Origin: an uncultured Flavobacteriales bacterium
GTDB lineage: Bacteria; Bacteroidota; Bacteroidia; AKYH767-A; 2013-40CM-41-45
Assembly (NCBI GenBank): GCA_964544885.1
Contig: CAZJDX010000018.1
Location: 4,108-68,107 of the forward strand
Length of the DNA stretch: 64,000 nucleotides
Direction: 5' to 3'
Part shown: positions 1-64,000 of the stretch, piece after piece
Numbering within the stretch: the stretch's first letter is position 1
Layout of the letters: each line of letters starts with the position of its first letter
Made by a program: the position numbers and the translations under genes
The notes under the pieces: generated by a model
The model's database searches: none
The model's input: the letters and a program-made list of their open reading frames with translations, nothing else
Told to the model about the DNA's origin: nothing

Positions 1-1168
1 GTGAAGGAAAGACCGGGGAAACACAAACTATATTGGAGGCGGATGAGCGGAAACCCGCTCCGCTTTCCCTTGCCCTGACCCGGTAGCAGAATACGGCACC
101 GGAGACCAGATTGGTATCTTCAAAAAACACTTCGCTGGTGGTACCGGCAAGAACTTCCGGGCCGCCGTTCATGCTGACAAGAATTTCATAATAAGCCGGA
201 ACGGGCCAGTAAGAATATGGATTCCAGTTGAGGAAGACCGATTTATCACAAAGCTGAAAGGCAGCGCTGAGAAAAACAGTACTGTGCGGAACGCTTGGAG
301 CGCTCGGGTTATTACAGGAATCAACGGCATACACGGAAAAGGAAAGTGAGGAGCTCTGCGCCTGTACACTTGAATACATAACGGTATTGTTAATTCCGAA
401 TGAGGTATCAACCGTCAGTGTTCCCTGCAAGGCCACGTATTCCCTGGTATCGGGTGATGAACTGGTATCCCAGCCCAGGATCACGTTCCCGTTTATATCA
501 AGACTTACGGAATCCAGCACCGGTTGCACCGGGGGTTGCAGGTCCCTGAAGAGTTCCCCTGCAATATTGGAAACCGATCTGCAACCGGATATATCTCTTA
601 CTTCTATCTTGTACTTTATGGTATCGCTGCAGATCGATATCTGATCAGACCATGTCATGGGCTGAGCGGAACTTGCCGCATTGACCGAATCAAGCAAGGT
701 GAAAAAACCTGCCGGATACTCCCTGTAGATTTTATAGTAGAGAGAATTGGATGCGATCAGCGGATCCGCGGTGGCATTCCAGGTCAGGTTCGCATAGCCA
801 TTGGAAGGATTAAAGACATTCAAACTGATGGCACGGGCAGTGAGTGATTGAAGATCGTTTCCACTGAGAGATTTAAACACTATGTAATAATAAGCCGGGT
901 TATTTATTGCCAGCGCTGCATTGTCGGTATGCAGGGTATCATTGAAGATAAAAATACTGTCTATCGCCGTGAAGGGTCCGCCCGATGATGTGCTGTGGTA
1001 GATATAGTATGAACGGAAATCAGCAGGACTCAATCCGCTTCGATCCCAGGATAGTGTCACGGCACCGCCGGTACTCACTGACAGGCAACGGATCTCAAAA
1101 GCTTTCAACTGCTGTAAAAACCCCAGCAATAAAAAGAAAGTGAAAGCATACCTTGATTTGATCCGCAT
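1..1168 (-). CDS. Secreted FN3/Ig-like repeat protein, probably T9SS cargo (3' end runs off the window)
   Basis: Hand-translated open frame from ATG at 1168 (MRIKSRYAFTFFLLLGFLQQLKAFEIRCLSV...) to the window edge with no stop. Signal peptide, then repeated FN3-like strands (VTLSWD, ANLTWN, VILGWD, VFLNWN; FCYRVRA). Missing from the ORF track because it is truncated. Confidence 0.75.
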   Translation of the reverse strand, partial: MRIKSRYAFTFFLLLGFLQQLKAFEIRCLSVSTGGAVTLSWDRSGLSPADFRSYYIYHSTSSGGPFTAIDSIFIFNDTLHTDNAALAINNPAYYYIVFKSLSGNDLQSLTARAISLNVFNPSNGYANLTWNATADPLIASNSLYYKIYREYPAGFFTLLDSVNAASSAQPMTWSDQISICSDTIKYKIEVRDISGCRSVSNIAGELFRDLQPPVQPVLDSVSLDINGNVILGWDTSSSPDTREYVALQGTLTVDTSFGINNTVMYSSVQAQSSSLSFSVYAVDSCNNPSAPSVPHSTVFLSAAFQLCDKSVFLNWNPYSYWPVPAYYEILVSMNGGPEVLAGTTSEVFFEDTNLVSGAVFCYRVRARESGAGFRSSASNIVCVSPVFPS

Positions 1169-1214
1169 GAAATGAATAATGGTTAAAAATACGATTTCGC
1201 GGATGACCTGTCAA

Positions 1215-2504
1215 TTATTTAGGGCCAACGACCAGTTCGGTCATGCTATCCGGATCCAGATAATGTTGAGCCAATTGAAGGAGTTCAGCCGGTTGAATAG
1301 TACGTATTTTATTCAGATACCGCTCATAATAATCATAATCCAGTCCCTGAAGATGTATTGTCTTGAAGCGGTCCGATAAATGAAACGCTGTTTCCAGGTT
1401 TTTAATGAAAGATCCCAGTAAATAATTTCTCACGGTTTCAAGTTCTTCCGGTCCGATCTCTTCCTCACAAAGAATCTTCATTTCCTTATAAATTTCATCT
1501 ATTGCCTGCCGGGTAACCTCAGAGCCCACCTCCGTACCTATGGTAAAGTATCCGTGATCACGCATGGAAACCATGCCCGAATTGATACCGTAAGTATAGC
1601 CTTTGTCTTCTCTTATGTTCGACATCAGCCTCGAACCGAAATATCCACCCAAGACAGTATTCAGCATGGAAAATCCCGGATAATCAGGATGTGTCCTGTT
1701 GAACATCTTCTTTCCAATCCGGATGGCTGACTGGATCGCGCCTTCTTTTCCTACGACATATTTACCCGGCGCTTTGGTATCAGGTTCCGGTGTTTTTGCC
1801 ATTGCTCCATTGCTCCTGCTCCATGTTTTATCACCAAGGTGTGAGTTTATCAGCGACAGGGTACTGCTGTTCACTTTGCCGGAAACAATGATGGTGCAGT
1901 GCTCGCTGATATACTGCCTTTTGTGATAATCCAGGAGGTCTTTACTGTTCAAAGCGGCATAATCCTGCGTTGTTGAAGCATGACCATAGGGATGACGTTC
2001 ACCAAAGAGAAGTTCATTGAATTTCTTCCTGGCAATGGTCATAACCTTTTCATTTTCCACCAGGATCCGCTGAGTGTTGTTCAGTATAAAAGTGGAGAGT
2101 TCTTTTTCGGGAAAGATGGCTTCAGTGAGGATCTCGCGGAAAGCGGGCAGTGTTCTGCCAAGGTGTTTATTCAAGGTGAACAACTCGAGCGAACAGTGAT
2201 CGACCGATTCTTCCGTACTGTAAAAGGCTCCGTAATAATCAATCATGTCGGCAAGCTGCAGAGCCGTATGTCTCCTGGTTCCTTCGGCCAGCATGCGGTT
2301 TGTTGCGGAGCTGAGCAATGGTTTTGAAGGATCGTAGGCGAGATTTCTGAAGACCAGTTCGATCTTGACAAGATCCTGAAAACCGGCATTTATATAATAG
2401 ACGGGAATCCCGTTATCCAGGCGGTAATCCTCCACCCTTTTGATATCAATCTTTTCAATTGACTTTAGCTTCGGCTGTTTTTTTCTGTCAACAATATGTT
2501 GCAT
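1215..2504 (-). CDS. M16 (pitrilysin) family peptidase, non-catalytic subunit
   Basis: M16 motifs (LGGYFGSRLMSNIREDKGYTY) but no HxxEH. Directly downstream of a catalytic M16 gene. Confidence 0.88.
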   Translation of the reverse strand: MQHIVDRKKQPKLKSIEKIDIKRVEDYRLDNGIPVYYINAGFQDLVKIELVFRNLAYDPSKPLLSSATNRMLAEGTRRHTALQLADMIDYYGAFYSTEESVDHCSLELFTLNKHLGRTLPAFREILTEAIFPEKELSTFILNNTQRILVENEKVMTIARKKFNELLFGERHPYGHASTTQDYAALNSKDLLDYHKRQYISEHCTIIVSGKVNSSTLSLINSHLGDKTWSRSNGAMAKTPEPDTKAPGKYVVGKEGAIQSAIRIGKKMFNRTHPDYPGFSMLNTVLGGYFGSRLMSNIREDKGYTYGINSGMVSMRDHGYFTIGTEVGSEVTRQAIDEIYKEMKILCEEEIGPEELETVRNYLLGSFIKNLETAFHLSDRFKTIHLQGLDYDYYERYLNKIRTIQPAELLQLAQHYLDPDSMTELVVGPK

Positions 2505-2524
2505 CTTCTTTCTGAAAATTAATT

Positions 2525-3766
2525 TTAATTTTGTTTACTCATATAATATAATACCGAGCAGTTGCTTTCCCTGAATACCATTCCGGCCTGCTTCTGAATA
2601 TCGGAAGCAGTGACTGCGCGGTACCTTTCCATTTCAGTGTTCACCAGGTTTACATCGCCCATATACTCCGCAATGGCCAGGTTGAGTGCCCGGTCTGCCA
2701 GATCCATCTCGGAGAACTCCATCGTTGATTCCACTTTGTTGATCACCTTCTCCACCTCTTCCTCCCTGATATCACCATTAATCACCAGATCCAGCTCTTC
2801 GTCGATAGCTGATCCGGCATCCTCCATACTTACACCCTTCACCAGCTTTCCGGAAATGACTACAAGACCTTTATCGAATTCCGAAGTGGTGTATGTACCG
2901 ATTTCCGTAAACAGTTTTTTTTCCTTCACAAGAGAATTATACAAGCGCGAAGACTTCCCCCTGTTCAACACGTCAGTTAAAAGATCTACAGCGTAAAAGC
3001 CGGGATCGGTTCTGGCACAGGTATGATAGGCTCTGTAAACAGAGTCGAAAGGAATGTCGCGTTCAACCCTCAGCTCTCTTTTCTCTGTTTGTTCAGGTTC
3101 CACGGGATAAGGCTTCCTGGCCATGGTCTTTCTGTCAATTCCGCCAAACCATTCTTCCGCAAGATCAAAAACCTGATCCGCCTTAACATTCCCGGCTACG
3201 CTGAGTATGGCATTATCAGGACAATAAAAGCGGTAGAAAAAATCCTTGACATCGTCCATGCTGGCATTGGCCACATGAGAAATCTCTTTTCCTATCGTGG
3301 ACCACTGATAGGGATGCACTTTATAGGCAAGAGGACGGAGCAGGAGCCAGACATCGCCGTAAGGCTGATTGAGGTAACGCTGTTTGAATTCTTCGATGAC
3401 CACATTTCGCTGAACCTCCAGACTTTTCTCAGAGAAGGCAAGGCCCAGCATCCTGTCGCTCTCAAGCCAGAAACCGGTTTCCAGATTTCCGGCAGGAAGC
3501 GTCAGATAATAATTGGTGAGATCGTTATTTGTCCACGCGTTATTATCACCACCTGCCAGTTGCAGCGGTTCATCGTAGTCAGGGATATTCACAGACCCGC
3601 CGAACATGAGATGTTCAAACAGATGAGCAAATCCGGTTTTTTCAGGCGACTCATCCCTGGCTCCTACTTTATACAGAATGTTCATGGTAGCCAGCGGAGT
3701 TGCCGGATCTTCATGAACAATCACTTTCAAACCGTTGGCAAGTGTGTTGATTTTAAATGGTATCAT
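2525..3766 (-). CDS. M16 family zinc peptidase, catalytic subunit
   Basis: TGFAHLFEHLMF (inverted HxxEH zinc motif), NAWTNND-TNYY, RNVVIEE. Confidence 0.92.
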   Translation of the reverse strand: MIPFKINTLANGLKVIVHEDPATPLATMNILYKVGARDESPEKTGFAHLFEHLMFGGSVNIPDYDEPLQLAGGDNNAWTNNDLTNYYLTLPAGNLETGFWLESDRMLGLAFSEKSLEVQRNVVIEEFKQRYLNQPYGDVWLLLRPLAYKVHPYQWSTIGKEISHVANASMDDVKDFFYRFYCPDNAILSVAGNVKADQVFDLAEEWFGGIDRKTMARKPYPVEPEQTEKRELRVERDIPFDSVYRAYHTCARTDPGFYAVDLLTDVLNRGKSSRLYNSLVKEKKLFTEIGTYTTSEFDKGLVVISGKLVKGVSMEDAGSAIDEELDLVINGDIREEEVEKVINKVESTMEFSEMDLADRALNLAIAEYMGDVNLVNTEMERYRAVTASDIQKQAGMVFRESNCSVLYYMSKQN

Positions 3767-3806
3767 TATTTCTTTTTATATTTTATCAGCACGGCTCCTG
3801 TATGCT

Positions 3807-4757
3807 TCAATTCTTAAAAGCGCATAATTGATTTCTGGCAATACTGAATTCATTCATAACCTCGGCGACAATTTCTGCGGCCGGTTTAATTTCCCTTATT
3901 GCAGCGGCCACCTGTCCTATCTCCAGTTCCCCTTCTTCCAGATCTCCTTCAAACATTCCCTTTTTCGCTCTGGCTCTTCCCAGTAATCTTTTTAATTCTT
4001 CAGTGGTGGCGCACTGATTTAAAGCCATTTCAATATCAGCATAAAATTTATTACGGAGTAAACGCACAGGGGTGAGTTGTTTAAGCGTGAGTATGGTATC
4101 GCCTTCGGCGCTGTTTATGACCATTTTCTTGAATGCTTTGTGCCCGGAAGATTCTTCGGAAGCCACAAAACGCGTACCCATCTGTACTCCATCCGCACCC
4201 AGCGCCATGCAGGCCAGCATAGCTCTTCCGCTACCGATACCGCCGGCCGCTATGAGTGGTAAATTTGTCATGGCGCGGATCAACGGAACCAGCACGAGCG
4301 TGGTGGTTTCCTCCTTTCCATTGTGACCGCCGGCTTCAAAACCTTCGGCAACCAGGGCGTCCACTCCGGCATCCTCTGCCTTTCTCGCAAACTTCGTATT
4401 CGCAATCACATGAACCACCTTACATCCGTTTTGTTTCAGGAAGGATGTCCAGAGGGAAGGATTACCGGCGGAAGTGATCACTACCTTCACTTCCTCTTCA
4501 ACAATGATCTTCATGATCTTATCAATATCCGGATAAAGTAAAGGAACATTCACGCCAAACGGTTTGCTTGTGGCCGATTTGCATTTTTGTATGTGTTCGC
4601 GTAATACTTCCGGATACATGGACCCGGCGCCGATGATACCCAGTGCCCCTGCATTGCTGACAGCGGAAGCGAGTTCCCATCCGCTGCACCAAATCATACC
4701 AGCCTGAATAATAGGGTATTTGATACCAAAGAGGGAATTTACTCTGTTTTCGGTCAT
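3807..4757 (-). CDS. Nitronate monooxygenase / FabK-like flavin oxidoreductase
   Basis: YPIIQAGM, AVSNAGALG, EGFEAGGH, IAAGGIG, GVQMGTRF. Confidence 0.88.
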   Translation of the reverse strand: MTENRVNSLFGIKYPIIQAGMIWCSGWELASAVSNAGALGIIGAGSMYPEVLREHIQKCKSATSKPFGVNVPLLYPDIDKIMKIIVEEEVKVVITSAGNPSLWTSFLKQNGCKVVHVIANTKFARKAEDAGVDALVAEGFEAGGHNGKEETTTLVLVPLIRAMTNLPLIAAGGIGSGRAMLACMALGADGVQMGTRFVASEESSGHKAFKKMVINSAEGDTILTLKQLTPVRLLRNKFYADIEMALNQCATTEELKRLLGRARAKKGMFEGDLEEGELEIGQVAAAIREIKPAAEIVAEVMNEFSIARNQLCAFKN

Positions 4758-4868
4758 TGTCCTGATTGTCCTGTTAATTTCAATTGAAAAGCCTGATGCG
4801 CAGCGTTGCCAAAAATAATACTTTTACCTCCTTGTAAACCGTCAACAACTCTAATTTTCACGGTTCTT

Positions 4869-5861
4869 ATGAAAGTAATTATACCCGTTGCCGGGATCGG
4901 CAGCAAATTACGTCCACACACGCATACGCAACCTAAGGCGCTGGTTCCTGTCGCCGGTAAACCGATTCTTTCGCATATCGTCGACAACCTTATTGAGGCC
5001 GGCATCAGGGAATTTATTTTTATCGTTGGTTATCTGGGAAACAAGGTTGAAGATTATATAAAGACACACTATCCCGGGATTGAAACGCGCTTTATTCTTC
5101 AGGAGCCAAGAGAAGGAACCGGTCATGCCGTCTGGCTCGCACGGAATCTGATCGAAGATAAAGATGAAGTGATCATCGCCTTGGGCGATACGATCTTTGA
5201 CGTGAACCTTCGCGAGATCATTCAGCAGTATGACTCAGCCCTGGGAGTGAAGAAAGTGGATGATCCCCGGAATTTCGGCGTCGCCGAACTGGATGAGAAA
5301 GGAAACATTAAGCACCTGGTCGAGAAACCACCGATCCCTAAATCAAACCTTGCCCTGGTGGGTATATACAAAATTCAGGAGGCCGGAAAACTGATGAAAG
5401 CTCTTGAAAGTATCATCCAGGACAATAAGAGAACATACGGCGAATTCCATCTCACCGATGGGATCATGAGAATGATAGAAAAAGGCTCTGTGATCAGAAC
5501 CTTTCCGGTTGAAAACTGGTACGATTGCGGGAACAAGGACAGTCTGCTTGAAACCAATGCCGTACTTCTGAAAAAATCCAGCAGTCAGGCGCCTAAGCAT
5601 TCCTTTGAGAACACTATCATCATTCCACCGGTAAGCATCGCCGATCATTGCAAGATCAGCAACAGTATCATCGGCCCCAATGTTTCCATCGGCGATCACA
5701 CGACATTGAATTATGCTATTCTCAAAGATGCCATCATCGGATCCTATTCTTCCATTGAAAATGCCGTATTGCACCATTCGGTTATCGGCAGTGATGCCGG
5801 TTTACACGGATTGAGCCAGTCTTTGAATCTGGGTGACAGCACCGAAATCGACTTTGGGTGA
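4869..5861 (+). CDS. Sugar-phosphate nucleotidyltransferase (glucose-1-P thymidylyltransferase-like) with C-terminal hexapeptide repeats
   Basis: [16 protein letters not shown]...[19 protein letters not shown], LbH repeats (IIGPNVSIG). Start moved to the ATG at 4869. Confidence 0.88.
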
Positions 5862-5925
5862 TCAACACAGGTTTTTATTCAACAATTCAAAAAGAAATTA
5901 TCAGAAAAAAATTCCAACAAATTTT

Positions 5926-7194
5926 ATGAAAAGAGATACAGAAATATTCAGGTTAATCAATCAGGAGAAAAAGAGGCAGCAGCATGGCATTGAGCTGATC
6001 GCCTCGGAAAATTTTGTTAGTAAACAAGTCATGCAGGCCATGGGTTCCTGCCTCACGAATAAGTATGCTGAAGGCTATCCCGGAAAGCGGTATTACGGAG
6101 GATGTGAAGTGGTAGATAAAGTTGAGCAACTGGCGATCGACAGGGCTAAAACTCTTTTCAACGCGGAGTGGGTGAATGTTCAGCCGCATTCAGGAGCACA
6201 GGCCAACGCTGCCGTCATGCTTGCTAGCCTTAATCCGGGAGATACCATACTTGGTTTTGACCTGTCTCATGGCGGGCACCTGACCCATGGTTCACCGGTA
6301 AACTTCAGCGGCAAATTATATAAGCCGGTTTTTTACGGAGTGAAAGAAAAGACCGGCCGGGTAGATTATGATGCCATGGAGCAAACCGCGGGGCAAGAAA
6401 AACCAAAACTGATCATCGCCGGGGCTTCCTCTTATTCCCGCGACTGGGATTATCCGAGAATGAGAAGGATCGCCGATAAGGTTGGCGCCTTACTCATGGC
6501 TGACATATCACATCCGGCAGGACTGATTGCCAGAGGTCTTCTCAGTGATCCTTTACCTTTTTGCCATATCGTAACAACAACTACACACAAGACCCTCAGA
6601 GGTCCTCGCGGAGGGATGATCATGATTGGTAAAGATTTTGAAAATCCATGGGGATTGAAGACGCCAAAAGGTGAAACAAGAATGATGAGCGCGATACTTG
6701 ACAGCGCCGTTTTTCCCGGCACCCAGGGCGGTCCGCTCGAACATATCATCGCGGCCAAAGCGGTGTCCTTTGGTGAAGCGCTTAGCGACGACTATCTTGA
6801 GTATTGTGTGCAGGTGGTGAAAAATGCGCAAGCCATGGCAAAAACTTTCATGGAGCTGGGATACCATGTGATCAGCGGAGGCACTGATAATCATTGCATG
6901 CTGATCGACCTGAGGTCAAAAAATCTGACAGGCAAACTGGCCGAAAACACGCTGGTAAAAGCGGATATCACGGTCAATAAAAACATGGTACCCTTCGACG
7001 ATAAATCACCGTTTGTCACTTCAGGAATAAGGATCGGAAGTCCTGCGATGACATCCCGTGGCGTAAAAGAAAGGGATGCCATTAAGATCGTTGAACTGAT
7101 AGACAAGGTTCTTATGAATCACGACAACGAAACCGAACTCAAGGCAATCAAAAAGAAAGTCAATACAATGATGGAAAAATTTCCCTTGTACTGA
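5926..7194 (+). CDS. glyA: Serine hydroxymethyltransferase
   Basis: [45 protein letters not shown]. Start at ATG 5926. Confidence 0.97.
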
Positions 7195-8355
7195 TCATTT
7201 CTCGACCCAACTCTTGTAATAGTCGCCTTTCATGATCGATAGGCCGTCTTTGGTTATCCACAGAGGCTTAAAGGTATCGATCATGACCGCAAGTTCTTTG
7301 GTCTCCTTCTGCCCTATTCCTTTTTCAACAGTGCCGGGATGCGGTCCGTGTGGAATGCCGGCAGGATGAAGTGTCAGCATCCCTCTGGTCACGGCTTTCC
7401 GGCTCATAAAATCACCATCCACATAATAGAGAACTTCATCGGAATCCACATTGCTGTGATTATACGGCACCGGAATCGCCAGAGGATGATAGTCGTAGAG
7501 ACGAGGTACAAAGGAGCAAATCACATAATTATGCGCTTCAAAAGTCTGGTGAATGGGTGGAGGAAGATGAACCCTTCCCGTGATCGGCTCAAAGTCATGA
7601 ATTGAAAGAGCCCATGGATAGAGATTTCCATCCCAGCCAATCGCATCAAAGGGATGAGTCGCGTAGACATAGGGATACATCCTGCCCTCTTTCTTAATAA
7701 AGATTTGGAAGCGACCGCTTTCATCAACGGTTTTCAGATTAACAGGTCTTCTGATATCTCTTTCGCAATATGGGGCATGCTCTTCCAGTTGTCCGTAGGC
7801 ATTTCTGTAACGCTTGCAGGTTTCAATTACACTGAAGGATTCCACAATCAGCAAACGGTTTGACGCGGTCTTGAATTCGATCTGATAAACAGTCCCTCTC
7901 GGGATGATGAGATAGTCACCATAGCCGAAAGAAAGTTCACCGTAAATTGACTTCAACAAGCCCTCTCCTTCGTGGATGAAAATCATCTCATCGGCATCCG
8001 CATTCTTGAAAAAATAATCTTTCATTGACTGTCTTGGCGCAGCCAGTGAGATGTGAAGATCATGATTGATCATGATCGCCTTCCTGCTTTTCAGGTAATC
8101 GTCTTCCGGCTTGATCTCAAATCCTTCAAACCTTTCATGACGCATGCAATACCTCATGGCGATCTCTGGTTCCACGCTATAGGAATCTCCTGTCTCAAGG
8201 ATCATGGTCGGAGGATGGCAGTGATAGATGAGGGAATACACATTTGAGAAGCCATGAGTAGACACCAGCTCTTCAGCATATAAGGTTCCGTCCTTTTTTC
8301 TAAACTGAGTGTGACGCTTGGGAGGAATCTGTCCCAGACTGTGATATTGAGGCAT
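7195..8355 (-). CDS. hmgA: Homogentisate 1,2-dioxygenase
   Basis: FFKNADADE, HPFDAIGWDG, PPPIHQTF, PYNHSNVDSDEVLYY, TLHPAGIPHGP. Confidence 0.93.
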   Translation of the reverse strand: MPQYHSLGQIPPKRHTQFRKKDGTLYAEELVSTHGFSNVYSLIYHCHPPTMILETGDSYSVEPEIAMRYCMRHERFEGFEIKPEDDYLKSRKAIMINHDLHISLAAPRQSMKDYFFKNADADEMIFIHEGEGLLKSIYGELSFGYGDYLIIPRGTVYQIEFKTASNRLLIVESFSVIETCKRYRNAYGQLEEHAPYCERDIRRPVNLKTVDESGRFQIFIKKEGRMYPYVYATHPFDAIGWDGNLYPWALSIHDFEPITGRVHLPPPIHQTFEAHNYVICSFVPRLYDYHPLAIPVPYNHSNVDSDEVLYYVDGDFMSRKAVTRGMLTLHPAGIPHGPHPGTVEKGIGQKETKELAVMIDTFKPLWITKDGLSIMKGDYYKSWVEK

Positions 8356-8668
8356 AGTGAATTATTTATTTGTAAAAATAGATAATTCGGTAAAACCCGT
8401 CTACTTCAAAATGTAAGAAAAACATGAAAGATGTCATTCCGGACCGGTTCCGGCTGAATATTCCTTCCATGAGAGCCTGAATTATCAGCGGAATACATTC
8501 TTTCCTTTTTGAAACACATCATTTTAGCCTTTCCCGACAAAAGAGCCGGCACCTTACACTTGCAAGCTATGATTCCAATGGCTCCAACGTACCGGCCCTT
8601 ACCGGGATTACTTTGTATCATAAAATTTTAACAGATTATTGAATTATAATCTAAACGAACGAAGAACT

Positions 8669-11422
8669 ATGAAAAAGTCGCGAATGCAGGTGCTTATAGA
8701 ATTTTCCTCCCTGCTGTCACAGATCAGATCCACCGGAAAAGGGAGTCGGAAAAAAAATACTAATAACCGCAGATTCAGAAAGAATTCCGCCGCTGCAATA
8801 CTTCTCATCAGCCTATGCACTTCTTCTTTCGCGGCTACCTATTATTCAAGAAGCAATGGAGGTAACTGGACAAGCGGAGCTACCTGGTCAACAGTAGGAT
8901 ATGGTAATCCTACAAACACAGGAACCTATCCGCAGGCAGGAGATGTAGCCAATATTGGTGACGGATATACCATTATGATCAATAGCAACGTCAGCTGTGC
9001 TACGCTGAACATAGGACAAGGAACTTCCGGCACACTTGAATTCAACTCCCTTGGCAACCACTCACTGACCGTGAGCGGAAACGTCACAATCAATACCGGC
9101 GCGCGCTTCTGGTACAATACAGCGACAAACAGAATTCATAATTGTACCATTGGAGGTAATTTCACAAATTATGGTACGGTTGATTTTTTCAGAAACTCTT
9201 CGCAGGCTGTCAACCTTACACTTAATACAACAACTAACTCAGTTATATCCGGTATCGGAAGCTGGGACCTGAACAGAGTAACCCTGAATAAAGCGGTTAC
9301 CGGGGCACAGATGAATGTTCAGTCCAATGGTTTTGAAACGGGAACAAAATTCTTCGCCGGAAACAGTGGCACATATATTCACAATAACACAGGCGTTTAC
9401 GCGATTAATGCGGCGAATGGAAATTTCACCATCGGACCCAATATGGTTTTCCGTGTACCTCTGGGTACCATGTGGTTTTCCGCGGTCGCAACCGATGTGA
9501 TCCTGCAAGGCGCACTCTATGTCAATGGAGGAACGGTCAGGATTGGTTCCAGTGCGGGAACGCAAGGACTGAGGACGGATCAGAACGGTACGGTGATCCC
9601 TTACCTGGAAGTGAGTAGCGGAACCCTTCTTGTTTATGGCGGTATCACCTATGGCGCATCTTCAGCATCGGAACCTTTCCGTTTCAATATGAGTGGTGGG
9701 AATATCCTGTTGAATGCCGGTGCTACCGGCACCAATCGACAGGTATTCTATGTCAATGACCGCCCGGGAAGCAGCTTCACCATGACAGGAGGAATTATCA
9801 CCCTTCAAAAGCCAAATACAAACGGTCCGCTTACCTTTGACTTCAGTGTATGCGGCAGTTATGGTACAGTTGTCACAACAGGAGGAAATGTGATATTTGG
9901 TAATAACGTAACACAGTCCGGCAGCACCTTTAACTTCCGGCCATTTCCCAATGTTGTTCAGCCAAATTTCAGAATATCCGGGCAGACAACCAGAGTTGTC
10001 AATCTCAGAACGTCCTATAGTTCAACCGCTAATTTCAGACTGAGAAGTCTGACTATAGACGCCAATAAGGTGTTTGACATCAGGTCCATCGGAGGCACAC
10101 TGGGAGACAATAAAACGATGACCCTCACATCGACAGCGAACGGCGCTGATGCACTGGTGAATCATGGTACGTTCACCGCACGCAACGGCACGGTCACCTT
10201 CAACCCGAGCGGTGCACAAGCCATAGGTGGCAGTGTGGTGACGACCTTCTATAACCTGTCGATCAATAACGTGAGCAATATCACGCTTAACCGTGCAGCC
10301 AATGTGAGCAATTACCTCAGCATGGTCAATGGCCGCCTGATCACCACCAATACCAATGTGCTTACCTGTTTTGCAACAGCTAACGCGAACATAGGTTCGA
10401 ACGCAAGCTATGTTGACGGACCCATGGTTCATACCATAGCGACAAGCGCGAACATCAACAAGACCTTTCCAATCGGGAAAGCAGGTCAATACAGACCGGC
10501 GGTTCTTAACATCAGTCACCTGAATTCAACTTCCGTCACTTACAGGGGAGAAGTGTTCAATGCACCGGCATCCGGACTTCCGTTCGGCCTCCCTCCCAGC
10601 ATTGCAAATGTTTCAAACGTTCGATACTTCAGATTTACCAGGCAGCTCGTAAACAATTTCAATACCGGTAGGATCACCCTGTATTATAGTTCAGATGACG
10701 GGGTCGCCGATCGGAACTCACTGCTTGTTGCACAGGACGATGGTACTTCCATGTGGGAAAATCATGGCGGTGTGGCAACAGCCAACTGGACAGGAAGCAT
10801 TACATCAAACTCATTCAACAAATTCAACACCTACTTCGCACTTGGTAACCCTCCCGGCGGAGGGAATCCATTACCGGTTGAGCTTGTCAGTTTCTCCGGA
10901 AAATTAAACAAGCGAAAAGTAGACCTGAACTGGATTACGGAAACAGAGATCAACAACGATTATTTCACGATAGAACGTTCAGCGGACAATATCAACTTTA
11001 CGGAGATTGACATTGTGAATGGCCATGGTAACTCAACCGTCAGGCACAACTATTCATATGCAGACATGAGTCCTTTGAGAGGAATCTCCTACTACAGGTT
11101 AAAGCAAACCGATTATGACGGGCGAAGCGAATATCTTCCAACCATCGTTATAAACAACATATTACCCAGGGAATTCGCCGTATATCCTAACCCGGCGCCA
11201 TCAGCCAGAATTGAATTCAGTTACGATACAGATCAGTTATCCTATTATGAGGTAACGGTACAGGATATACAGGGAAAAATCATCCCTTCCACTCTGGTGG
11301 CGGAATCAGGCGGCAAATCAATACTCAGGGTGGACGAATCGCACATCCAGCCGGGGTCAATGTATTTTGTCAAAGTGAGTGATGGAAAAGAGATCAGTCA
11401 GCAGAAGGTTATTCTGTATTAA
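8669..11422 (+). CDS. T9SS type A sorting domain protein with G8-like/beta-helical N-terminal region
   Basis: Signal peptide ending SSFA, then ATYYSRSNGGNW...PQAGDVANI, LPVELVSFSG...NWITETEINNDYFTIERS module, and C-terminal VYPNP...GSMYFVKV...KVILY sorting domain. Confidence 0.85.
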   Translation: MKKSRMQVLIEFSSLLSQIRSTGKGSRKKNTNNRRFRKNSAAAILLISLCTSSFAATYYSRSNGGNWTSGATWSTVGYGNPTNTGTYPQAGDVANIGDGYTIMINSNVSCATLNIGQGTSGTLEFNSLGNHSLTVSGNVTINTGARFWYNTATNRIHNCTIGGNFTNYGTVDFFRNSSQAVNLTLNTTTNSVISGIGSWDLNRVTLNKAVTGAQMNVQSNGFETGTKFFAGNSGTYIHNNTGVYAINAANGNFTIGPNMVFRVPLGTMWFSAVATDVILQGALYVNGGTVRIGSSAGTQGLRTDQNGTVIPYLEVSSGTLLVYGGITYGASSASEPFRFNMSGGNILLNAGATGTNRQVFYVNDRPGSSFTMTGGIITLQKPNTNGPLTFDFSVCGSYGTVVTTGGNVIFGNNVTQSGSTFNFRPFPNVVQPNFRISGQTTRVVNLRTSYSSTANFRLRSLTIDANKVFDIRSIGGTLGDNKTMTLTSTANGADALVNHGTFTARNGTVTFNPSGAQAIGGSVVTTFYNLSINNVSNITLNRAANVSNYLSMVNGRLITTNTNVLTCFATANANIGSNASYVDGPMVHTIATSANINKTFPIGKAGQYRPAVLNISHLNSTSVTYRGEVFNAPASGLPFGLPPSIANVSNVRYFRFTRQLVNNFNTGRITLYYSSDDGVADRNSLLVAQDDGTSMWENHGGVATANWTGSITSNSFNKFNTYFALGNPPGGGNPLPVELVSFSGKLNKRKVDLNWITETEINNDYFTIERSADNINFTEIDIVNGHGNSTVRHNYSYADMSPLRGISYYRLKQTDYDGRSEYLPTIVINNILPREFAVYPNPAPSARIEFSYDTDQLSYYEVTVQDIQGKIIPSTLVAESGGKSILRVDESHIQPGSMYFVKVSDGKEISQQKVILY

Positions 11423-11461
11423 AGATAGTTTTCATGGTTAGTTAGTTTTAATGGTTAGATG

Positions 11462-11489
11462 GAAAGGGGCCCTGAGAAGGCCCTTTTTC
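11462..11489 (+). terminator. Rho-independent terminator
   Basis: GGGCC/GGCCC stem extended by AAAG/TTTT, followed by a T-run, 40 nt after the stop at 11422. Confidence 0.7.
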
Positions 11490-12089
11490 ATTTTAATATA
11501 GAGATCTTCTTCAGTCTCCGCCATTTTAAAATCATGGTGCGGGATGAAAAGGAAGAAAAGAAATATTCAAAGCTTTTGTGAAGTTTTCATTGTAAATGTC
11601 CCCTTGAAAACGAATATAATACTCCCCGGGGGCGCTCATTATAAGACTAATGTGCCCCAAGGCGTTTTTTCACCTTGCATCACTATGATCAATAAAGCTT
11701 ATGTGTTTATGAAAATTATGACTGAAGCCATTCAGGAAGCCCCTTTTTTCCCCTCCTGGAAGTAACCGGTCGCCCGGCAGTCTTACAAAATTCACAAATC
11801 ACTCTATTCGTGACTACAATTCAAACCGCGTATATGAAGGATAATTATTGTACCCCTAAGAAAGATTATACCATCCGATACCCATTCATATTCCTTTGCT
11901 GATTCGATCGGGTATTTAGCTTCTGCAGAATAGCGGTACTATACCTACAAAGCGAATTACCCCTTAGACAAGGCCTTAAACGATTTTTTCATTTAAAATG
12001 TCTGATTCGTCGTGAGAGATGTTTGTCAGATATTTCAACTGACTCATTTCCCATTGTAAAAGATTATCTCATGGATCGGACTGTTTTCG

Positions 12090-12097
12090 TATTTTTG
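12090..12097 (+). promoter_or_regulatory. Bacteroidota sigma-A -7 element
   Basis: TATTTTTG matches TAnnTTTG, 17 nt before the FAH-family ATG. Confidence 0.55.
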
Positions 12098-12114
12098 CGG
12101 AATAAGCAAGCAAT

Positions 12115-13146
12115 ATGAAATTAGTCACCTTTCGTGAAGGCAAGACCTCAGAAGCAGGCCTTCTTTTCAAGGGGAAAATCTATTCCCTGCAGGCCAATGC
12201 CAGGAACCTTAACTTAGCTCAATTGCCTCAAGGCATGCTGGCGTTTTTGCAGGGTGGGGAGCCATATATGCAGATCGCCCGGCAAATCGAAGATGCCATC
12301 AGAAACGGGAATCCGGCCGTAAAGGCCTCTTCAGCTGCAGAGGATGACCTGCTCGCGCCGGTCCCTGATCCCACCAGTTGCCGTGATGGCTATGCTTTCC
12401 GCCAACATGTGGAAGCTGCCAGGAGGAACCGTAAGGTGGAGATGATCCCGGAATTCGACCAGTATCCTATCTTTTATTTTACCAATCACAATGCGGTCCA
12501 GGGTCCGGGAGAGGTCTTCTGCATGTCCGATCACTTCGACAAACTGGATTTTGAACTTGAAGTCTGCGTGGTCATTGGTAAGAAGGGAAGGAATATCAAG
12601 GCATCGGAGGCGGATCAATATATTGCCGGCTTCATGATCATGAATGACCTTAGCGCCAGGACCCTTCAAATGGAAGAGATGAAGCTGAACCTTGGACCTG
12701 CAAAAGGAAAGGATTTCAGTACCGCTACCGGACCCTGGCTGGTAACACCTGATGAACTCAGTAAATTCCTGGTGCCGCCTAAACCGGGGCATACAGGAAA
12801 TGCGTATGATCTGAAAATGGAATGCAGGGTGAATGGCAAGCTGGTAAGCTCAGGGAATATGAAGGATATGGACTGGACCTTTGCTGAGATCATTGAACGC
12901 TGCGCTTATGGCGTGGATATACTTCCGGGAGATATAATCGGATCCGGAACAGTAGGAACAGGTTGTTTTCTTGAACTTAACGGCACAGGACTGCTGAACG
13001 ATCCTTCCTATCAAACACAATGGTTACAGGAAGGTGATCTGGTGGAAATGAATATTGATCAACTCGGAGTGCTCAGAAATACCATCAGAAGAGATCCTGA
13101 CAATTTCAGCATCCTCGCCCTGAAAAAAATTTCCCATACGGTATAG
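12115..13146 (+). CDS. Fumarylacetoacetate hydrolase family protein
   Basis: RDGYAFRQH, PIFYFTN, LDFELE, MNDLSARTLQ, KGKDF, GDIIGSGTVG. hmgA lies nearby. Confidence 0.9.
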   Translation: MKLVTFREGKTSEAGLLFKGKIYSLQANARNLNLAQLPQGMLAFLQGGEPYMQIARQIEDAIRNGNPAVKASSAAEDDLLAPVPDPTSCRDGYAFRQHVEAARRNRKVEMIPEFDQYPIFYFTNHNAVQGPGEVFCMSDHFDKLDFELEVCVVIGKKGRNIKASEADQYIAGFMIMNDLSARTLQMEEMKLNLGPAKGKDFSTATGPWLVTPDELSKFLVPPKPGHTGNAYDLKMECRVNGKLVSSGNMKDMDWTFAEIIERCAYGVDILPGDIIGSGTVGTGCFLELNGTGLLNDPSYQTQWLQEGDLVEMNIDQLGVLRNTIRRDPDNFSILALKKISHTV

Positions 13147-13203
13147 ACCGGAGAAAGCTCCGGATCATCAGACTTACCCTGCGTAAACAACCGGTAAATT
13201 CAA

Positions 13204-15438
13204 ATGTCAGAATCCATTCCAGGCCTGATAAACGCTGAAGCGGAAAAGGACCAGATCCTCAAAGCTTATCGCGCGCTGCTGAGGGCGCTTAAACCCTCTC
13301 TTGGCAAAGGCGATAAGAATATGATCAGGCTCGCCTTCGACATGGCGCTCGAGGCTCATAAGGACATGAGGCGTAAAACCGGCGAGCCCTATATTCTTCA
13401 TCCGCTTGCCGTCGCACTGATCTGTGCGGAAGAAATCGGGCTTGGCCCTCTGGCTATCGTGTGCGCGCTGCTGCATGATACGGTTGAAGACACCTATATA
13501 ACACTGGAAGATATCCGGAGTTCTTTTGGGGAAAAAGCGGCATCAATCGTTGACGGACTCACAAAAATTTCCGGAGTATTCGATAAAGGAACCTCTCTTC
13601 AGGCGGAGAACTTCCGTAAAATGCTGCTCACCCTTTCTGATGATATCCGGGTGATTCTCATCAAACTGGCGGATCGTTTGCACAATATGAGGACTCTCGA
13701 CTCCATGCAGCGCGAGAAACAACTGAAGATCGCCTCTGAAACCGCCTATCTGTATGCACCGCTGGCGCACCGGCTTGGACTCTATTCCTTTAAAACGGAG
13801 CTGGAAGATCTCAGCATGCGTTATACAGAGCCTGAACAATACCAGGAAATCTCCGAACGCCTCGCACAAACCAAAAGAGAACGTACACGCTTCATCAACG
13901 AGTTCACCATTCCTATAAAGGATGAACTGAACAAACAGGAATTCACCTATGAGATAAAGGGAAGATCCAAATCCATACACTCCATCTGGAGCAAGATGAA
14001 ACGCCAGGGAGTCAGCTTCGATGAGATCTATGACCTTTTTGCCATCAGGATCATCATTGATGCTCCGGAAGAGGTGGAGAAAGCTATGTGCTGGAAGGCC
14101 TATTCCATTATTACGGATTTTTATCATCCGAATCCTGACAGGCTTCGCGACTGGATCTCCACACCTAAGGCCACCGGTTACGAATCCCTGCATACAACCG
14201 TTATGGGACCCGGCGGCAGATGGGTTGAAGTACAGATAAGGTCAAGGAGAATGGATGAAATCGCGGAGAAAGGCTATGCCGCGCACTGGAAATACAAGGA
14301 ATCAGCTGCCGAAACCGCGCTCGACGAATGGATCCAGAAAATACGCGAGCTGCTGGAAAACCCGGAAACCAACGCGCTTGACTTCATTGATGATTTCAAA
14401 CTGAATCTCTTCGCGGAGGAAATTTTTGTGTTCACACCGACAGGTGACATGAAATCACTTCCCTCACAGGCTACAGCCCTTGATTTCGCCTTTGAGATTC
14501 ATACCGACCTTGGCAGTAAATGTATCGGAGCAAAGGTAAATCACAAGCTGGTACCCCTTTCTCATAAACTGCGCAGCGGAGACCAGATCGAGATTCTCAC
14601 CTCCAACAAACAGACACCCAAGGAAGACTGGCTGAATTATGTAGTCACGGCAAAAGCGAGATCAAAGATCAAAGGCGCACTGAAAGAGGAAAAGAAGAAA
14701 GTGGCCGAAGACGGCAAAGAGATCCTGGAACGCAAGTTCAAGCATCTTAAAATACATTTTACGAATGAAAATATAAATGAACTCCTTGCCTATTACAAGA
14801 TACCTAACAGCATGGAATTGTATTACCGTATCGCGAAAGGTGTTATTGACATTGCCGACCTTCGTGATTTCGCCAATGAGAAAGGCGCGCTGAAAATAAG
14901 AACACCCCAGCGTATAGAAGCCCATTCGCTTGAACAGATCGTCAAAAATGTTCGGGGCTCAAGCGACATGCTGGTTATCGGCGAGAATATGGAGAGGATA
15001 GATTACAAACTTTCCCCATGCTGTAATCCCATCCCTGGCGATGACGTATTTGGTTTTATTACCATCAATGAAGGCATAAAGATTCACCGGGTAAATTGTC
15101 CCAACGCCATTCAGCTTATGTCAAACTATGCTTACCGGATAGTAAAGGCGAAGTGGACCAATCAGCAGCAGATAGCTTTCCTTGCTGGCGTCCGCATGAC
15201 CGGCATTGACGAAGTAGGTGTTGTCAATAAAATAAGCAAGGTGATATCAAGCGAGCTCAAGGTGAATATGCGGAGTATCAGTATCGAATCAAATGACGGG
15301 ATCTTCGAAGGAACCATCATGCTCTTTGTACACGATACGCATCATCTGGATAAATTATTGAAAAAACTCAAAGAGATACACGGCATCCTGACGGTCACAA
15401 GGATCGACGGCGGTAAGAGCCCTGAACTGAAAGCGTAA
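13204..15438 (+). CDS. relA: Long RelA/SpoT homolog, bifunctional (p)ppGpp synthetase/hydrolase
   Basis: RKTGEPYILHP, LLHDTVEDT (intact HD motif), KLADRLHNMRTL, GYESLHTTV, TGS domain, CCNPIPGD, C-terminal ACT domain. Confidence 0.96.
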   Translation: MSESIPGLINAEAEKDQILKAYRALLRALKPSLGKGDKNMIRLAFDMALEAHKDMRRKTGEPYILHPLAVALICAEEIGLGPLAIVCALLHDTVEDTYITLEDIRSSFGEKAASIVDGLTKISGVFDKGTSLQAENFRKMLLTLSDDIRVILIKLADRLHNMRTLDSMQREKQLKIASETAYLYAPLAHRLGLYSFKTELEDLSMRYTEPEQYQEISERLAQTKRERTRFINEFTIPIKDELNKQEFTYEIKGRSKSIHSIWSKMKRQGVSFDEIYDLFAIRIIIDAPEEVEKAMCWKAYSIITDFYHPNPDRLRDWISTPKATGYESLHTTVMGPGGRWVEVQIRSRRMDEIAEKGYAAHWKYKESAAETALDEWIQKIRELLENPETNALDFIDDFKLNLFAEEIFVFTPTGDMKSLPSQATALDFAFEIHTDLGSKCIGAKVNHKLVPLSHKLRSGDQIEILTSNKQTPKEDWLNYVVTAKARSKIKGALKEEKKKVAEDGKEILERKFKHLKIHFTNENINELLAYYKIPNSMELYYRIAKGVIDIADLRDFANEKGALKIRTPQRIEAHSLEQIVKNVRGSSDMLVIGENMERIDYKLSPCCNPIPGDDVFGFITINEGIKIHRVNCPNAIQLMSNYAYRIVKAKWTNQQQIAFLAGVRMTGIDEVGVVNKISKVISSELKVNMRSISIESNDGIFEGTIMLFVHDTHHLDKLLKKLKEIHGILTVTRIDGGKSPELKA

Positions 15439-15443
15439 ATCCC

Positions 15444-15917
15444 ATGGCAGAGAAAAGCATCAAGTCGGAAGTTAAAAAAGTCTTCACAGAATACCTCGAA
15501 CGTCAGGGTCAGCGAAAGACCACGGAAAGATTTTCAATACTCGAAGAGATCTACTCGATGAATGAACATTTTGATGTTGATTTTCTCTACGTTCACATGA
15601 AGAAGAAAGGCCACCGCGTCAGCCGGGCGACTCTTTACAATACCCTTGAACTGTTGCTGGATGCCAACCTTGTGACCAGGCATCAGTTCGGAAAAAATCT
15701 TGCACGATTCGAAAAATCATACGCCTACAAGCAACACGATCATCTCATCTGCGAAGATTGTGAGAGAGTACTTGAATTCTGCGATCCCCGGATACAGCAG
15801 ATACAAAGTATGATGGGCGATATCCTCAAATTTGATGTTACTCACCACAGCCTGCACCTTTTCGGGAAGTGCAGGGAATTAGCTGAAAAAGGCAGCTGCA
15901 GGTACCGGGATGCCTGA
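15444..15917 (+). CDS. fur: Fur family transcriptional regulator
   Basis: RKTTERFSILE, VSRATLYNTLELL, HDHLICEDC, HSLHLFGKC. Confidence 0.9.
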   Translation: MAEKSIKSEVKKVFTEYLERQGQRKTTERFSILEEIYSMNEHFDVDFLYVHMKKKGHRVSRATLYNTLELLLDANLVTRHQFGKNLARFEKSYAYKQHDHLICEDCERVLEFCDPRIQQIQSMMGDILKFDVTHHSLHLFGKCRELAEKGSCRYRDA

Positions 15918-15980
15918 GCCTGTTGAAAAACTAAGTCCGGCAGTTCACACCTCTCATTTAAAACCTCTATCTTCGTACCT

Positions 15981-16328
15981 ATGGATTTTACTTACAACCT
16001 CACCAACAAAGGCAATTACGCCATTGTCGAAATGAGCGGAAACCTGATCGACAAAAACCAGGCTACTCCCCTGCTCGACGAAATTCAGAACTATATCAAC
16101 TCCGGTATCACAAGCTTTGTGATATCCATGGAGAACTTTCGCTATCTCAACAGTAATGGTCTTAATGTTCTGGTGAACATTCTCACCAAAAGCCGGAAGA
16201 ATGGTGGCGACACTACCATTTGCAGCGTAAGTGATAAGATCAAGGAACTGCTCATCATCACAAAACTAAATACTGTCTTTACCATCACGGAAGATCTTCC
16301 TTCGGCTGTACGGCAGTTCCAGAACTGA
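15981..16328 (+). CDS. STAS-domain anti-sigma factor antagonist
   Basis: 115 aa with FRYLNSNGLNVL (D/N-S-x-G phospho-Ser motif) and LLIITKLNTVF. Confidence 0.88.
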   Translation: MDFTYNLTNKGNYAIVEMSGNLIDKNQATPLLDEIQNYINSGITSFVISMENFRYLNSNGLNVLVNILTKSRKNGGDTTICSVSDKIKELLIITKLNTVFTITEDLPSAVRQFQN

Positions 16329-16409
16329 TACGGTATAGGCCGGCACTTGCGCGGATCCGGCCAGGAGCAGGTCTATTCCATCCATTCTCCGGATAGAACA
16401 AAGAAATAA

Positions 16410-17756
<1,347 letters not shown>

Positions 17757-17765
17757 GCCGCTTGT

Positions 17766-18749
17766 TCAATGCTCTTCACAATCCCTTACTTTCACCAGGA
17801 GCGAATCCTTCACCATTTCAAATTCCGGAATTGAATCCGACTCCGGTCCGCTTAATCCTGACAAGTCCGGACTTCCTGCATTTACCCATGCCGTGTACCA
17901 CAGTGAACCGGTCGCCATGACAGCTTCACGCATTCTTCTTTCCACCTGCCCGTCCAGCATTGCATGAAAAGCTTCCGAGTAATCTTTGCTATAGACCTTT
18001 TGCGTGACCGCTCCACGTGATTCATAACTATATTTCTGGTCCGGAGAAAATTTTTCGTTCAATATCCTCTCGAAGCCTAAGACTGAATCAAGCGCGGCAC
18101 TGCTGGCGCGGATCAGACCCCAGCAAAAGTCCTGCACACGGTAAATGTATGAAGCCCTTCCACAGAGATAATCATAGTTTTCACCAAACAACTCGGGAAG
18201 CCTGGATTCCCAGAAACCGTGAATTCCATGCTGGTTGGTCAACTGTCCGTTATAATTTTTTGTGCAATGCAGCGGAACGCATGCATCACCGGTATAGTGT
18301 CCGATGAAGGCTGAGTAATAAAGTATTTTCCTTTCATCCATTTCCTGAAATGCCTTTTCTAACCGGTAATAAACTTTAGGGATATACCAGGGAACAATAC
18401 CATATGCCATCAAGGTATCTTCGCTGAGCTTCGCGACGGCTTCATTCCAGTAAATCGGAAGAGAGTCCAGCGCATTCGCACCATAGTGGTCAATGTCTAT
18501 ATAGTGCCGGGGCGCTTCGGCTTTATCCGAATGACGTCGTTTATCCGGATCCACCGCGTGTTCTGTGATCCGGGATATATGCTTCTTGTAAAAGCCGAAT
18601 AGTTCGGGAGGAAGCGTAAAGCAAGCCATGTAATTGATCTTTCTGTGGGCCCAGAAACCCCATGAAAAAGACGAGGAGGGAACAAGAAAAAAACAAAGCA
18701 GGCTGAGAAAACAGATTACAACTCTCCTGCGATTACCGGAACTGAACAT
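17766..18749 (-). CDS. Secreted S1/P1 nuclease / zinc-dependent phospholipase C family protein
   Basis: Signal peptide then WGFWAHRKIN, HYIDID, GHYTGDACVPLH, HGFWESRLP. Confidence 0.85.
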   Translation of the reverse strand: MFSSGNRRRVVICFLSLLCFFLVPSSSFSWGFWAHRKINYMACFTLPPELFGFYKKHISRITEHAVDPDKRRHSDKAEAPRHYIDIDHYGANALDSLPIYWNEAVAKLSEDTLMAYGIVPWYIPKVYYRLEKAFQEMDERKILYYSAFIGHYTGDACVPLHCTKNYNGQLTNQHGIHGFWESRLPELFGENYDYLCGRASYIYRVQDFCWGLIRASSAALDSVLGFERILNEKFSPDQKYSYESRGAVTQKVYSKDYSEAFHAMLDGQVERRMREAVMATGSLWYTAWVNAGSPDLSGLSGPESDSIPEFEMVKDSLLVKVRDCEEH

Positions 18750-18815
18750 GCCGCAATTTGCCGCGAGGAAATAAAACAGGCAAGCGCATAAATGCGGGAA
18801 AATAAAATGAACAAA

Positions 18816-19571
18816 TCAGGAATCGGACTCAGCGAAGCGATTCACAGGTAATTTGACAAGCGCTCCGTTATCAAGCACCGGAATGATATCCGTCAGATCG
18901 GGTGTAAGGCAATACTTGATATCCTTTTTGAGATTGAGCCTGGCAAGTCTGTTCTTGTGAGACGAATGTTGCAGGAACTTAACAGGATCCTGTTTGGCCA
19001 GCTGATAGAGATACTTCAGTGCGAGACATCCGTCGCCACATTTAAAAAGTTCGGTTCTTCCGGTAAGCGCCTCGGTTACCGCGCCGGCAAAAAGCGCATC
19101 TTCCAGGTTGAACTTGTTTTTCCAGCCGCTGCACAAGAGCAATACCGGCCGCTTTTCAGCAATAAGGTAATTACACAATGCCGTAATATTGATGAAGGAA
19201 CCTATCACAACCCTGTATGCATCCTTAGCCACATCGATCGCCTGGGTTCCATTGGTGGTGGTTATCACAATGGTCTGATCTCTGACTTGTTCATCCATAT
19301 AGCTGAAGGGTGAATTTCCAAAGTCAAAGCCCTCTACCATCAGGCCATTTCGTTCGGCTCCGACCTTGAAGCCTTTGCTCTTATACTCTTTGGCCTCTTC
19401 AACGCTGGCAACGGGGATAACTTTTTCCGCACCATGTTCAAAAGCGGTGCAGATCGCGGAAGTAGCGCGGAGAATGTCAATGATCACCACAATACTTTCA
19501 GTATCCCTGTAAACAGGATAAAGGTATGGCGAAAAGCAGGCATCGATTTTTACTTGCTGATGATCTTCCAT
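18816..19571 (-). CDS. comB: 2-phosphosulfolactate phosphatase (ComB family)
   Basis: VVIIDILRATS, GAERNG, FDFGNSP, TTTNGT, LEDALFAG. Confidence 0.88.
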   Translation of the reverse strand: MEDHQQVKIDACFSPYLYPVYRDTESIVVIIDILRATSAICTAFEHGAEKVIPVASVEEAKEYKSKGFKVGAERNGLMVEGFDFGNSPFSYMDEQVRDQTIVITTTNGTQAIDVAKDAYRVVIGSFINITALCNYLIAEKRPVLLLCSGWKNKFNLEDALFAGAVTEALTGRTELFKCGDGCLALKYLYQLAKQDPVKFLQHSSHKNRLARLNLKKDIKYCLTPDLTDIIPVLDNGALVKLPVNRFAESDS

Positions 19572-19603
19572 TTTATTTCCTTCTGTTTCATTGCCCCTGT
19601 AAT

Positions 19604-20707
19604 TTATTTTTTAAGAAAGGGTGTTTTGACAACAAGGGCTTTCACCGGTTTATCACGGATCATCACCACGATCCCGGTTCCCTCTTTGGCAAATTCCGTT
19701 TTCACATAACCCATGGCGATGGCCTTATTTAGCGTAGGACTCTGGGTTCCGCTGGTAATTTTACCTATACTATGACCCTTAGTATCCCTGATTTCATAAT
19801 CATGCCGTGGTATTCCTCTCTCGGCCATTTCAATCCCGACAAGCTTCCTCTCAAGTCCCTTTTCCTTCTGCTCTTTAAGTATGGAAGAGCCGGTGAATTC
19901 TTTGGTTAGTTTTGTGATCCAGCCCAGGCCGGCTTCCAGCGGAGAAGTGGAATCATCAATATCGTTACCATAGAGGCAGAATCCCATTTCAAGCCTTAGT
20001 GTATCCCTGGAGCCAAGTCCGGCCGGTTGAATATCAAATGCTCTTCCGGCTTCGAATACCTTCTGCCAGATATGTCCGGCATGTGAATTCTCAAAATAAA
20101 TCTCAAAACCGCCGGCGCCGGTATAGCCTGTTGCTGAAACCAGCACATTTTCAATGCCCGCGAACACGCCTTTGGAAAAGGTATAATACTCCATTCCCTT
20201 CAGATCCATCTCTGTAAGAGATTGTAACGCTTCAGCCGCCTTCGGACCCTGAACGGCAAGCAGTGATGTTTTGCCGGAGATATCGTGCATCTCCACTCCT
20301 TTGCTGTTACGTTCACTGAACCAATTCCAGTCCTTTTCAATATTACCGGCATTAACTACCAGCATATATGTTTTTTCATCAATCCTGTATACCAGCAGGT
20401 CATCAACAATTCCTCCGGATTCATTGGGAATACAGGAGTATTGCACCTTACCGTCAGTCAGTTTAGAGGCATCGTTGCTGGTCAGTCGCTGAATAAGTTC
20501 CAGTGCATGCTCTCCCTTGAAAATGAACTCGCCCATGTGTGAAACATCAAATACCCCGACTCCCCTGCGAACGCATTCATGCTCAGCATTGATCCCGGTA
20601 TAGGAAACCGGCATCAGATAACCGGCAAAGGGTACCATCTTGGCGCCAAGACGGATATGAACATCCGTAAGCGCGGTGTGTTTTAGAAGTGTTTCTGCTA
20701 CATCCAT
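19604..20707 (-). CDS. gcvT: Glycine cleavage system aminomethyltransferase T
   Basis: [38 protein letters not shown]. Confidence 0.97.
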
Positions 20708-20801
20708 AAACTTAATTTCTGCCGGAAAATTTGTCCGGACATTTAATTCAACTTCATCGCCAAATTAAACATAATTTTCTGCGATTTAGCCCTCTTTAAA
20801 A

Positions 20802-21875
20802 TTAATTTTCCTTAATTAGCTTTAAAAAATTAGCCGTATTCGACCTGACGGAATATTTCTCAACTATTTTCTGTCTTGTATTGGACGAAAGCATTGTAAG
20901 ATAATCCTTGTCAAAGAGCAGCTTTGACAAATACCGTTTCCAGTCTTCAACCGTGGTGCATACGCATCCGTTAATATCATGATCGACAATGGCTGCATTC
21001 ACACCCACATCCGAAACGACAGCCGGTATCCCCAGTGCCATGTACTGGAGTGCCTTGAAACCGCATTTGCCCTGCGACCAGATATCATCCGGAAGCGGCA
21101 TGAGTCCGACATTGAATCTCAACAGGTCTTCTATTTCCGTTTCCTTATTCCATGGAATAAAGCGAAGTGATTTTAAGCTGAACTTTGGCGGAATGTCGCA
21201 GATCACATGAAACTCAAAACTGGCTTGTTGTTCCAGTTCAGAAAGAACAGGAACCAGCATGTCCAGATACTGAACAGTGGAATGCGATCCGGTCCATCCG
21301 AACACAAACTGCTTTTCTTCATGCTTCTTTAAGGTATTATGAAGACTGTCGGTGTCTATAGTGGTAGGGTTATAATATACCCGTTCATTATAACGCCTGG
21401 CATATGCGACCAGGTATGGGTTTCCGGCAGAGACCTTTGCCGACCACCTGCAAATTCTGGCCGGATTGCTGAACCACTTGAATAACATGGTAAGTCTGCT
21501 GTTACTCTCCGATGCATTGGGTATCCATATCGCGTCATCAAAATCATAAATGATTCTCTTTCCGAGTATCCTGCTGATGACCCATTCAAAAACGGGAGGA
21601 CCAAAGGGCGCAGCCTCACGGTGAATAAAAACCAGGTCATAGCGCTTCATGGAAAGCAGGTCGGAAAGACGCCGCATGCATCCCCTGAAAAATGCGCTCA
21701 ATTTCCCATACCAGTGTCCTCGTTTATATAAGATGGTCCAGGCTTTAGCGTCTAAAAAAGGCGAAACTTTAAAGCGGTGACCGGCGCTCTCTAACACTTT
21801 AAAATATTGTTCGAACCTGAATCGCTGACTCGGAGCCGCATCCTGAGGATAGGGTACGATAAATAAAATATTCAT
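20802..21875 (-). CDS. Glycosyltransferase family 4
   Basis: APSQRFRFEQY, YDFDDAIW, GWTGS, GKCGFKALQYMALGIPAVVSDVGVN. Confidence 0.9.
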   Translation of the reverse strand: MNILFIVPYPQDAAPSQRFRFEQYFKVLESAGHRFKVSPFLDAKAWTILYKRGHWYGKLSAFFRGCMRRLSDLLSMKRYDLVFIHREAAPFGPPVFEWVISRILGKRIIYDFDDAIWIPNASESNSRLTMLFKWFSNPARICRWSAKVSAGNPYLVAYARRYNERVYYNPTTIDTDSLHNTLKKHEEKQFVFGWTGSHSTVQYLDMLVPVLSELEQQASFEFHVICDIPPKFSLKSLRFIPWNKETEIEDLLRFNVGLMPLPDDIWSQGKCGFKALQYMALGIPAVVSDVGVNAAIVDHDINGCVCTTVEDWKRYLSKLLFDKDYLTMLSSNTRQKIVEKYSVRSNTANFLKLIKEN

Positions 21876-21913
21876 ATTCAACAAATTGCGAATCAGATTT
21901 TCAATTCATCGCA

Positions 21914-21976
21914 CAAAGATAAAAGAATGAAGGCAAGGCCCCTCAAAGTCCTCCTCATCAAATTGTCCTATCTTTG
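21914..21976. promoter_or_regulatory. Divergent pair of -7 promoter elements
   Basis: TATCTTTG on the minus strand (21914-21921) facing the GT4 gene and TATCTTTG on the plus strand (21969-21976) facing the CapD-like gene. Confidence 0.6.
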
Positions 21977-21995
21977 GATTTCATTTTGAAAGGGA

Positions 21996-23879
21996 ATGGC
22001 TTTAAGGTTATTTGAGAAAAACACGCCCCGTTGGATCATCTTTTCGATCGACCTGCTGATTTGCTTTACCTCCCTCCTGCTGGCCTATCTCGTTCGCTTT
22101 AATTTCCGCATCCCGGAAATAGAGATTGAGCGATGGATCTACGCGATACCTGCCCTCCTCGGTGTCCGGATTATCAGCTTTTACGTCTCCAGAATGTACA
22201 GGGGCATTATCCGCTATACCAGCACCCGCGACGCGCTTCGTGTGTTTTATACGGTCACTGCCGGTAGTATAGTCCTGGCCCTGGCCAACATTTTTTCATA
22301 TATCCTTATCGATATCTATCTGGTTCCTTATTCAATTATCATTATAGATTATTTCACCACCGTATTCATGCTTACCGCATTCAGGATTCTGGTGAAAAGT
22401 ATCTATCAGGAACTTAAAAATCCTTCGCGCGACAAAAAAAATGTAATCATTTACGGTGCGGGAGAATCCGGTGTGATAACAAAAAGAGCTCTCGACCGCG
22501 ATGCGGGCACCCGATACAAGATCATCGCTTTTGTTGATGATGACTCAGACAAGACAGGAAAAACACTGGAGGGCGTAACGATCTTCAATGCCGATACCGA
22601 CCTTGAAGACCTTCTCCGTTCAAACGATGTAGCACAGCTTATCATCAGCATCCAGAATATCTCTCCCCTGAGAAAACAACAGATCATTGAAAAGTGTCTG
22701 AACTATAATGTCAAAATTCTGAATGTGCCTCCGGTAAATCTCTGGATCAATGGCGAGCTCAGTTTCAGACAGATCCGGAATATAAAGATAGAAGACCTCC
22801 TTGAACGCGAACCGATACAGCTAAACCTGGAAAAGCTGAGTAAACAGATCAAGGGTAAAACAATTCTGATAACGGGCGGAGCCGGATCCATCGGATCGGA
22901 GATAAGCCGTCAACTCATACGATTTGAACCCGGGATGCTGGTGATTCTTGATCAGGCTGAATCGGCGCTGTATGAACTTGAACTGGAGATTAATGAAAAG
23001 TATGGATGGAATAAAATTGAAACGGTGGTAGGCGATATCAGACAGGTGAGCAGGATGAAAAGACTTTTTTCACATTTCCGGCCCGACATTGTCTTTCACG
23101 CCGCGGCTTACAAGCATGTACCGGTGATGGAAAATAATCCATCCGAAGCCATCCTTACCAATGTTGAAGGTACAAGGATCCTTGCCGACCTTGCTCATGA
23201 AAACGGCGTGGAGAAATTCGTTATGATCAGTACCGATAAAGCGGTGAATCCATCCAGCATCATGGGGGCGACAAAAAGGATTGCTGAGATCTATTGCCAG
23301 TCGATGAATGCCGTCTCAAAAACGAGGTTCATCACCACAAGGTTTGGAAACGTTCTTGACAGCAACGGTTCGGTAATACCCAGATTTAAAAAACAGATAG
23401 AGGAAGGTGGTCCGGTTACGGTAACGCATCCCGATGTAACACGCTTCTTCATGACCATACCGGAAGCATGCCAGTTGGTACTGGAAGCCGGGGCCATGGG
23501 ACAGGGAGGAGAGATATTCATTTTCGACATGGGACAAAGTATCCGCATCGTGGATCTGGCAAGAAAGATGATCATGCTCAGCGGACTGAGCCCGGGAAAG
23601 GATGTGCAGATTGTATTTTCCGGATTGAGACCGGGAGAGAAGATTTACGAAGAACTGCTTGCCGATAAAGAAACCAATCTTCCCACCCACCACAGTAAAA
23701 TCATGATAGCCAAAGTGCGGCAATACGACCATTATGAAATAACATCAAGCATAAAGGAATTAACTTCCATGTTCAATACGCAAAACAATACAGCAATCGT
23801 AAGAAAGATAAAAGAAATTGTACCTGAATATCTCAGCTCCAACTCCGAATATGAAAGCCTGGATGTTAAGCCCGCGTAA
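21996..23879 (+). CDS. Polysaccharide biosynthesis protein, CapD/PglF-type nucleoside-diphosphate sugar dehydratase
   Basis: Four N-terminal TM helices, IYGAGESG, ITGGAGSIGSE, HAAAYKHVP, STDKAVNP, TRFGNVL, GLRPGEKIYEEL. Confidence 0.93.
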   Translation: MALRLFEKNTPRWIIFSIDLLICFTSLLLAYLVRFNFRIPEIEIERWIYAIPALLGVRIISFYVSRMYRGIIRYTSTRDALRVFYTVTAGSIVLALANIFSYILIDIYLVPYSIIIIDYFTTVFMLTAFRILVKSIYQELKNPSRDKKNVIIYGAGESGVITKRALDRDAGTRYKIIAFVDDDSDKTGKTLEGVTIFNADTDLEDLLRSNDVAQLIISIQNISPLRKQQIIEKCLNYNVKILNVPPVNLWINGELSFRQIRNIKIEDLLEREPIQLNLEKLSKQIKGKTILITGGAGSIGSEISRQLIRFEPGMLVILDQAESALYELELEINEKYGWNKIETVVGDIRQVSRMKRLFSHFRPDIVFHAAAYKHVPVMENNPSEAILTNVEGTRILADLAHENGVEKFVMISTDKAVNPSSIMGATKRIAEIYCQSMNAVSKTRFITTRFGNVLDSNGSVIPRFKKQIEEGGPVTVTHPDVTRFFMTIPEACQLVLEAGAMGQGGEIFIFDMGQSIRIVDLARKMIMLSGLSPGKDVQIVFSGLRPGEKIYEELLADKETNLPTHHSKIMIAKVRQYDHYEITSSIKELTSMFNTQNNTAIVRKIKEIVPEYLSSNSEYESLDVKPA

Positions 23880-23891
23880 TCAATACTCTTC

Positions 23892-24311
23892 ATGTTCAGA
23901 CATAAATACAAACCCTCGATACGCTTCTCAGACATAGACGCTTTCGATCACGTTAATAATGCCCGCTATCTGACCTATTTTGAAGAGGCAAGGATTGCCT
24001 ATTTCAGGGAGATAGTTGGCTGGAATTACGACTGGAGTAAAAAAGGAATTATCCTTGCCAAAGCGGTAGTTGACTACATTGTTCCGGTACGGTTCAACGA
24101 TGATGTCAGTATTTATACCAGGTGCAGCAGACTTGGAAGTAAAAGCTTTGATCTTCAGTACAAACTGGTAAGAACGGATGGAAACCATGAGATTTTGCTA
24201 TCCGATGCGAGCACCGTCATGGTCGCATTTGATTATGATGAACAGAAAACTATTGAGATTCCTGCTGAGTGGAAGGATCTGATCAGGGTATATGAACTTG
24301 AGAAGCCATAA
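23892..24311 (+). CDS. Acyl-CoA thioesterase (hotdog fold)
   Basis: IRFSDIDAFDHVNNARYLTYFEEAR. Confidence 0.9.
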   Translation: MFRHKYKPSIRFSDIDAFDHVNNARYLTYFEEARIAYFREIVGWNYDWSKKGIILAKAVVDYIVPVRFNDDVSIYTRCSRLGSKSFDLQYKLVRTDGNHEILLSDASTVMVAFDYDEQKTIEIPAEWKDLIRVYELEKP

Positions 24312-24314
24312 AAG

Positions 24315-24348
24315 CATACAGCCTGTTTTTACGGAAACAGGCTGTATG
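24315..24348. terminator. Bidirectional terminator between convergent genes
   Basis: Perfect 14-bp stem CATACAGCCTGTTT/AAACAGGCTGTATG with a 6-nt loop. A-run on the left gives a T-tract on the minus strand. Confidence 0.75.
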
Positions 24349-24379
24349 ATCCACACAAACACCAAAAACAATAATCTCT

Positions 24380-24997
24380 TTACTGAAGAATTATCCTTTT
24401 CACTTCCCTTGAAATTCCTGTACCAAATTCAGCCAGGTAGATCCCTTCGGTTAAATCCGCCAAGCGGATTCTGATCAATTCACCTTTAACAGGCTGGATC
24501 AACGCTGACGTATATACAGATCGTCCGCTCAGGTCCATTACACGAATTGTTCCCGGAATGTTTTGCGAGGATTCAAAACGCACAAGCAGTGACCGGTCGC
24601 CTGCATCCTGGTAAACAAAGAACCGGGGTTTAGACATGGAACTTTCTTCAATATCAGTGGTACCGCTGGCCGTAAAGCTTCCCGTCATGCCCATTGATTG
24701 ATGAGGCTGACAAAAATAAGAATAGGTTCCGGGATGGTTCACAACATAAGAGAAGGAAGGAGTGGTGGAACTGATCGGGCTATCCCAGCCGGCCGCTCCT
24801 GCAGGGATCACTTCTGAAGTAGTGGTGTGAAAACCATCGTGCCAAAACCAGGTCACCGTATCGCCAACCGAAACTAACAGGTTGCGGGGATTAAACTCAA
24901 AGTCTTCCACTTCGATCATGTGATTGGTAGCGAAGCTGCTTCCCGAAAGGAGAAGAGCGGCTCCAAGTAATCTGATTTTACTGTATACCTTTTTCAT
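24380..24997 (-). CDS. Secreted type-1 (blue) copper protein, plastocyanin/azurin family, with T9SS sorting domain
   Basis: Signal peptide (MKKVYSKIRLLGAALLLSGSSFA), VGDTVTW, GFHTTTS, YFCQPHQSMGMTG (Cys/His/Met ligands), C-terminal GIYLAEFG...KRIILQ. Confidence 0.85.
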   Translation of the reverse strand: MKKVYSKIRLLGAALLLSGSSFATNHMIEVEDFEFNPRNLLVSVGDTVTWFWHDGFHTTTSEVIPAGAAGWDSPISSTTPSFSYVVNHPGTYSYFCQPHQSMGMTGSFTASGTTDIEESSMSKPRFFVYQDAGDRSLLVRFESSQNIPGTIRVMDLSGRSVYTSALIQPVKGELIRIRLADLTEGIYLAEFGTGISREVKRIILQ

Positions 24998-25020
24998 AGT
25001 TTTGTTTTTGAAATTTTCAT

Positions 25021-25052
25021 CAAAATTAGCCTGACACGGCTCTGATGCCAAA
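25021..25052 (-). promoter_or_regulatory. Complete Bacteroidota promoter for the cupredoxin gene
   Basis: Minus-strand TTTG (25052-25049), 20-nt spacer, TAATTTTG (25028-25021). Confidence 0.7.
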
Positions 25053-25250
25053 GGAGCATTGCTGAACCGGTAAAATCCGATGCTGAACGGGAATAAAGAA
25101 GACTATGGAAGGTAACCAGTCAGGAGATTATACCCAAAAACAGGAACAGGCTGAACCATTCTTCAGGGCAGGCATTCCATCAGGAATCGACCGGAGAGGA
25201 AATGCACAGAAAGACAAAAAGCGGTAACAATAATAGTATTCAGGAGGAGC

Positions 25251-25832
25251 TCACCCGTGTACCGTTTCCTTCCTGCCAAACTTACGGATAATCATTGCTT
25301 CGAAATCAAGAAACTCCTGCCAGCGTTTATCAATGTCAACACCTTTTGCATACTTCCGGGCAAGGGTGATGAAGAGCGTATAGTGATTGGCTTCGCTTAT
25401 CATTAGCTCATGGTAAAAAGCGCTCAGATCAGGATCGCTGATATTCTCGGAGAGGACTTTAAATCTTTCACAGCTTCTGGCCTCTACAAGTGCAGAAAAC
25501 AGAAGCCGGTCTGCCAGTACGATCTCGCGGGAATGACCTTTCCTTATAAAGGTATTGAGTTCATATACATACTCATCCCTTCTTTCCCTTCCCAAAACAA
25601 GTCCTCTTTCCTTAATCTTATCATGAACCATCTGGAAATGGCTCAGTTCTTCACGGGCCAGTTCCAGCATGGCATCGACCAGTTCCGGAATATCCGGATA
25701 ATTGATCACCAGGTTTATGGAATTCGTTGCCGCTTTCTGTTCACAGTAAGCATGATCTGTAAGTATTTCGGGAATATTCTTTTCAACTATGTTCACCCAA
25801 CGCGGATCTGTGGGTAATTTCAATCCAAGCAT
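25251..25832 (-). CDS. miaE: tRNA-(ms2io6A)-hydroxylase
   Basis: LTDHAYCEQKAA, AREELSHF, ALVEARSCERF, SEANHY (diiron ligands). Confidence 0.92.
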   Translation of the reverse strand: MLGLKLPTDPRWVNIVEKNIPEILTDHAYCEQKAATNSINLVINYPDIPELVDAMLELAREELSHFQMVHDKIKERGLVLGRERRDEYVYELNTFIRKGHSREIVLADRLLFSALVEARSCERFKVLSENISDPDLSAFYHELMISEANHYTLFITLARKYAKGVDIDKRWQEFLDFEAMIIRKFGRKETVHG

Positions 25833-25965
25833 GACATGAGATTTAACAGGATTAAGGATTCAAATTAACATGGAATGTAAGAAATAATTTCAAAATAAAA
25901 AAATATTCTTTGACTGGACGGCAACTTATTCCGCTTTATATTTGTAAGAGTAAGAATTAATACAG

Positions 25966-26442
25966 ATGTCTCCTTTGATTATATATGGAAATAAACTAAG
26001 TGTTCCTGTAACCAGGGAGTTCAGGCAATTGGTCAATATTTCCATTGCAGCAGGGAAGTTCATTCTGATCCATCCGCACTATGAACTGATTCGCGAAGCA
26101 ATGAGGCTGGATGTGATCGAAGATGAACAACTGGAAGATTTCGAGGTGCATAACTGGCAATTCGAAACAGGCGAAACGATCACCTACGACCTGGAAGAAG
26201 TACTCTTCCTGTATGCCTTGCTGGAATTAAGCTGCCGGATTTTTCTTTGTGAGATTGGAGATGATCTCAAACAAATGGCCATCGAAAGCGGAGAAACCAG
26301 TGAATCGGAATTCAACCGCGTACGCAGTTTCTATTTGCGTCAGGCAGGCGATTTTTTACAAAAACTAAAAAACAGTTTTTCAGGCAGGGAAGAATTCGAT
26401 CGACTGGTGGCAAAGATCGAACAGCTGAATATTTCGGCGTGA
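25966..26442 (+). CDS. Hypothetical acidic helical protein
   Basis: 158-aa ORF filling the gap, preceded by TATATTTG (25937-25944) and an A-rich leader. No family recognised. Confidence 0.7.
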   Translation: MSPLIIYGNKLSVPVTREFRQLVNISIAAGKFILIHPHYELIREAMRLDVIEDEQLEDFEVHNWQFETGETITYDLEEVLFLYALLELSCRIFLCEIGDDLKQMAIESGETSESEFNRVRSFYLRQAGDFLQKLKNSFSGREEFDRLVAKIEQLNISA

Positions 26443-26473
26443 TTTAACGCAAGTTCTCCCAGACATTTTTCTT

Positions 26474-28408
26474 TCATTTGATTTCCCCGCTATCTTTGGC
26501 TAAGCTATCACCCTGCACAACCAATTCTCTTGCCGGCCCTTGCAGCAATACCGACGGAATCAGCTGATCATACTGCTGTTGGGTGATCAGGTTTTTCTTC
26601 AGCATGAAATTCGAAACAATACGGAAATATCCTTCAAGATGTGGCTTCAGATTCCCGCTTTCATCGAATGATGAACGGAACCATTTTGGATGAGGAAGCA
26701 AACTGGCAAGGAAGATGCTCTCCGCCAGGTCAAGTTCGGCGGGACGCTTGGCAAAATAAAACTGCGCGGCCTCTCCTATTCCGTAAATGCCCGGACCCAG
26801 CTCAATGATATTCAGGTACACCTCAAACATTCTCTGTTTTGTGACCAGTCTGTTGTTCTCGATAAGCCAAACGATCAGCGCCTCCTCGGCCTTTCTTGAG
26901 ATGGTCTTCTTTCTGGTCAGGTAAACATTTTTAACCAGTTGCATACTGATCGTACTTCCGCCACGCTGAAATTTCCCGGCCTTGTAATTGGTGGCGATCG
27001 AACTCCGGAAGGCGTCTTCATTAAAACCACGATGATGGAAAAAATTGCCGTCCTCCGAACTGAGTACAGCGCTTTGAAAAAAGTGCGATATGGAATCGAG
27101 GGTGCAGAATGCCGGATTTGCCGGCCCTACCTCAACTAACCTGTGTAACCTGTCATTTTCATATACATAATGTGTGAATTCGGTATTCATTTTACGCAGG
27201 TCATCCTTTCCAAATCCGGTCAGTCTGAAGCGATGCTTTTTCATTCCCGATTCAAAAATCAAACTATCCGGACTGGAAGTGTCGAAACGGAAATCCAGAC
27301 TGTATTCCAGTTTACCCGTACCTTCAACATCCCTGACCACATCAAACATTCCTTCAGGTAATGAATAAAAAAAGTCAGTCGCTTCCGCAGGATCCGTCCT
27401 GACTTTGAGTTCAAATATGGTCTTTCTGTTGCGCTCAATTCTGAAAAATGGTCGGGCTATTATACTGTTTAACCTGAACCTGGTCGAACTGTCAAGCTGA
27501 AGGGCATTGGCTGAAACCCTGATGAAAGGATCAAAAAATATTCTCTTTAACCGCACTGTATCCTGAGAAATCTTCTTGTGAAAGAACTGGAGATCATGAG
27601 CTGAAAAATGCCCTGCGATATCCAGCTTACCATTCGCATACCGGAGATCGGACATAGCCAGATGAACCGTATCAAAACTGCAATCAGCACCGGTAAGGCT
27701 GCTCAATACCGGCAGGTGTTGCTTTATTCCACTTACCGGGTAAATGCTGAGATCAAAGGTTTCCCGGCGTTGTGAAAAATTTCCCGTCATTTTCCATTGC
27801 AGTCCGGTGCTTTCATCTTCCAGTACGCCCTCCAGCTCTTTCAAACCGCTTTGATAATATGGGATCCTCAGCCTCTCCTGCAGACTGTCATTACTCAGTT
27901 CAATTCTGAAATTCCTGATCCCTGCTTGCTGTGGCGCCAGATTGAAGGCTCTCCTAAGCAATCTGTTCAGCAAGGAAGCATAATTGCTTTCCCCTGACTC
28001 AGCCTGCGCATCAGTACTTGTTTTTACCTGTGCAGGACTTGAGTAATTGCACTTACCGTCAATACAGGTGATATTGAGGATGGAGTTTGAAACATAAAAG
28101 GATTTTATCCTGATTCCACCACTGAGCAGTTCGGTAATTGATGGTTCCAGTTGCAGTGTATCAGCTATAAAAAAGTCAGGTTCTCCGTTCCTGTAAATAC
28201 GCAATCCGTACAGGGATATGGAAGCCAGTTTTTCAACCTTGCTTTGACCTACGACCAGACTAAGTCCGGTCCTTTCTTCAAGTTCTGCCCCTGCCTTAGC
28301 AAGAGCATAATCCAACACTCTTCCCCTGAACAGAAAAAACAACAGCATGACGAGGAGGGAAAAGGAAGAAACTATCAACAAAAAGTTAAGCAGAATTTTT
28401 CTGTCCAC
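26474..28408 (-). CDS. Monofunctional peptidoglycan transglycosylase (GT51) with long N-terminal extension
   Basis: N-terminal TM helix, AVLSSEDGNFFHHRG, RGGSTISMQLVKN, RKAEE, EVYLNIIELG. No transpeptidase domain. Confidence 0.88.
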   Translation of the reverse strand: MDRKILLNFLLIVSSFSLLVMLLFFLFRGRVLDYALAKAGAELEERTGLSLVVGQSKVEKLASISLYGLRIYRNGEPDFFIADTLQLEPSITELLSGGIRIKSFYVSNSILNITCIDGKCNYSSPAQVKTSTDAQAESGESNYASLLNRLLRRAFNLAPQQAGIRNFRIELSNDSLQERLRIPYYQSGLKELEGVLEDESTGLQWKMTGNFSQRRETFDLSIYPVSGIKQHLPVLSSLTGADCSFDTVHLAMSDLRYANGKLDIAGHFSAHDLQFFHKKISQDTVRLKRIFFDPFIRVSANALQLDSSTRFRLNSIIARPFFRIERNRKTIFELKVRTDPAEATDFFYSLPEGMFDVVRDVEGTGKLEYSLDFRFDTSSPDSLIFESGMKKHRFRLTGFGKDDLRKMNTEFTHYVYENDRLHRLVEVGPANPAFCTLDSISHFFQSAVLSSEDGNFFHHRGFNEDAFRSSIATNYKAGKFQRGGSTISMQLVKNVYLTRKKTISRKAEEALIVWLIENNRLVTKQRMFEVYLNIIELGPGIYGIGEAAQFYFAKRPAELDLAESIFLASLLPHPKWFRSSFDESGNLKPHLEGYFRIVSNFMLKKNLITQQQYDQLIPSVLLQGPARELVVQGDSLAKDSGEIK

Positions 28409-28698
28409 GGTGCGGCGAATTCAGTCACAAATTTGCGAAAAGCAATGAGGATACAAAACAATTAAAGACATAATCCGATCTACTCCCGTTCAGATTCTGA
28501 AGGCTCTTCATGGGTAATTCTGTATGTTATATGAATTAATTCCATGACAACATATTTGCACCAGACTGTTGGCAATTAAGCCTCAGAGGATGAAAGACGA
28601 TTGAATATTCATACACATGCTTCCGTTAATAATTTCCCGTACTTTATACCAGTCCTATTGCACGGAAGACTATTTTAGTTCACCGAATAAAATTACTG

Positions 28699-29934
28699 AT
28701 GTCCGCCTCTCAACCGCCTTCACTATACAATCTCATTCTTTCACTACTGATTCTGAGCTTCCTTCATTCCAGGGCTCAGGCGGAAGTCAGACCGCCCGGT
28801 GTACTGAAAAGAGAGCATCTCGAAGAGTTGCAAAATCTTCGCGCGAAAGCAAGCGAGAAAGCTTCCCGCAACCTGAACAGATTTGCCATAGAGGACCTCA
28901 AACTCTACGATTCCCTGCTTGATTCCTTAAGTGAAACGGAGATTACCGATTCCATCATGAAACTGGAAGCGGAATATGACCGGTCAACAGGCGGAAGAAA
29001 AGAGGAACTGGAAAGAAACAGACAAAGCATTGAAGAATTAAGGACGGCAAGTGTATCAAATGAATCAAGATATAATAACCTCCTTCGTAAGGCAGGTATT
29101 GCATTTGCAGCCTGGTTCATTATCGTTTTCATCATTCTTCAGGTAAGGAAAAAACACCTCCGCAGGCAGGAAAAAATGCTCAGTGACAGTAATACAAAGC
29201 TACAGTCACTCCTGTCCAAACATGAATCAGGTGAAAAAATACTTCGTGCGACCTCAAAGATCCTCGAACAACACAACAGAATGCATCAATCCGCGGCCGC
29301 CTTGCAAAAGCTGAGCGATCAGGATGGGATGCTGAAAAATGATTCTGTCACCTTACGCATCAGAGAACTTGAACAAAAATTCCTCCAGGAGATAAGTATC
29401 GACCGCTATCTGAACACACTGGAGAGAGAACCGGGTACGGACTTAGAGCCAACAGACATCAATCCGCTTTGCGCGGCTGCCCTGGAAATTGCCTTTCGCG
29501 GCAATTGTTCAAACCTGTCTCCCGGAACAGTCGCAGTGAATACCGATCTTGAAAAAAATCTTCCTAAAATTAAAGTGGCTCCGGATGCGCTCCGGATCGT
29601 TCTTCTGAATATTCTTGACAACGCATTTCGCGCGGTGAAGCAAAAGCTAGATACAGGTCTGAAAGCGTATACTCCGAAAGTGGTATTAAGTACCAGGGTT
29701 CTGCCCCGTTTTGTTCAGATCCGCATAAGGGACAATGGAGCCGGGATTCCGAAGGACCAGCTGGAAAAGATAAGGGAAGAATTCGTTTCCCTGCGGCCTC
29801 TTGAAGAAGGAGCCGGACTGGGTTTATCCGAAAGTATCAGATTGCTTGGCGAACCCAATAAGGGAGAACTGATCATTGAAAGTGATCCTGATGAGGGAAC
29901 TGATGTTTATATTAAATTGTTTTTGCAAAATTGA
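28699..29934 (+). CDS. Membrane sensor-kinase-like protein with HATPase_c domain and non-canonical H-box
   Basis: Signal peptide, TM (AGIAFAAWFIIVFIILQV), N box NILDNAF, G1 DNGAGI, G2 GAGLGLS. No HE-x-x-N/T-P motif. Confidence 0.75.
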   Translation: MSASQPPSLYNLILSLLILSFLHSRAQAEVRPPGVLKREHLEELQNLRAKASEKASRNLNRFAIEDLKLYDSLLDSLSETEITDSIMKLEAEYDRSTGGRKEELERNRQSIEELRTASVSNESRYNNLLRKAGIAFAAWFIIVFIILQVRKKHLRRQEKMLSDSNTKLQSLLSKHESGEKILRATSKILEQHNRMHQSAAALQKLSDQDGMLKNDSVTLRIRELEQKFLQEISIDRYLNTLEREPGTDLEPTDINPLCAAALEIAFRGNCSNLSPGTVAVNTDLEKNLPKIKVAPDALRIVLLNILDNAFRAVKQKLDTGLKAYTPKVVLSTRVLPRFVQIRIRDNGAGIPKDQLEKIREEFVSLRPLEEGAGLGLSESIRLLGEPNKGELIIESDPDEGTDVYIKLFLQN

Positions 29935-29939
29935 CACGC

Positions 29940-30731
29940 ATGAGATCAAGAGCCATACTGTCTGTTTCCCTTCTCCTCCTTCTGCAGTGTACTTCAGCCG
30001 GTGCACAGAAGGCCGGCGAACTGAATGAAATATATGAAGCGGCAAAAACTCTGTATGTAAAGCCGGAAACCCTCGACCGGCTGCTGATCAGAATGAGAAG
30101 CATTGAAGCTGATTTACCGGAAGATCAGGAAGCTTTATTACTGGAAACCTACCGGATCATTTCCGATCAGTATGTTTCCAATAATCATTATAGCCAGGCA
30201 TTTCAGGTGCAACTCAAATACACTGAACTTAAAGAGAATTATACAGCCAGAAAATTCACAAAGGCCATTGATACTACCAGAAAAAACATTCAACTGAGAA
30301 GAACAACTGACGGGACGGAGCTTATGAATCTTCAGAATCAGGTTCAGCAGTTGCAGATTGATAACGACCTCCTAATAAGCAAGAGACTGAGCTTCAGAAA
30401 ATATTTTTCACTCATCATCATTATTCTGAGCAGCCTCTTCGCGATCATGCTTGTCCGTTCGGCTGTCAAACTGTATGGCATAAGAAACCAATTGAAAGAA
30501 AACCGTGACCGGATGAAATCAGTTCACAGGTTGGCTGTGATTGGATCACTCAGCAATGGTCTTGCCGGAAGGATAAGACTGGATACCATAAGCACGGAAG
30601 AAAGCTCAAGGGAACTTTTAAAACTGCTGGAAAATAATCAGGCTCTGAATAAAGAAGCCACGGATCAGGTAAAAAATATCAATCTCCAGTGCAAGGAGAT
30701 CATTAAGTCCTTGAACACAGCAGGCATCTGA
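29940..30731 (+). CDS. Sensor-kinase N-terminal-like membrane protein lacking the catalytic domain
   Basis: Signal peptide, helical periplasmic region, TM (YFSLIIIILSSLFAIMLV), coiled coil ending LAVIGSLSNGLAGRIR, resembling the xSLGxLTAGIAHE H-box lead-in without the His. Confidence 0.6.
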   Translation: MRSRAILSVSLLLLLQCTSAGAQKAGELNEIYEAAKTLYVKPETLDRLLIRMRSIEADLPEDQEALLLETYRIISDQYVSNNHYSQAFQVQLKYTELKENYTARKFTKAIDTTRKNIQLRRTTDGTELMNLQNQVQQLQIDNDLLISKRLSFRKYFSLIIIILSSLFAIMLVRSAVKLYGIRNQLKENRDRMKSVHRLAVIGSLSNGLAGRIRLDTISTEESSRELLKLLENNQALNKEATDQVKNINLQCKEIIKSLNTAGI

Positions 30732-30740
30732 AATTGAAAC

Positions 30741-31676
30741 ATGGTTTTGAAGGAACGGCCACTGGTTATTTGTATCGGCGCTTCACTTATTGATCTCAAT
30801 TTCCGTTTTAAAGACAAGACTGAATACAGGTCTTCCAATCCGTCCCGGCTCTTTAAAAGCCCGGGCGGAGTCATGAGGAATATTGCACATCACCTGGCCT
30901 TACTTGGAAACAGAATTGAGCTCATCTCTATTTTCGGAACTGACAGTGACGGGGAATGGCTGAAAAACAGTTGTCATGCGGTTGGAATCAGTACTAATAA
31001 CTCCGTATTCCTTCCTCAAAATACAGGAACCTACGCTTCTTTCCTTTCAACAGACGGCGACCTGATTATCGGAGCCGTTGAAGACTCAATAAATGACGCG
31101 CTCGATATTCCCCTGCTTGCATCCAGGGAGGGAATTATTCAAGGGGCGGACCTTGTTCTGGCTGATTGTAATCTTGCTCCCGCATCGTTAAAGTGGCTCA
31201 TTTCCTATTGTGAGACCAAGGGAATTCCACTGGTGATCGAAACCGTCTCTGTAAGCAAATCGGAAAGGCTGAAGAAAGCACTCCCCGGAAAGATACTTAT
31301 GATAAAACCCAACGAGGATGAAATTCAGGTGTTCGGAAAAATTACTTCCATGGTAAGCGACAGCGATTTGATCATCCGGGAACTTCATGAACTTGGAATA
31401 GAATATGTCTGGCTAAGCAAAGCATCAAAGGGTTCCTTTCTTTCGGGAAGGAATAAAAACTGGTCGCTGAAAGCCCCGCAGGTTAAAATAGTGGACAGCA
31501 GCGGCGCAGGTGATGCCGCTACCGCCGGATGGATCCATGCCTGGCTCAGAGAAAAGGACCCGTTGCTGTGTATGAAAACGGGTCATGCCATGGCTGCAGC
31601 CATTCTTGAATCAAACGGAGCTGTGCGTGATGACCTTTCGTTAAACCTGTTGAATTCATACATGGATAAAATCTGA
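30741..31676 (+). CDS. PfkB family kinase, probable pseudouridine kinase
   Basis: GGVMRNIAHHLALLG, IKPNEDE, DSSGAGDA. Adjacent to psuG. Confidence 0.85.
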   Translation: MVLKERPLVICIGASLIDLNFRFKDKTEYRSSNPSRLFKSPGGVMRNIAHHLALLGNRIELISIFGTDSDGEWLKNSCHAVGISTNNSVFLPQNTGTYASFLSTDGDLIIGAVEDSINDALDIPLLASREGIIQGADLVLADCNLAPASLKWLISYCETKGIPLVIETVSVSKSERLKKALPGKILMIKPNEDEIQVFGKITSMVSDSDLIIRELHELGIEYVWLSKASKGSFLSGRNKNWSLKAPQVKIVDSSGAGDAATAGWIHAWLREKDPLLCMKTGHAMAAAILESNGAVRDDLSLNLLNSYMDKI

Positions 31677-31681
31677 AACTT

Positions 31682-32626
31682 ATGAATGAACTGAACTTTA
31701 CCGGCAAGCATGTTGAGATCAGCAAGGAAGTCAAAGAAGCCCTTGACGACAATCGACCGGTTGTCGCTTTGGAATCCACCATCATTGCGCATGGGATGCC
31801 CTATCCGCAAAATGTCAAAACCGCGCTGGAAGTAGAAGCCCTTATCAGAAAAGAAGGAGCGACACCTGCCTGCATTGCCATCCTTGACGGAAAAATAAAA
31901 GCCGGTCTGAATGAGAGCGAGATCGACGCCCTCGGTAAGAAAGACAAAGTATGGAAGACCAGCATCGCTGACCTCGCCTATGTCGTCTCATCCGGATTAA
32001 ACGGAGCTACCACCGTAGCCTCAACCCTGAGAATCGCGGCCATGTGCGGGATCCGTTTTTTTGTGACGGGCGGGATCGGTGGAGTGCATCGTGAAGTAAT
32101 GAACAGTATGGATATTTCTGCAGACCTTACGGAAATGTCGAAGGTAAATGTTGCCGTGATATCGGCTGGAATTAAATCCATCTTACATATAGGTTTTACG
32201 CTCGAAGTGCTGGAAACGCTGGGGATACCTGTCATCACGATCGGACAGGACGAGTTCCCGAGTTTTTATTCAAGAAAAAGCGGATTCAATTCGCCGCTAC
32301 GGATTGACCATCCGGCGAAGATCGCCCGGATGCTACGACACAAATGGGAACTTGGTATCAGAGGAGCGGCGCTTATCGCCATTCCGGTAGCACAGACCGA
32401 TGAGATCCCTTTCGACAAAATAGAACATCACATCAACCTTGCTCTCGAAGAAGCACATGCCGGGAAGATCACTGGGAAAAAGATAACTCCTTTTTTGCTT
32501 GCCAAACTGGCGGAGATCACCGAAGGAAAAAGTCTTGAAACCAATATTGCTCTTGTGAAGAACAATGCGATTGCCGGAGCAAAGATCTCCGTTGAATACA
32601 GCAACTTGACGGGAAAGCTGGCTTAA
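31682..32626 (+). CDS. psuG: Pseudouridine-5'-phosphate glycosidase
   Basis: [48 protein letters not shown]. Confidence 0.95.
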
Positions 32627-33855
32627 AAGTCAGCGATGGTTTTCCGGATAATCGAGATACAATCGCGCAGGCTGCTTTCATTGATAATGAGAGGAGGAGC
32701 AAAACGGATGATATTACCATGAGTTGGCTTGGCAAGTAATCCATTTTCTTTCAGTGCAAGACACAGATCCCAGGCATCTTTACCATTATGTGGACGGATA
32801 ACCATTGCGCAAAAGAGTCCTTTACCTCTGACAAGTTCGATCATCTCATGTTTGATACTTTTCAGTTCTGAGAGAAGAATATCACCGAGCCGCATGGCAT
32901 TCCCGGCAAGGTCTTCATCCTTCAGGACCTGTAGAGCGGCCATGGCAACACGCGCTGCCAGGGGATTACCGCCATAGGTACTTCCATGCTGACCGGGACG
33001 TATGCAAAGCATGATATCATCGTCGGCAAGGACGGCTGAAACCGGAAGCATTCCGCCGGATAAGGCCTTACCCAGTATCAGAATATCAGGGCGAACATCT
33101 TCATGATCACAGGCAAGCATTCTGCCGGTGCGGCAGAGTCCGGATTGAATCTCATCCGCGATAAAAAGAACATGATGACTCTTACATAATGATGCCGCGC
33201 TTTTCAGGTACCCCGTATCCGGTACGATGACACCCGCTTCGCCTTGTACCGGTTCAATAAGAAAGCCTGCAATACCTGGCAACTTTAACGCTTCTTCAAG
33301 AGAAGCAATATCATTGTATGGAATCTTTACGAAACCGGGTGTGTGTGGACCAAAGCCGCCATACGATTCCTGATCGGTAGATGCTGAAATTACGGTGATG
33401 GTTCTTCCATGAAAATTGCCTTCGCACACAATAATCTTCGCTTCATTATCTGTAATCCCTTTCTTTTCATAGGCCCAGCGACGGCAGAGTTTGAGCGCGG
33501 TCTCGACACCTTCCGCACCTGTATTCATGGGTAATACTTTATCATATCCAAAGAGGGAAGTGATAAATTCCTCATACTCACCCAGGCAATTATTGTAAAA
33601 GGCCCTGGATGTGAGCGAGAGTCGTGAGGCCTGCTCGATCAGCGCTGCGAGGATCCTGGGATGATTATGTCCCTGATTGAGCGCCGAATAGGCTGATAAG
33701 AAATCATAGTACTTACGGCCTTCAACATCCCATACGAAAATACCTTCAGCCTTTTCGATGACAACCGGCAGGGGATGATAATTATGAGCTCCATATTTTT
33801 CCTCCCGGTTTATGGCGGTTTCGGTGAGACTACTGTCAATACCAACTTGTTTCAT
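32623..33855 (-). CDS. rocD: Ornithine--oxo-acid aminotransferase
   Basis: [55 protein letters not shown]. Confidence 0.95.
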
Positions 33856-33970
33856 AATAAAGAATAGGATCCAAAGATAATCATTCACGCCCCCCGATTC
33901 AAGTAAGGGTCACTGATTTATATCCTTAATATCTGATTATGTCGATATTCCATGCTATTTTCGCCATGAA

Positions 33971-35374
33971 ATGAAAACTGCAGCTAAGGTATTGCTTGAA
34001 AATATTGAGATTACTGATATCTCCGACAAAGGAACAGGAATTGGACGCATGGATAATATGGTGGTGTTCGCGGAAGGCACCGTTCCTGGGGACATTGCAG
34101 ATGTTCAGGTTTTCCGGAAGAAGAAAAATTATGCGGAAGGAAGGCTTGAGCGCCTGATCACCTCCTCACCTGACCGTGTCTCCCCTCCATGCGAACATTT
34201 CGGTGTATGCGGTGGTTGCCGGTGGCAGCACCTGAATTACGGAAAACAATTATTCTACAAGCAAAAACAAGTTGAAGAAGTACTGAAGAGGATAGGTAAA
34301 TTAACAAACCCTGTCATCAGACCCATTATCGGATCAGGAGAGACTTATCACTACAGAAACCGGCTTGATTTTTCCTGCTCCGATAAAAGGTGGCTGAGTC
34401 CTGAAGAACTGAAAAGCGGAGAACCGATGCAAAAAGATGTGATCGGCTTTCACATACCCGGACGGTTTGATAAAATCCTCGACATACAAAAATGTCTCCT
34501 TCAGGAAGAACTCAGTAACAGTATCCGGAATGAAGTAAAACGATTTTCTGTTGAAACCGGTCTGAAATTTTTTAACCTTCTGAATCAGGAAGGACTGCTG
34601 CGTGACCTTATCATCCGCTCGACATCAACAGGAGAATGGATGGTCATCGTTATTTTCAGGGAAGATCAGACGGAGAAAATACAAGTTCTCCTGGAACACC
34701 TTGCCAAGACCTTTCCTCAGATTAATTCACTTCAATATGTCATCAATCCCAAAAGGAATGCAAGCATTTTTGACCTGGACGTAAAAATATTCAGGGGGAA
34801 GGATCATATCATGGAAACAATGGAAGGACTGAGATTCAAGATCAGCGCCAAATCATTTTATCAGACCAACTCAAAGCAAGCCCATACATTGTACAAGGTG
34901 GCCAGGGAAATGGCTGACCTGAAAGGCAGCGAATTGGTTTATGATCTTTATACCGGTACGGGAACCATCGCAAATTTCGTTGCCGGGAGTGCAGGAAAAG
35001 TAATAGGCATTGATTATATAGAAGATGCAATCCGTGATGCACGGGAAAACTCCAGAATTAACCATATCAACAATACTCTTTTCTTTGCCGGCGACCTGAA
35101 CAAAACACTCAACGGACAATTTATTGAAGAAAACGGAAAACCCGATGTGATCATTACCGACCCGCCACGTTCTGGGATGCATCCCGAAGCTGTTCTTAAA
35201 ATGGCAGAATATCAACCTTTAAAGATCGTTTATATCAGTTGTAATCCTTCCACTCAGGCAAGGGATATTTCCATGCTAAACGAATATTATTCGGCTGATG
35301 CCATACAACCGGTTGATATGTTTCCGCAGACTACCCATGTGGAAAATGTGGTTTTACTAAATTTACGTGTATGA
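33971..35374 (+). CDS. rlmD: 23S rRNA (uracil-C5)-methyltransferase RlmD
   Basis: TRAM domain, CEHFGVCGGC, DLYTGTGTI, DPPRSG, YISCNP, DMFPQTTHVE. Confidence 0.93.
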   Translation: MKTAAKVLLENIEITDISDKGTGIGRMDNMVVFAEGTVPGDIADVQVFRKKKNYAEGRLERLITSSPDRVSPPCEHFGVCGGCRWQHLNYGKQLFYKQKQVEEVLKRIGKLTNPVIRPIIGSGETYHYRNRLDFSCSDKRWLSPEELKSGEPMQKDVIGFHIPGRFDKILDIQKCLLQEELSNSIRNEVKRFSVETGLKFFNLLNQEGLLRDLIIRSTSTGEWMVIVIFREDQTEKIQVLLEHLAKTFPQINSLQYVINPKRNASIFDLDVKIFRGKDHIMETMEGLRFKISAKSFYQTNSKQAHTLYKVAREMADLKGSELVYDLYTGTGTIANFVAGSAGKVIGIDYIEDAIRDARENSRINHINNTLFFAGDLNKTLNGQFIEENGKPDVIITDPPRSGMHPEAVLKMAEYQPLKIVYISCNPSTQARDISMLNEYYSADAIQPVDMFPQTTHVENVVLLNLRV

Positions 35375-35934
35375 AGCATTGGCTCGGAAAATCACTTGTG
35401 ATCCTTTTCCTGATCAGTCCCGTTCTCGCCTATGCAGAACATGGTGAGGGAACATCCGACAGCTCAGGAGCAGGCATAACTTTTACGGAAACCGATTATG
35501 AGCAGCAGCAACTGGAATGGTGTTTCCGCTATTCGAACTTATTAGGCATTGAACTTAGCCAGGTAAGGAACCCAAAACTTTATGACAATATCAGTGAGTG
35601 GATGGGAACGCCGTATAAATATGCAGGAAACAGCAAGAAAGGAATTGATTGTTCAGGACTGGTTTGCAGACTTATCCGCGATTCATATGACCTTGACTTA
35701 GACGGAACCTCAGCGGAACTTCACCGGCGTTCAATGAGCATAAAAAGGAATGAACTCAGGGAGGGCGATCTCGTTTTTTTCAAGATCAGGAAAGGCAGGA
35801 TATCACATGTCGGGATTTATCTTGGAGAAAATAAATTCGCTCACGCCAGCCTGAAACTGGGAGTGATCGTCAGTGATCTGAATGATCCTTATTATTCAAA
35901 ACATTTTTATTCCGCAGGAAGGCTCATCGAGTGA
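35371..35934 (+). CDS. NlpC/P60 (C40) peptidoglycan endopeptidase
   Basis: Signal peptide, WMGTPYKYAG, DCSGLV, GDLVFF, HVGIY, FAHAS. Confidence 0.92.
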   Translation: MKHWLGKSLVILFLISPVLAYAEHGEGTSDSSGAGITFTETDYEQQQLEWCFRYSNLLGIELSQVRNPKLYDNISEWMGTPYKYAGNSKKGIDCSGLVCRLIRDSYDLDLDGTSAELHRRSMSIKRNELREGDLVFFKIRKGRISHVGIYLGENKFAHASLKLGVIVSDLNDPYYSKHFYSAGRLIE

Positions 35935-36000
35935 ATACTAAATATTAAGGAAGAAATTCTGTACATTCATATCAACTGCATACACACCATCCGGACAAAA

Positions 36001-36507
36001 ATGGAACAATCTCCTACTCTTCTTCTGAATGAAAAACAAATAGTCCAGCGCTTAAACAGGCTGGCATATCAGATCTATGAAGATTGTTCGGATGAAAAGG
36101 AGATCATTCTGGCAGGGATCATGAATAACGGTTACATCGTAGCGGAGAAACTTGCGGATATTCTGCGGAAGATCGCAGGATTCAGCGTGAAGCTTGTTGA
36201 AGTTCACATTGACAAGCACAGTCAGGTCGAAAAAGAAATCAAACTGAGTATTCCCTATTCCGAACTGACCGGGAAGGTTATCATACTTGTGGATGATGTG
36301 CTCAATTCTGGCAAGACCATGATGTATGCCCTGAAACCATTTCTCAGCTCAGACATAAAAAAAATCAGGACGGTGGTATTGGTTGACAGAAATCACCGCA
36401 GGTATCCGATCGCAACTGATTTTTCAGGACTGAGTCTTTCGACAACCTTACGGGAACATGTCTCGGTAGAATTTACCGAAGGTACTTGTTACGCGCATCT
36501 CAGCTAG
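36001..36507 (+). CDS. PyrR-like phosphoribosyltransferase
   Basis: RLAYQIYE, IILVDDVLNSGKT, LVDRNHRRYPI. Confidence 0.85.
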   Translation: MEQSPTLLLNEKQIVQRLNRLAYQIYEDCSDEKEIILAGIMNNGYIVAEKLADILRKIAGFSVKLVEVHIDKHSQVEKEIKLSIPYSELTGKVIILVDDVLNSGKTMMYALKPFLSSDIKKIRTVVLVDRNHRRYPIATDFSGLSLSTTLREHVSVEFTEGTCYAHLS

Positions 36508-37018
36508 GAAGCACTCCTCTCTTCCCGAGCAACTTTCTCAGCGTCCTGATATCCTGCCTGGCAGATTCGAAAATGCAGGAGGATCTGAGGTAATACTTCT
36601 CTCTTTCCGGTAGCTGGGTAAGGACCAGATCTCTCAGGGCGAATTCGTCCAGACCTTGCAGCAATGGCCGCCCTCCGTTATTTTCAATCAGTCTCTGAGC
36701 AAGCATTCCGGCAGGCACTTTAAGATAAACTGTAAATCCATGCTCATTCATCCAGTCCATATTATCAAAGAAACAGGGCAGGCCTCCACCGGTAGCTACG
36801 ATAAGATTATTTTCATTCCTGAGGGAGTGCAGGGCCTTTCTCTCCATAATCCGGAATTCATCTTCACCCCTTTTTGAAAAGATCTCAGGGATCGTCATAC
36901 CTGCATCGGCCTCGATCAGCTGATCCATGTCGATAAATCGATATCCGCTGAGTCTCGCCAGTTCAAGTCCGGTTCTTGATTTCCCGCTTCCCATATAGCC
37001 GGTTAAAAATATGATCAT
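36500..37018 (-). CDS. aroK: Shikimate kinase
   Basis: GYMGSGKS (Walker A), DMDQLIE, FRIME, ATGGG, RPLL. Confidence 0.93.
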   Translation of the reverse strand: MIIFLTGYMGSGKSRTGLELARLSGYRFIDMDQLIEADAGMTIPEIFSKRGEDEFRIMERKALHSLRNENNLIVATGGGLPCFFDNMDWMNEHGFTVYLKVPAGMLAQRLIENNGGRPLLQGLDEFALRDLVLTQLPEREKYYLRSSCIFESARQDIRTLRKLLGKRGVLPS

Positions 37019-37117
37019 CTCTGGATTGAAGGACTTATATCAGAGGATAAAAATAAAAAGGATTCGGTGTAATATTCCCACCTGCGGGAAAGCGCAAGGA
37101 TGCGCTGCAAAGAGGCA

Positions 37118-37852
37118 CTAATCCGTCTTTTCCTGTTTCTCCTGCAATTTCCGCATCCTGATATTCAGCAATTCAACAATGAGCGAGAAGGCCATGGCAA
37201 AATAAATGTAGCTCTTATCAATATGATAATGCAGACCTTCGATGATGAGCAGCAATCCTATACATACAAGGAATGCGAGTGCAAGCATTTTGAGCGTAGG
37301 ATATTTGTTTATGAAATTGCTGACATAAGGCGCAAACAACAGCATGACAATCATGGAAATGACCACAGCCGTGATCATTACCGTAATATCCCGGCTCAGC
37401 CCGACTGCCGTCAGAATGGAGTCAAAAGAAAAGATAATATCAATGATGGTAATCTGTAAAATCGCCTGAGTCATGGTAAGCTTTCTTTCTCTTGGCTTGC
37501 CGCTCACCTCATCATGATCGCGGAGTTTATGATAGATCTCGCGCACCGTTTTATAGACCAGGAAAACTCCTCCGGAAAAAAGGATTATATCCCTTCCGCT
37601 GGGGCCGAAATTCCCTATATAAAAAAGCGGATCCGTCAGTTTCACCAGCCATGATATCCCAAGCAGGAGCATCACCCTGAAAACCATCGCCAACATCAAT
37701 CCAAGAGCCCTGGCTTTCGCCTGATCCTTCCTGGGCAGATAACTGCAGAGGATGGCGATGAATATGATGTTGTCGATACCTAATACGATCTCCAGCAAGA
37801 CCAGCGTGACCAGGCCTACCATACCTTCTACCGTGAACAGTTCAAGCAGCAT
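37118..37852 (-). CDS. TerC family membrane protein
   Basis: LEIVLGIDNIIFI, IDIIFSFDSILTAVG, YIYFAMAFS. Confidence 0.92.
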   Translation of the reverse strand: MLLELFTVEGMVGLVTLVLLEIVLGIDNIIFIAILCSYLPRKDQAKARALGLMLAMVFRVMLLLGISWLVKLTDPLFYIGNFGPSGRDIILFSGGVFLVYKTVREIYHKLRDHDEVSGKPRERKLTMTQAILQITIIDIIFSFDSILTAVGLSRDITVMITAVVISMIVMLLFAPYVSNFINKYPTLKMLALAFLVCIGLLLIIEGLHYHIDKSYIYFAMAFSLIVELLNIRMRKLQEKQEKTD

Positions 37853-37991
37853 CAGAAATTCCGTTGATTGTCAAATGTTGGAACAGGTTACACAGCAATG
37901 AGCTGCTGCCTGATTGAAAGCTGAAGACAGAGTAAAAAATGATCATATTCCCAATACTAATCTTTACAGATTCCTGTCTCAGTTTGATAAT

Positions 37992-38068
37992 TGGTCGGGG
38001 TGGCGGGATTTGAACCCACGGCCTCCAGCACCCCATGCTGGCGCGCTACCAGGCTACGCTACACCCCG
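37992..38068 (-). tRNA. tRNA-Pro (GGG)
   Basis: Minus strand CGGGGTGTAGCGTAGCCTGGTAGCGCGCCAGCATGGGGTGCTGGAGGCCGTGGGTTCAAATCCCGCCACCCCGACCA: cloverleaf, GGG anticodon, encoded CCA. TACATTTG promoter at 38091-38098. Confidence 0.96.
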
Positions 38069-38420
38069 ATTTTTTCAAAAAAATCAGGCGCAAATGTATT
38101 AAAATAATGATGGAATTCAGGACTGAACTGTAAATAATTTATGAAAAATTCACGATTTGCCCAACTAACGCAGGGTACCTGAAATCAAATCACACTAATG
38201 AAACTTTTTTCTGAATGATAAGGAGAAAATAAACCGGTAATCAGGGTTTCAGGATGAAATTCCGGTCCGCTTTTCATGATCCGTTAAAAAATCAAACAAA
38301 TCTTACAATGTACTGAGATGTACCCTTATTAAAAGCCTTCGCATGACGGCCGGTGTAGTTTTATCAATTGAAAAAGCAGGGCAATCATTCTGATTATTCA
38401 CTCGCTTATTCAAAAACAGC

Positions 38421-41400
38421 ATGAGACTAAAACTACAACTGAGTCGTACGGTATTTCTTGCCATGATGATGTTGTCTTTGTTCATCAAAACAGGATCTGC
38501 AAGTCATACCATGGGCGCTGACCTCACCTATGAGTGCCTTGGAGGAAATACCTACAGGGTAACCTTGTCATTTTACCGGGATTGTATCGGTATTCCCGCT
38601 CCGGCCAATCCGTTGGTATATGTTCGTTCAGCCAGCTGTGGACAAAACCTGAATGTTACGGTAAGTCCAAGACCCGGAACCGGACAGGAAGTAACTCCTT
38701 CCTGTTCAAGTTCTGTGACTACCTGCAGCGGTGGTACTTTCACCGGGATTCAGGAATGGGTCTATGATGGAATCATCACTCTTCCGATGAATTGCACCGA
38801 TTGGGTATTCAGCTATTCACTGTGTTGCAGAAATGCCGCAATTACTACTATCACTAATCCGGGTACAAGCACTTTCTATATTTATTCAACGCTGAATAAT
38901 GTGGTTAGTACCTGTAACAGCTCTCCTACCTTCTCAAACAAACCTGTTCCCTTCCTTTGTCTTGGACAACAGTATTGTTTCAACCATGGAGCTTATGATC
39001 CGGACGGAGATTCGCTTGTTTATGAACTAATCACTCCAAAACAAACCGCAGGCGCCGATGTGGTATACATGGCGCCGTACAATGCATCCAATCCTTTAAA
39101 TTCATTTCCTGCCACTTCATTTAATCCGGTTACCGGAGACATTTGTCTGAACCCTCAGAATATTGAAGTAACCGTAATGGCTGTGCTTGTGAAGGAATAC
39201 AGAAATGGTGTTCTGATTGGTTCGGTCGAAAGGGATTTGCAATTGACCGTGATGAACTGCGCCAATAATCTTCCTTCGCTTACCGGTATAAATGGAACCA
39301 ACGATTTCAGCATCACCGTTTGTGCCAACGCGGAAACCTGCTTCGACATTTTCTCCATAGATCCCGATGCGGGCCAGACACTCGAAGTGAACTGGGATAA
39401 TGGTATTGCCGGTGCATCTTTCAGCTCTTCCGGAGGAACAAGACCTACAGGAACATTTTGCTGGACTCCTCAGCCTTCCGATATAGGAAGTACAAACATC
39501 TTCACGGTGCGGGTAAATGACGATGCCTGTCCTTATTATGGAAGTCAGATCTACTCCTATACGGTGAACGTTATCGGAATTACGGCGAACGCCGGACCGG
39601 ATCAGTTAATTGCATGCAGCGACCTTGCCACACTTACAGCGGTGGGTTCCGGTGGAAGCGGATCTTACACTTATCAATGGAGTAATGGATCAACCTCACA
39701 ATGGATCACCGTTGGTGAAGGCACCTACTGGGTTACAATCAGTGATGGCACCTGTATGGCAACGGACACGGTGAACGTAATGATGCCTTATATTCCCGTA
39801 GCGGCATTTACACATTCAACAACAACGTGTAATAATCTTCCTGTCAGCTTCACTGATCAATCCACCACACCGGGTGGAATTATCTGGAGCTGGTACTGGG
39901 ATTTCGGCGATGGCACCTCATCAACTCTTCAGAACCCAACGCATTTGTTTCCGGGAGCGGGAACCTATGATGTCAGTCTGATCATCGAGAATACGCTTGG
40001 CTGTCTTGATACCATCATCCAACAAATCACCATCGCTGATCCTCCTACAGCCGACTTTTCCTACAGCAATACCTGTGTAGGAACCTCGGTTACTTTCACT
40101 GATCAGAGTTCGCCTTCAGCTTCGGTCAGCGGCTGGAACTGGAATTTCGGGGACGGAACAAGCTCAACGCTACAAAACCCGGGTCATACGTATACAACTA
40201 CCGGTACCTACACCGTGACATTGATTACCAACAATGCATTTGGATGCAGTGATACCGCTGTCAGGATAATCACGGTCAATCCTCTTCCGGTTATCAGCGC
40301 GGGCGCTGACCAGTCGGTCTGTGCGGGATCATCCATCACATTGACCGCATCCGGCGGTACGAGTTATACGTGGATGCCGGGTGGATCCACCTCACCGACC
40401 ATAGTCGTGAACCCGTCAGGTAGCACACCCTATGTTGTGACAGGTGAAGATGCGAACGGATGTATCAATTCAGATACTGTTTGGGTAAGCATTGATCCAC
40501 TTCCTGTTGTTACTGCGGGTGCCGATGTTTCAATCTGTGCCGGTACTTCCACCACCCTCAGCGCCGGTGGCGCCGCTACTTATACCTGGACACCGGGCGG
40601 ATCCACTTCAGGCTCAATCATCGTGAGCCCATCATCGGGTACAAACTATACCGTTACCGGAACTGACCTAAACGGGTGCAGCGCTTCCGACATCGTTAGT
40701 GTGAATGTCAATTCCATACCACTGGCTTCGGCAGGACCGGATCAGCATATCTGCTCGGGTTCAAGCGCGGTATTAAATGCAAGTGGTGGCGGAACGTATA
40801 GCTGGTCTCCAGGCGGAAGTACCTCTTCGTCCATAACGGTGAATCCATCCTCTTCCACAACGTATGTGGTGACGGTCAGTAACGGAAGTGGTTGCAGCGC
40901 TCAAGACTCCATGAGAGTTTTCGTTCATCCGCCTCCGTCAGTCTCTCTGCAGTCCTTATTCCTATGCACAGGTTCCACCACCACACTGGACGCCGGCCCG
41001 GGCATGAGTTCGTATTTATGGACACCGAATGGAGAAACCACACAAACTCTTGTTGTCACTACAGGCGGAAATTATGGAGTTACCGTTACCGATAGTCTTG
41101 GCTGCAGTTCAACTGCCAGCGCATCGGTAACGATGGGTACGGCGATCGCGATCAATCTGGATGATGTATTCTTCTGCCAGGGAGACAGCGCTATACTGGA
41201 CGTGGGATACTCCGGACTGACTTACAACTGGTCGACAGGACAAACTACTCAGGCAATTACCATCTATAACCAGGGTAGCTACAGTGTTACCGTCAATGAC
41301 ACTTCAGGTTGCAGTGGTTCGATTACCATCAATGCGCAGACCAATCCCATTCCTGTGGCCAACTTTACCACCAACTCCGTTTGTGCAGGTACAGTAACTT

Positions 41401-44400
41401 CTTTCACTGACGCTTCTTCTGTTGGTTCAGGCATTATCAACGCCTGGTCATGGGATTTTGGTGATGGTGCAACATCAACAGATCAGAACCCCGATCATAC
41501 GTATACAAGTCCGGGAACCTATACAGTGACACTGATGATAAGCAGCGCAGAAGGCTGTGTAAATCAGGTAAGCAACGATGTAACCGTGAATCCACTGCCT
41601 GTTGCCTCGTTCACAGCAGGAAATACATGCCAGGGACAGGTTCTTAATTTTACAAATACCTCTACCGTTTCATCAGGAATTATTTCCACCTACTCCTGGA
41701 ACTTTGGTGATTCGAACAACTCTTCACTTCAGAATCCATCGCATACTTACAGCGTTTCAGGATCATACAGTGTCAGTCTGCAGGTAAGTACCGCGGGAGG
41801 ATGCTCCAACAGCGTATCGCAGACAGTCAATATCAGACCCTTGCCTGTTGCAAGTTTCAGCACGATGCCGGTATGTCTTGGAAGCCCAAGCACTTTCCTC
41901 AACACTTCCGGAATATCAACCGGATCCATCACTTCGTATACCTGGGATTTTGGAAATACGGCAACTTCAACTCAAACCAATCCTGCCCATACCTACGCAT
42001 CAGCAGGCACCTATACTGTCCGACTGATCGCCGTTTCGTCTTTCGGATGTTCCGATACCGTAATTAATTCAACCCAGATCAATTCCCTTCCGCTTGCTAT
42101 GGCAGGCAGCGATCAAACTATCTGTTCCGGCAGCACGGCAAACCTGACCGCCTCCGGAGGTGTTTCATATACATGGATGCCAGGTTCACTGAACAGCGCG
42201 AACATAACTGTGAATCCGGTAACGGGTACCAACTACACGGTGAGCGTTACGGATGTTAATGGATGCAGTGCAAATGACGTGGTAAGGGTGAATGTGAATT
42301 CGCTGCCTTCAGTTTCAGCCGGACCGGACAGAGTACTTTGTACCGGAAGTTCAGTGACTCTAAACGCGGCCGGAGGAGCCACTTATACCTGGACTCCCGG
42401 ACTAAGCACGGGCAGCAGCATCACGGTAAATCCAACGGTAAACACCACTTATACCGTTACAGGTACAGACCTGAACGGATGTACAAATTCTGACCTCGTT
42501 ACTGTCAGTGTAAATCCTTTACCGCTTGTGAATGCAGGACCTGACCGCACTATCTGTATGGGTTCAACCACTTCACTCAGCGCCAGCGGAGCAAATACCT
42601 ACTTGTGGAACCCGGGAGGCAGTACAAGCTCAGGAATTCTGGTTGGTCCTGCTGCCAGCACAAATTACATAGTTACAGGTACCGATGTGTCGGGTTGCAT
42701 TAACAGAGATACAGTCAGGGTCAATGTAAATCCACTGCCGGTGGTGAACCTGTCGCCCGCCTTTATCTGTCCGGGTTTCAGCACCACACTCGACGCAGGA
42801 AATCCGGGATCAACTTTCTTCTGGTCGACAGGAGAAACAAGTCAGACCATATCAGTGAACGACTCAGGAACCTATACTGTTGAAGTTACTGGCGCTAACG
42901 GTTGTCCTGTAACAGCATCCACTGTTGTGACACTTGGAAACACCATCAATTCAGTTCCGGTGATCAGCTCGGTTTGCAGTGGAATGAATGCCACTCTCAA
43001 CGCGGGAAATCCCGGAAGCAGCTATCTCTGGTCAACAGGCAGCACCGACTCAAGTATTTCGGTGGCGACTGCAGGCAATTACAGTGTCACCATTACTGAT
43101 CCGAACGGTTGTACCGGGACTGTACTTCATACAGTCAACCTGAACCCTCTGCCTGTTGCCTCCTTCAGTGCCACTCCGGTATGTGAAGGTGATATAGTAC
43201 TGTTTACCAATACCTCATCCGTATCATCCGGAACCATCCAGGCTTATTCCTGGGATATGGGTGACGGTTTCACCTCCTTCCAGACTCAACCTTCACATAA
43301 TTACAGTAATGCCGGAACTTACAACGTCTCGCTGGTTGTTGTCAGCGATTACGGATGTAACGACAGCATTACCGGAACAGTTGAAGTGTATCCATTACCA
43401 GTCGCATCATTCAGCAGCAGCACCGTCTGCGAAGGACAGGGTACTGCCCTTAACGATGCCACAACGATTGCAAGCGGTTCCATTAATTCCTGGAATTGGA
43501 GTTTTGGCGATGGAACGTCCGGGTCAGGGGCTTCAATCAGCCATACCTATGCGCAGCATGGATCATATTCCACAACACTGATCGTAAGTTCCGACCATTC
43601 CTGCCGTGACACTGTGCAGCAGAATGTTACTGTTCATCAGTTGCCTGAAGCCATCTTTAGTGCTCCCGATGCCTGTGTTAACAGTCCCGTGCAGCTGACA
43701 AATAACTCTTCGGCGGGTACTGGCTCCATTCTACTCTATACATGGGATCTGGGAGATGGTAATACCTCAAATTCTTCAGCACCTGTTTACCAGTATACGG
43801 TTGAAGGAAGCTATACCATCAGTCTGCATATCACTTCCAGTGTGGGTTGTACACATTCACTTACGGATGTGATTACAGTACATCCTGAACCGGTCAGCGC
43901 ATTCACCAGTCCGGCAAGCTGTGAAAGCTCTTCAACCCGGTTCACCAATACTTCTTCCATTGTCAGCGGAAGTATCAGCAATTACTATTGGGATTTCGGA
44001 GACAACTCCAGCTCAAACGACATTGAACCTTCGCACAGCTATGCAGGATCCGGCAATTATACGGTACGTCTGATCACCACTTCAGCTTTTGGCTGCAGGG
44101 ATACTGTACAACAGACCACGATTGTCCATCCAGACCCTGTTGCGGCTTATACTGCAATGAATGTATGTGAAGGAGCCCCTGTGGAATTTCTTGAAAGTTC
44201 TGCCATCAGCTCCGGAATCATAACATCCTGGTCATGGGATTTTGGCGATGGAACCGGATCATCACTCGATGAACCCGTCCATATTTACAATAATTCAGGT
44301 TCATATCCGGTGAGCCTGATTGTCACCTCGGCAGAAGGATGCACGGATGAACTCATATCCAACGTGGTGATCTATCCAAATCCGGTAGCTGCATTTCTTT

Positions 44401-46139
44401 CCAGCAATGTTTGTCTTGGAAATAACAGCACCTTTATAAACCAGTCGGGTGTGGCAGGAGGAATATCTTATAGCAGTCACTGGGATTTCAGTGACGGCAA
44501 CCAAAGTTCCCAAACCAACCCGACGCATACGTTCAGCGGCTCTGGTATCTACACTGTACAGTTGAATATTACAACGGTCCATGGTTGTGTCAACAGTACA
44601 ACGCAAAATGCCCGCATTTACTTACCACCGGTAACTTTATTCTCGGCAGACGATGTTTGTCGCGGAGGAATTACCAGTTTTAATGATAATTCATATTCAC
44701 AGGATGGAAACATTGTAAGATGGTACTGGAATTTTGGAGACGGCTCCGCTTCCACGGAAGGTAATCCGGCTCACCTCTATACTCAGTCAGGAAAATATGG
44801 TGTGTCACTTACCACTACAACATCCTTCGGTTGCAGCAGTCCTTATCAGGATACAGTAGAAATCTATGAAAGACCTGTGGCGGGAATTCAGACCGCGAAT
44901 GTATGTGAAGGGATGCCTGTTCAGTTCATCAACACTTCGGTGAACAATACCGGTACTTCAGTAAGTTATCTTTGGGACCTCGGAAACGGGTTTACTTCCG
45001 CTGATTCAAGCATCACCTATCTCTTCCCGCAACCGGGCACCTATGACATTACGCTCACCTCTACTTCCGATGCGGGTTGTTCAGATACCCAATTGCACAG
45101 GTTATCCGTTTATCCGAATCCTGAGGTATTGTTCGCCGCTAACGAAGCCTGTGAGAATGCCAATCTTGCCTTCCTGAATCAGTCAGGAATTCAGACCGGA
45201 AGCATCCAGTCTTATCAATGGGATTTCGGTGACGGCAGCAGCGGCAGCAACAGAAATCCGATTCATAATTATTCAACAGCCGGAACCTATCAGGTAAGCC
45301 TGACTGCGGTTTCGGATCAGGGATGTGTGAACAACAGAATCGCACAAGTCATCATACATCCGCAACCGCATGTTCAGTTCTCCGGTTCGTATCAGGGATG
45401 CGCGCCACTCAATGCCAACTTCCTGAATACTTCGGTGATCAGCAGTGGAAACATCAGCGGATGGTTGTGGAACTTTGGCGATGGAAACATTTCCACGGAA
45501 GAGCATCCTGTTCATACCTATACTCTGGGAGGTAGCTGGAACATCAGCCTTACCGTTGTTTCGGATCAGGGATGCCAGGCGACTTACACCGCTCCGGCAT
45601 CGGTACGGACATACCCTCAGCCGGATGCTGACTTTACAGCAAATCCTCTGGTGAGTGATAATGTGAGTCCGACGGTCCACTTTACAAATCTATCCAGCGG
45701 TTTTACTTCCTATATCTGGAATTTTGGCGATGGAACATCAACAAGTCATGAACTCAATCCGGTTCATACCTTTTCCGATACCGGAACTTATACAGCACGA
45801 TTGATTACGATAAATTCTTACGGATGCAGAGACACCATGCTCCGTCATATCGAGATCCGGCCTAAATCGACATTATTTGCTCCCAACTGTTTCACGCCGA
45901 ACGGTGACGGTCATAACGATAAGTTCAGACCCTATTATACCAATATGACAGATATTCAGGTGTGGATATTTGACCGGTGGGGACTGCTGCTAACCAGCTG
46001 GGATGGATTGGAAGGAAACTGGGACGGATATTATGGAGGAGAAAAATGTCAGCAAGACACCTATGTCTACAAGATCAGAGGACTTGGGGTTGACGGAAAG
46101 TATTCAGAGTGGGTTGGACATGTAAGTATTGTGTACTAA
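38421..46139 (+). CDS. Giant PKD/Ig-repeat surface protein with gliding-motility (type B T9SS) C-terminal domain
   Basis: 2572 aa. Signal peptide, SHTMGADLTYECLG N-domain, 16 W-x-(F/L/M)-(G/S)-(D/N) PKD-type repeats by my count, AGxD Ig repeats, and C-terminal PNCFTPNGDGHND...IFDRWG...WDG...TYVYKI. Confidence 0.92.
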   Translation: MRLKLQLSRTVFLAMMMLSLFIKTGSASHTMGADLTYECLGGNTYRVTLSFYRDCIGIPAPANPLVYVRSASCGQNLNVTVSPRPGTGQEVTPSCSSSVTTCSGGTFTGIQEWVYDGIITLPMNCTDWVFSYSLCCRNAAITTITNPGTSTFYIYSTLNNVVSTCNSSPTFSNKPVPFLCLGQQYCFNHGAYDPDGDSLVYELITPKQTAGADVVYMAPYNASNPLNSFPATSFNPVTGDICLNPQNIEVTVMAVLVKEYRNGVLIGSVERDLQLTVMNCANNLPSLTGINGTNDFSITVCANAETCFDIFSIDPDAGQTLEVNWDNGIAGASFSSSGGTRPTGTFCWTPQPSDIGSTNIFTVRVNDDACPYYGSQIYSYTVNVIGITANAGPDQLIACSDLATLTAVGSGGSGSYTYQWSNGSTSQWITVGEGTYWVTISDGTCMATDTVNVMMPYIPVAAFTHSTTTCNNLPVSFTDQSTTPGGIIWSWYWDFGDGTSSTLQNPTHLFPGAGTYDVSLIIENTLGCLDTIIQQITIADPPTADFSYSNTCVGTSVTFTDQSSPSASVSGWNWNFGDGTSSTLQNPGHTYTTTGTYTVTLITNNAFGCSDTAVRIITVNPLPVISAGADQSVCAGSSITLTASGGTSYTWMPGGSTSPTIVVNPSGSTPYVVTGEDANGCINSDTVWVSIDPLPVVTAGADVSICAGTSTTLSAGGAATYTWTPGGSTSGSIIVSPSSGTNYTVTGTDLNGCSASDIVSVNVNSIPLASAGPDQHICSGSSAVLNASGGGTYSWSPGGSTSSSITVNPSSSTTYVVTVSNGSGCSAQDSMRVFVHPPPSVSLQSLFLCTGSTTTLDAGPGMSSYLWTPNGETTQTLVVTTGGNYGVTVTDSLGCSSTASASVTMGTAIAINLDDVFFCQGDSAILDVGYSGLTYNWSTGQTTQAITIYNQGSYSVTVNDTSGCSGSITINAQTNPIPVANFTTNSVCAGTVTSFTDASSVGSGIINAWSWDFGDGATSTDQNPDHTYTSPGTYTVTLMISSAEGCVNQVSNDVTVNPLPVASFTAGNTCQGQVLNFTNTSTVSSGIISTYSWNFGDSNNSSLQNPSHTYSVSGSYSVSLQVSTAGGCSNSVSQTVNIRPLPVASFSTMPVCLGSPSTFLNTSGISTGSITSYTWDFGNTATSTQTNPAHTYASAGTYTVRLIAVSSFGCSDTVINSTQINSLPLAMAGSDQTICSGSTANLTASGGVSYTWMPGSLNSANITVNPVTGTNYTVSVTDVNGCSANDVVRVNVNSLPSVSAGPDRVLCTGSSVTLNAAGGATYTWTPGLSTGSSITVNPTVNTTYTVTGTDLNGCTNSDLVTVSVNPLPLVNAGPDRTICMGSTTSLSASGANTYLWNPGGSTSSGILVGPAASTNYIVTGTDVSGCINRDTVRVNVNPLPVVNLSPAFICPGFSTTLDAGNPGSTFFWSTGETSQTISVNDSGTYTVEVTGANGCPVTASTVVTLGNTINSVPVISSVCSGMNATLNAGNPGSSYLWSTGSTDSSISVATAGNYSVTITDPNGCTGTVLHTVNLNPLPVASFSATPVCEGDIVLFTNTSSVSSGTIQAYSWDMGDGFTSFQTQPSHNYSNAGTYNVSLVVVSDYGCNDSITGTVEVYPLPVASFSSSTVCEGQGTALNDATTIASGSINSWNWSFGDGTSGSGASISHTYAQHGSYSTTLIVSSDHSCRDTVQQNVTVHQLPEAIFSAPDACVNSPVQLTNNSSAGTGSILLYTWDLGDGNTSNSSAPVYQYTVEGSYTISLHITSSVGCTHSLTDVITVHPEPVSAFTSPASCESSSTRFTNTSSIVSGSISNYYWDFGDNSSSNDIEPSHSYAGSGNYTVRLITTSAFGCRDTVQQTTIVHPDPVAAYTAMNVCEGAPVEFLESSAISSGIITSWSWDFGDGTGSSLDEPVHIYNNSGSYPVSLIVTSAEGCTDELISNVVIYPNPVAAFLSSNVCLGNNSTFINQSGVAGGISYSSHWDFSDGNQSSQTNPTHTFSGSGIYTVQLNITTVHGCVNSTTQNARIYLPPVTLFSADDVCRGGITSFNDNSYSQDGNIVRWYWNFGDGSASTEGNPAHLYTQSGKYGVSLTTTTSFGCSSPYQDTVEIYERPVAGIQTANVCEGMPVQFINTSVNNTGTSVSYLWDLGNGFTSADSSITYLFPQPGTYDITLTSTSDAGCSDTQLHRLSVYPNPEVLFAANEACENANLAFLNQSGIQTGSIQSYQWDFGDGSSGSNRNPIHNYSTAGTYQVSLTAVSDQGCVNNRIAQVIIHPQPHVQFSGSYQGCAPLNANFLNTSVISSGNISGWLWNFGDGNISTEEHPVHTYTLGGSWNISLTVVSDQGCQATYTAPASVRTYPQPDADFTANPLVSDNVSPTVHFTNLSSGFTSYIWNFGDGTSTSHELNPVHTFSDTGTYTARLITINSYGCRDTMLRHIEIRPKSTLFAPNCFTPNGDGHNDKFRPYYTNMTDIQVWIFDRWGLLLTSWDGLEGNWDGYYGGEKCQQDTYVYKIRGLGVDGKYSEWVGHVSIVY

Positions 46140-46171
46140 AGAAAGTGCGTTTGCTTTTTCATGGTGTGTTG

Positions 46172-46210
46172 GAAAGACCTCCGGTGCAAACCGGGGGCTC
46201 TTTCTTTTTT
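46172..46210 (+). terminator. Rho-independent terminator (likely bidirectional)
   Basis: CCTCCGGT-GCAA-ACCGGGGG stem, GAAAG/CTTTC extension, T-run. Confidence 0.8.
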
Positions 46211-46221
46211 AAGGAGAGGGA

Positions 46222-46407
46222 TCAGTATCTCCATCCCGGTGGATAAACTGTCCGCGTATAGGGTTTTGTCCTGGCTACCGACTTGAGGTAAGCAATGTGA
46301 GGTGGTGTGCCAAAAATCGATCTAAGTTTTCTGAATTCATCCAGCAACCTTTGCTGTACCTGATTTCTCGGTGTGAATCCGGCGGAATTAAACTCTGAAT
46401 AGCTCAT
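46222..46407 (-). CDS. Candidate small hypothetical protein (61 aa)
   Basis: A-rich leader (AAACAAATTAATCAGC-ATG), ends just before the bidirectional terminator. No family recognised. Confidence 0.35.
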   Translation of the reverse strand: MSYSEFNSAGFTPRNQVQQRLLDEFRKLRSIFGTPPHIAYLKSVARTKPYTRTVYPPGWRY

Positions 46408-46692
46408 GCTGATTAATTTGTTTATACAAGATATTCTCCATTGTCTGATTATTCAATAAATATTGGTTTCACCGGTTTAATCATGGGTGAGCAGTCGGAT
46501 GAACAGGGTTAAAGAACTTTATACGGAATACTCCGGAAGCAAGGAAATTAAACCAAGATCCTGAACCCGGGAAAAGAAAGTAAAGGCAACAAAATAATAA
46601 TCGTAGCTGAACGAAAGAGTTTTTCAAGACAATTACGGAGAACCCGGTGGAAAATCCATTGCCTTAAAAGCTGCACCAAATTTTCCTATAAC

Positions 46693-46727
46693 GTCAAAGC
46701 CCTTCCGCTTGCGAAAGGGCTTTTGAC
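46693..46727 (-). terminator. Stem-loop, probable terminator of the adjacent structured element
   Basis: Minus strand GTCAAAAGCCCTTTCG-CAAG-CGGAAGGGCTTTGAC. One stem position is G-U on the minus strand but C-A on the plus strand. Confidence 0.55.
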
Positions 46728-46744
46728 TATTCACCTAAACAAAA

Positions 46745-46918
46745 ATTGAATCTGATAAAAAGGCAGGAAGGTGGCAGCGGTCAGCCGAAAACCAGGATGG
46801 AAACACAGATGACCTCTGGATGACCACTGCCGAAAAGTTCCGGAATTTGATTCGAGGGAATGAGGGGATTCACTCAAAGTCCGGATTCTCTGGCCTGCAA
46901 TGAAATATCAGATTCAAT
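46745..46918. ncRNA. Candidate structured non-coding RNA of unknown class
   Basis: Nested stems: 46745-46757/46906-46918 (13 bp perfect), 46763-46767/46894-46898, 46773-46783/46821-46831 (10 of 11 WC), 46839-46850/46874-46885 (11 of 12). No ORF of 60 aa or more here. Minus-strand TACTTTTG at 46962-46969. Confidence 0.5.
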
Positions 46919-47115
46919 ATTCCATAATGACAAAACAAAATGAAGAACTAAATCAACCCTGCAAAAGTAGTCGCATTCACACTTTTTAATTTCTGTTTTA
47001 TGCCAACAGATGCTTCCCGGTGGCCAACATACCGATATCGATGGCGAAAGATTTACCGGTCTTTTTGAAGAAATTACCCCTTAAAACCTTAATTTTAGTT
47101 AAATTTTCAAACTTT

Positions 47116-47146
47116 TTTGTTTCAAGGGATGGTATTCTTAGCTTCG
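47116..47146 (+). promoter_or_regulatory. Bacteroidota promoter for the prolyl oligopeptidase gene
   Basis: TTTG (47116-47119), 19-nt spacer, TAGCTTCG (47139-47146; one mismatch to TAnnTTTG). Confidence 0.55.
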
Positions 47147-47171
47147 CCACTATTCTTAAATCCACCAAAAC

Positions 47172-49295
47172 ATGAAACCAGCTTCAATCTTGATTTTCGC
47201 CTTGTTCATTACCTGTAATATGGCAATAGCCCAGCTATTACCTTATCCAAAGGTTCACAAAGTGGAACAGGTTGATGATTACTTCGGTACTAAGGTTTCC
47301 GATCCGTACCGGTGGCTTGAAGATGATCATGCACCGGCTACACTTGATTTCGTGAAAGCGCAAAACAAGGTGACAGAAAATTATCTGAGTTCCATTCCGT
47401 TCAGAAACAAAGTCAAGGAAAGACTGACACAATTGTGGAATTTTCCCAAATGGTCAGTACCGTTCAAAGGAGGAAAGAATTATTTTGTTTATACAAATGA
47501 CGGACTCCAAAATCAGTTTGTACTGAATATACTTCGTTCCGGCCCTTTCTCCAAACCGGAAACTTTTCTTGATCCGAACACACTCTCAAAAGATGGTACC
47601 GTGAATGTATCTAATGTTTCGGCTTCGAAAGACGGAAAATATCTTGCCTATTCTTCCTCCAGCTCCGGCAGCGACTGGAACGAAATAAGAGTAATGAACA
47701 CAAGCACCGGCTCAACATCGAATGATAAGGTGGAATGGGTGAAATTTTCCGGTATCGCCTGGAAAGGGAATGGGTTTTACTATTCCCGTTACGATGAACC
47801 AGATGCCACCGCGAAGCTGAAAGGGAAAAATGAATACCACAAGGTCTATTATCACTCCGTGGGCAATCCGCAGAAATATGATATCCTCGTTTACCAGGAT
47901 GAAAAAAATCCTCTCCGGAATTTTTACGCGGGAACAACCGATGATGAAAGATATCTCATCATCAGCGGATCAGAGGGTTCAAGCGGCAATGACCTCATCG
48001 TAAAAGATCTCAGGAACCCTTCTTCAAATTTCGTCCGGCTTGTCGATAATTTTGACAATGATTATGCGGTGATCGGCAATGACAGTGCGAATCTTTTCAT
48101 CCTGACAAATAAAAACGCGCCAAGGTATGAATTGGTCCTTGTAAATCCTCTAAGGCCTGAAATTCCCTGGAAGACTATCATTCCCCAGAGCGCTGACGTG
48201 CTGGAATCCGTTTACACAGGGAGCGATTACCTCATTGCAAAATACATGAAAGATGCCAAATCGGTGCTCAAAATTTACAGCCGGAAAGGCCAATTCATTA
48301 TGGAAGTACCGCTTGAAACACTGGGTACGGTGGATCAGCTTTCCGCGAGCACATCAGACGATTTAATGTTTTATTCGCTGGCCACCTTCACGGCACCCTC
48401 CACGATATACAGCTTCAACCTCAAGACAAGGGAACAAAAAGTATATTTCAAACCAGAACTTGAATTCAAGAGCGAAGAATATGAGACGAGGCAGGTATTT
48501 TATCCTTCAAAGGATGGTACCAGAATCCCTATGTTCATCGTTCACAAAAAAGGACTCGTGTATGATGGTAATAATCCGACACTACTTTATGCCTACGGCG
48601 GATTCAATCTTCCACAGCCTCCCATATTCAAGATTGAAAGACTGGTATTCCTGGAGAACGGCGGTGTGTTCTGTCTTGCCAATATCCGCGGGGGCGGTGA
48701 ATATGGAGAAGAATGGCACGAAGCAGGAACCAAATTGAAAAAGCAAAATGTCTTTGATGATTTCATCGCGGGAGCAGAATATCTGATCAGGGAAAAAATC
48801 ACAAAGCCGGAAAAACTGGGAATGCAGGGCCGATCCAACGGAGGACTGCTTGTTGGCGCCGTGATGAACCAGCGTCCCGACCTGTTTAAAGTCGCGCTTC
48901 CCGTTGTAGGTGTTATGGACATGCTTCGCTATCATAAATTCACCATCGGATGGGCCTGGAAAGGCGACTATGGATCCAGCGAGGACGAAGTGAATTTCAA
49001 GAACCTCTATGGCTACTCCCCTCTTCATAATCTGAAGGAAGGGGTAAATTATCCCGCTACACTGGTTACCACCGGCGATCACGATGATCGCGTGGTGCCA
49101 GCGCATTCATTCAAATATATTGCGACTTTACAGGAGAAGTATAAAGGAGAAAATCCGGTATTGATCAGGGTCGATATAAATACCGGACACGCCAGCACCA
49201 CTGCCCTGGGCTCCAGCAAACCGGTAGCAAAACAGATTGATGAGCAAACTGACAATTTCAGCTTCCTGATGTTTAACCTGGGAATGAATCCCTGA
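47172..49295 (+). CDS. Prolyl oligopeptidase (S9A), exported
   Basis: Signal peptide, DPYRWLED, GRSNGGLL (catalytic Ser), TGDHDDRV (Asp), TGHA (His). Confidence 0.95.
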   Translation: MKPASILIFALFITCNMAIAQLLPYPKVHKVEQVDDYFGTKVSDPYRWLEDDHAPATLDFVKAQNKVTENYLSSIPFRNKVKERLTQLWNFPKWSVPFKGGKNYFVYTNDGLQNQFVLNILRSGPFSKPETFLDPNTLSKDGTVNVSNVSASKDGKYLAYSSSSSGSDWNEIRVMNTSTGSTSNDKVEWVKFSGIAWKGNGFYYSRYDEPDATAKLKGKNEYHKVYYHSVGNPQKYDILVYQDEKNPLRNFYAGTTDDERYLIISGSEGSSGNDLIVKDLRNPSSNFVRLVDNFDNDYAVIGNDSANLFILTNKNAPRYELVLVNPLRPEIPWKTIIPQSADVLESVYTGSDYLIAKYMKDAKSVLKIYSRKGQFIMEVPLETLGTVDQLSASTSDDLMFYSLATFTAPSTIYSFNLKTREQKVYFKPELEFKSEEYETRQVFYPSKDGTRIPMFIVHKKGLVYDGNNPTLLYAYGGFNLPQPPIFKIERLVFLENGGVFCLANIRGGGEYGEEWHEAGTKLKKQNVFDDFIAGAEYLIREKITKPEKLGMQGRSNGGLLVGAVMNQRPDLFKVALPVVGVMDMLRYHKFTIGWAWKGDYGSSEDEVNFKNLYGYSPLHNLKEGVNYPATLVTTGDHDDRVVPAHSFKYIATLQEKYKGENPVLIRVDINTGHASTTALGSSKPVAKQIDEQTDNFSFLMFNLGMNP

Positions 49296-49401
49296 ACCAT
49301 TACTTTTGAACAAAGGCACATGAAAAGTCAGGGATCTGCGTTCCTGACAATGGCTGAATTCCGTAAATTTGCTACCGGAAAATAAGGCCTCTTATCGTGC
49401 A

Positions 49402-52116
49402 ATGAAAATCCGTATTGGAATTGTTTTTGGCGGAATGTCCCGCGAAAGGGAGATCTCTTTCGCCGGCGGCAGGACTGTTTACGACAACCTGAACAAATCT
49501 CTCTTTGAGGCTATTCCCCTGTTCGTGGACAGCTTTGGGAATTTCATTTTACTTGACTGGGAATATATTTACAAAGGAAGTATAAGGGATTTCTATCCTC
49601 CCTCCGAGGCCTTGCCTCCATCTCCAAATGGATTTCAGGTTTATGCTGAAAGCCTGGAACCACAGGGTAAAGGAGAACAAGCTGCGCTCTTTGAGCAAAG
49701 AGGCAGACTCATCCCTTACGAAGAACTTCCCGGTCTCATAGACTTTGCATTTTTGTGCCTGCATGGTCCTTATGGAGAAGATGGAAGGATTCAGGGACTT
49801 TTTGAAATGCTGAACATTCCTTATTCAGGATCAGGAATATTTTCATCGGCCATCGGTATCAACAAATCGGTACAGAAAAAACTGATGAAACAATATTCAT
49901 TCAACTGCCCGGGCTTTATGACCATTTCCCGCCAGGATTGGATTAACAACACAAGCAGAAAGAGTTTCCTTGAATCCGTGAAGAAAGAGCCCGGTTTCCC
50001 GTGCGTGGTTAAGTCGGCCCACCAGGGCTCTTCCATAGGCATCAGCATTCTGCATGAAGAGAATGAACAACAATTGATCAGTGCGATCAATAAAGCCTTT
50101 TTCATTCAGACGATCAGCAAGGAAGAATGGGAAGGACTCAAACCTGAACAACAGGTGGAAATGGTCAGGAAAATGTGTGATATACGCGAGGGCATAGGCT
50201 GTCCCGTCATCCTTAAAAACCGTGCTTCGGAAAAAACACTGAATCATCCTGAACGCATACTGGAATCCTTAAGAGAGATATTTTCAGGCGGCGCTTCGAC
50301 GCTTACACTGGAAGCCCTGGATGCCGAGACGGAAGTAATCGTTGAAGGATTTATTGAAGGAAAGGAATTTTCATGCATCGTTGTCAGAAATGACAACGGC
50401 GAGGCGCTTGCACTGCCTCCCACCGAGATCCGTAAAGGAAAGGAGCTGTTCGATTACCGTTCCAAGTATCTGCCCGGACTGTCCAGAAAAATAACACCCA
50501 TCCATTTGCCTGATGAACAGATTGAATCCATCAGAAAAGAATGCGAAAGGTTGTTCTACGCTTTACGCTTCAATGTATATGCCCGTATTGACGGTTTCTT
50601 AAGCAAGGATGGTAAAATATTCCTTAACGACCCGAATACAACCTCCGGCATGATGCCTTCCTCCTTTTTCTTTCATCAGGCTGCCGAGATCGGGTTGAAT
50701 CCTTCGCAATTCCTCTCTTTCATCATCAGGACTTCATTGGCTGAAAGGATGATGGATATGACCCATGTTCATACTGTACAAAACCTGCTGACCACACTTG
50801 ACGATGGCATTCGCAGGCTGAGTGAGAAGAACAGCACAAAGGTCAGGGTGGCTGTGATCATGGGAGGATATTCCAGCGAAAGACACATATCGGTAGAAAG
50901 CGGAAGAAATATTTATGAGAAACTTTCTTCTTCTGAAAAGTATGAACCTGTTCCGGTTTTTCTTACAGGTGACGAAGAACAATTCAGGCTTTTCAAAATT
51001 CCGGTTAATCTGATGCTGAAAGATAATGCGGATGATATCCGCGAGAAGATTTTTAATTACACGGTGCATCCCGTCATAGAGAATATCAGGCAAGCCACTT
51101 CCGGAATTACAAAGCGGTACACACAGGCCGGAAATGTGTTGAATCCGCAGGAAATAAAGCTTGAAGAACTGTCTGACTTGTGTGATGTGGTATTCATCGC
51201 CTTGCATGGCCGGCCCGGCGAAGACGGCGCACTGCAGAAACAACTTGAACGATACGGTTTGGCTTATAACGGATCGGGTATTGAAGCATCCGGTATCACG
51301 ATTAACAAATATGAAACCAACGAACTTCTTTCAAAGAATGGTTTTCTGACCGCGAAGCATACGCTAGCGGATATAAATGACTGGAAAAATGACAAGGCCG
51401 GTTTCGTCAGTTCCATCTTAAAATATTTCAAACTCCCCGTCATTGCCAAACCGGTGGATGACGGTTGCAGCAGCGCCGTTAAGAAAATAAAAAATGAACA
51501 GGAACTCCGCGCCTTCGCGGAACTGATCTTCAGACAAAATGAGATCCTGAACGCTCCCGAAGCATCATTGCTTCAGCTCAAACAAAATGAAGAGTTCCCG
51601 CGAAAGAACCAATTCCTCATCGAAGAACTGATAGAAAAGGGCGATGCAGTGCATTTCCTTGAAATAACCGGAGGCATGCTCACCCGTCTCAATGAAAGCG
51701 GAAAGAGGATCTATGAAGTCTTTGAGGCGTCCGAAGCACTATCGGAAGGAGATGTACTTTCGCTGGAAGAAAAATTTCTGGCCGGTGAAGGCCAAAATAT
51801 TACACCCGCACGTTATGCAAAAGATCCGGAAGAGCGGCAACGCATTTCGGAGCTTGTAAAGAATGAACTGAAAAGGGCGGCTGAGGTTTTGAATATTGAA
51901 GGATATGCAAGAATAGATGCCTTCGTCAGAATTTATAAAGGAGGAAAAGTGGAAGTGATCTTCATTGAAGTCAATTCATTACCCGGCATGACACCGGCCA
52001 CTTGTATCTTCCATCAATGCGCCATTGCCGGTTACAAACCCTTTGATTTTATTGACCGGATACTTGAATACGGCATCCAAAAGAAAAAACAAACAGCTCC
52101 TGCCCATACCCATTAA
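49402..52116 (+). CDS. ddl: D-alanine--D-alanine ligase family protein with two tandem Ddl domains
   Basis: Two complete motif sets: GGMSREREIS / LHGPYGEDG / RIDGF / NDPNTTSG, and GGYSSERHIS / LHGRPGEDG / RIDAF / IEVNSLPG. Confidence 0.88.
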   Translation: MKIRIGIVFGGMSREREISFAGGRTVYDNLNKSLFEAIPLFVDSFGNFILLDWEYIYKGSIRDFYPPSEALPPSPNGFQVYAESLEPQGKGEQAALFEQRGRLIPYEELPGLIDFAFLCLHGPYGEDGRIQGLFEMLNIPYSGSGIFSSAIGINKSVQKKLMKQYSFNCPGFMTISRQDWINNTSRKSFLESVKKEPGFPCVVKSAHQGSSIGISILHEENEQQLISAINKAFFIQTISKEEWEGLKPEQQVEMVRKMCDIREGIGCPVILKNRASEKTLNHPERILESLREIFSGGASTLTLEALDAETEVIVEGFIEGKEFSCIVVRNDNGEALALPPTEIRKGKELFDYRSKYLPGLSRKITPIHLPDEQIESIRKECERLFYALRFNVYARIDGFLSKDGKIFLNDPNTTSGMMPSSFFFHQAAEIGLNPSQFLSFIIRTSLAERMMDMTHVHTVQNLLTTLDDGIRRLSEKNSTKVRVAVIMGGYSSERHISVESGRNIYEKLSSSEKYEPVPVFLTGDEEQFRLFKIPVNLMLKDNADDIREKIFNYTVHPVIENIRQATSGITKRYTQAGNVLNPQEIKLEELSDLCDVVFIALHGRPGEDGALQKQLERYGLAYNGSGIEASGITINKYETNELLSKNGFLTAKHTLADINDWKNDKAGFVSSILKYFKLPVIAKPVDDGCSSAVKKIKNEQELRAFAELIFRQNEILNAPEASLLQLKQNEEFPRKNQFLIEELIEKGDAVHFLEITGGMLTRLNESGKRIYEVFEASEALSEGDVLSLEEKFLAGEGQNITPARYAKDPEERQRISELVKNELKRAAEVLNIEGYARIDAFVRIYKGGKVEVIFIEVNSLPGMTPATCIFHQCAIAGYKPFDFIDRILEYGIQKKKQTAPAHTH

Positions 52117-52118
52117 TT

Positions 52119-52877
52119 ATGTCCGGTCTGATTAAATTTATTTTCAGTAAAACACTGCTCGTAAACATAATCCTGGCGACCGGAGCCGGCCTTATCATTT
52201 TTTATGGTACCTACAAATGGCTTGGCACTTATACTCATCATGGAGAAAGCATAGAAGTTCCCGACCTGAGAGGAATGCCGCTTGAAGCACTGGACACCTT
52301 TCTTTCGGAAAGACAACTCAGGTACCAGATCGTGGATTCCATTTTTGATGGTACCAAAACCGGCGGCACTGTGCTGGAACAGGATCCGGCGGCGCTGTCA
52401 CGGGTAAAAATCAACCGGACCCTGTATCTGACCATCAACGCAGCTCTGCCCCCAAAAGTAAAAATGCCGGATTTGATCGATGTTTCCTTCCGACAGGCGG
52501 AAGCCATATTGCAGACTTTCGGTCTGAAAACCGGGCAGATCAGCTATGAACCCGACCTAGCTAAAAATGCAGTCCTTGAACAAAAGTATAAGGGATCCGG
52601 CATCAAACCCGGAGTGGAAATCTACAAAGGTTCTTCCATTGATCTGGTATTAGGTGACGGCATGGGAACTACGGATGTTGTTGTACCTCACCTTGTCGGA
52701 TTAAGCTATCCCGACGCGCTCACCGTTCTGCGAGGCGCCTCACTGAATCCCGGAGGCGTTTACTTCGATGAAGACATACGAGACAGCCTTGATGCTGTCG
52801 TCTACAGACAGGAACCGGAGTCCGGCACAGGTATCACCATCAGTCAGGGCGACAAGATCGATCTTTACCTGAAGTAG
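52119..52877 (+). CDS. PASTA domain-containing membrane protein
   Basis: N-terminal TM, three PASTA repeats (VPDLRGM, MPDLIDV, VPHLVGL). Follows ddl. Confidence 0.92.
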   Translation: MSGLIKFIFSKTLLVNIILATGAGLIIFYGTYKWLGTYTHHGESIEVPDLRGMPLEALDTFLSERQLRYQIVDSIFDGTKTGGTVLEQDPAALSRVKINRTLYLTINAALPPKVKMPDLIDVSFRQAEAILQTFGLKTGQISYEPDLAKNAVLEQKYKGSGIKPGVEIYKGSSIDLVLGDGMGTTDVVVPHLVGLSYPDALTVLRGASLNPGGVYFDEDIRDSLDAVVYRQEPESGTGITISQGDKIDLYLK

Positions 52878-52948
52878 GTAATATGCAACGAATAATAATT
52901 ATTTTTACAAGATACCGGTTTGAATAACCGTTAATTACCTTATCATTC

Positions 52949-54826
52949 ATGAAGCTGATGTCCAGGAAATCCATTGCCGGTTTATTGAAAATAATCATCA
53001 CCCTCTGCCTGCCTTTCAGATTAAGCGCGCAGGAACATATCATTCCATTAGGATCCAATGCGAACATAAGCGAGTATCTTAAAAATTCTTCACCGCTTAA
53101 AAGTTTGCGACTGGCCTCAATGGACACCATCACGCTTCCTTTCGTTGATGATTTTTCCCGCAAGGGCATCTATCCTTCCGACAGCTTATGGGAGGACAGC
53201 AGTGTTTTCATCAACAGCACTTTTGCAGACAGCCCCTTCACCATCGGCGTAGCGACCTTCGACGGACTGGATGCCTATGGCCGTCCTCATGACAGTCTTT
53301 CCTCTTCCGATGCGATCGCGGATTACCTTACCTCCCGCCCCATTGATCTGAGCGGACTCATAGGGAATAACAGCGTCTGGCTGAGTTTTTATTATCAACC
53401 TCAGGGTCTTGGCGACATTCCGGAAAGCAACGATTCACTGGTTCTTCAGTTCCTGGATACCTCGGGAGACTGGCTGCACCAATGGTCAGTTGCCGGCAAA
53501 GCGGATACCGCCTTCGTTCGTGTCAACATTCAGATAACTGATGCTGCTTTTCTGTACAAAGGATTTCAATTCCGCTTTTATAACATCGCTACTGTGAACG
53601 GTAACCGTGATCACTGGAATCTTGATTATGTGATCCTGAATAAAAATACGGTAGCCAATGATTCCATCCGCGACAATGCTTTCATCAACAACAAAGGCAG
53701 TCTGCTTACCGAATTTACTTCAATGCCATACCCGCATTATAAAGCTCTTTCAAATCCGGCATCATCCATAAAATCATCCATCATTGATTCGGTGAGAAAT
53801 ATAAATTACGGAGGCACTTCCATAACCTACGTAGCGGAAATTTACAACGAATCCGGAGGTCTGGAATTCGCGTCCGTACCAAGCACCCAGGGCTCCGCGT
53901 CCAGGAGCGATATCGAGTTCATCACACCGCTCAGCTATGCTTTCCCTTCAAACCTTCCCGTTGACAGTACCAGTTTTCTGCTGAAGACCTATTTTAGTCA
54001 GCCCGGTATCAATACCAATGCCCACAACGACACATCCTATCATACACAGTATTTTCATAATTATTATTCATACGATGATGGTTCTGCTGAGGTAGCCTAT
54101 GGAGTGACCGGTAATACAGACGTTAAATTAGCCTATCAGTTTGATATCAAAAAGACCGACACACTCAGGGGAGTGCAGATCTATTTCAATCCCGTCGGAC
54201 TGAATGTCCATACCAAACTATTCCAGCTTGCCTACTGGAGTTCAGTGAGTGTTGCGGGAAATACGGATAATCTGGTTTATAAGATGATCAACCAGAAACC
54301 GGCGAACATTGACAGCATCAATGGATTCGCCACATACCTCTTTGATCAGCTACTTGTTGTTCCTGCAGGAATTTCCTATGTCGGTATCATTCAGAACGAA
54401 CCACAGACCATTTACGGTATCGGCCTCGACCGGAACACGGATTCACGTTCCAAGATGTTTTATCATGTTGACGGATTCTGGTACCAGACACAGGTAAGAG
54501 GTTCATGGATGATACGTCCCTTATTTGGTGATACCATCGTGAATGCACCCTGGGTATCTGTAGCTGAAATTGAAAAGGATCCCCTGCCTTTCACGCTCTA
54601 TCCCAATCCTTCAAATACAACTGTCAGGATACAGGCTGCATATCCAGTCTCCGGAAATCTCTTTGTTGAGATTTATAACAGCCTTGGCGCTCTTGTCAGA
54701 AATGAAAAGTTTTCTCCCGGTGAAGCGATCAGTACTTCCGCTTTACCTGAAGGTCTTTATTTTATCAGGATGAATGACGAAGGCAGAGAACGCTCATCCA
54801 CCCGCAGGCTGATCATTTCCAGATAA
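52949..54826 (+). CDS. T9SS type A sorting domain protein
   Basis: Signal peptide, TLPFVDDFS, GVATFDGLD, YDDGSAE, GSWMIRP, LYPNPS...GLYFIRM...RRLIISR. Confidence 0.88.
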   Translation: MKLMSRKSIAGLLKIIITLCLPFRLSAQEHIIPLGSNANISEYLKNSSPLKSLRLASMDTITLPFVDDFSRKGIYPSDSLWEDSSVFINSTFADSPFTIGVATFDGLDAYGRPHDSLSSSDAIADYLTSRPIDLSGLIGNNSVWLSFYYQPQGLGDIPESNDSLVLQFLDTSGDWLHQWSVAGKADTAFVRVNIQITDAAFLYKGFQFRFYNIATVNGNRDHWNLDYVILNKNTVANDSIRDNAFINNKGSLLTEFTSMPYPHYKALSNPASSIKSSIIDSVRNINYGGTSITYVAEIYNESGGLEFASVPSTQGSASRSDIEFITPLSYAFPSNLPVDSTSFLLKTYFSQPGINTNAHNDTSYHTQYFHNYYSYDDGSAEVAYGVTGNTDVKLAYQFDIKKTDTLRGVQIYFNPVGLNVHTKLFQLAYWSSVSVAGNTDNLVYKMINQKPANIDSINGFATYLFDQLLVVPAGISYVGIIQNEPQTIYGIGLDRNTDSRSKMFYHVDGFWYQTQVRGSWMIRPLFGDTIVNAPWVSVAEIEKDPLPFTLYPNPSNTTVRIQAAYPVSGNLFVEIYNSLGALVRNEKFSPGEAISTSALPEGLYFIRMNDEGRERSSTRRLIISR

Positions 54827-54885
54827 AATATTATTACATGTATACCCTGGGTTCTTTGGCTCAGCGATAAACCAGATTAGTCCGG

Positions 54886-55923
54886 ATGAACCAAGAAGAA
54901 CAAGAACCGGTCGAACAGGATGAATTGTATGAACATCATCGCTTCACTGTCGACAAGGGCCAGTCACTTTTACGGATAGACAAATTCCTGTTGAACCGCC
55001 TTGAAGGCACTTCCCGGAACCGCATACAGAACGCCTGTCTTGCAGACTGCATTCTGGTAAACGGGAAAGCGGTAAAATCAAGTTATAAGGTCAAACCCCT
55101 TGATCAGATCCAGGTTGTTTTACCTGAACCGGTGCGTGAACTTGACCTGATACCACAGGATATTCCCATTGACATTTTCTATGAAGACAAGGATCTGGTG
55201 GTGGTCAACAAAGCACCCGGAATGGTCGTACATCCGGCCTATGGAAATTATACCGGCACTTTAATGAATGCCCTGGTTTTCCACTTTGAGCATCTTCCGC
55301 ACAGGGATAAAAATCTACACCGTCCCGGTCTCGTTCACCGGATAGATAAAAACACTTCCGGATTGCTGGTGATCGCAAAAACGGAACTGGCTATGGCGCA
55401 CCTTGCCAAAGAATTTTTCGACAGAACCATCGACCGCACTTATCAGGCCCTTGTCTGGGGAGACTTCAAGGAAGATTCCGGTACGGTTACCGGCCATGTT
55501 GGGAGGAACCTTAAGGACCGGAAGGTGATGGATGTTTTTCCGGACGGGAGTCATGGCAAGCACGCTGTCACACATTACAGAGTTATGGAACGTTTTAACT
55601 ATGTAACCCTTGTTGAATGTAAACTGGAAACAGGACGAACGCATCAGATCCGTGTTCATATGCAGCACATAGGTCATCCTTTGTTCAACGATGAAAGTTA
55701 TGGAGGCAATAAAATTCTTAAAGGGACTACTTTTTCAAAATACAAACAATTCATTGAAAACTGTTTTAAGATAATACCCCGCCAGGCGCTTCATGCAAAA
55801 ACACTGGGATTCATTCATCCGGGTACGGGAGAAAAAATGTTTTTCGATTGTCCCTTACCCTCCGATATGACTGAGGTACTGGAAAAATGGAGGAACTATG
55901 TTAAATATCAAAAGGACGAATAA
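54886..55923 (+). CDS. rluD: RluA/RluD family pseudouridine synthase
   Basis: S4 domain, VNKAPGMVVHP, HRIDKNTSG (catalytic Asp), TGRTHQIRVH, QALHA. Confidence 0.9.
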   Translation: MNQEEQEPVEQDELYEHHRFTVDKGQSLLRIDKFLLNRLEGTSRNRIQNACLADCILVNGKAVKSSYKVKPLDQIQVVLPEPVRELDLIPQDIPIDIFYEDKDLVVVNKAPGMVVHPAYGNYTGTLMNALVFHFEHLPHRDKNLHRPGLVHRIDKNTSGLLVIAKTELAMAHLAKEFFDRTIDRTYQALVWGDFKEDSGTVTGHVGRNLKDRKVMDVFPDGSHGKHAVTHYRVMERFNYVTLVECKLETGRTHQIRVHMQHIGHPLFNDESYGGNKILKGTTFSKYKQFIENCFKIIPRQALHAKTLGFIHPGTGEKMFFDCPLPSDMTEVLEKWRNYVKYQKDE

Positions 55924-55940
55924 TTCCGGGACCTGGTTAA

Positions 55941-57092
55941 TCAGGAAGGAACTGACTCCTCATCATACACCTGAATGAAATTATACAGTGTATCCCGTTC
56001 AACCGGAGTCCTGCCACCCTGCCTAATAAGCTCGACCAGTTCTGAAGTTGTCATCACAGGCTTTTGCTCTTCCGCGCCTGCCATGGAATAGATCTTTGTC
56101 GTATCGTCAATGGTGCCATCCAGATCATCCACTCCAAAAGCCATGGAAAGCTGCGCCGTGCCCCGGCCGATCATCGGCCAATAGGCTTTAACATGATTAA
56201 AATTATCCAGGAAGATCCGTGACACGGCATAGTTCTTCAGATCCTCCACAATACTTACTTCAGGGACATCAGACATATCATTATCTCCGTTTCGGAATTT
56301 CAGGGGAATAAAAGTATTGAAGCCTCCGGTCTTATCCTGCAAATCCCTTAACCGCGTCATATGATCAATACGGTGCGAATACTTCTCAATATGACCGTAC
56401 AACATGGTCGCATTGCTGTGCATACCGAGGCTGTGAGCAATGGAATGTATCTCCAGCCATTCATCCGCAGTACACTTATCATTACAAATCCTAGTTCGGA
56501 TCCCGGCGTCAAAAATTTCCGCTCCGCCACCCGGAAGTGAATCCAGTCCGGCATTATTCAATAATTTCATCCCCTCTTCCATACTTAGTTTGGCCTTCCG
56601 TATCATATAATGAAGTTCAACAGCGGTAAAACCTTTAATATGAAGACCTGGACGATGAGCTTTTATCTTCTTCAATAGCTCCATAAAAAAATACAGGTCC
56701 ATCTTTGGATGAACGCCACCGACAATATGCACTTCAGTTACAGCTTGCCCATCGTATGATTTCACAATATCCATCATCTGATCGATGCTCAATTCCCATC
56801 CCTCTTCTTTTTCCTTTAGCAATCTTGAATAAGAACAAAAATTACAACTAAAAACGCAGATATTGGTAGGTTCAATATGAAAATTGCGGTTGAAAAAGGT
56901 CACCTTGCCATTCTTTCTTTCTCTCACGAAATTAGCCAGCGAACCCAGGTAGCCAACGGACGCCTCTTCATACAAATACAATCCTTCTTCCGGGCTGATC
57001 CGTTCTGACTGAAACACCTTCTGGGCTATGTCTTTCAGCCTGGACGGAAGTGATGAATCATTGAACAAAAGATTCCCGGGAGCACTATGCAT
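55941..57092 (-). CDS. mqnE: Aminofutalosine synthase (radical SAM, futalosine menaquinone pathway)
   Basis: NFHIEPTNICVFSCNFC, SLPGGGAEIF, NATMLYGHIE, HVKAYW, DLDGT. TATCTTTG promoter at 57108-57115 supports the start at 57092. Confidence 0.88.
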   Translation of the reverse strand: MHSAPGNLLFNDSSLPSRLKDIAQKVFQSERISPEEGLYLYEEASVGYLGSLANFVRERKNGKVTFFNRNFHIEPTNICVFSCNFCSYSRLLKEKEEGWELSIDQMMDIVKSYDGQAVTEVHIVGGVHPKMDLYFFMELLKKIKAHRPGLHIKGFTAVELHYMIRKAKLSMEEGMKLLNNAGLDSLPGGGAEIFDAGIRTRICNDKCTADEWLEIHSIAHSLGMHSNATMLYGHIEKYSHRIDHMTRLRDLQDKTGGFNTFIPLKFRNGDNDMSDVPEVSIVEDLKNYAVSRIFLDNFNHVKAYWPMIGRGTAQLSMAFGVDDLDGTIDDTTKIYSMAGAEEQKPVMTTSELVELIRQGGRTPVERDTLYNFIQVYDEESVPS

Positions 57093-57287
57093 GATAAAGA
57101 TTTTAGACAAAGATAGAAAATTCGACTGAGCATGTCCATGCTGAGGTCTGAAAATTCAGAGTAAGGCAACACCTGGTTGACAAGGATTTAAAACCATAAT
57201 TCCACTGAATAAATTTAGCATTCAACCGGATTAAAACGGAACCTGCCATGAACAGATTCCGCCTTGAAATGCCAGATTACGCCAACA

Positions 57288-60174
57288 TCACTTCACACAT
57301 ACCATTTGTTTACTGTCAATAGTTTTTCCATCAGCTACTAAAGAGTACATATAAATTCCTGAACTCAGATCACTGGCAAACACATTCATTTCACCTTCAC
57401 CGCGGGTAGTAATTACGACGGACTTAAGAATTACACCTTTTGAAGTATAGAATATAACTTCTGCTTTCTTTACACTCTCCGGTATTTTATAACTGATCCG
57501 GGTACGTTCGCTAAATGGATTGGGATCATTCTGATTTAATATGATTGCATTTTCTGAAGTGAGTTCTACGTCAATAGAGTTCTTTTCTGAGCTCACCCTT
57601 TGAGATGTACCAGAACAACAGGAACTGACAGCATCCTGCAGTTGATCAATCTTAGCAAGAATCAAACTATCTCTTGAGGACAAGGAGTCAATGATGGCTT
57701 GTTGTTCTTTGATTGCCTGGGTGAGTAATGGAATGATTTCTATATAATTAAGGGTCTTAAACCGCTTTTCAGCAACTAATTCATTACCTAATGAGTCTAT
57801 TTCTGCTGGTGTAACCTGCTCAGCGACCAAATTTGGCAATATCCTTTCAACTTCCTGGGCGAGGAAGCCGAAATGAATGCCATCAGGCAAATTAAGCGAT
57901 GGGTTGTTTATTTTGTCATATTCATACACCTTAGGATTTAATGAATTAATTACTGCTGATGCAGTCCCGATTGGTTGAACATTCAATTTAAGACTTGAAT
58001 CTGATGTATTATGGACAACCGGCGTATATATGTCTCCATCAAAATGTGCAGCTAAAGCAAAACCACTGCCATTTACAATTAACCTTGCATCACCAGCATA
58101 TCCTGACAAACTTGGAATGGATGAATAACCCATCGTTACATGCTCATCCGCCCATACTGAAAGCATCTTATCGTCGCTTCCATTTCGAACTTCCATCGCA
58201 CGAGAGGGCATTCCTGAAGTAGTGGTACTAGTACTGTACGTTTTAACAATCAATGCAGCTTCCGGGTCATAACTGATTCCGATCCCTAATCGACCATCTT
58301 TGTTGGTTATGGCGGATCCAATTACGACATGACCATTATCCCTTGCTTGAAAATAATCATCGCCATTAGAATCTTGGATCAGGCATCCTATGGTTGAAAA
58401 AGTAGTTCCCAATCCTCCAATTTGAAATCTTGAAAATAAACCTGAAGATAGTCCAAGTCCGACGTAAGTTCCATTATCATACAAAATGCTGTTACAAACC
58501 TCATTTGAAGATGTATTATTCATTTTAACAAGCTGATTATTAGAAATTGTGCCTCCGCATTCCACTAAACCGCTGGTCGGAGAAATGCTTTCGTCTTCAA
58601 CTAAAATTACCTTGCCATTCGCGTCCACAGACAAAACTCCTTTAGTACCGGTAAATGCGCTTGAGTGAATGGTTGAGGCTGTAGTCAGATCTGTAAAAAT
58701 GAGTCCACTATTCCCTCCGGCGCTCGTTGGTGATGCGTCATTGCTATTTATCTCTAATTTTTCCCCTGGATTATTCTTGCTAATTCCCACGAATCCACTA
58801 CTGCCAGAATTCCATGGATCAATAAATAAATTTCCGGTTGAAGTTGTTTCGAAATCCGTAAACTTTCCACCGGTCAATGTTGCATCCGCAGTATGCGTGA
58901 GCCGGAGTTGCGGACCCGAAACGTGATCAGGATAATTTGAGCCCCCCCCCCCCGCTGGATGCATTATCAATCAGGTCTAATCTCCTCTTAGGAAGAATGG
59001 TAGAATTATTCCAACCTGTTCCGATTCCCATATTTCCTGATGCCGTCATTCTTGCAACTTCCAATCCGTCGTAGGTATTCTTTGCCACCGAAGAAGCTCC
59101 GGAATAGGTACCGGTGAAAATAAACTTCAACATGTCCGGTCCAAAAGCGGCATTGGTTGGATTATCACCCCAGTTAATCACCGCGCATCCTAAATCCGAT
59201 CCTTCATCTTTAATGCCCACATACATCTGATCGCTCTGTCGAACCATATGTGTACCTACTTCCATCCAGGTTCGATTACCAAGTGAAGCAATATTTATTC
59301 CTTCACCAAGATTCAACATGGCCAAGGGTGCAGAGATAGGATTGAATGTGTTACCATAACTGATACTTACCTTGGTCATATTTGATAAATTACCTGGACC
59401 ACCAACTCCATAGGTAATTCGCATTCGCTCAGTTAAAGTGCTTGGGTTTGATGAATGGGTAGCCGTAGAAAATAAAATGGGTGCATCCTCATATTGCCTC
59501 AACTCTGCAAATACTTTATCTCCTGGATGAGTGTGAATACCAACCTTAAATCCATCAGTTGGAGTAATATAATCTGTCAATCGATTTGTAAACTGTGCGA
59601 ACACATCTTCGTCTTCTGGAAATCTATTTAAATGAAATACAGATTGAGGATACCAATCACCGGTGCTATGAAAGTCATTCAGACCTAAATATCCATAAGG
59701 CGCCAACCTCTTCCAATGCATATTTGATGTAAAGAAATCCATATTGCCTCCGTCGCGATTCTGAATAGCTTTTAAATGTATATCATCCTTCTTTTCATAG
59801 CCATAAACCAAATTATTAGGATCAGGATTCATGATGTGGAATTTTTCAGTTTGAGTACCTTCATCAATAAACATCCTCCAAACGGCGCCATAATCTTGAC
59901 CTGTAGTTGTATGGAATGCCTCTGCGTAATGATAAGCATTGGATGGATACAATAATGGCACTCTGATATCCAATGCTGCCATAGGATCAAGATTGTTACC
60001 AACAAAATCTCCAATCCCAATAGCTGCTATATTATTATTGGCATCTGTTTCTCCAATTTTATCTGCAAAATTTGGTCCTGTGTTCACAAGAAATGGTTGA
60101 GAAAATGAAAGGTAGGAGTTCGAGATTAATAAAAGCACCAAAATGCAAAGACTAGTTAGGAATTTGTTCATCAT
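57288..60174 (-). pseudogene. Frameshifted (possibly phase-variable) fibre-like protein with peptidase S74 chaperone domain and T9SS sorting domain
   Basis: ORF 58927-60174 has the signal peptide and ORF 57288-58970 has S74 (SDSSLK...GFLAQEVE...LNYIEIIPLLTQAIKEQQ) plus the sorting domain (QNDPNPF...SGIYMYSLVADG). The two frames join at a G12 run; one G fewer gives a continuous 961-aa protein. Confidence 0.8.
58942..58953 (-). repeat. G12 homopolymer tract at the frameshift
   Basis: 12 consecutive C on the plus strand; I saw no other G/C run of this length in the window. Confidence 0.9.
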
Positions 60175-60192
60175 AATGTAATTTTTAAATTG

Positions 60193-61152
60193 TTAGTTAA
60201 TAAATTTATAAGCATAATTATCAATCCATATAATATACATTCCGCTTGACAAAATAGCTTTGTCAATAGAATTGAATCCTATATTTAGTTCCTTTGAAAC
60301 TATCAATCTACCGGCCATATCGAAAACACTCATTTTCCTATCAACATTTTGATCTAACAGAATAAGTAAATCATTCTCTCTGTTCACAACAGAAATAGCA
60401 CTGGGTCTTAAAATTACCGGAACTTCACTAGCCAATTCACACAAAGAAGAATCGGTACTTAGGCAAATCCTATCTAAGTAATAGTAACTACGAGGAGATG
60501 TGGAAGGATAAACACAAGATGTATTTAAACTATCCAATGTAAAAAAATTGCCTATCAATATATCTGTATATGCAGAATCAGCTATGAAGCTACCCCTAAT
60601 GTAACTCCAATTGGTTGTATCCGAAATTATTGAATCAATATAAAATTGAGAAATATTATCTACTAAACTTTTATTTGATGTGGTTAAAGTGTTTAAATAA
60701 GTTATTAATTTAATACCAAATCGGTCATTATAACATGGTGAAGAATTAGGACTGGATCCAGCAGAAATTAAAAATGAGACGTAGTACTTTTGTCCTATTA
60801 TCAAGGGTTGCAACATAGTTATTCCAATAATTTCTCTTACAGAGTCTCTCAAATGCAAATGGGATGTACCCACGCCCACGTAAGCACTATCCATGGTATT
60901 TGATGTAAATTGATAACCACCTAGATTCTGAGGTATACTCACATTCGAATTAGTCGCACATACGTGAAAATAATCTGGCGATAGCAACAAAGCTTTCCAA
61001 CCAATTGCGTGATGAACTTGATTAACAAAATCAGGGCACGAATCACGAATCTCAAAACTCGGATTGGGTACTAAATTAAGCTGCGCAACAGAGTTTAGTT
61101 GGGTGAACAGGCTTGTTAAGAAAATTAAAAACACTGAAATGGAAGGATTCAT
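60193..61152 (-). CDS. T9SS type A sorting domain protein (NLVPNPSFE-type N-terminal domain)
   Basis: Signal peptide, QLNLVPNPSFE...CP...SPDYF, REIIG, GQKYYVSF, YYYLDRICL, C-terminal VFDMAGR...SGMYIIW. Confidence 0.82.
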   Translation of the reverse strand: MNPSISVFLIFLTSLFTQLNSVAQLNLVPNPSFEIRDSCPDFVNQVHHAIGWKALLLSPDYFHVCATNSNVSIPQNLGGYQFTSNTMDSAYVGVGTSHLHLRDSVREIIGITMLQPLIIGQKYYVSFLISAGSSPNSSPCYNDRFGIKLITYLNTLTTSNKSLVDNISQFYIDSIISDTTNWSYIRGSFIADSAYTDILIGNFFTLDSLNTSCVYPSTSPRSYYYLDRICLSTDSSLCELASEVPVILRPSAISVVNRENDLLILLDQNVDRKMSVFDMAGRLIVSKELNIGFNSIDKAILSSGMYIIWIDNYAYKFIN

Positions 61153-61638
61153 GATGCCTTTTGAAAAGAAGAATTCCCGGCCAATGTAACTTTTATTTCT
61201 ACACCGCAAAATATTTTAACAGAAACCCTGAAAAATTTAACAAAGTCGGATTTAAGATGAGTGAATTCTACCGGATTTCTGATAAAATAGAAAATTATCA
61301 GCAGTATTCATAGTGTTGGAATATTATTCTGATTTAACAAGGCTGTTTGTCAACTAAATTCATTGAACTGCGCGATACAAATCCAACTCCATAAGAGTAT
61401 ATTTTTCAAACTTGTTCAGGAAAAAGCAGATCAAGGCTTCCTCTCCATTTAAAGAATTACAATTCATTTATGCGGGTTGAAAACTTCCTTTTGCTTGAAA
61501 CAGAGGAATGAGCAATTCAAAAACTGACTCTTATCTGACAATTAAACTCCCGGATAAATGTTACTTAAACCATAATAGTAAACAAGAAATCATGGTATAT
61601 TTGTCATTAACTGACATTCATCCCTAATCCCCGGTGTT

Positions 61639-62334
61639 ATGATCCGAATCCTGCTTGTTGAAGACGAAGAGCATTTACAGGAAGCCATTAAACTGAACCT
61701 GGAACTGGAAGGATACAAGGTGGTAGCCGCCGGTACGGGCACCGAGGCGGTCCGGATTTTCAAACAGGAACGCTTTAACCTGGTTGTACTGGACGTGATG
61801 CTTCCAGAAATGGATGGCTTTGCTGTTTGTGAAGCCATCCGGATTCATAATTCAACGGTTCCCATCCTTTTCCTCAGCGCAAAGAACGCCAGTGAGGATA
61901 AAATCCTCGGTCTCAAGAGAGGCGCGGACGATTATATGACGAAACCTTTTAACCTCGAAGAATTCCTTCTCCGGGTAAATGTACTCGTCAAAAGAAGTCT
62001 GAGCCAGGATGAGAAAAAGGAAATTAACGACATCTTTCGTTTCGACGGGAATGAAGTGAATTTTCGTACCTATGAAATCTCCGGCAAAGACCATAAAAAG
62101 TTCAGACTTACCAAGAAAGAAATTGCTCTGTTGAAATTGCTCATTGAAAGAAAAAACGAGGTGGTTTCAAGGGAGCAAATCCTGGAAACCGTATGGGGAT
62201 ATGACATCTACCCCTCTACCCGGACAGTTGATAATTTCATACTTGCTTTCAGAAAATATTTTGAGTCCGATCCGAAGGAACCCCGCTACTTCTTTTCGAT
62301 TCGCGGCGTTGGCTATAAATTCGTTTCGGAATAA
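61639..62334 (+). CDS. OmpR-family response regulator
   Basis: ILLVEDE, LDVMLPEMDG, ADDYMTKPF, winged-helix (VSREQIL...RTVDNFI...IRGVGY). TATATTTG at 61596-61603. Confidence 0.95.
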   Translation: MIRILLVEDEEHLQEAIKLNLELEGYKVVAAGTGTEAVRIFKQERFNLVVLDVMLPEMDGFAVCEAIRIHNSTVPILFLSAKNASEDKILGLKRGADDYMTKPFNLEEFLLRVNVLVKRSLSQDEKKEINDIFRFDGNEVNFRTYEISGKDHKKFRLTKKEIALLKLLIERKNEVVSREQILETVWGYDIYPSTRTVDNFILAFRKYFESDPKEPRYFFSIRGVGYKFVSE

Positions 62335-62345
62335 GTCTCCCGATT

Positions 62346-62765
62346 TTATTTCAACAGATCACGGGGAACGATAAAATCAATAGGTAAAATATACTGGACG
62401 TCAACCGGACTTCCGCCCGCTGTTCCGGGTTTCCATTGTGGCATTTCATTCACCACGCGCAGCGCTTCATCGTCAAGCCACTTGTTAACTCCACTGAGTA
62501 ATTTTACATCCTTGATCCTGCCTTTCCTGTCAACCAGAAATCCAACATATACCCTGCCCTGGATCCGCTTGTACTTTGCCGAATCAGGATAGACCAGATT
62601 GGCCTTCAAAAAACTCTGAAGGCTGTCTGCGCCACCGGGGAACTCAGGCTGGACCTGGACAACCGATACGCCAAAACCTTTTTGAACAGGTTCCTTCCTT
62701 TGCTTCTCTTCTTGTCCGAAGAGCGCAAAGGGCATGAACAAAATCAAAAATACAATGCTCTTCAT
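62346..62765 (-). CDS. Exported TonB C-terminal domain protein
   Basis: Signal peptide, PEFPGG, YPDSAKYKRIQGRVYVGFLVD, LDDEALRVV, WKPG, YILPIDF. Confidence 0.88.
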   Translation of the reverse strand: MKSIVFLILFMPFALFGQEEKQRKEPVQKGFGVSVVQVQPEFPGGADSLQSFLKANLVYPDSAKYKRIQGRVYVGFLVDRKGRIKDVKLLSGVNKWLDDEALRVVNEMPQWKPGTAGGSPVDVQYILPIDFIVPRDLLK

Positions 62766-62974
62766 AGTGTTTTATGCTGGGTGATAAACGATAAAAACTC
62801 ACCAAATTCAGATCAAACCTACATATATTATACGAATCTACAAATACAACTTCTCCCGCTGTGGCTCACTTATCCACGGATGAAATTCAGCATTTCTGCC
62901 AAGGGTTCAGTATAAATGACCTTAAGACTTGTTAAATCCATTCAATAGATGGATTGAAAATTCTATATTTGGAA

Positions 62975-64000
62975 ATGACTACTTCACAGAAAATCTTTGC
63001 ATCCTCCGTATTCCTTTTGCTGCTGCTGATAATTCTTACAGCCAGGTATAAACCCGGAGTAATCGGGAGGTCCGGACTCAGCACAGATCAGATACAATTA
63101 TCAGGCGCATGGGAGAGCATGCAGTTTATCAACAGCTCACGCTCCTTTCCTGAGACCGATATCCCGCCCGCTGCTTATACAAACGCGTATAATTTTTATC
63201 AAAGTCACTTTTCCAACAAGGAAAGAAACCAGCAAGTTTTCGTATCACCCTGGTACAGCCTTGGACCGGAAAATATTGGAGGTCGCACCCTTGCTATGGC
63301 TTTCCATCCTCAGGATACCTCCGTCATCTGGCTCGGTTCGGCCTCCGGCGGACTTTGGAAATCCCATACCGGTGGAATTGGCTTCAATGCCTGGACCTAT
63401 ATGCCAACCGGTTATCCTGTCACGGCCGTCAGCAGTATTGCCATCGACCCGACTGATCCGGATGTAATGTACATCGGAACAGGAGAAACACACAGCTATG
63501 GAACTTCCGTTAACGGACTCATCGAGCGACCCACACGGGGTTGTGTAGGCATCGGTATTCTGAAGTCAGACGATGGCGGTCTTAGCTGGTCACCCAGCCT
63601 TGACTGGCAATACCAGCAGCAAAGAGGCATCTGGGATATCCAGATCAATCCGCTCAATACACAGGTTCTTTATGCGGCAACTACGGAAGGTGTATATAAA
63701 AGCAACGATGGTGGAATGAACTGGTTCCTGAGCCTGCCTGAATTAATGGTTATGGACATACTGCTTGATCCCATTGATACCTCCTTTATTTATGCCGGTG
63801 TTGGAAATGTAAACAGTCCTGATCCGGGGATATACAGAAGTACCAACAGCGGAACAAGCTGGAACAGGATCAATGCCGGACTTCCTCCTCCGACAAATAC
63901 GGGGAGGATCACACTTGCCATGAACGCTCAGAATAATAATTCGCTGATCGCGCTGGTGGCTAATCTATACAATACCGTAGGCATATACGAAAGTAAAAAC
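62975..64000 (+). CDS. Secreted BNR/Asp-box beta-propeller protein (3' end runs off the window)
   Basis: Hand-translated open frame from ATG 62975: MTTSQKIFASSVFLLLLIILT..., WYSLGPENIGGRT, LWKSHTGG, LKSDDGGLSW, YKSNDGGMNW, YRSTNSGTSW. Confidence 0.85.
   Translation, partial: MTTSQKIFASSVFLLLLLIILTARYKPGVIGRSGLSTDQIQLSGAWESMQFINSSRSFPETDIPPAAYTNAYNFYQSHFSNKERNQQVFVSPWYSLGPENIGGRTLAMAFHPQDTSVIWLGSASGGLWKSHTGGIGFNAWTYMPTGYPVTAVSSIAIDPTDPDVMYIGTGETHSYGTSVNGLIERPTRGCVGIGILKSDDGGLSWSPSLDWQYQQQRGIWDIQINPLNTQVLYAATTEGVYKSNDGGMNWFLSLPELMVMDILLDPIDTSFIYAGVGNVNSPDPGIYRSTNSGTSWNRINAGLPPPTNTGRITLAMNAQNNNSLIALVANLYNTVGIYESKN

Follow-up and report, generated by a model that had tools for sequence, protein, structure and literature searches.

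A structured non-coding RNA gene in an uncultured Flavobacteriales lineage and its putative place in a surface-protein regulon

To our knowledge, the regulatory RNAs of Bacteroidota are poorly known beyond a few gut and fish-pathogen model species, and those of uncultured environmental lineages of this phylum are essentially unexplored. The question considered here is whether an unannotated, apparently structured segment in the genome of an uncultured Flavobacteriales bacterium is an RNA gene and, if so, what kind of RNA it is likely to encode. The segment is located in a 64 000-nucleotide stretch of DNA (GCA_964544885.1 CAZJDX010000018.1:4108-68107; hereinafter, the window, to which all coordinates refer), and a preliminary description of it offered two readings, an independently transcribed structured RNA and a riboswitch-like leader. 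All the sequence elements listed in that description are present where it placed them when the region is read directly.

The first of these readings holds: the conserved -7 promoter box and terminator, the covariation of the paired positions, the excess of G-U pairs, the single-copy status and the lack of an Rfam match all speak for a locus that is very probably a real RNA gene, encoded on the minus strand. The leader reading fares poorly because the downstream open reading frame (ORF) of 61 codons has a promoter of its own and is separable from the RNA. What is predicted is a stand-alone gene for a structured non-coding RNA of ~263 nt (46693-46955, minus strand, the strand of all the RNA features described below), with both ends placed from sequence features, instead of the ~175 nt originally estimated. 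Across the family, the gene is conserved together with its promoter and terminator, its covariation-backed fold, its neighborhood and a common architecture of promoter boxes, and it occurs as a single copy.

Distribution and boundaries of the RNA gene

The preliminary description recognized no known RNA class in this element, and database searches bear this out. When the entire window was compared with the 4227 families of Rfam 15 using cmscan, the only match was a tRNA at 37995-38068, and the RNA itself had none. A permissive scan of positions 46100-47250 (E <= 10) produced only chance-level similarity, with the best matches, at 15-18 bits, to unrelated snoRNA and miRNA models, and the Rfam families of Bacteroides small RNAs (BTnc) failed to match even at E <= 10.

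The element is present once in the 3.35-Mb genome. A BLAST search finds one copy in each of five congeners, with 70-74% identity, and also detects it in a second genus, and a covariance model of the core (R1) yields exactly one match per genome in 37 of the 54 genomes of the family, in six of the 10 genera. The same model has no match in ~92 genomes from other families of the same order, nor does a model built from 30 members (R2) have any in the 299 genomes searched from elsewhere in the class. Of 185 579 species genomes scanned with an exact pattern, only uncultured metagenome-assembled genomes labeled Bacteroidota, Bacteroidia or Flavobacteriales came up, along with a few chance matches; nine further members came from a metagenome scan. 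When the pattern for the 3' tail was allowed one mismatch, the outcome of the scan across the phylum was indistinguishable from that for a control pattern. The possibility that the element is a MITE or another dispersed repeat was considered and rejected because it is single-copy, once here and once in each related genome, and retains the same flanking genes in 24-27 of the 30 loci.

In the minus-strand alignment of the homologs, the promoter, the core, the tail and the terminator are all conserved. The box TACTTTTG (46962-46969), put forward in the preliminary description as a candidate promoter, conforms to the Bacteroidota sigma-A consensus TAnnTTTG, the -7 element of the primary sigma factor in this phylum (PMC9723704). 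The distance from TAnnTTTG to the 5' GUUC motif downstream of it is constant in the 28 of 30 members that have this box, and TAATTTCG takes its place in the other two. Transcription would start ~6-8 nt after the -7 box, so that the 5'-terminal motif AGUUCUUCAUUUU (46937-46949; family consensus (A/C)GUUC(U/A)UU), which is present in all 30 members, would occupy approximately positions +5 to +15 of the transcript. At the opposite end, the hairpin GCCCUUUCGC/GCGGAAGGGC (46697-46724), followed by UUUG, has the appearance of an intrinsic terminator, as previously proposed, and the 3' end of the transcript is expected to fall within this UUUG. The U-tract of the window genome is weak and so short that a simple scan does not call the terminator, and 28 of the 30 members have an equivalent hairpin followed by 4-12 U residues, 5-14 nt past the tail, with several unrelated types of stem sequence.

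The RNA is non-coding: the substitutions in the stems are compensatory, the insertions and deletions in the loops break the reading frames, and no conserved frame was found in the aligned homologs. A mini-ORF starting at an AUG in the tail, with the Shine-Dalgarno-like AGGUGA, was also considered and discarded, given that the AUG is missing in the window genome and the frame is not kept.

A three-way junction supported by covariation

The 176-nt core folds on the minus strand with a minimum free energy of -61.7 kcal/mol (z = -5.6), a value that none of the 200 shuffled sequences equals; on the plus strand, the energy is -56.5 kcal/mol (z = -3.4), again beyond the reach of any shuffle. RNAalifold, applied to a MAFFT alignment of the homologs, yields a three-way junction made of the helices P1, P2 and P3, and this junction is strongly supported by covariation. 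In the 30-sequence alignment, which was fitted to the covariance model and hence favors the structure, 94.4% of the cells in modeled pairs are paired, compared with 81.3% in the shuffles and 20-45% in controls with slid partners. In this same alignment, changes on both sides occur in 24 of the 30 pairs, the kind of covariation among homologs that the preliminary description had named as a check, and none of the 500 shuffles reaches any of the five covariation measures. The independent route through MAFFT and alifold produces the same helices. The top-scoring pairs in a mutual-information scan of the 30-member family are the modeled ones, and no pseudoknot or additional covarying helix emerged from it. 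The fold is thus branched, in agreement with the preliminary description, which had set it apart from the rod of 6S RNA, and all three arms of the consensus show covariation.

The choice of the strand, too, can be gleaned from the pairing pattern. The fraction of paired cells is 94.4% on the RNA-sense strand versus 90.2% on the reverse strand, and there are 55 G-U cells versus 19 A-C cells, favoring the minus strand that had been proposed as the RNA sense. The two imperfect pairs singled out in the preliminary description, one in the hairpin at 46773-46831 and one in the downstream hairpin, indeed read as C-A on the plus strand and become G-U when the minus strand is taken as the RNA.

The junction is closed by P1, formed by GCAGG (46894-46898) and CCUGC (46763-46767), both strands of which are placed by the covariation alignment; this is the 5-bp stem noticed originally on the plus strand as GCAGG at 46763-46767 pairing with CCTGC at 46894-46898. 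Its columns are 99.3% paired (n = 30), with double changes in two of the five pairs. The two long hairpins of the preliminary description (~46773-46831 and ~46839-46885) correspond to P3 and P2, respectively. In P2 (46839-46885), compensatory changes are found in all seven modeled pairs, and the large C-rich loop GUGAAUCCCCUCAUUCCCUCGAAU (46850-46873) contains the family-conserved core AAUCCCCUCA. P3 (46773-46831) consists of a 14-bp lower stem, an internal loop and a 4-bp upper stem, with double changes in 15 of the 18 pairs and 94-96% of the cells paired across the 30 sequences; its apical loop, cGUGUUUCCA, also given as GUGUUUCCA (46798-46806), is conserved at >=90%. Overall, sequence conservation reaches >=90% in P1, at the base of P3 (GGUAACGG/CCGUUACC) and in both apical loops, whereas the other stems vary freely. 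In genus g9 (L068, L070 and L071), an extra hairpin is inserted in the P2 loop.

Two features that figured prominently in the preliminary description turn out to be local. The word GCCGAAAA (46784 and 46829), paired with CTCTGG (46814 and 46888), does occur twice but is not conserved as such; from the region of the repeated words, the family retains only the U-rich UUUUC segments, in the junction segment J2/3 and in the internal loop of P3. Similarly, the perfect 13-bp closing stem ATTGAATCTGATA (46745-46757)/TATCAGATTCAAT (46906-46918) is present but is kept only within the genus of the window genome. At the RNA level, this genus-specific outer stem, P0, brings together the 5' strand AUUGAAUCUGAUA (46906-46918) and the 3' strand UAUCAGAUUCAAU (46745-46757) into a duplex of -17.1 kcal/mol (z = -5.5) in the window genome. 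The duplex is significant in this genome and in three of the five congeners tested, and near zero in L042, L053 and the other genera, where the 5' region makes a local hairpin instead; with its significance limited in this manner, the outer stem was rejected as a feature of the family. In the congeners L043, L044 and L046, the 5' segment AUUUCAAG can pair either with the upstream CUUGAAAU, forming a local hairpin, or with the 3' linker CUUGAKAU, extending P1, which is possibly a lineage-specific alternative fold. The 5' GUUC motif could also pair with the tail if G-U pairs are allowed, but this helix is unsupported because the members with altered tails show no compensating change.

Neighboring genes, promoter boxes and a candidate regulon

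The RNA gene is transcribed divergently from a prolyl oligopeptidase gene (47172-49295) in 27 of the 30 loci and faces the 3' end of a giant gene encoding a PKD-repeat protein secreted by the type 9 secretion system (T9SS; 38421-46139) in 24 of the 30. The stop codon of the giant gene is followed (46140-46215, plus strand) by TAAAGAAAGTGCGTTTGGTTTTTCATGGTGTGTT and a bidirectional terminator, an arrangement conserved in all 15 aligned orthologous loci. At the beginning of the giant gene (38350-38420; L130-L143), the -7 box gGTGTAGTTTTA is located ~65-70 nt before the start codon in 14 orthologs; from this conserved position, the 5' untranslated region of the giant gene can therefore be put at ~60 nt. 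The neighborhood of the RNA in genus g9 is different, with a small secreted protein and a TonB-dependent-receptor-like gene adjoining it.

Within the ~550-nt gap between the RNA and the giant gene, on the same strand as the RNA, there is a conserved, unannotated ORF (46222-46407, minus strand) for a basic protein of 61 amino acids, MSYSEFNSAGF...VYPPGWRY (MSYSEFNSAGFTPRNQ...TRTVYPPGWRY), the conservation of which is codon-like in 15 of 15 loci. The ORF has a -7-like box, TATCTTG (46427-46433, minus strand), and two further boxes (~46482-46494 and ~46504-46513, minus strand) of the same type as those in the promoter of the RNA. At least 22 of the 30 loci have the ORF downstream of the RNA, at a distance of ~290-500 nt in most members and 1.7-2.1 kb in two congeners; another gene intervenes in G002 and G003, and in g10, the RNA and the ORF are on different contigs. 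With a profile, the ORF is detected in 80 of the 146 genomes of the order, among them some from families and genera that lack the RNA, and it is missing from genus g9, which has the RNA. No relative of the 61-aa protein was found in Pfam, NCBIfam or PDB, its family is small, with 18 representatives among 1.84 billion proteins, and its AlphaFold model, with a pLDDT of 58, is too poor for a fold search. A search with the filters off for divergent homologs of the RNA upstream of the ORF in other genera and families, covering 18 loci, found none. An obligate pair of the RNA and the small protein was accordingly dismissed, the two distributions being different; the RNA and the ORF appear to be co-regulated neighbors, neither such a pair nor a leader with its gene.

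The co-regulation is suggested by the layout of the promoters. Upstream of the -7 box of the RNA, there are three direct repeats, exactly 21 nt apart in nearly all members and with the consensus cATTCACCt in most relatives. All three are degenerate in the window genome, where the distal TTCACC-type box is CTTTCGCCAT (47041-47050), with a spacing of 21-22 nt, the middle box is GTTGGCCACC (47020-47029), one such step of 21-22 nt from the proximal box, and the proximal box is GTTGGCATAAAA (46996-47007). The proximal box, with the family consensus rTTGACAAAAA, starts ~38 nt ahead of the -7 box in every member. The three best-matching boxes are those of the RNA in genus g9.

When a weight matrix of the box was run over the window genome, strong double boxes were found 23 times at a spacing of 21 nt, 10 times at 20 nt and six times at 22 nt. 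Arrays with the same layout precede five genes whose large secreted products, of 781, 1412, 1598, 2195 and 4709 amino acids, carry T9SS sorting domains (the arrays are at C2:107654(+), C4:122314(-), C4:28463(-), C10:51462(+) and C10:51176(-)), and the 1598-aa protein is a paralog of the giant PKD-repeat protein encoded next to the RNA. The same boxes precede the 61-aa ORF across the order. The arrays look like the binding sites of a transcription activator, and the RNA, the ORF and the T9SS cargo genes probably belong to a single activator-dependent promoter class. The 21-bp phasing alone prompts the guess, by analogy, that the activator would be of the AraC/XylS or the LytTR type.

The common phased promoter motif ties the RNA to a small conserved protein and to giant T9SS cargo genes and therefore provides a testable regulon hypothesis for the control of surface proteins. 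Because its promoter has this repeated control motif in common with the genes for giant secreted surface proteins, the RNA is probably a regulator; with the same box array in front of the 61-aa ORF and several giant cargo genes, it is read here as the riboregulator arm of the regulon.

The 3' tail, candidate mechanisms and known RNAs

The candidate interaction site is the unpaired 3' tail AUUUUUGUUUAGGUGAAUAGUC (46725-46746), a segment of which is written as UUUGUUUAGGU. In the consensus, the core of the tail, UUUGUUUAGGUGAAUA, takes part in no helix; 22 of the 30 members have exactly this sequence, and 29 keep GUUUAGGU, the exception being L055 (GUUUAGUU). The tail also resembles the promoter boxes in reverse complement (TATTCACCTAA): in the form TATTCACCTAAACAAAA, it corresponds to the box unit over all 21 nt, A-rich spacer included, and scores 13.8 of 15.3 bits on the box matrix, which was built without the tail. 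A score this high is reached at only 72 of the 6.7 million positions in the genome, which puts the chance of such a match for a gene of this size, judged post hoc, at ~0.006. In the eight members with divergent tails, the TTCAC core of the box is lost in most, whereas GUUUAGGU is kept in seven, and the conserved center of the tail is therefore shifted off the core of the box. Constraint at the RNA level thus seems to dominate in the tail, and part of the conservation could be at the level of DNA, which is conceivable because of the similarity between the tail and the DNA box.

Given this anatomy and the regulon-type promoter, the best fit is an activator-controlled RNA that acts in trans as part of a surface-protein regulon, a reading adopted here tentatively. 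Under this scenario, transcription would proceed from a sigma-A promoter with the -7 box TACTTTTG, with the activator bound to the three TTCACC-type repeats spaced by 21 nt, so that the RNA would be made while the activator is on, and would end at the intrinsic terminator. From 5' to 3', the product would comprise the conserved 5' motif, the variable 5' hairpin or outer stem, the P1-P2-P3 junction, the tail UUUGUUUAGGUGAAUA and the terminator, and it would act in trans on other transcripts through the exposed tail and, possibly, the loops. Base pairing as the mechanism is a still more tentative proposition, for which, as for transcription itself, the activator and the action in trans, we rely on inference.

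Target searches bear on this proposition. Four probes, namely the tail, both loops and the 5' motif, showed no enrichment against 2615 crudely defined translation start regions of one genome; for the tail, 183 duplexes with these regions were below -12 kcal/mol, compared with 245 for the reversed probe. The leaders of the putative regulon genes were not outliers with these four probes or with one for J2/3, and the best local site, in the start region of the adjacent giant gene, was not conserved in 14 orthologs. Furthermore, a three-way junction with sequence-conserved helices and loops exceeds the needs of most base-pairing small RNAs, which hints at a protein or ligand partner.

The main rival, accordingly, is a protein-binding or scaffold RNA, in which a protein would be bound or sequestered by the junction and the loops (AAUCCCCUCA, GUGUUUCCA and the U-rich junction), and the RNA would work as a decoy or within a ribonucleoprotein instead of by base pairing; as the partner, one may think of an RNA-binding protein or of the neighboring basic 61-aa protein. 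Such a role, although rather unlikely in our estimation, would account for the conservation at >=90% of P1, the base of P3 and both apical loops while the other stems vary, is compatible with the absence of convincing mRNA targets in the searches made, and draws on the presence, next door in most members, of a very basic, conserved small ORF with the same type of promoter. The 61-aa protein, however, is no obligate partner, being found in 80 of the 146 genomes, RNA-less ones included, and missing in g9, and no partner can be named, this protein having no match in Pfam, NCBIfam or PDB and a model with a pLDDT of 58. A less probable alternative, and a distinctly improbable one, is that the tail is conserved mainly as DNA, serving as a fourth, inverted operator in looping or autoregulation, as with O2 and I1 of AraC, with the function of the RNA located elsewhere or minor. 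The match of TATTCACCTAAACAAAA to the complete box unit, with its low chance expectation, is what such an operator would produce, but the tail is better conserved than any promoter box, loses TTCAC and keeps GUUUAGGU in the divergent members, and is invariant where the promoter of the neighboring ORF has moved off, and the remainder of the RNA covaries at the RNA level. A more elaborate version, which we regard as very unlikely, is that the tail of the RNA recognizes the box itself, either in read-through transcripts that contain it or directly in the regulon's operator DNA (via an R-loop or triplex at the 21-nt arrays), and feeds back on the transcription of the giant T9SS genes, with the three-way junction recruiting a protein partner. 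If true, this would amount to an RNA-guided layer on top of a transcription-factor regulon; a tail that mirrors the operator sequence would, if functional, connect a transcription factor with its small RNA in a new way.

Also very unlikely is a cis-acting leader or attenuator that would control read-through into the 61-aa ORF. The position of the ORF, on the same strand and ~290-500 nt downstream in most members, would suit this role, as would the terminator immediately after the conserved tail, with its weak U-tract in the window genome, and the complementarity between the tail and the promoter boxes of the ORF in a hypothetical read-through transcript. Against it, the ORF has its own -7 box and promoter boxes in all lineages, RNA-less ones included, is set apart from the RNA by an intervening gene in G002 and G003 and by the contig break in g10, and is missing in g9; the constant core is followed by entirely different terminator stems in different genera, and neither a conserved alternative pairing nor an extra covarying helix was found in the family, although a lineage-specific switch is conceivable. 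Finally, the RNA could be the divergent 6S RNA of this lineage, sequestering RNA polymerase. It is, like 6S RNA (RF00013, RF01685), a single-copy, stable-looking structured RNA of 180-260 nt, that is, of roughly the right size, and no match to RF00013 or to RF01685 (6S-Flavo) was found anywhere in the genome at E <= 1. This last observation says little, at least for 6S-Flavo, because RF01685 has no hit above its threshold in any of the 146 genomes of the order; should this order possess a 6S RNA, it is matched neither by RF00013 in the window genome nor by RF01685 in the 146 genomes. Within 46100-47250, the 6S models have no match even at E <= 10. Unlike 6S RNA, the element has a covariation-backed branched fold, not a rod with a central bubble, and a patchy, narrow distribution, limited among the searched genomes of the order and class to six of 10 genera in a single family, and its promoter appears to be regulated and activator-dependent, not housekeeping. 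On the fold and the distribution, the 6S identity was rejected, and it is scarcely credible.

With the trans-acting regulatory RNA retained as the preferred reading, the locus represents a cleanly delimited new RNA family, with a predicted promoter, start, fold, seed-like tail and terminator, which is confined to one uncultured family of bacteria and seems to be of a familiar kind, namely a stand-alone structured regulatory RNA within a regulon. A known RNA of this kind is RNAIII of Staphylococcus, the transcript of the agr P3 promoter, which is 514 nt long, contains 14 hairpins and encodes delta-haemolysin. Its promoter depends on the activator AgrA, a LytTR-family protein whose binding sites are direct repeats with a phasing of ~21 bp; RNAIII interacts through its C-rich apical loops and serves as the RNA component of a regulon that comprises surface and secreted proteins. 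The present RNA resembles RNAIII in being a multi-hairpin structured RNA with its own promoter and terminator, repeats spaced by ~21 nt and a C-rich loop, a likeness that in this case comes from the sequence and involves a putative activator; it differs in belonging to another phylum, in its size (~263 nt versus 514 nt) and in having no homology to RNAIII in sequence or structure.

Closer in phylogenetic terms are the small RNAs of Bacteroides thetaiotaomicron, such as GibS and MasB, which pair with A-rich translation start regions without Hfq. These come from the same phylum and, like the RNA described here, are stand-alone genes with a promoter of the TAnnTTTG type and an intrinsic terminator, whereas the present RNA is larger, is built around a covariation-backed three-way junction, belongs to a different, uncultured family and is not matched by the Rfam models of Bacteroides small RNAs even at E <= 10. 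With the orphan Bacteroidota motifs of the Flavo-1 and Bacteroidales-1 type, which come from comparative genomics, it has in common that it is a lineage-restricted, intergenic structured RNA defined by covariation; unlike most such motifs, it comes with a promoter, a terminator and co-regulated genes that can be delimited, and is not a member of Rfam 15.

The box array itself invites comparison with promoters of the AraC type, such as araBAD with its I1-I2-O2 sites, where 21-bp direct-repeat half-sites by the core promoter are combined with a distant half-site. The resemblance is in the geometry of the boxes only: repeats spaced by 21 nt adjoin the core promoter, and there is an additional, distant copy. 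Here, unlike in araBAD, the repeats are three in number, and the distant copy is inverted, lies inside the region predicted to be transcribed into the RNA and exceeds the promoter boxes in conservation.

Follow-up and report, generated by a model that had tools for sequence, protein, structure and literature searches.

The locus lies on the minus strand of the 64,000-nt stretch of DNA analysed here (the window), in the MAG of an uncultured Bacteroidia bacterium from wastewater. There, a G12 tract of the wrong length divides one gene for a secreted phage-tail-fibre-like surface protein into two reading frames, with a second gene for a T9SS cargo protein directly upstream. The features, in window coordinates, are as follows.

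58942–58953, minus strand (C12 on the plus strand): the G12 homopolymer, genome position C18:63049–63060.
58927–60174, minus strand: 415-aa ORF upstream of the tract, encoding the N-terminal half of the fibre, with its stop five codons past the tract (LKLS, then stop).
57288–58941, minus strand: downstream frame of 546 codons, the C-terminal half of the fibre, with its stop at 57288.
60100–60174, minus strand: predicted Sec signal peptide, aa 1–25, with cleavage predicted between SFS and QPF, read directly from the sequence.
57825–58004, minus strand: Peptidase_S74, putative intramolecular chaperone, starting at the Ser of the S-D-x3-K motif (TSDSSLK).
57303–57524, minus strand: T9SS type A C-terminal sorting domain (CTD), from the TIGR04183 and PF18962 profiles.
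60193–61209, minus strand: small T9SS-CTD gene upstream of the fibre gene, with a probable start (MNPSISVF) at about 61152.
58870–61150, strand not given: strain-variable cassette of about 2.3 kb, from DNA comparison with a same-species relative.

The tract, which is the sole G/C run of at least 9 nt in the window, encodes a Gly4 linker and is one base over the in-frame length. The upstream ORF starts with MMNKFLTSLCILVLLLISNSYLSFS followed by QPF and ends in NASSGGGGLKLS before its stop, and the downstream frame reads GGGGSNYPDHVSGPQLRL onwards. Replacement of G12 in silico by G11 or G14 yields a single ORF of 961 aa or 962 aa, respectively, as a previous sequence-only reading of this DNA had proposed; G10, G12 and G13 all lead to early stops and a truncated product. 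The peptide across the junction in the ON state would be LDLIDNASSGGGGSNYPDHVSGPQLR, while the C-terminus specific to the OFF state is LDLIDNASSGGGGLK. That reading had also taken the two ORFs for halves of one gene, in agreement with three intact single-ORF homologues in the same gene neighbourhood, P0002 (964 aa), P0003 (955 aa) and P0043 (964 aa), and with the alignment of the G11 frame to full-length homologues, which crosses the junction without a gap. Furthermore, DNA alignment with two intact homologues places a single extra base inside the tract. The listed TTG start (58970) and the NCBI ATG start (558 aa, P0045) of the downstream piece are annotation artefacts. The upstream 415-aa half matched no known family, and no stand-alone homologues of about that length were found for it.

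The export signals of the fibre are distributed over both halves. The predicted mature N-terminus of the upstream half is Gln, which fits the Q-rule, that is, an N-terminal Gln after signal peptide cleavage in Bacteroidetes, as described in PMC5837995. The downstream half contains the phage-tail-fibre-like shaft, the S74 domain, a coiled coil and the CTD, and no hydrophobic leader was found on it, as expected from the earlier claim that it has no signal peptide of its own. PHROG tail-fibre families match aa 455–854 of the fibre, and the S74 domain matches PF13884 with an E value of 7.9e-12 (45.7 bits against a cut-off of 22). Across 22 homologues, residues S727, D728 and K732 of the S-D-x3-K motif do not vary. 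AlphaFold modelled the full protein with low confidence (pLDDT 51.8, with 60–82 in the S74 domain), and only the S74 and CTD parts of the model were used; the top Foldseek matches of the S74 domain are 3gw6, 7dc3 and 4uw8, and a PDB sequence search gave no match. From its sequence and model, the S74 domain is a putative auto-cleaving chaperone. The C-terminus scores 24.7 bits with NCBIfam TIGR04183, over the cut-off of 23, and 23.3 bits with Pfam PF18962, under the cut-off of 27. The genome encodes the T9SS translocon protein SprA as an intact 2407-aa ORF (TIGR04189, 2653 bits), together with at least 150 ORFs with a T9SS CTD, and the proposed assignment of the protein as an exported T9SS fibre holds.

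An intact fibre would run from the Sec signal peptide through an N-terminal domain that varies between strains (about 380 aa), the Gly4 linker, the shaft, S74 and the coiled coil to the T9SS sorting domain, and the present allele writes its linker as an unbroken G run. The fibre shares its C-terminal S74 chaperone and S-D-x3-K motif with phage tail fibres and endosialidases (3gw6, 4uw8) and with the MyRF ICA (7dc3). Unlike the phage fibres, it is encoded on the chromosome outside any prophage, carries a Sec signal peptide and an N-terminal half of no known family, and bears a T9SS sorting domain C-terminal to its chaperone.

The sequence-only reading was silent on two further properties of the tract, namely that it is one of a set and that it lies at the edge of a strain-variable cassette. 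The cassette DNA is 58–83% identical to that of the same-species relative, compared with 97–100% in the flanks, and its 3′ edge is at the G tract or slightly past it. The small T9SS-CTD gene, which stops 18 nt before the fibre gene and is syntenic in all relatives, is inside the cassette. Divergence between the two alleles falls at the tract, and allele-specific differences run about 85 nt beyond it, which puts the tract within the present allele (allele A) rather than at a chimeric join. On these grounds, we rejected both a frameshift left as the scar of a recombination junction and a chimeric assembly of two strains. A scan for sigma-70 promoters and terminators, which is ill-suited to Bacteroidota promoters, returned no more sites than in shuffled sequence.

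Across the whole genome, G/C runs of 5, 6, 7, 8, 9 and 10 nt number 947, 119, 15, 3, 1 and 0, an approximately 7-fold drop per base, and then climb again to 3 at 11 nt and 2 at 12 nt. Extrapolation from the shorter runs gives an expectation of about 0.01 for lengths 11–12, against the five observed. Each of the five lies either inside a gene with a T9SS CTD or at the 5′ end of one; genes of this class account for roughly 10–15% of the genome. The reading frame is kept by one of the five tracts and broken by three, and probably also by the fifth. The four sister tracts, in genome coordinates, are as follows.

C16:3866–3876: sister tract on contig C16.
C19:51822–51832: first sister tract on contig C19.
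C19:53413–53423: second sister tract on contig C19.
C57:3506–3517: sister tract on contig C57.

The C16 tract directly follows the ATG and four codons, ahead of the hydrophobic core of the signal peptide. Its orthologue in G001, a genome of the same genus, carries a tract in the matching position (C13, compared with C11 here), between flanks that are about 60–65% identical; the G001 tract is out of frame. Comparable tracts are present in other genera of the order, at the 5′ end of T9SS cargo genes or within them. The codon GGG is the rarest Gly codon in the genome (10.3%), and none of the 47 other runs of four or more Gly is homopolymeric. The two C19 tracts belong to a pair of paralogues, in which the shared tract may come from gene conversion and not from independent maintenance. 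The C19 ON protein had no exact match on record, and a protein-guided scan of metagenome contigs for the C19 paralogues gave no match; the contigs reached through the nadD-like neighbour of the C19 gene all stop in the paralogue repeat, short of the tracts.

The genome-wide tract pattern fits a set of contingency loci. With four more tracts, all in genes for secreted proteins, the G12 tract is most likely a switch of the familiar slippage type, and we consider it probable that the locus is a slipped-strand phase-variable contingency locus caught in the OFF state. A stochastic switch captured OFF, as originally suggested, is thus the best-supported reading, although the switching itself is something we infer. 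Specifically, replication slippage on runs this long would cause cells to flip between ON (G11, G14) and OFF (G10, G12, G13), with most of the sequenced population at G12 and the fibre OFF. In the OFF state, the 415-aa fragment would be made and reach the periplasm lacking the shaft and sorting domain, and the remainder of the gene would stay untranslated. Together, the tracts, at least five in number and each in a T9SS cargo gene, would make the cell surface vary reversibly and combinatorially. Tract length would be expected to vary within the population, to switch reversibly and to confer a benefit, e.g. evasion of phages or grazers. Counting against a switch, no length variation was seen at the fibre locus, where the three assemblies of this allele share G12, and the C16 and C57 tracts keep their MAG lengths in the Logan runs. 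Both MutS1 and MutL are intact, indicating that slippage gets no boost from a mismatch repair defect, and such a defect was rejected as the cause of hypermutable tracts.

The proposed switch would be a known mechanism in a new setting, in a group where it has hardly been described. Repeats in the signal-peptide region, as in Neisseria opa and pilC and Haemophilus lic, are the classical design of a translational switch. The tracts of C16 and C57, and those in the relatives G001, G005 and G023, resemble this design in following the start codon and preceding the hydrophobic core of the signal peptide, whereas the fibre tract is mid-gene at a domain linker, and its OFF state is still predicted to yield a 415-aa exported fragment. 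In Neisseria meningitidis (hmbR, hpuAB; PMC3786947, PMC5084427) and Campylobacter jejuni (PMC8355987), contingency loci with intragenic poly-G/C tracts resemble the fibre locus in having an unbroken G/C run within the coding sequence of a gene for a surface or exported protein, ON and OFF separated by a one-base change, and several loci per genome in mixed states. In contrast to those host-adapted pathogens, the host here is an uncultured environmental member of Bacteroidia and the targets are T9SS cargo; a further difference from Campylobacter is that mismatch repair is intact, and switching is the proposed behaviour here. The Gardnerella sialidase gene nanH3 likewise has a coding-region homopolymer, a poly-C tract, in a gene for an exported cell-surface protein, and its length variation was shown experimentally (bioRxiv 10.1101/2020.09.16.300947), whereas phylum and export route differ here and length variation is presumed. 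Surface phase variation by invertible promoters and shufflons in Bacteroides, e.g. at the B. fragilis capsule loci (PMC3090145), shares with the present case the phylum and the cassette-like replacement of alleles between strains at the fibre locus, but homopolymer slippage is the mechanism proposed here.

Among the alternatives to a switch, the one that survives best is an ordinary recent pseudogene, in which a chance Gly4 homopolymer slipped once in an accessory fibre gene that is now decaying; we regard this as unlikely. The tract is absent at the fibre position from the same-species relative (P0043) and from two more distant homologues (P0002, P0003), and so is not kept in these relatives, is evolutionarily young and could be accidental; the P0043 relative, in which the gene is intact, writes the same SGGGGS as GGT GGA GGA GGA, with no homopolymer. 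An alignment-based search of genome contigs for related loci gave no confirmed relative. The gene is accessory in that most species of the genus lack a close orthologue, all three assemblies have the same OFF length, and the loss of one among at least 150 T9SS cargo genes would be cheap. Decay should nevertheless leave further lesions, the outcome that would have marked an ordinary pseudogene, and none besides the single extra G was found in either half of the gene across 961 codons. In addition, the downstream half retains 99% protein identity to P0043, with 2 non-synonymous against about 14 synonymous differences (pN 0.0016, pS 0.035), indicating that the frame break is recent or reversible, and a G12 run is physically prone to slipping back. 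A chance origin also fails to explain why five of five long G/C runs fall in T9SS cargo genes, and leaves three consecutive copies of the rarest Gly codon without explanation.

A miscount in sequencing or assembly, with a true tract of G11 and an intact gene, is in our estimate less probable still. No sequence is harder to count than a long G/C homopolymer, and the reading frame is broken at three or four of the five long tracts and at the orthologous G001 tract, which could reflect a systematic bias. However, the G12 of the MAG, which had been flagged as a possible assembly error, is repeated in two separate per-run Logan assemblies made with a different pipeline, so that three of three assemblies of this allele agree, and the MAG lengths of the sister tracts on C16 (G11) and C57 (C12) are likewise reproduced in Logan runs. 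Together with the finding that none of 77 A/T runs of at least 9 nt splits a gene, this repetition makes a random miscount unlikely. The C immediately after the tract is retained, from which the substitution error common after homopolymers in Illumina data would not account for the frameshift. The 910 N's in the MAG indicate a scaffolded short-read assembly, in which indel errors in the consensus should be rare. Several Logan contigs stop within 31 nt, one k-mer, of the tracts, a sign of poor read quality around them that would favour a miscount. We rejected these ends as a sign of length heterogeneity, given that they misfit the branch points of a k=31 graph and that a drop in coverage explains them equally well; a variable-gap pattern over the G12 flanks had no match among metagenome contigs.

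Least probable is recoding, in which a stable G12 genotype would make some full-length fibre through RNA polymerase slippage or a +1 ribosome shift: most of the tracts here and in G001 are in an out-of-frame state and the frames overlap for just five codons past the tract, yet the site has no known signal (slippery heptamer, downstream structure or A/T run) and the relative makes the protein with no tract at all. Documented bacterial cases of transcriptional slippage mainly involve A/T runs, a further point against recoding.

Phase variation by homopolymer slippage is a textbook subject for a handful of host-adapted pathogens, and in Bacteroidota most of what is known about surface variation concerns invertible promoters. 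Environmental Bacteroidota export hundreds of surface proteins per genome through the T9SS, and to our knowledge variation of this repertoire within populations is essentially unstudied; in the open-access literature searched, slipped-strand switching and T9SS cargo were linked only in passing, in one review. For the fibre locus by itself the gain is modest, a well-documented candidate rather than a demonstrated switch. If the tracts here and in relatives do switch, populations of wastewater Bacteroidia would be mosaics of surface types, with a bearing on resistance to phages and grazers and on floc formation. The annotation of pseudogenes in MAGs would also be affected, since split genes of this type ought not to be scored as losses.

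A broader reading, which we offer tentatively as a possibility more doubtful than the switch at the fibre locus, is that the order to which this genome belongs (relatives of 'Candidatus Pollutiaquabacter') runs a selected, multi-locus set of phase-variable T9SS cargo, with the fibre tract also serving as a cassette boundary and OFF being the usual state. Tracts would then occupy two standard positions, either after the start codon and before the signal peptide core or in domain linkers. At the fibre locus, the tract would double as the 3′ boundary of a swappable cassette consisting of the small CTD gene and the fibre N-terminal domain, such that cassette replacement would set which fibre is encoded, slippage would set whether it is displayed, and cells in nature would mostly rest out of frame. 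SprB-repeat homologues of G005 and G023, which belong to different families of the order, also carry such tracts.

The fibre gene lies on the minus strand of the window and is split at an uninterrupted run of guanines. The features concerned are as follows.

58942-58953, minus strand: G12 homopolymer, uninterrupted, read from the sequence.
60174-58927, minus strand: upstream ORF, 415 aa, starting with a typical Sec leader (MMNKFLTSLCILVLLLISNSYLSFS, followed by QPF) and ending NASSGGGGLKLS at its stop codon.
Stop at 57288, minus strand: downstream frame, 546 codons, the next frame after the tract, reading GGGGSNYPDHVSGPQLRL...
57233-57261, minus strand: hairpin CGGAATCTG-ttcatgg-CAGGTTCCG, then TTTT, 30 nt past the fibre-gene stop.

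When the tract length is varied in silico, G11 yields one ORF of 961 aa and G14 one of 962 aa, and G10, G12 and G13 run into early stops. The downstream half has no leader of its own. The sequence-only reading, which had proposed a candidate phase-variation switch captured in the OFF (out-of-frame) state, described the split gene, the tract, its in-frame lengths and the domains correctly in every detail. The hairpin is likely an intrinsic terminator; it is absent from the consensus-scan list.

The upstream and downstream ORFs belong to a single gene. The read-through protein, used as a query, retrieved two homologues encoded as single full-length ORFs, P0002 (964 aa, 59% identical at 99% coverage) and P0003 (955 aa, 51% identical), each preceded by a small gene with a type IX secretion (T9SS) C-terminal sorting domain (CTD), as in the window. 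A third, P0043 (964 aa, intact; JGI metagenome 3300009868), shares the 90% cluster of the downstream ORF, and its contig, L009, has the gene order of the window and is 97-100% identical to it in DNA outside a variable cassette, and therefore comes from the same species. In the three-way alignment with P0002 and P0003 the G11 frame spans the junction without a gap (...RRLDLIDNASSGGGGSNYPDHVSGPQLRL versus ...RRLDLFDNAASGGAGTPYPDHVPGPQLRL). A comparison of orthologues had been proposed with the sequence-only reading, and it supports the one-gene part of that reading: the homologues are intact, and a DNA alignment with two of them gives the window exactly one extra base, within the tract. Furthermore, fibre-gene homologues occur in 18 of 30 related genomes, all uninterrupted, and no stand-alone homologue of ~415 aa was found among proteins of 228-726 aa.

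The downstream half carries a Peptidase_S74 intramolecular chaperone (PF13884, 45.7 bits, cut-off 22) and a T9SS type A sorting domain (TIGR04183, 24.7 bits, cut-off 23; Pfam PF18962 scores 23.3, under its cut-off of 27). The S-D-x3-K motif of S74 chaperones (TSDSSLK in the window gene) is invariant in 22 homologues, PHROG tail-fibre families match P0043 residues 455-854, and the N-terminal 415 aa matched no Pfam, NCBIfam or PHROG family. The AlphaFold model has a low overall pLDDT of 51.8, which is no surprise where a trimeric fibre is modelled as a single chain, and its S74 and CTD parts reach 60-83; the top Foldseek matches are an endosialidase chaperone (3gw6), the MyRF ICA (7dc3) and the T5 fibre (4uw8). 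The sorting domain lies C-terminal to the self-cleaving chaperone (P0043 residues 727-964 and the corresponding part of the window gene). Cleavage by the chaperone in the periplasm, should it occur there, would strip the mature fibre of its export signal ahead of transport; the architecture is widespread, and the order of folding, cleavage and export is a puzzle. The host is an uncultured Bacteroidia MAG (3.35 Mb, 82 contigs, 44% GC, 97.75% complete) whose GTDB family also holds 'Candidatus Pollutiaquabacter aromativorans'; its SprA translocon is intact, at least 150 of its ORFs bear a CTD, and the neighbours of the fibre gene are housekeeping genes, not prophage.

Genome-wide, distribution, location, codon use and conservation point to five long G/C tracts as a maintained class. 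G/C runs of 5-10 nt number 947, 119, 15, 3, 1 and 0, and runs of 11 and 12 nt number 3 and 2; extrapolation of the roughly 7-fold decay per base predicts ~0.01 runs of at least 11 nt, versus the five observed. All five lie inside, or at the 5′ end of, T9SS-CTD genes, which make up roughly 10-15% of the genome.

Long G/C tracts of the genome
C16:3866-3876: C11, cargo gene of ~965 aa, directly past ATG plus four codons (MRKLAPPP, then RILCTLALFLLTINFSKA, then Q); out of frame, with C12 as the ON (in-frame) length.
C19:51822-51832: C11, 516-aa cargo gene, mid-gene; in frame.
C19:53413-53423: C11, mid-gene in a tandem paralogue of the 516-aa cargo gene; out of frame, leaving pieces of 200 and 329 aa.
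C57:3506-3517: C12, 1178-aa cargo gene, past ATG plus three codons; probably out of frame, with C13 as the ON length.
Window 58942-58953 (contig C18): G12, fibre gene, mid-gene in a Gly4 linker; out of frame, with G11 and G14 as the ON lengths.

With respect to codon use, GGG is the least used glycine codon (10.3%), a homopolymer encodes none of the 47 other Gly4+ runs in long ORFs, and the identical SGGGGS is encoded in a same-species relative as AGC GGT GGA GGA GGA TCC. The tandem paralogues at C19:51260-54401 each carry C11 mid-gene, and the split copy is out of frame because it has 2 nt fewer immediately 5′ of the tract (AAATTGAA versus AAATTAAAAA). Their tract surroundings are 96-100% identical within an overall mosaic of 55-100%, which suggests gene conversion, and this may explain the tract in both copies. 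Elsewhere, a G9 run (C23:25535-25543) ends 4 nt ahead of the ATG of an AraC-type regulator, where it might tune translation or promoter spacing.

The C16 gene has an orthologue in a genome of the same genus (G001, 970 aa, CTD) with C13 at G001:C3:113529-113541, likewise past ATG plus four codons. The DNA around the two tracts is only about 60-65% identical, and each is one base off the in-frame C12, ahead of the signal-peptide core. In other genera of the order, 5′-end tracts occur in SprB-repeat homologues (G005, G023) and a small CTD cargo gene (G021), and G013 and G020 have mid-gene tracts in cargo genes. Roughly half the relatives lack such a tract, and some of the tracts in relatives are intergenic or in regulator genes. 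Within the genus, a G20 run (G004:C4:1155481-1155500) lies at the N-terminus of a LuxR-type regulator ORF (MQYPPPPPPHE...), and G11 at G002:C296:1148-1158 encodes the GGG of a methyltransferase-like ORF (ILAKGGGVLHI), so long tracts in the genus are not confined to T9SS cargo. In a family relative, G11 has ~1,260 overlapping hits that cluster in stretches of hundreds of bases (G018:C2:86992-87173) and look like a poly-G sequencing or assembly artefact, not biology.

The best reading of the fibre-gene tract is that it is probably an ON/OFF switch of the slipped-strand type and that most of the sampled population was OFF. Cells in that state would make a 415-aa fragment that has the leader but lacks shaft, chaperone and sorting domain, so that no fibre would reach the surface; switching might, for example, let cells evade phages or grazers that exploit the fibre. 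Published reports describe poly-G/C contingency genes in Neisseria, Campylobacter and Gardnerella (PMC3786947, PMC5084427, PMC8355987, bioRxiv 10.1101/2020.09.16.300947), and the mechanism at the fibre gene would, if the favoured reading holds, be that of the genes described there. The open-access literature searched for T9SS or Flavobacterium together with phase variation by slipped strands or homopolymers yielded only one passing mention, in a review. The setting appears to be new in print: the tracts lie in T9SS cargo of an uncultured, environmental order of Bacteroidia, a genome has several such loci, and mismatch repair is intact. Against an evolved switch at this locus stand the intact mismatch repair, the possible gene conversion in C19 and the youth of the tract, which is absent from P0043, P0002 (GGC GGG GCT GGT) and P0003.

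An unlikely alternative is that the homopolymer is an accident and the gene a recent and, in effect, fixed pseudogene. Downstream of the tract, the differences from L009 are 2 non-synonymous and ~14 synonymous (pS 0.035, pN 0.0016, dN/dS 0.04). Although these are few, the low dN/dS, together with the lack of stops, indicates that the frameshift is recent or reversible. An incorrect tract length is less probable still. The same G12 is found in the MAG and in Logan per-run assemblies of SRR10807626 (7.3-kb contig) and SRR10807893, both 100% identical to the window. In addition, sister tracts keep their MAG lengths in Logan assemblies (G11 at C16, C12 at C57), and no gene is split by any of the genome's 77 A/T runs of at least 9 nt. 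The C that follows the tract is still present, which leaves the shift unexplained by the substitution error common after homopolymers. N gaps in the assembly suggest scaffolded short reads. The evidence thus argues, indirectly, against a random miscount; a systematic bias at long G runs could still produce such an assembly error. Recoding of a fixed G12, through slippage of RNA polymerase or of the ribosome, is very improbable.

The switch, if such it is, sits at the edge of a strain-variable cassette of ~2.3 kb (window 58870-61150 versus L009 4900-7290), 58-83% identical from ~61150 to ~58920 between flanks of 97-100% and comprising the entire N-terminal half of the fibre gene and, past the signal peptide, the small CTD gene. 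In the fibre gene upstream of the tract, synonymous sites are saturated (pS 0.76, pN 0.156, dN/dS not computable) and the cassette proteins are nevertheless ~77-80% identical, which argues for long-standing alleles that coexist within a single species. Divergence drops from roughly 25% to near identity at the Gly4 codons, with seven allele-specific differences in the ~85 nt beyond, and the tract therefore belongs to the window's allele (allele A), at the 3′ edge of the cassette. A second copy of the small CTD gene (C6:~100700-102730; L002 1459-2599) represents a third allele, whose signal peptide, MNPSISVFLIFLTSLFTQLNSVAQ, is the same. Directly 3′ of it lies a 132-nt fragment that matches codons 104-148 of the allele-B fibre gene at 96% identity and overlaps a histidine-kinase gene at its 3′ end. 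P0044, a 162-aa Logan protein from another sample, is a longer form of this truncated copy, which may be a remnant, or a donor for cassette exchange.
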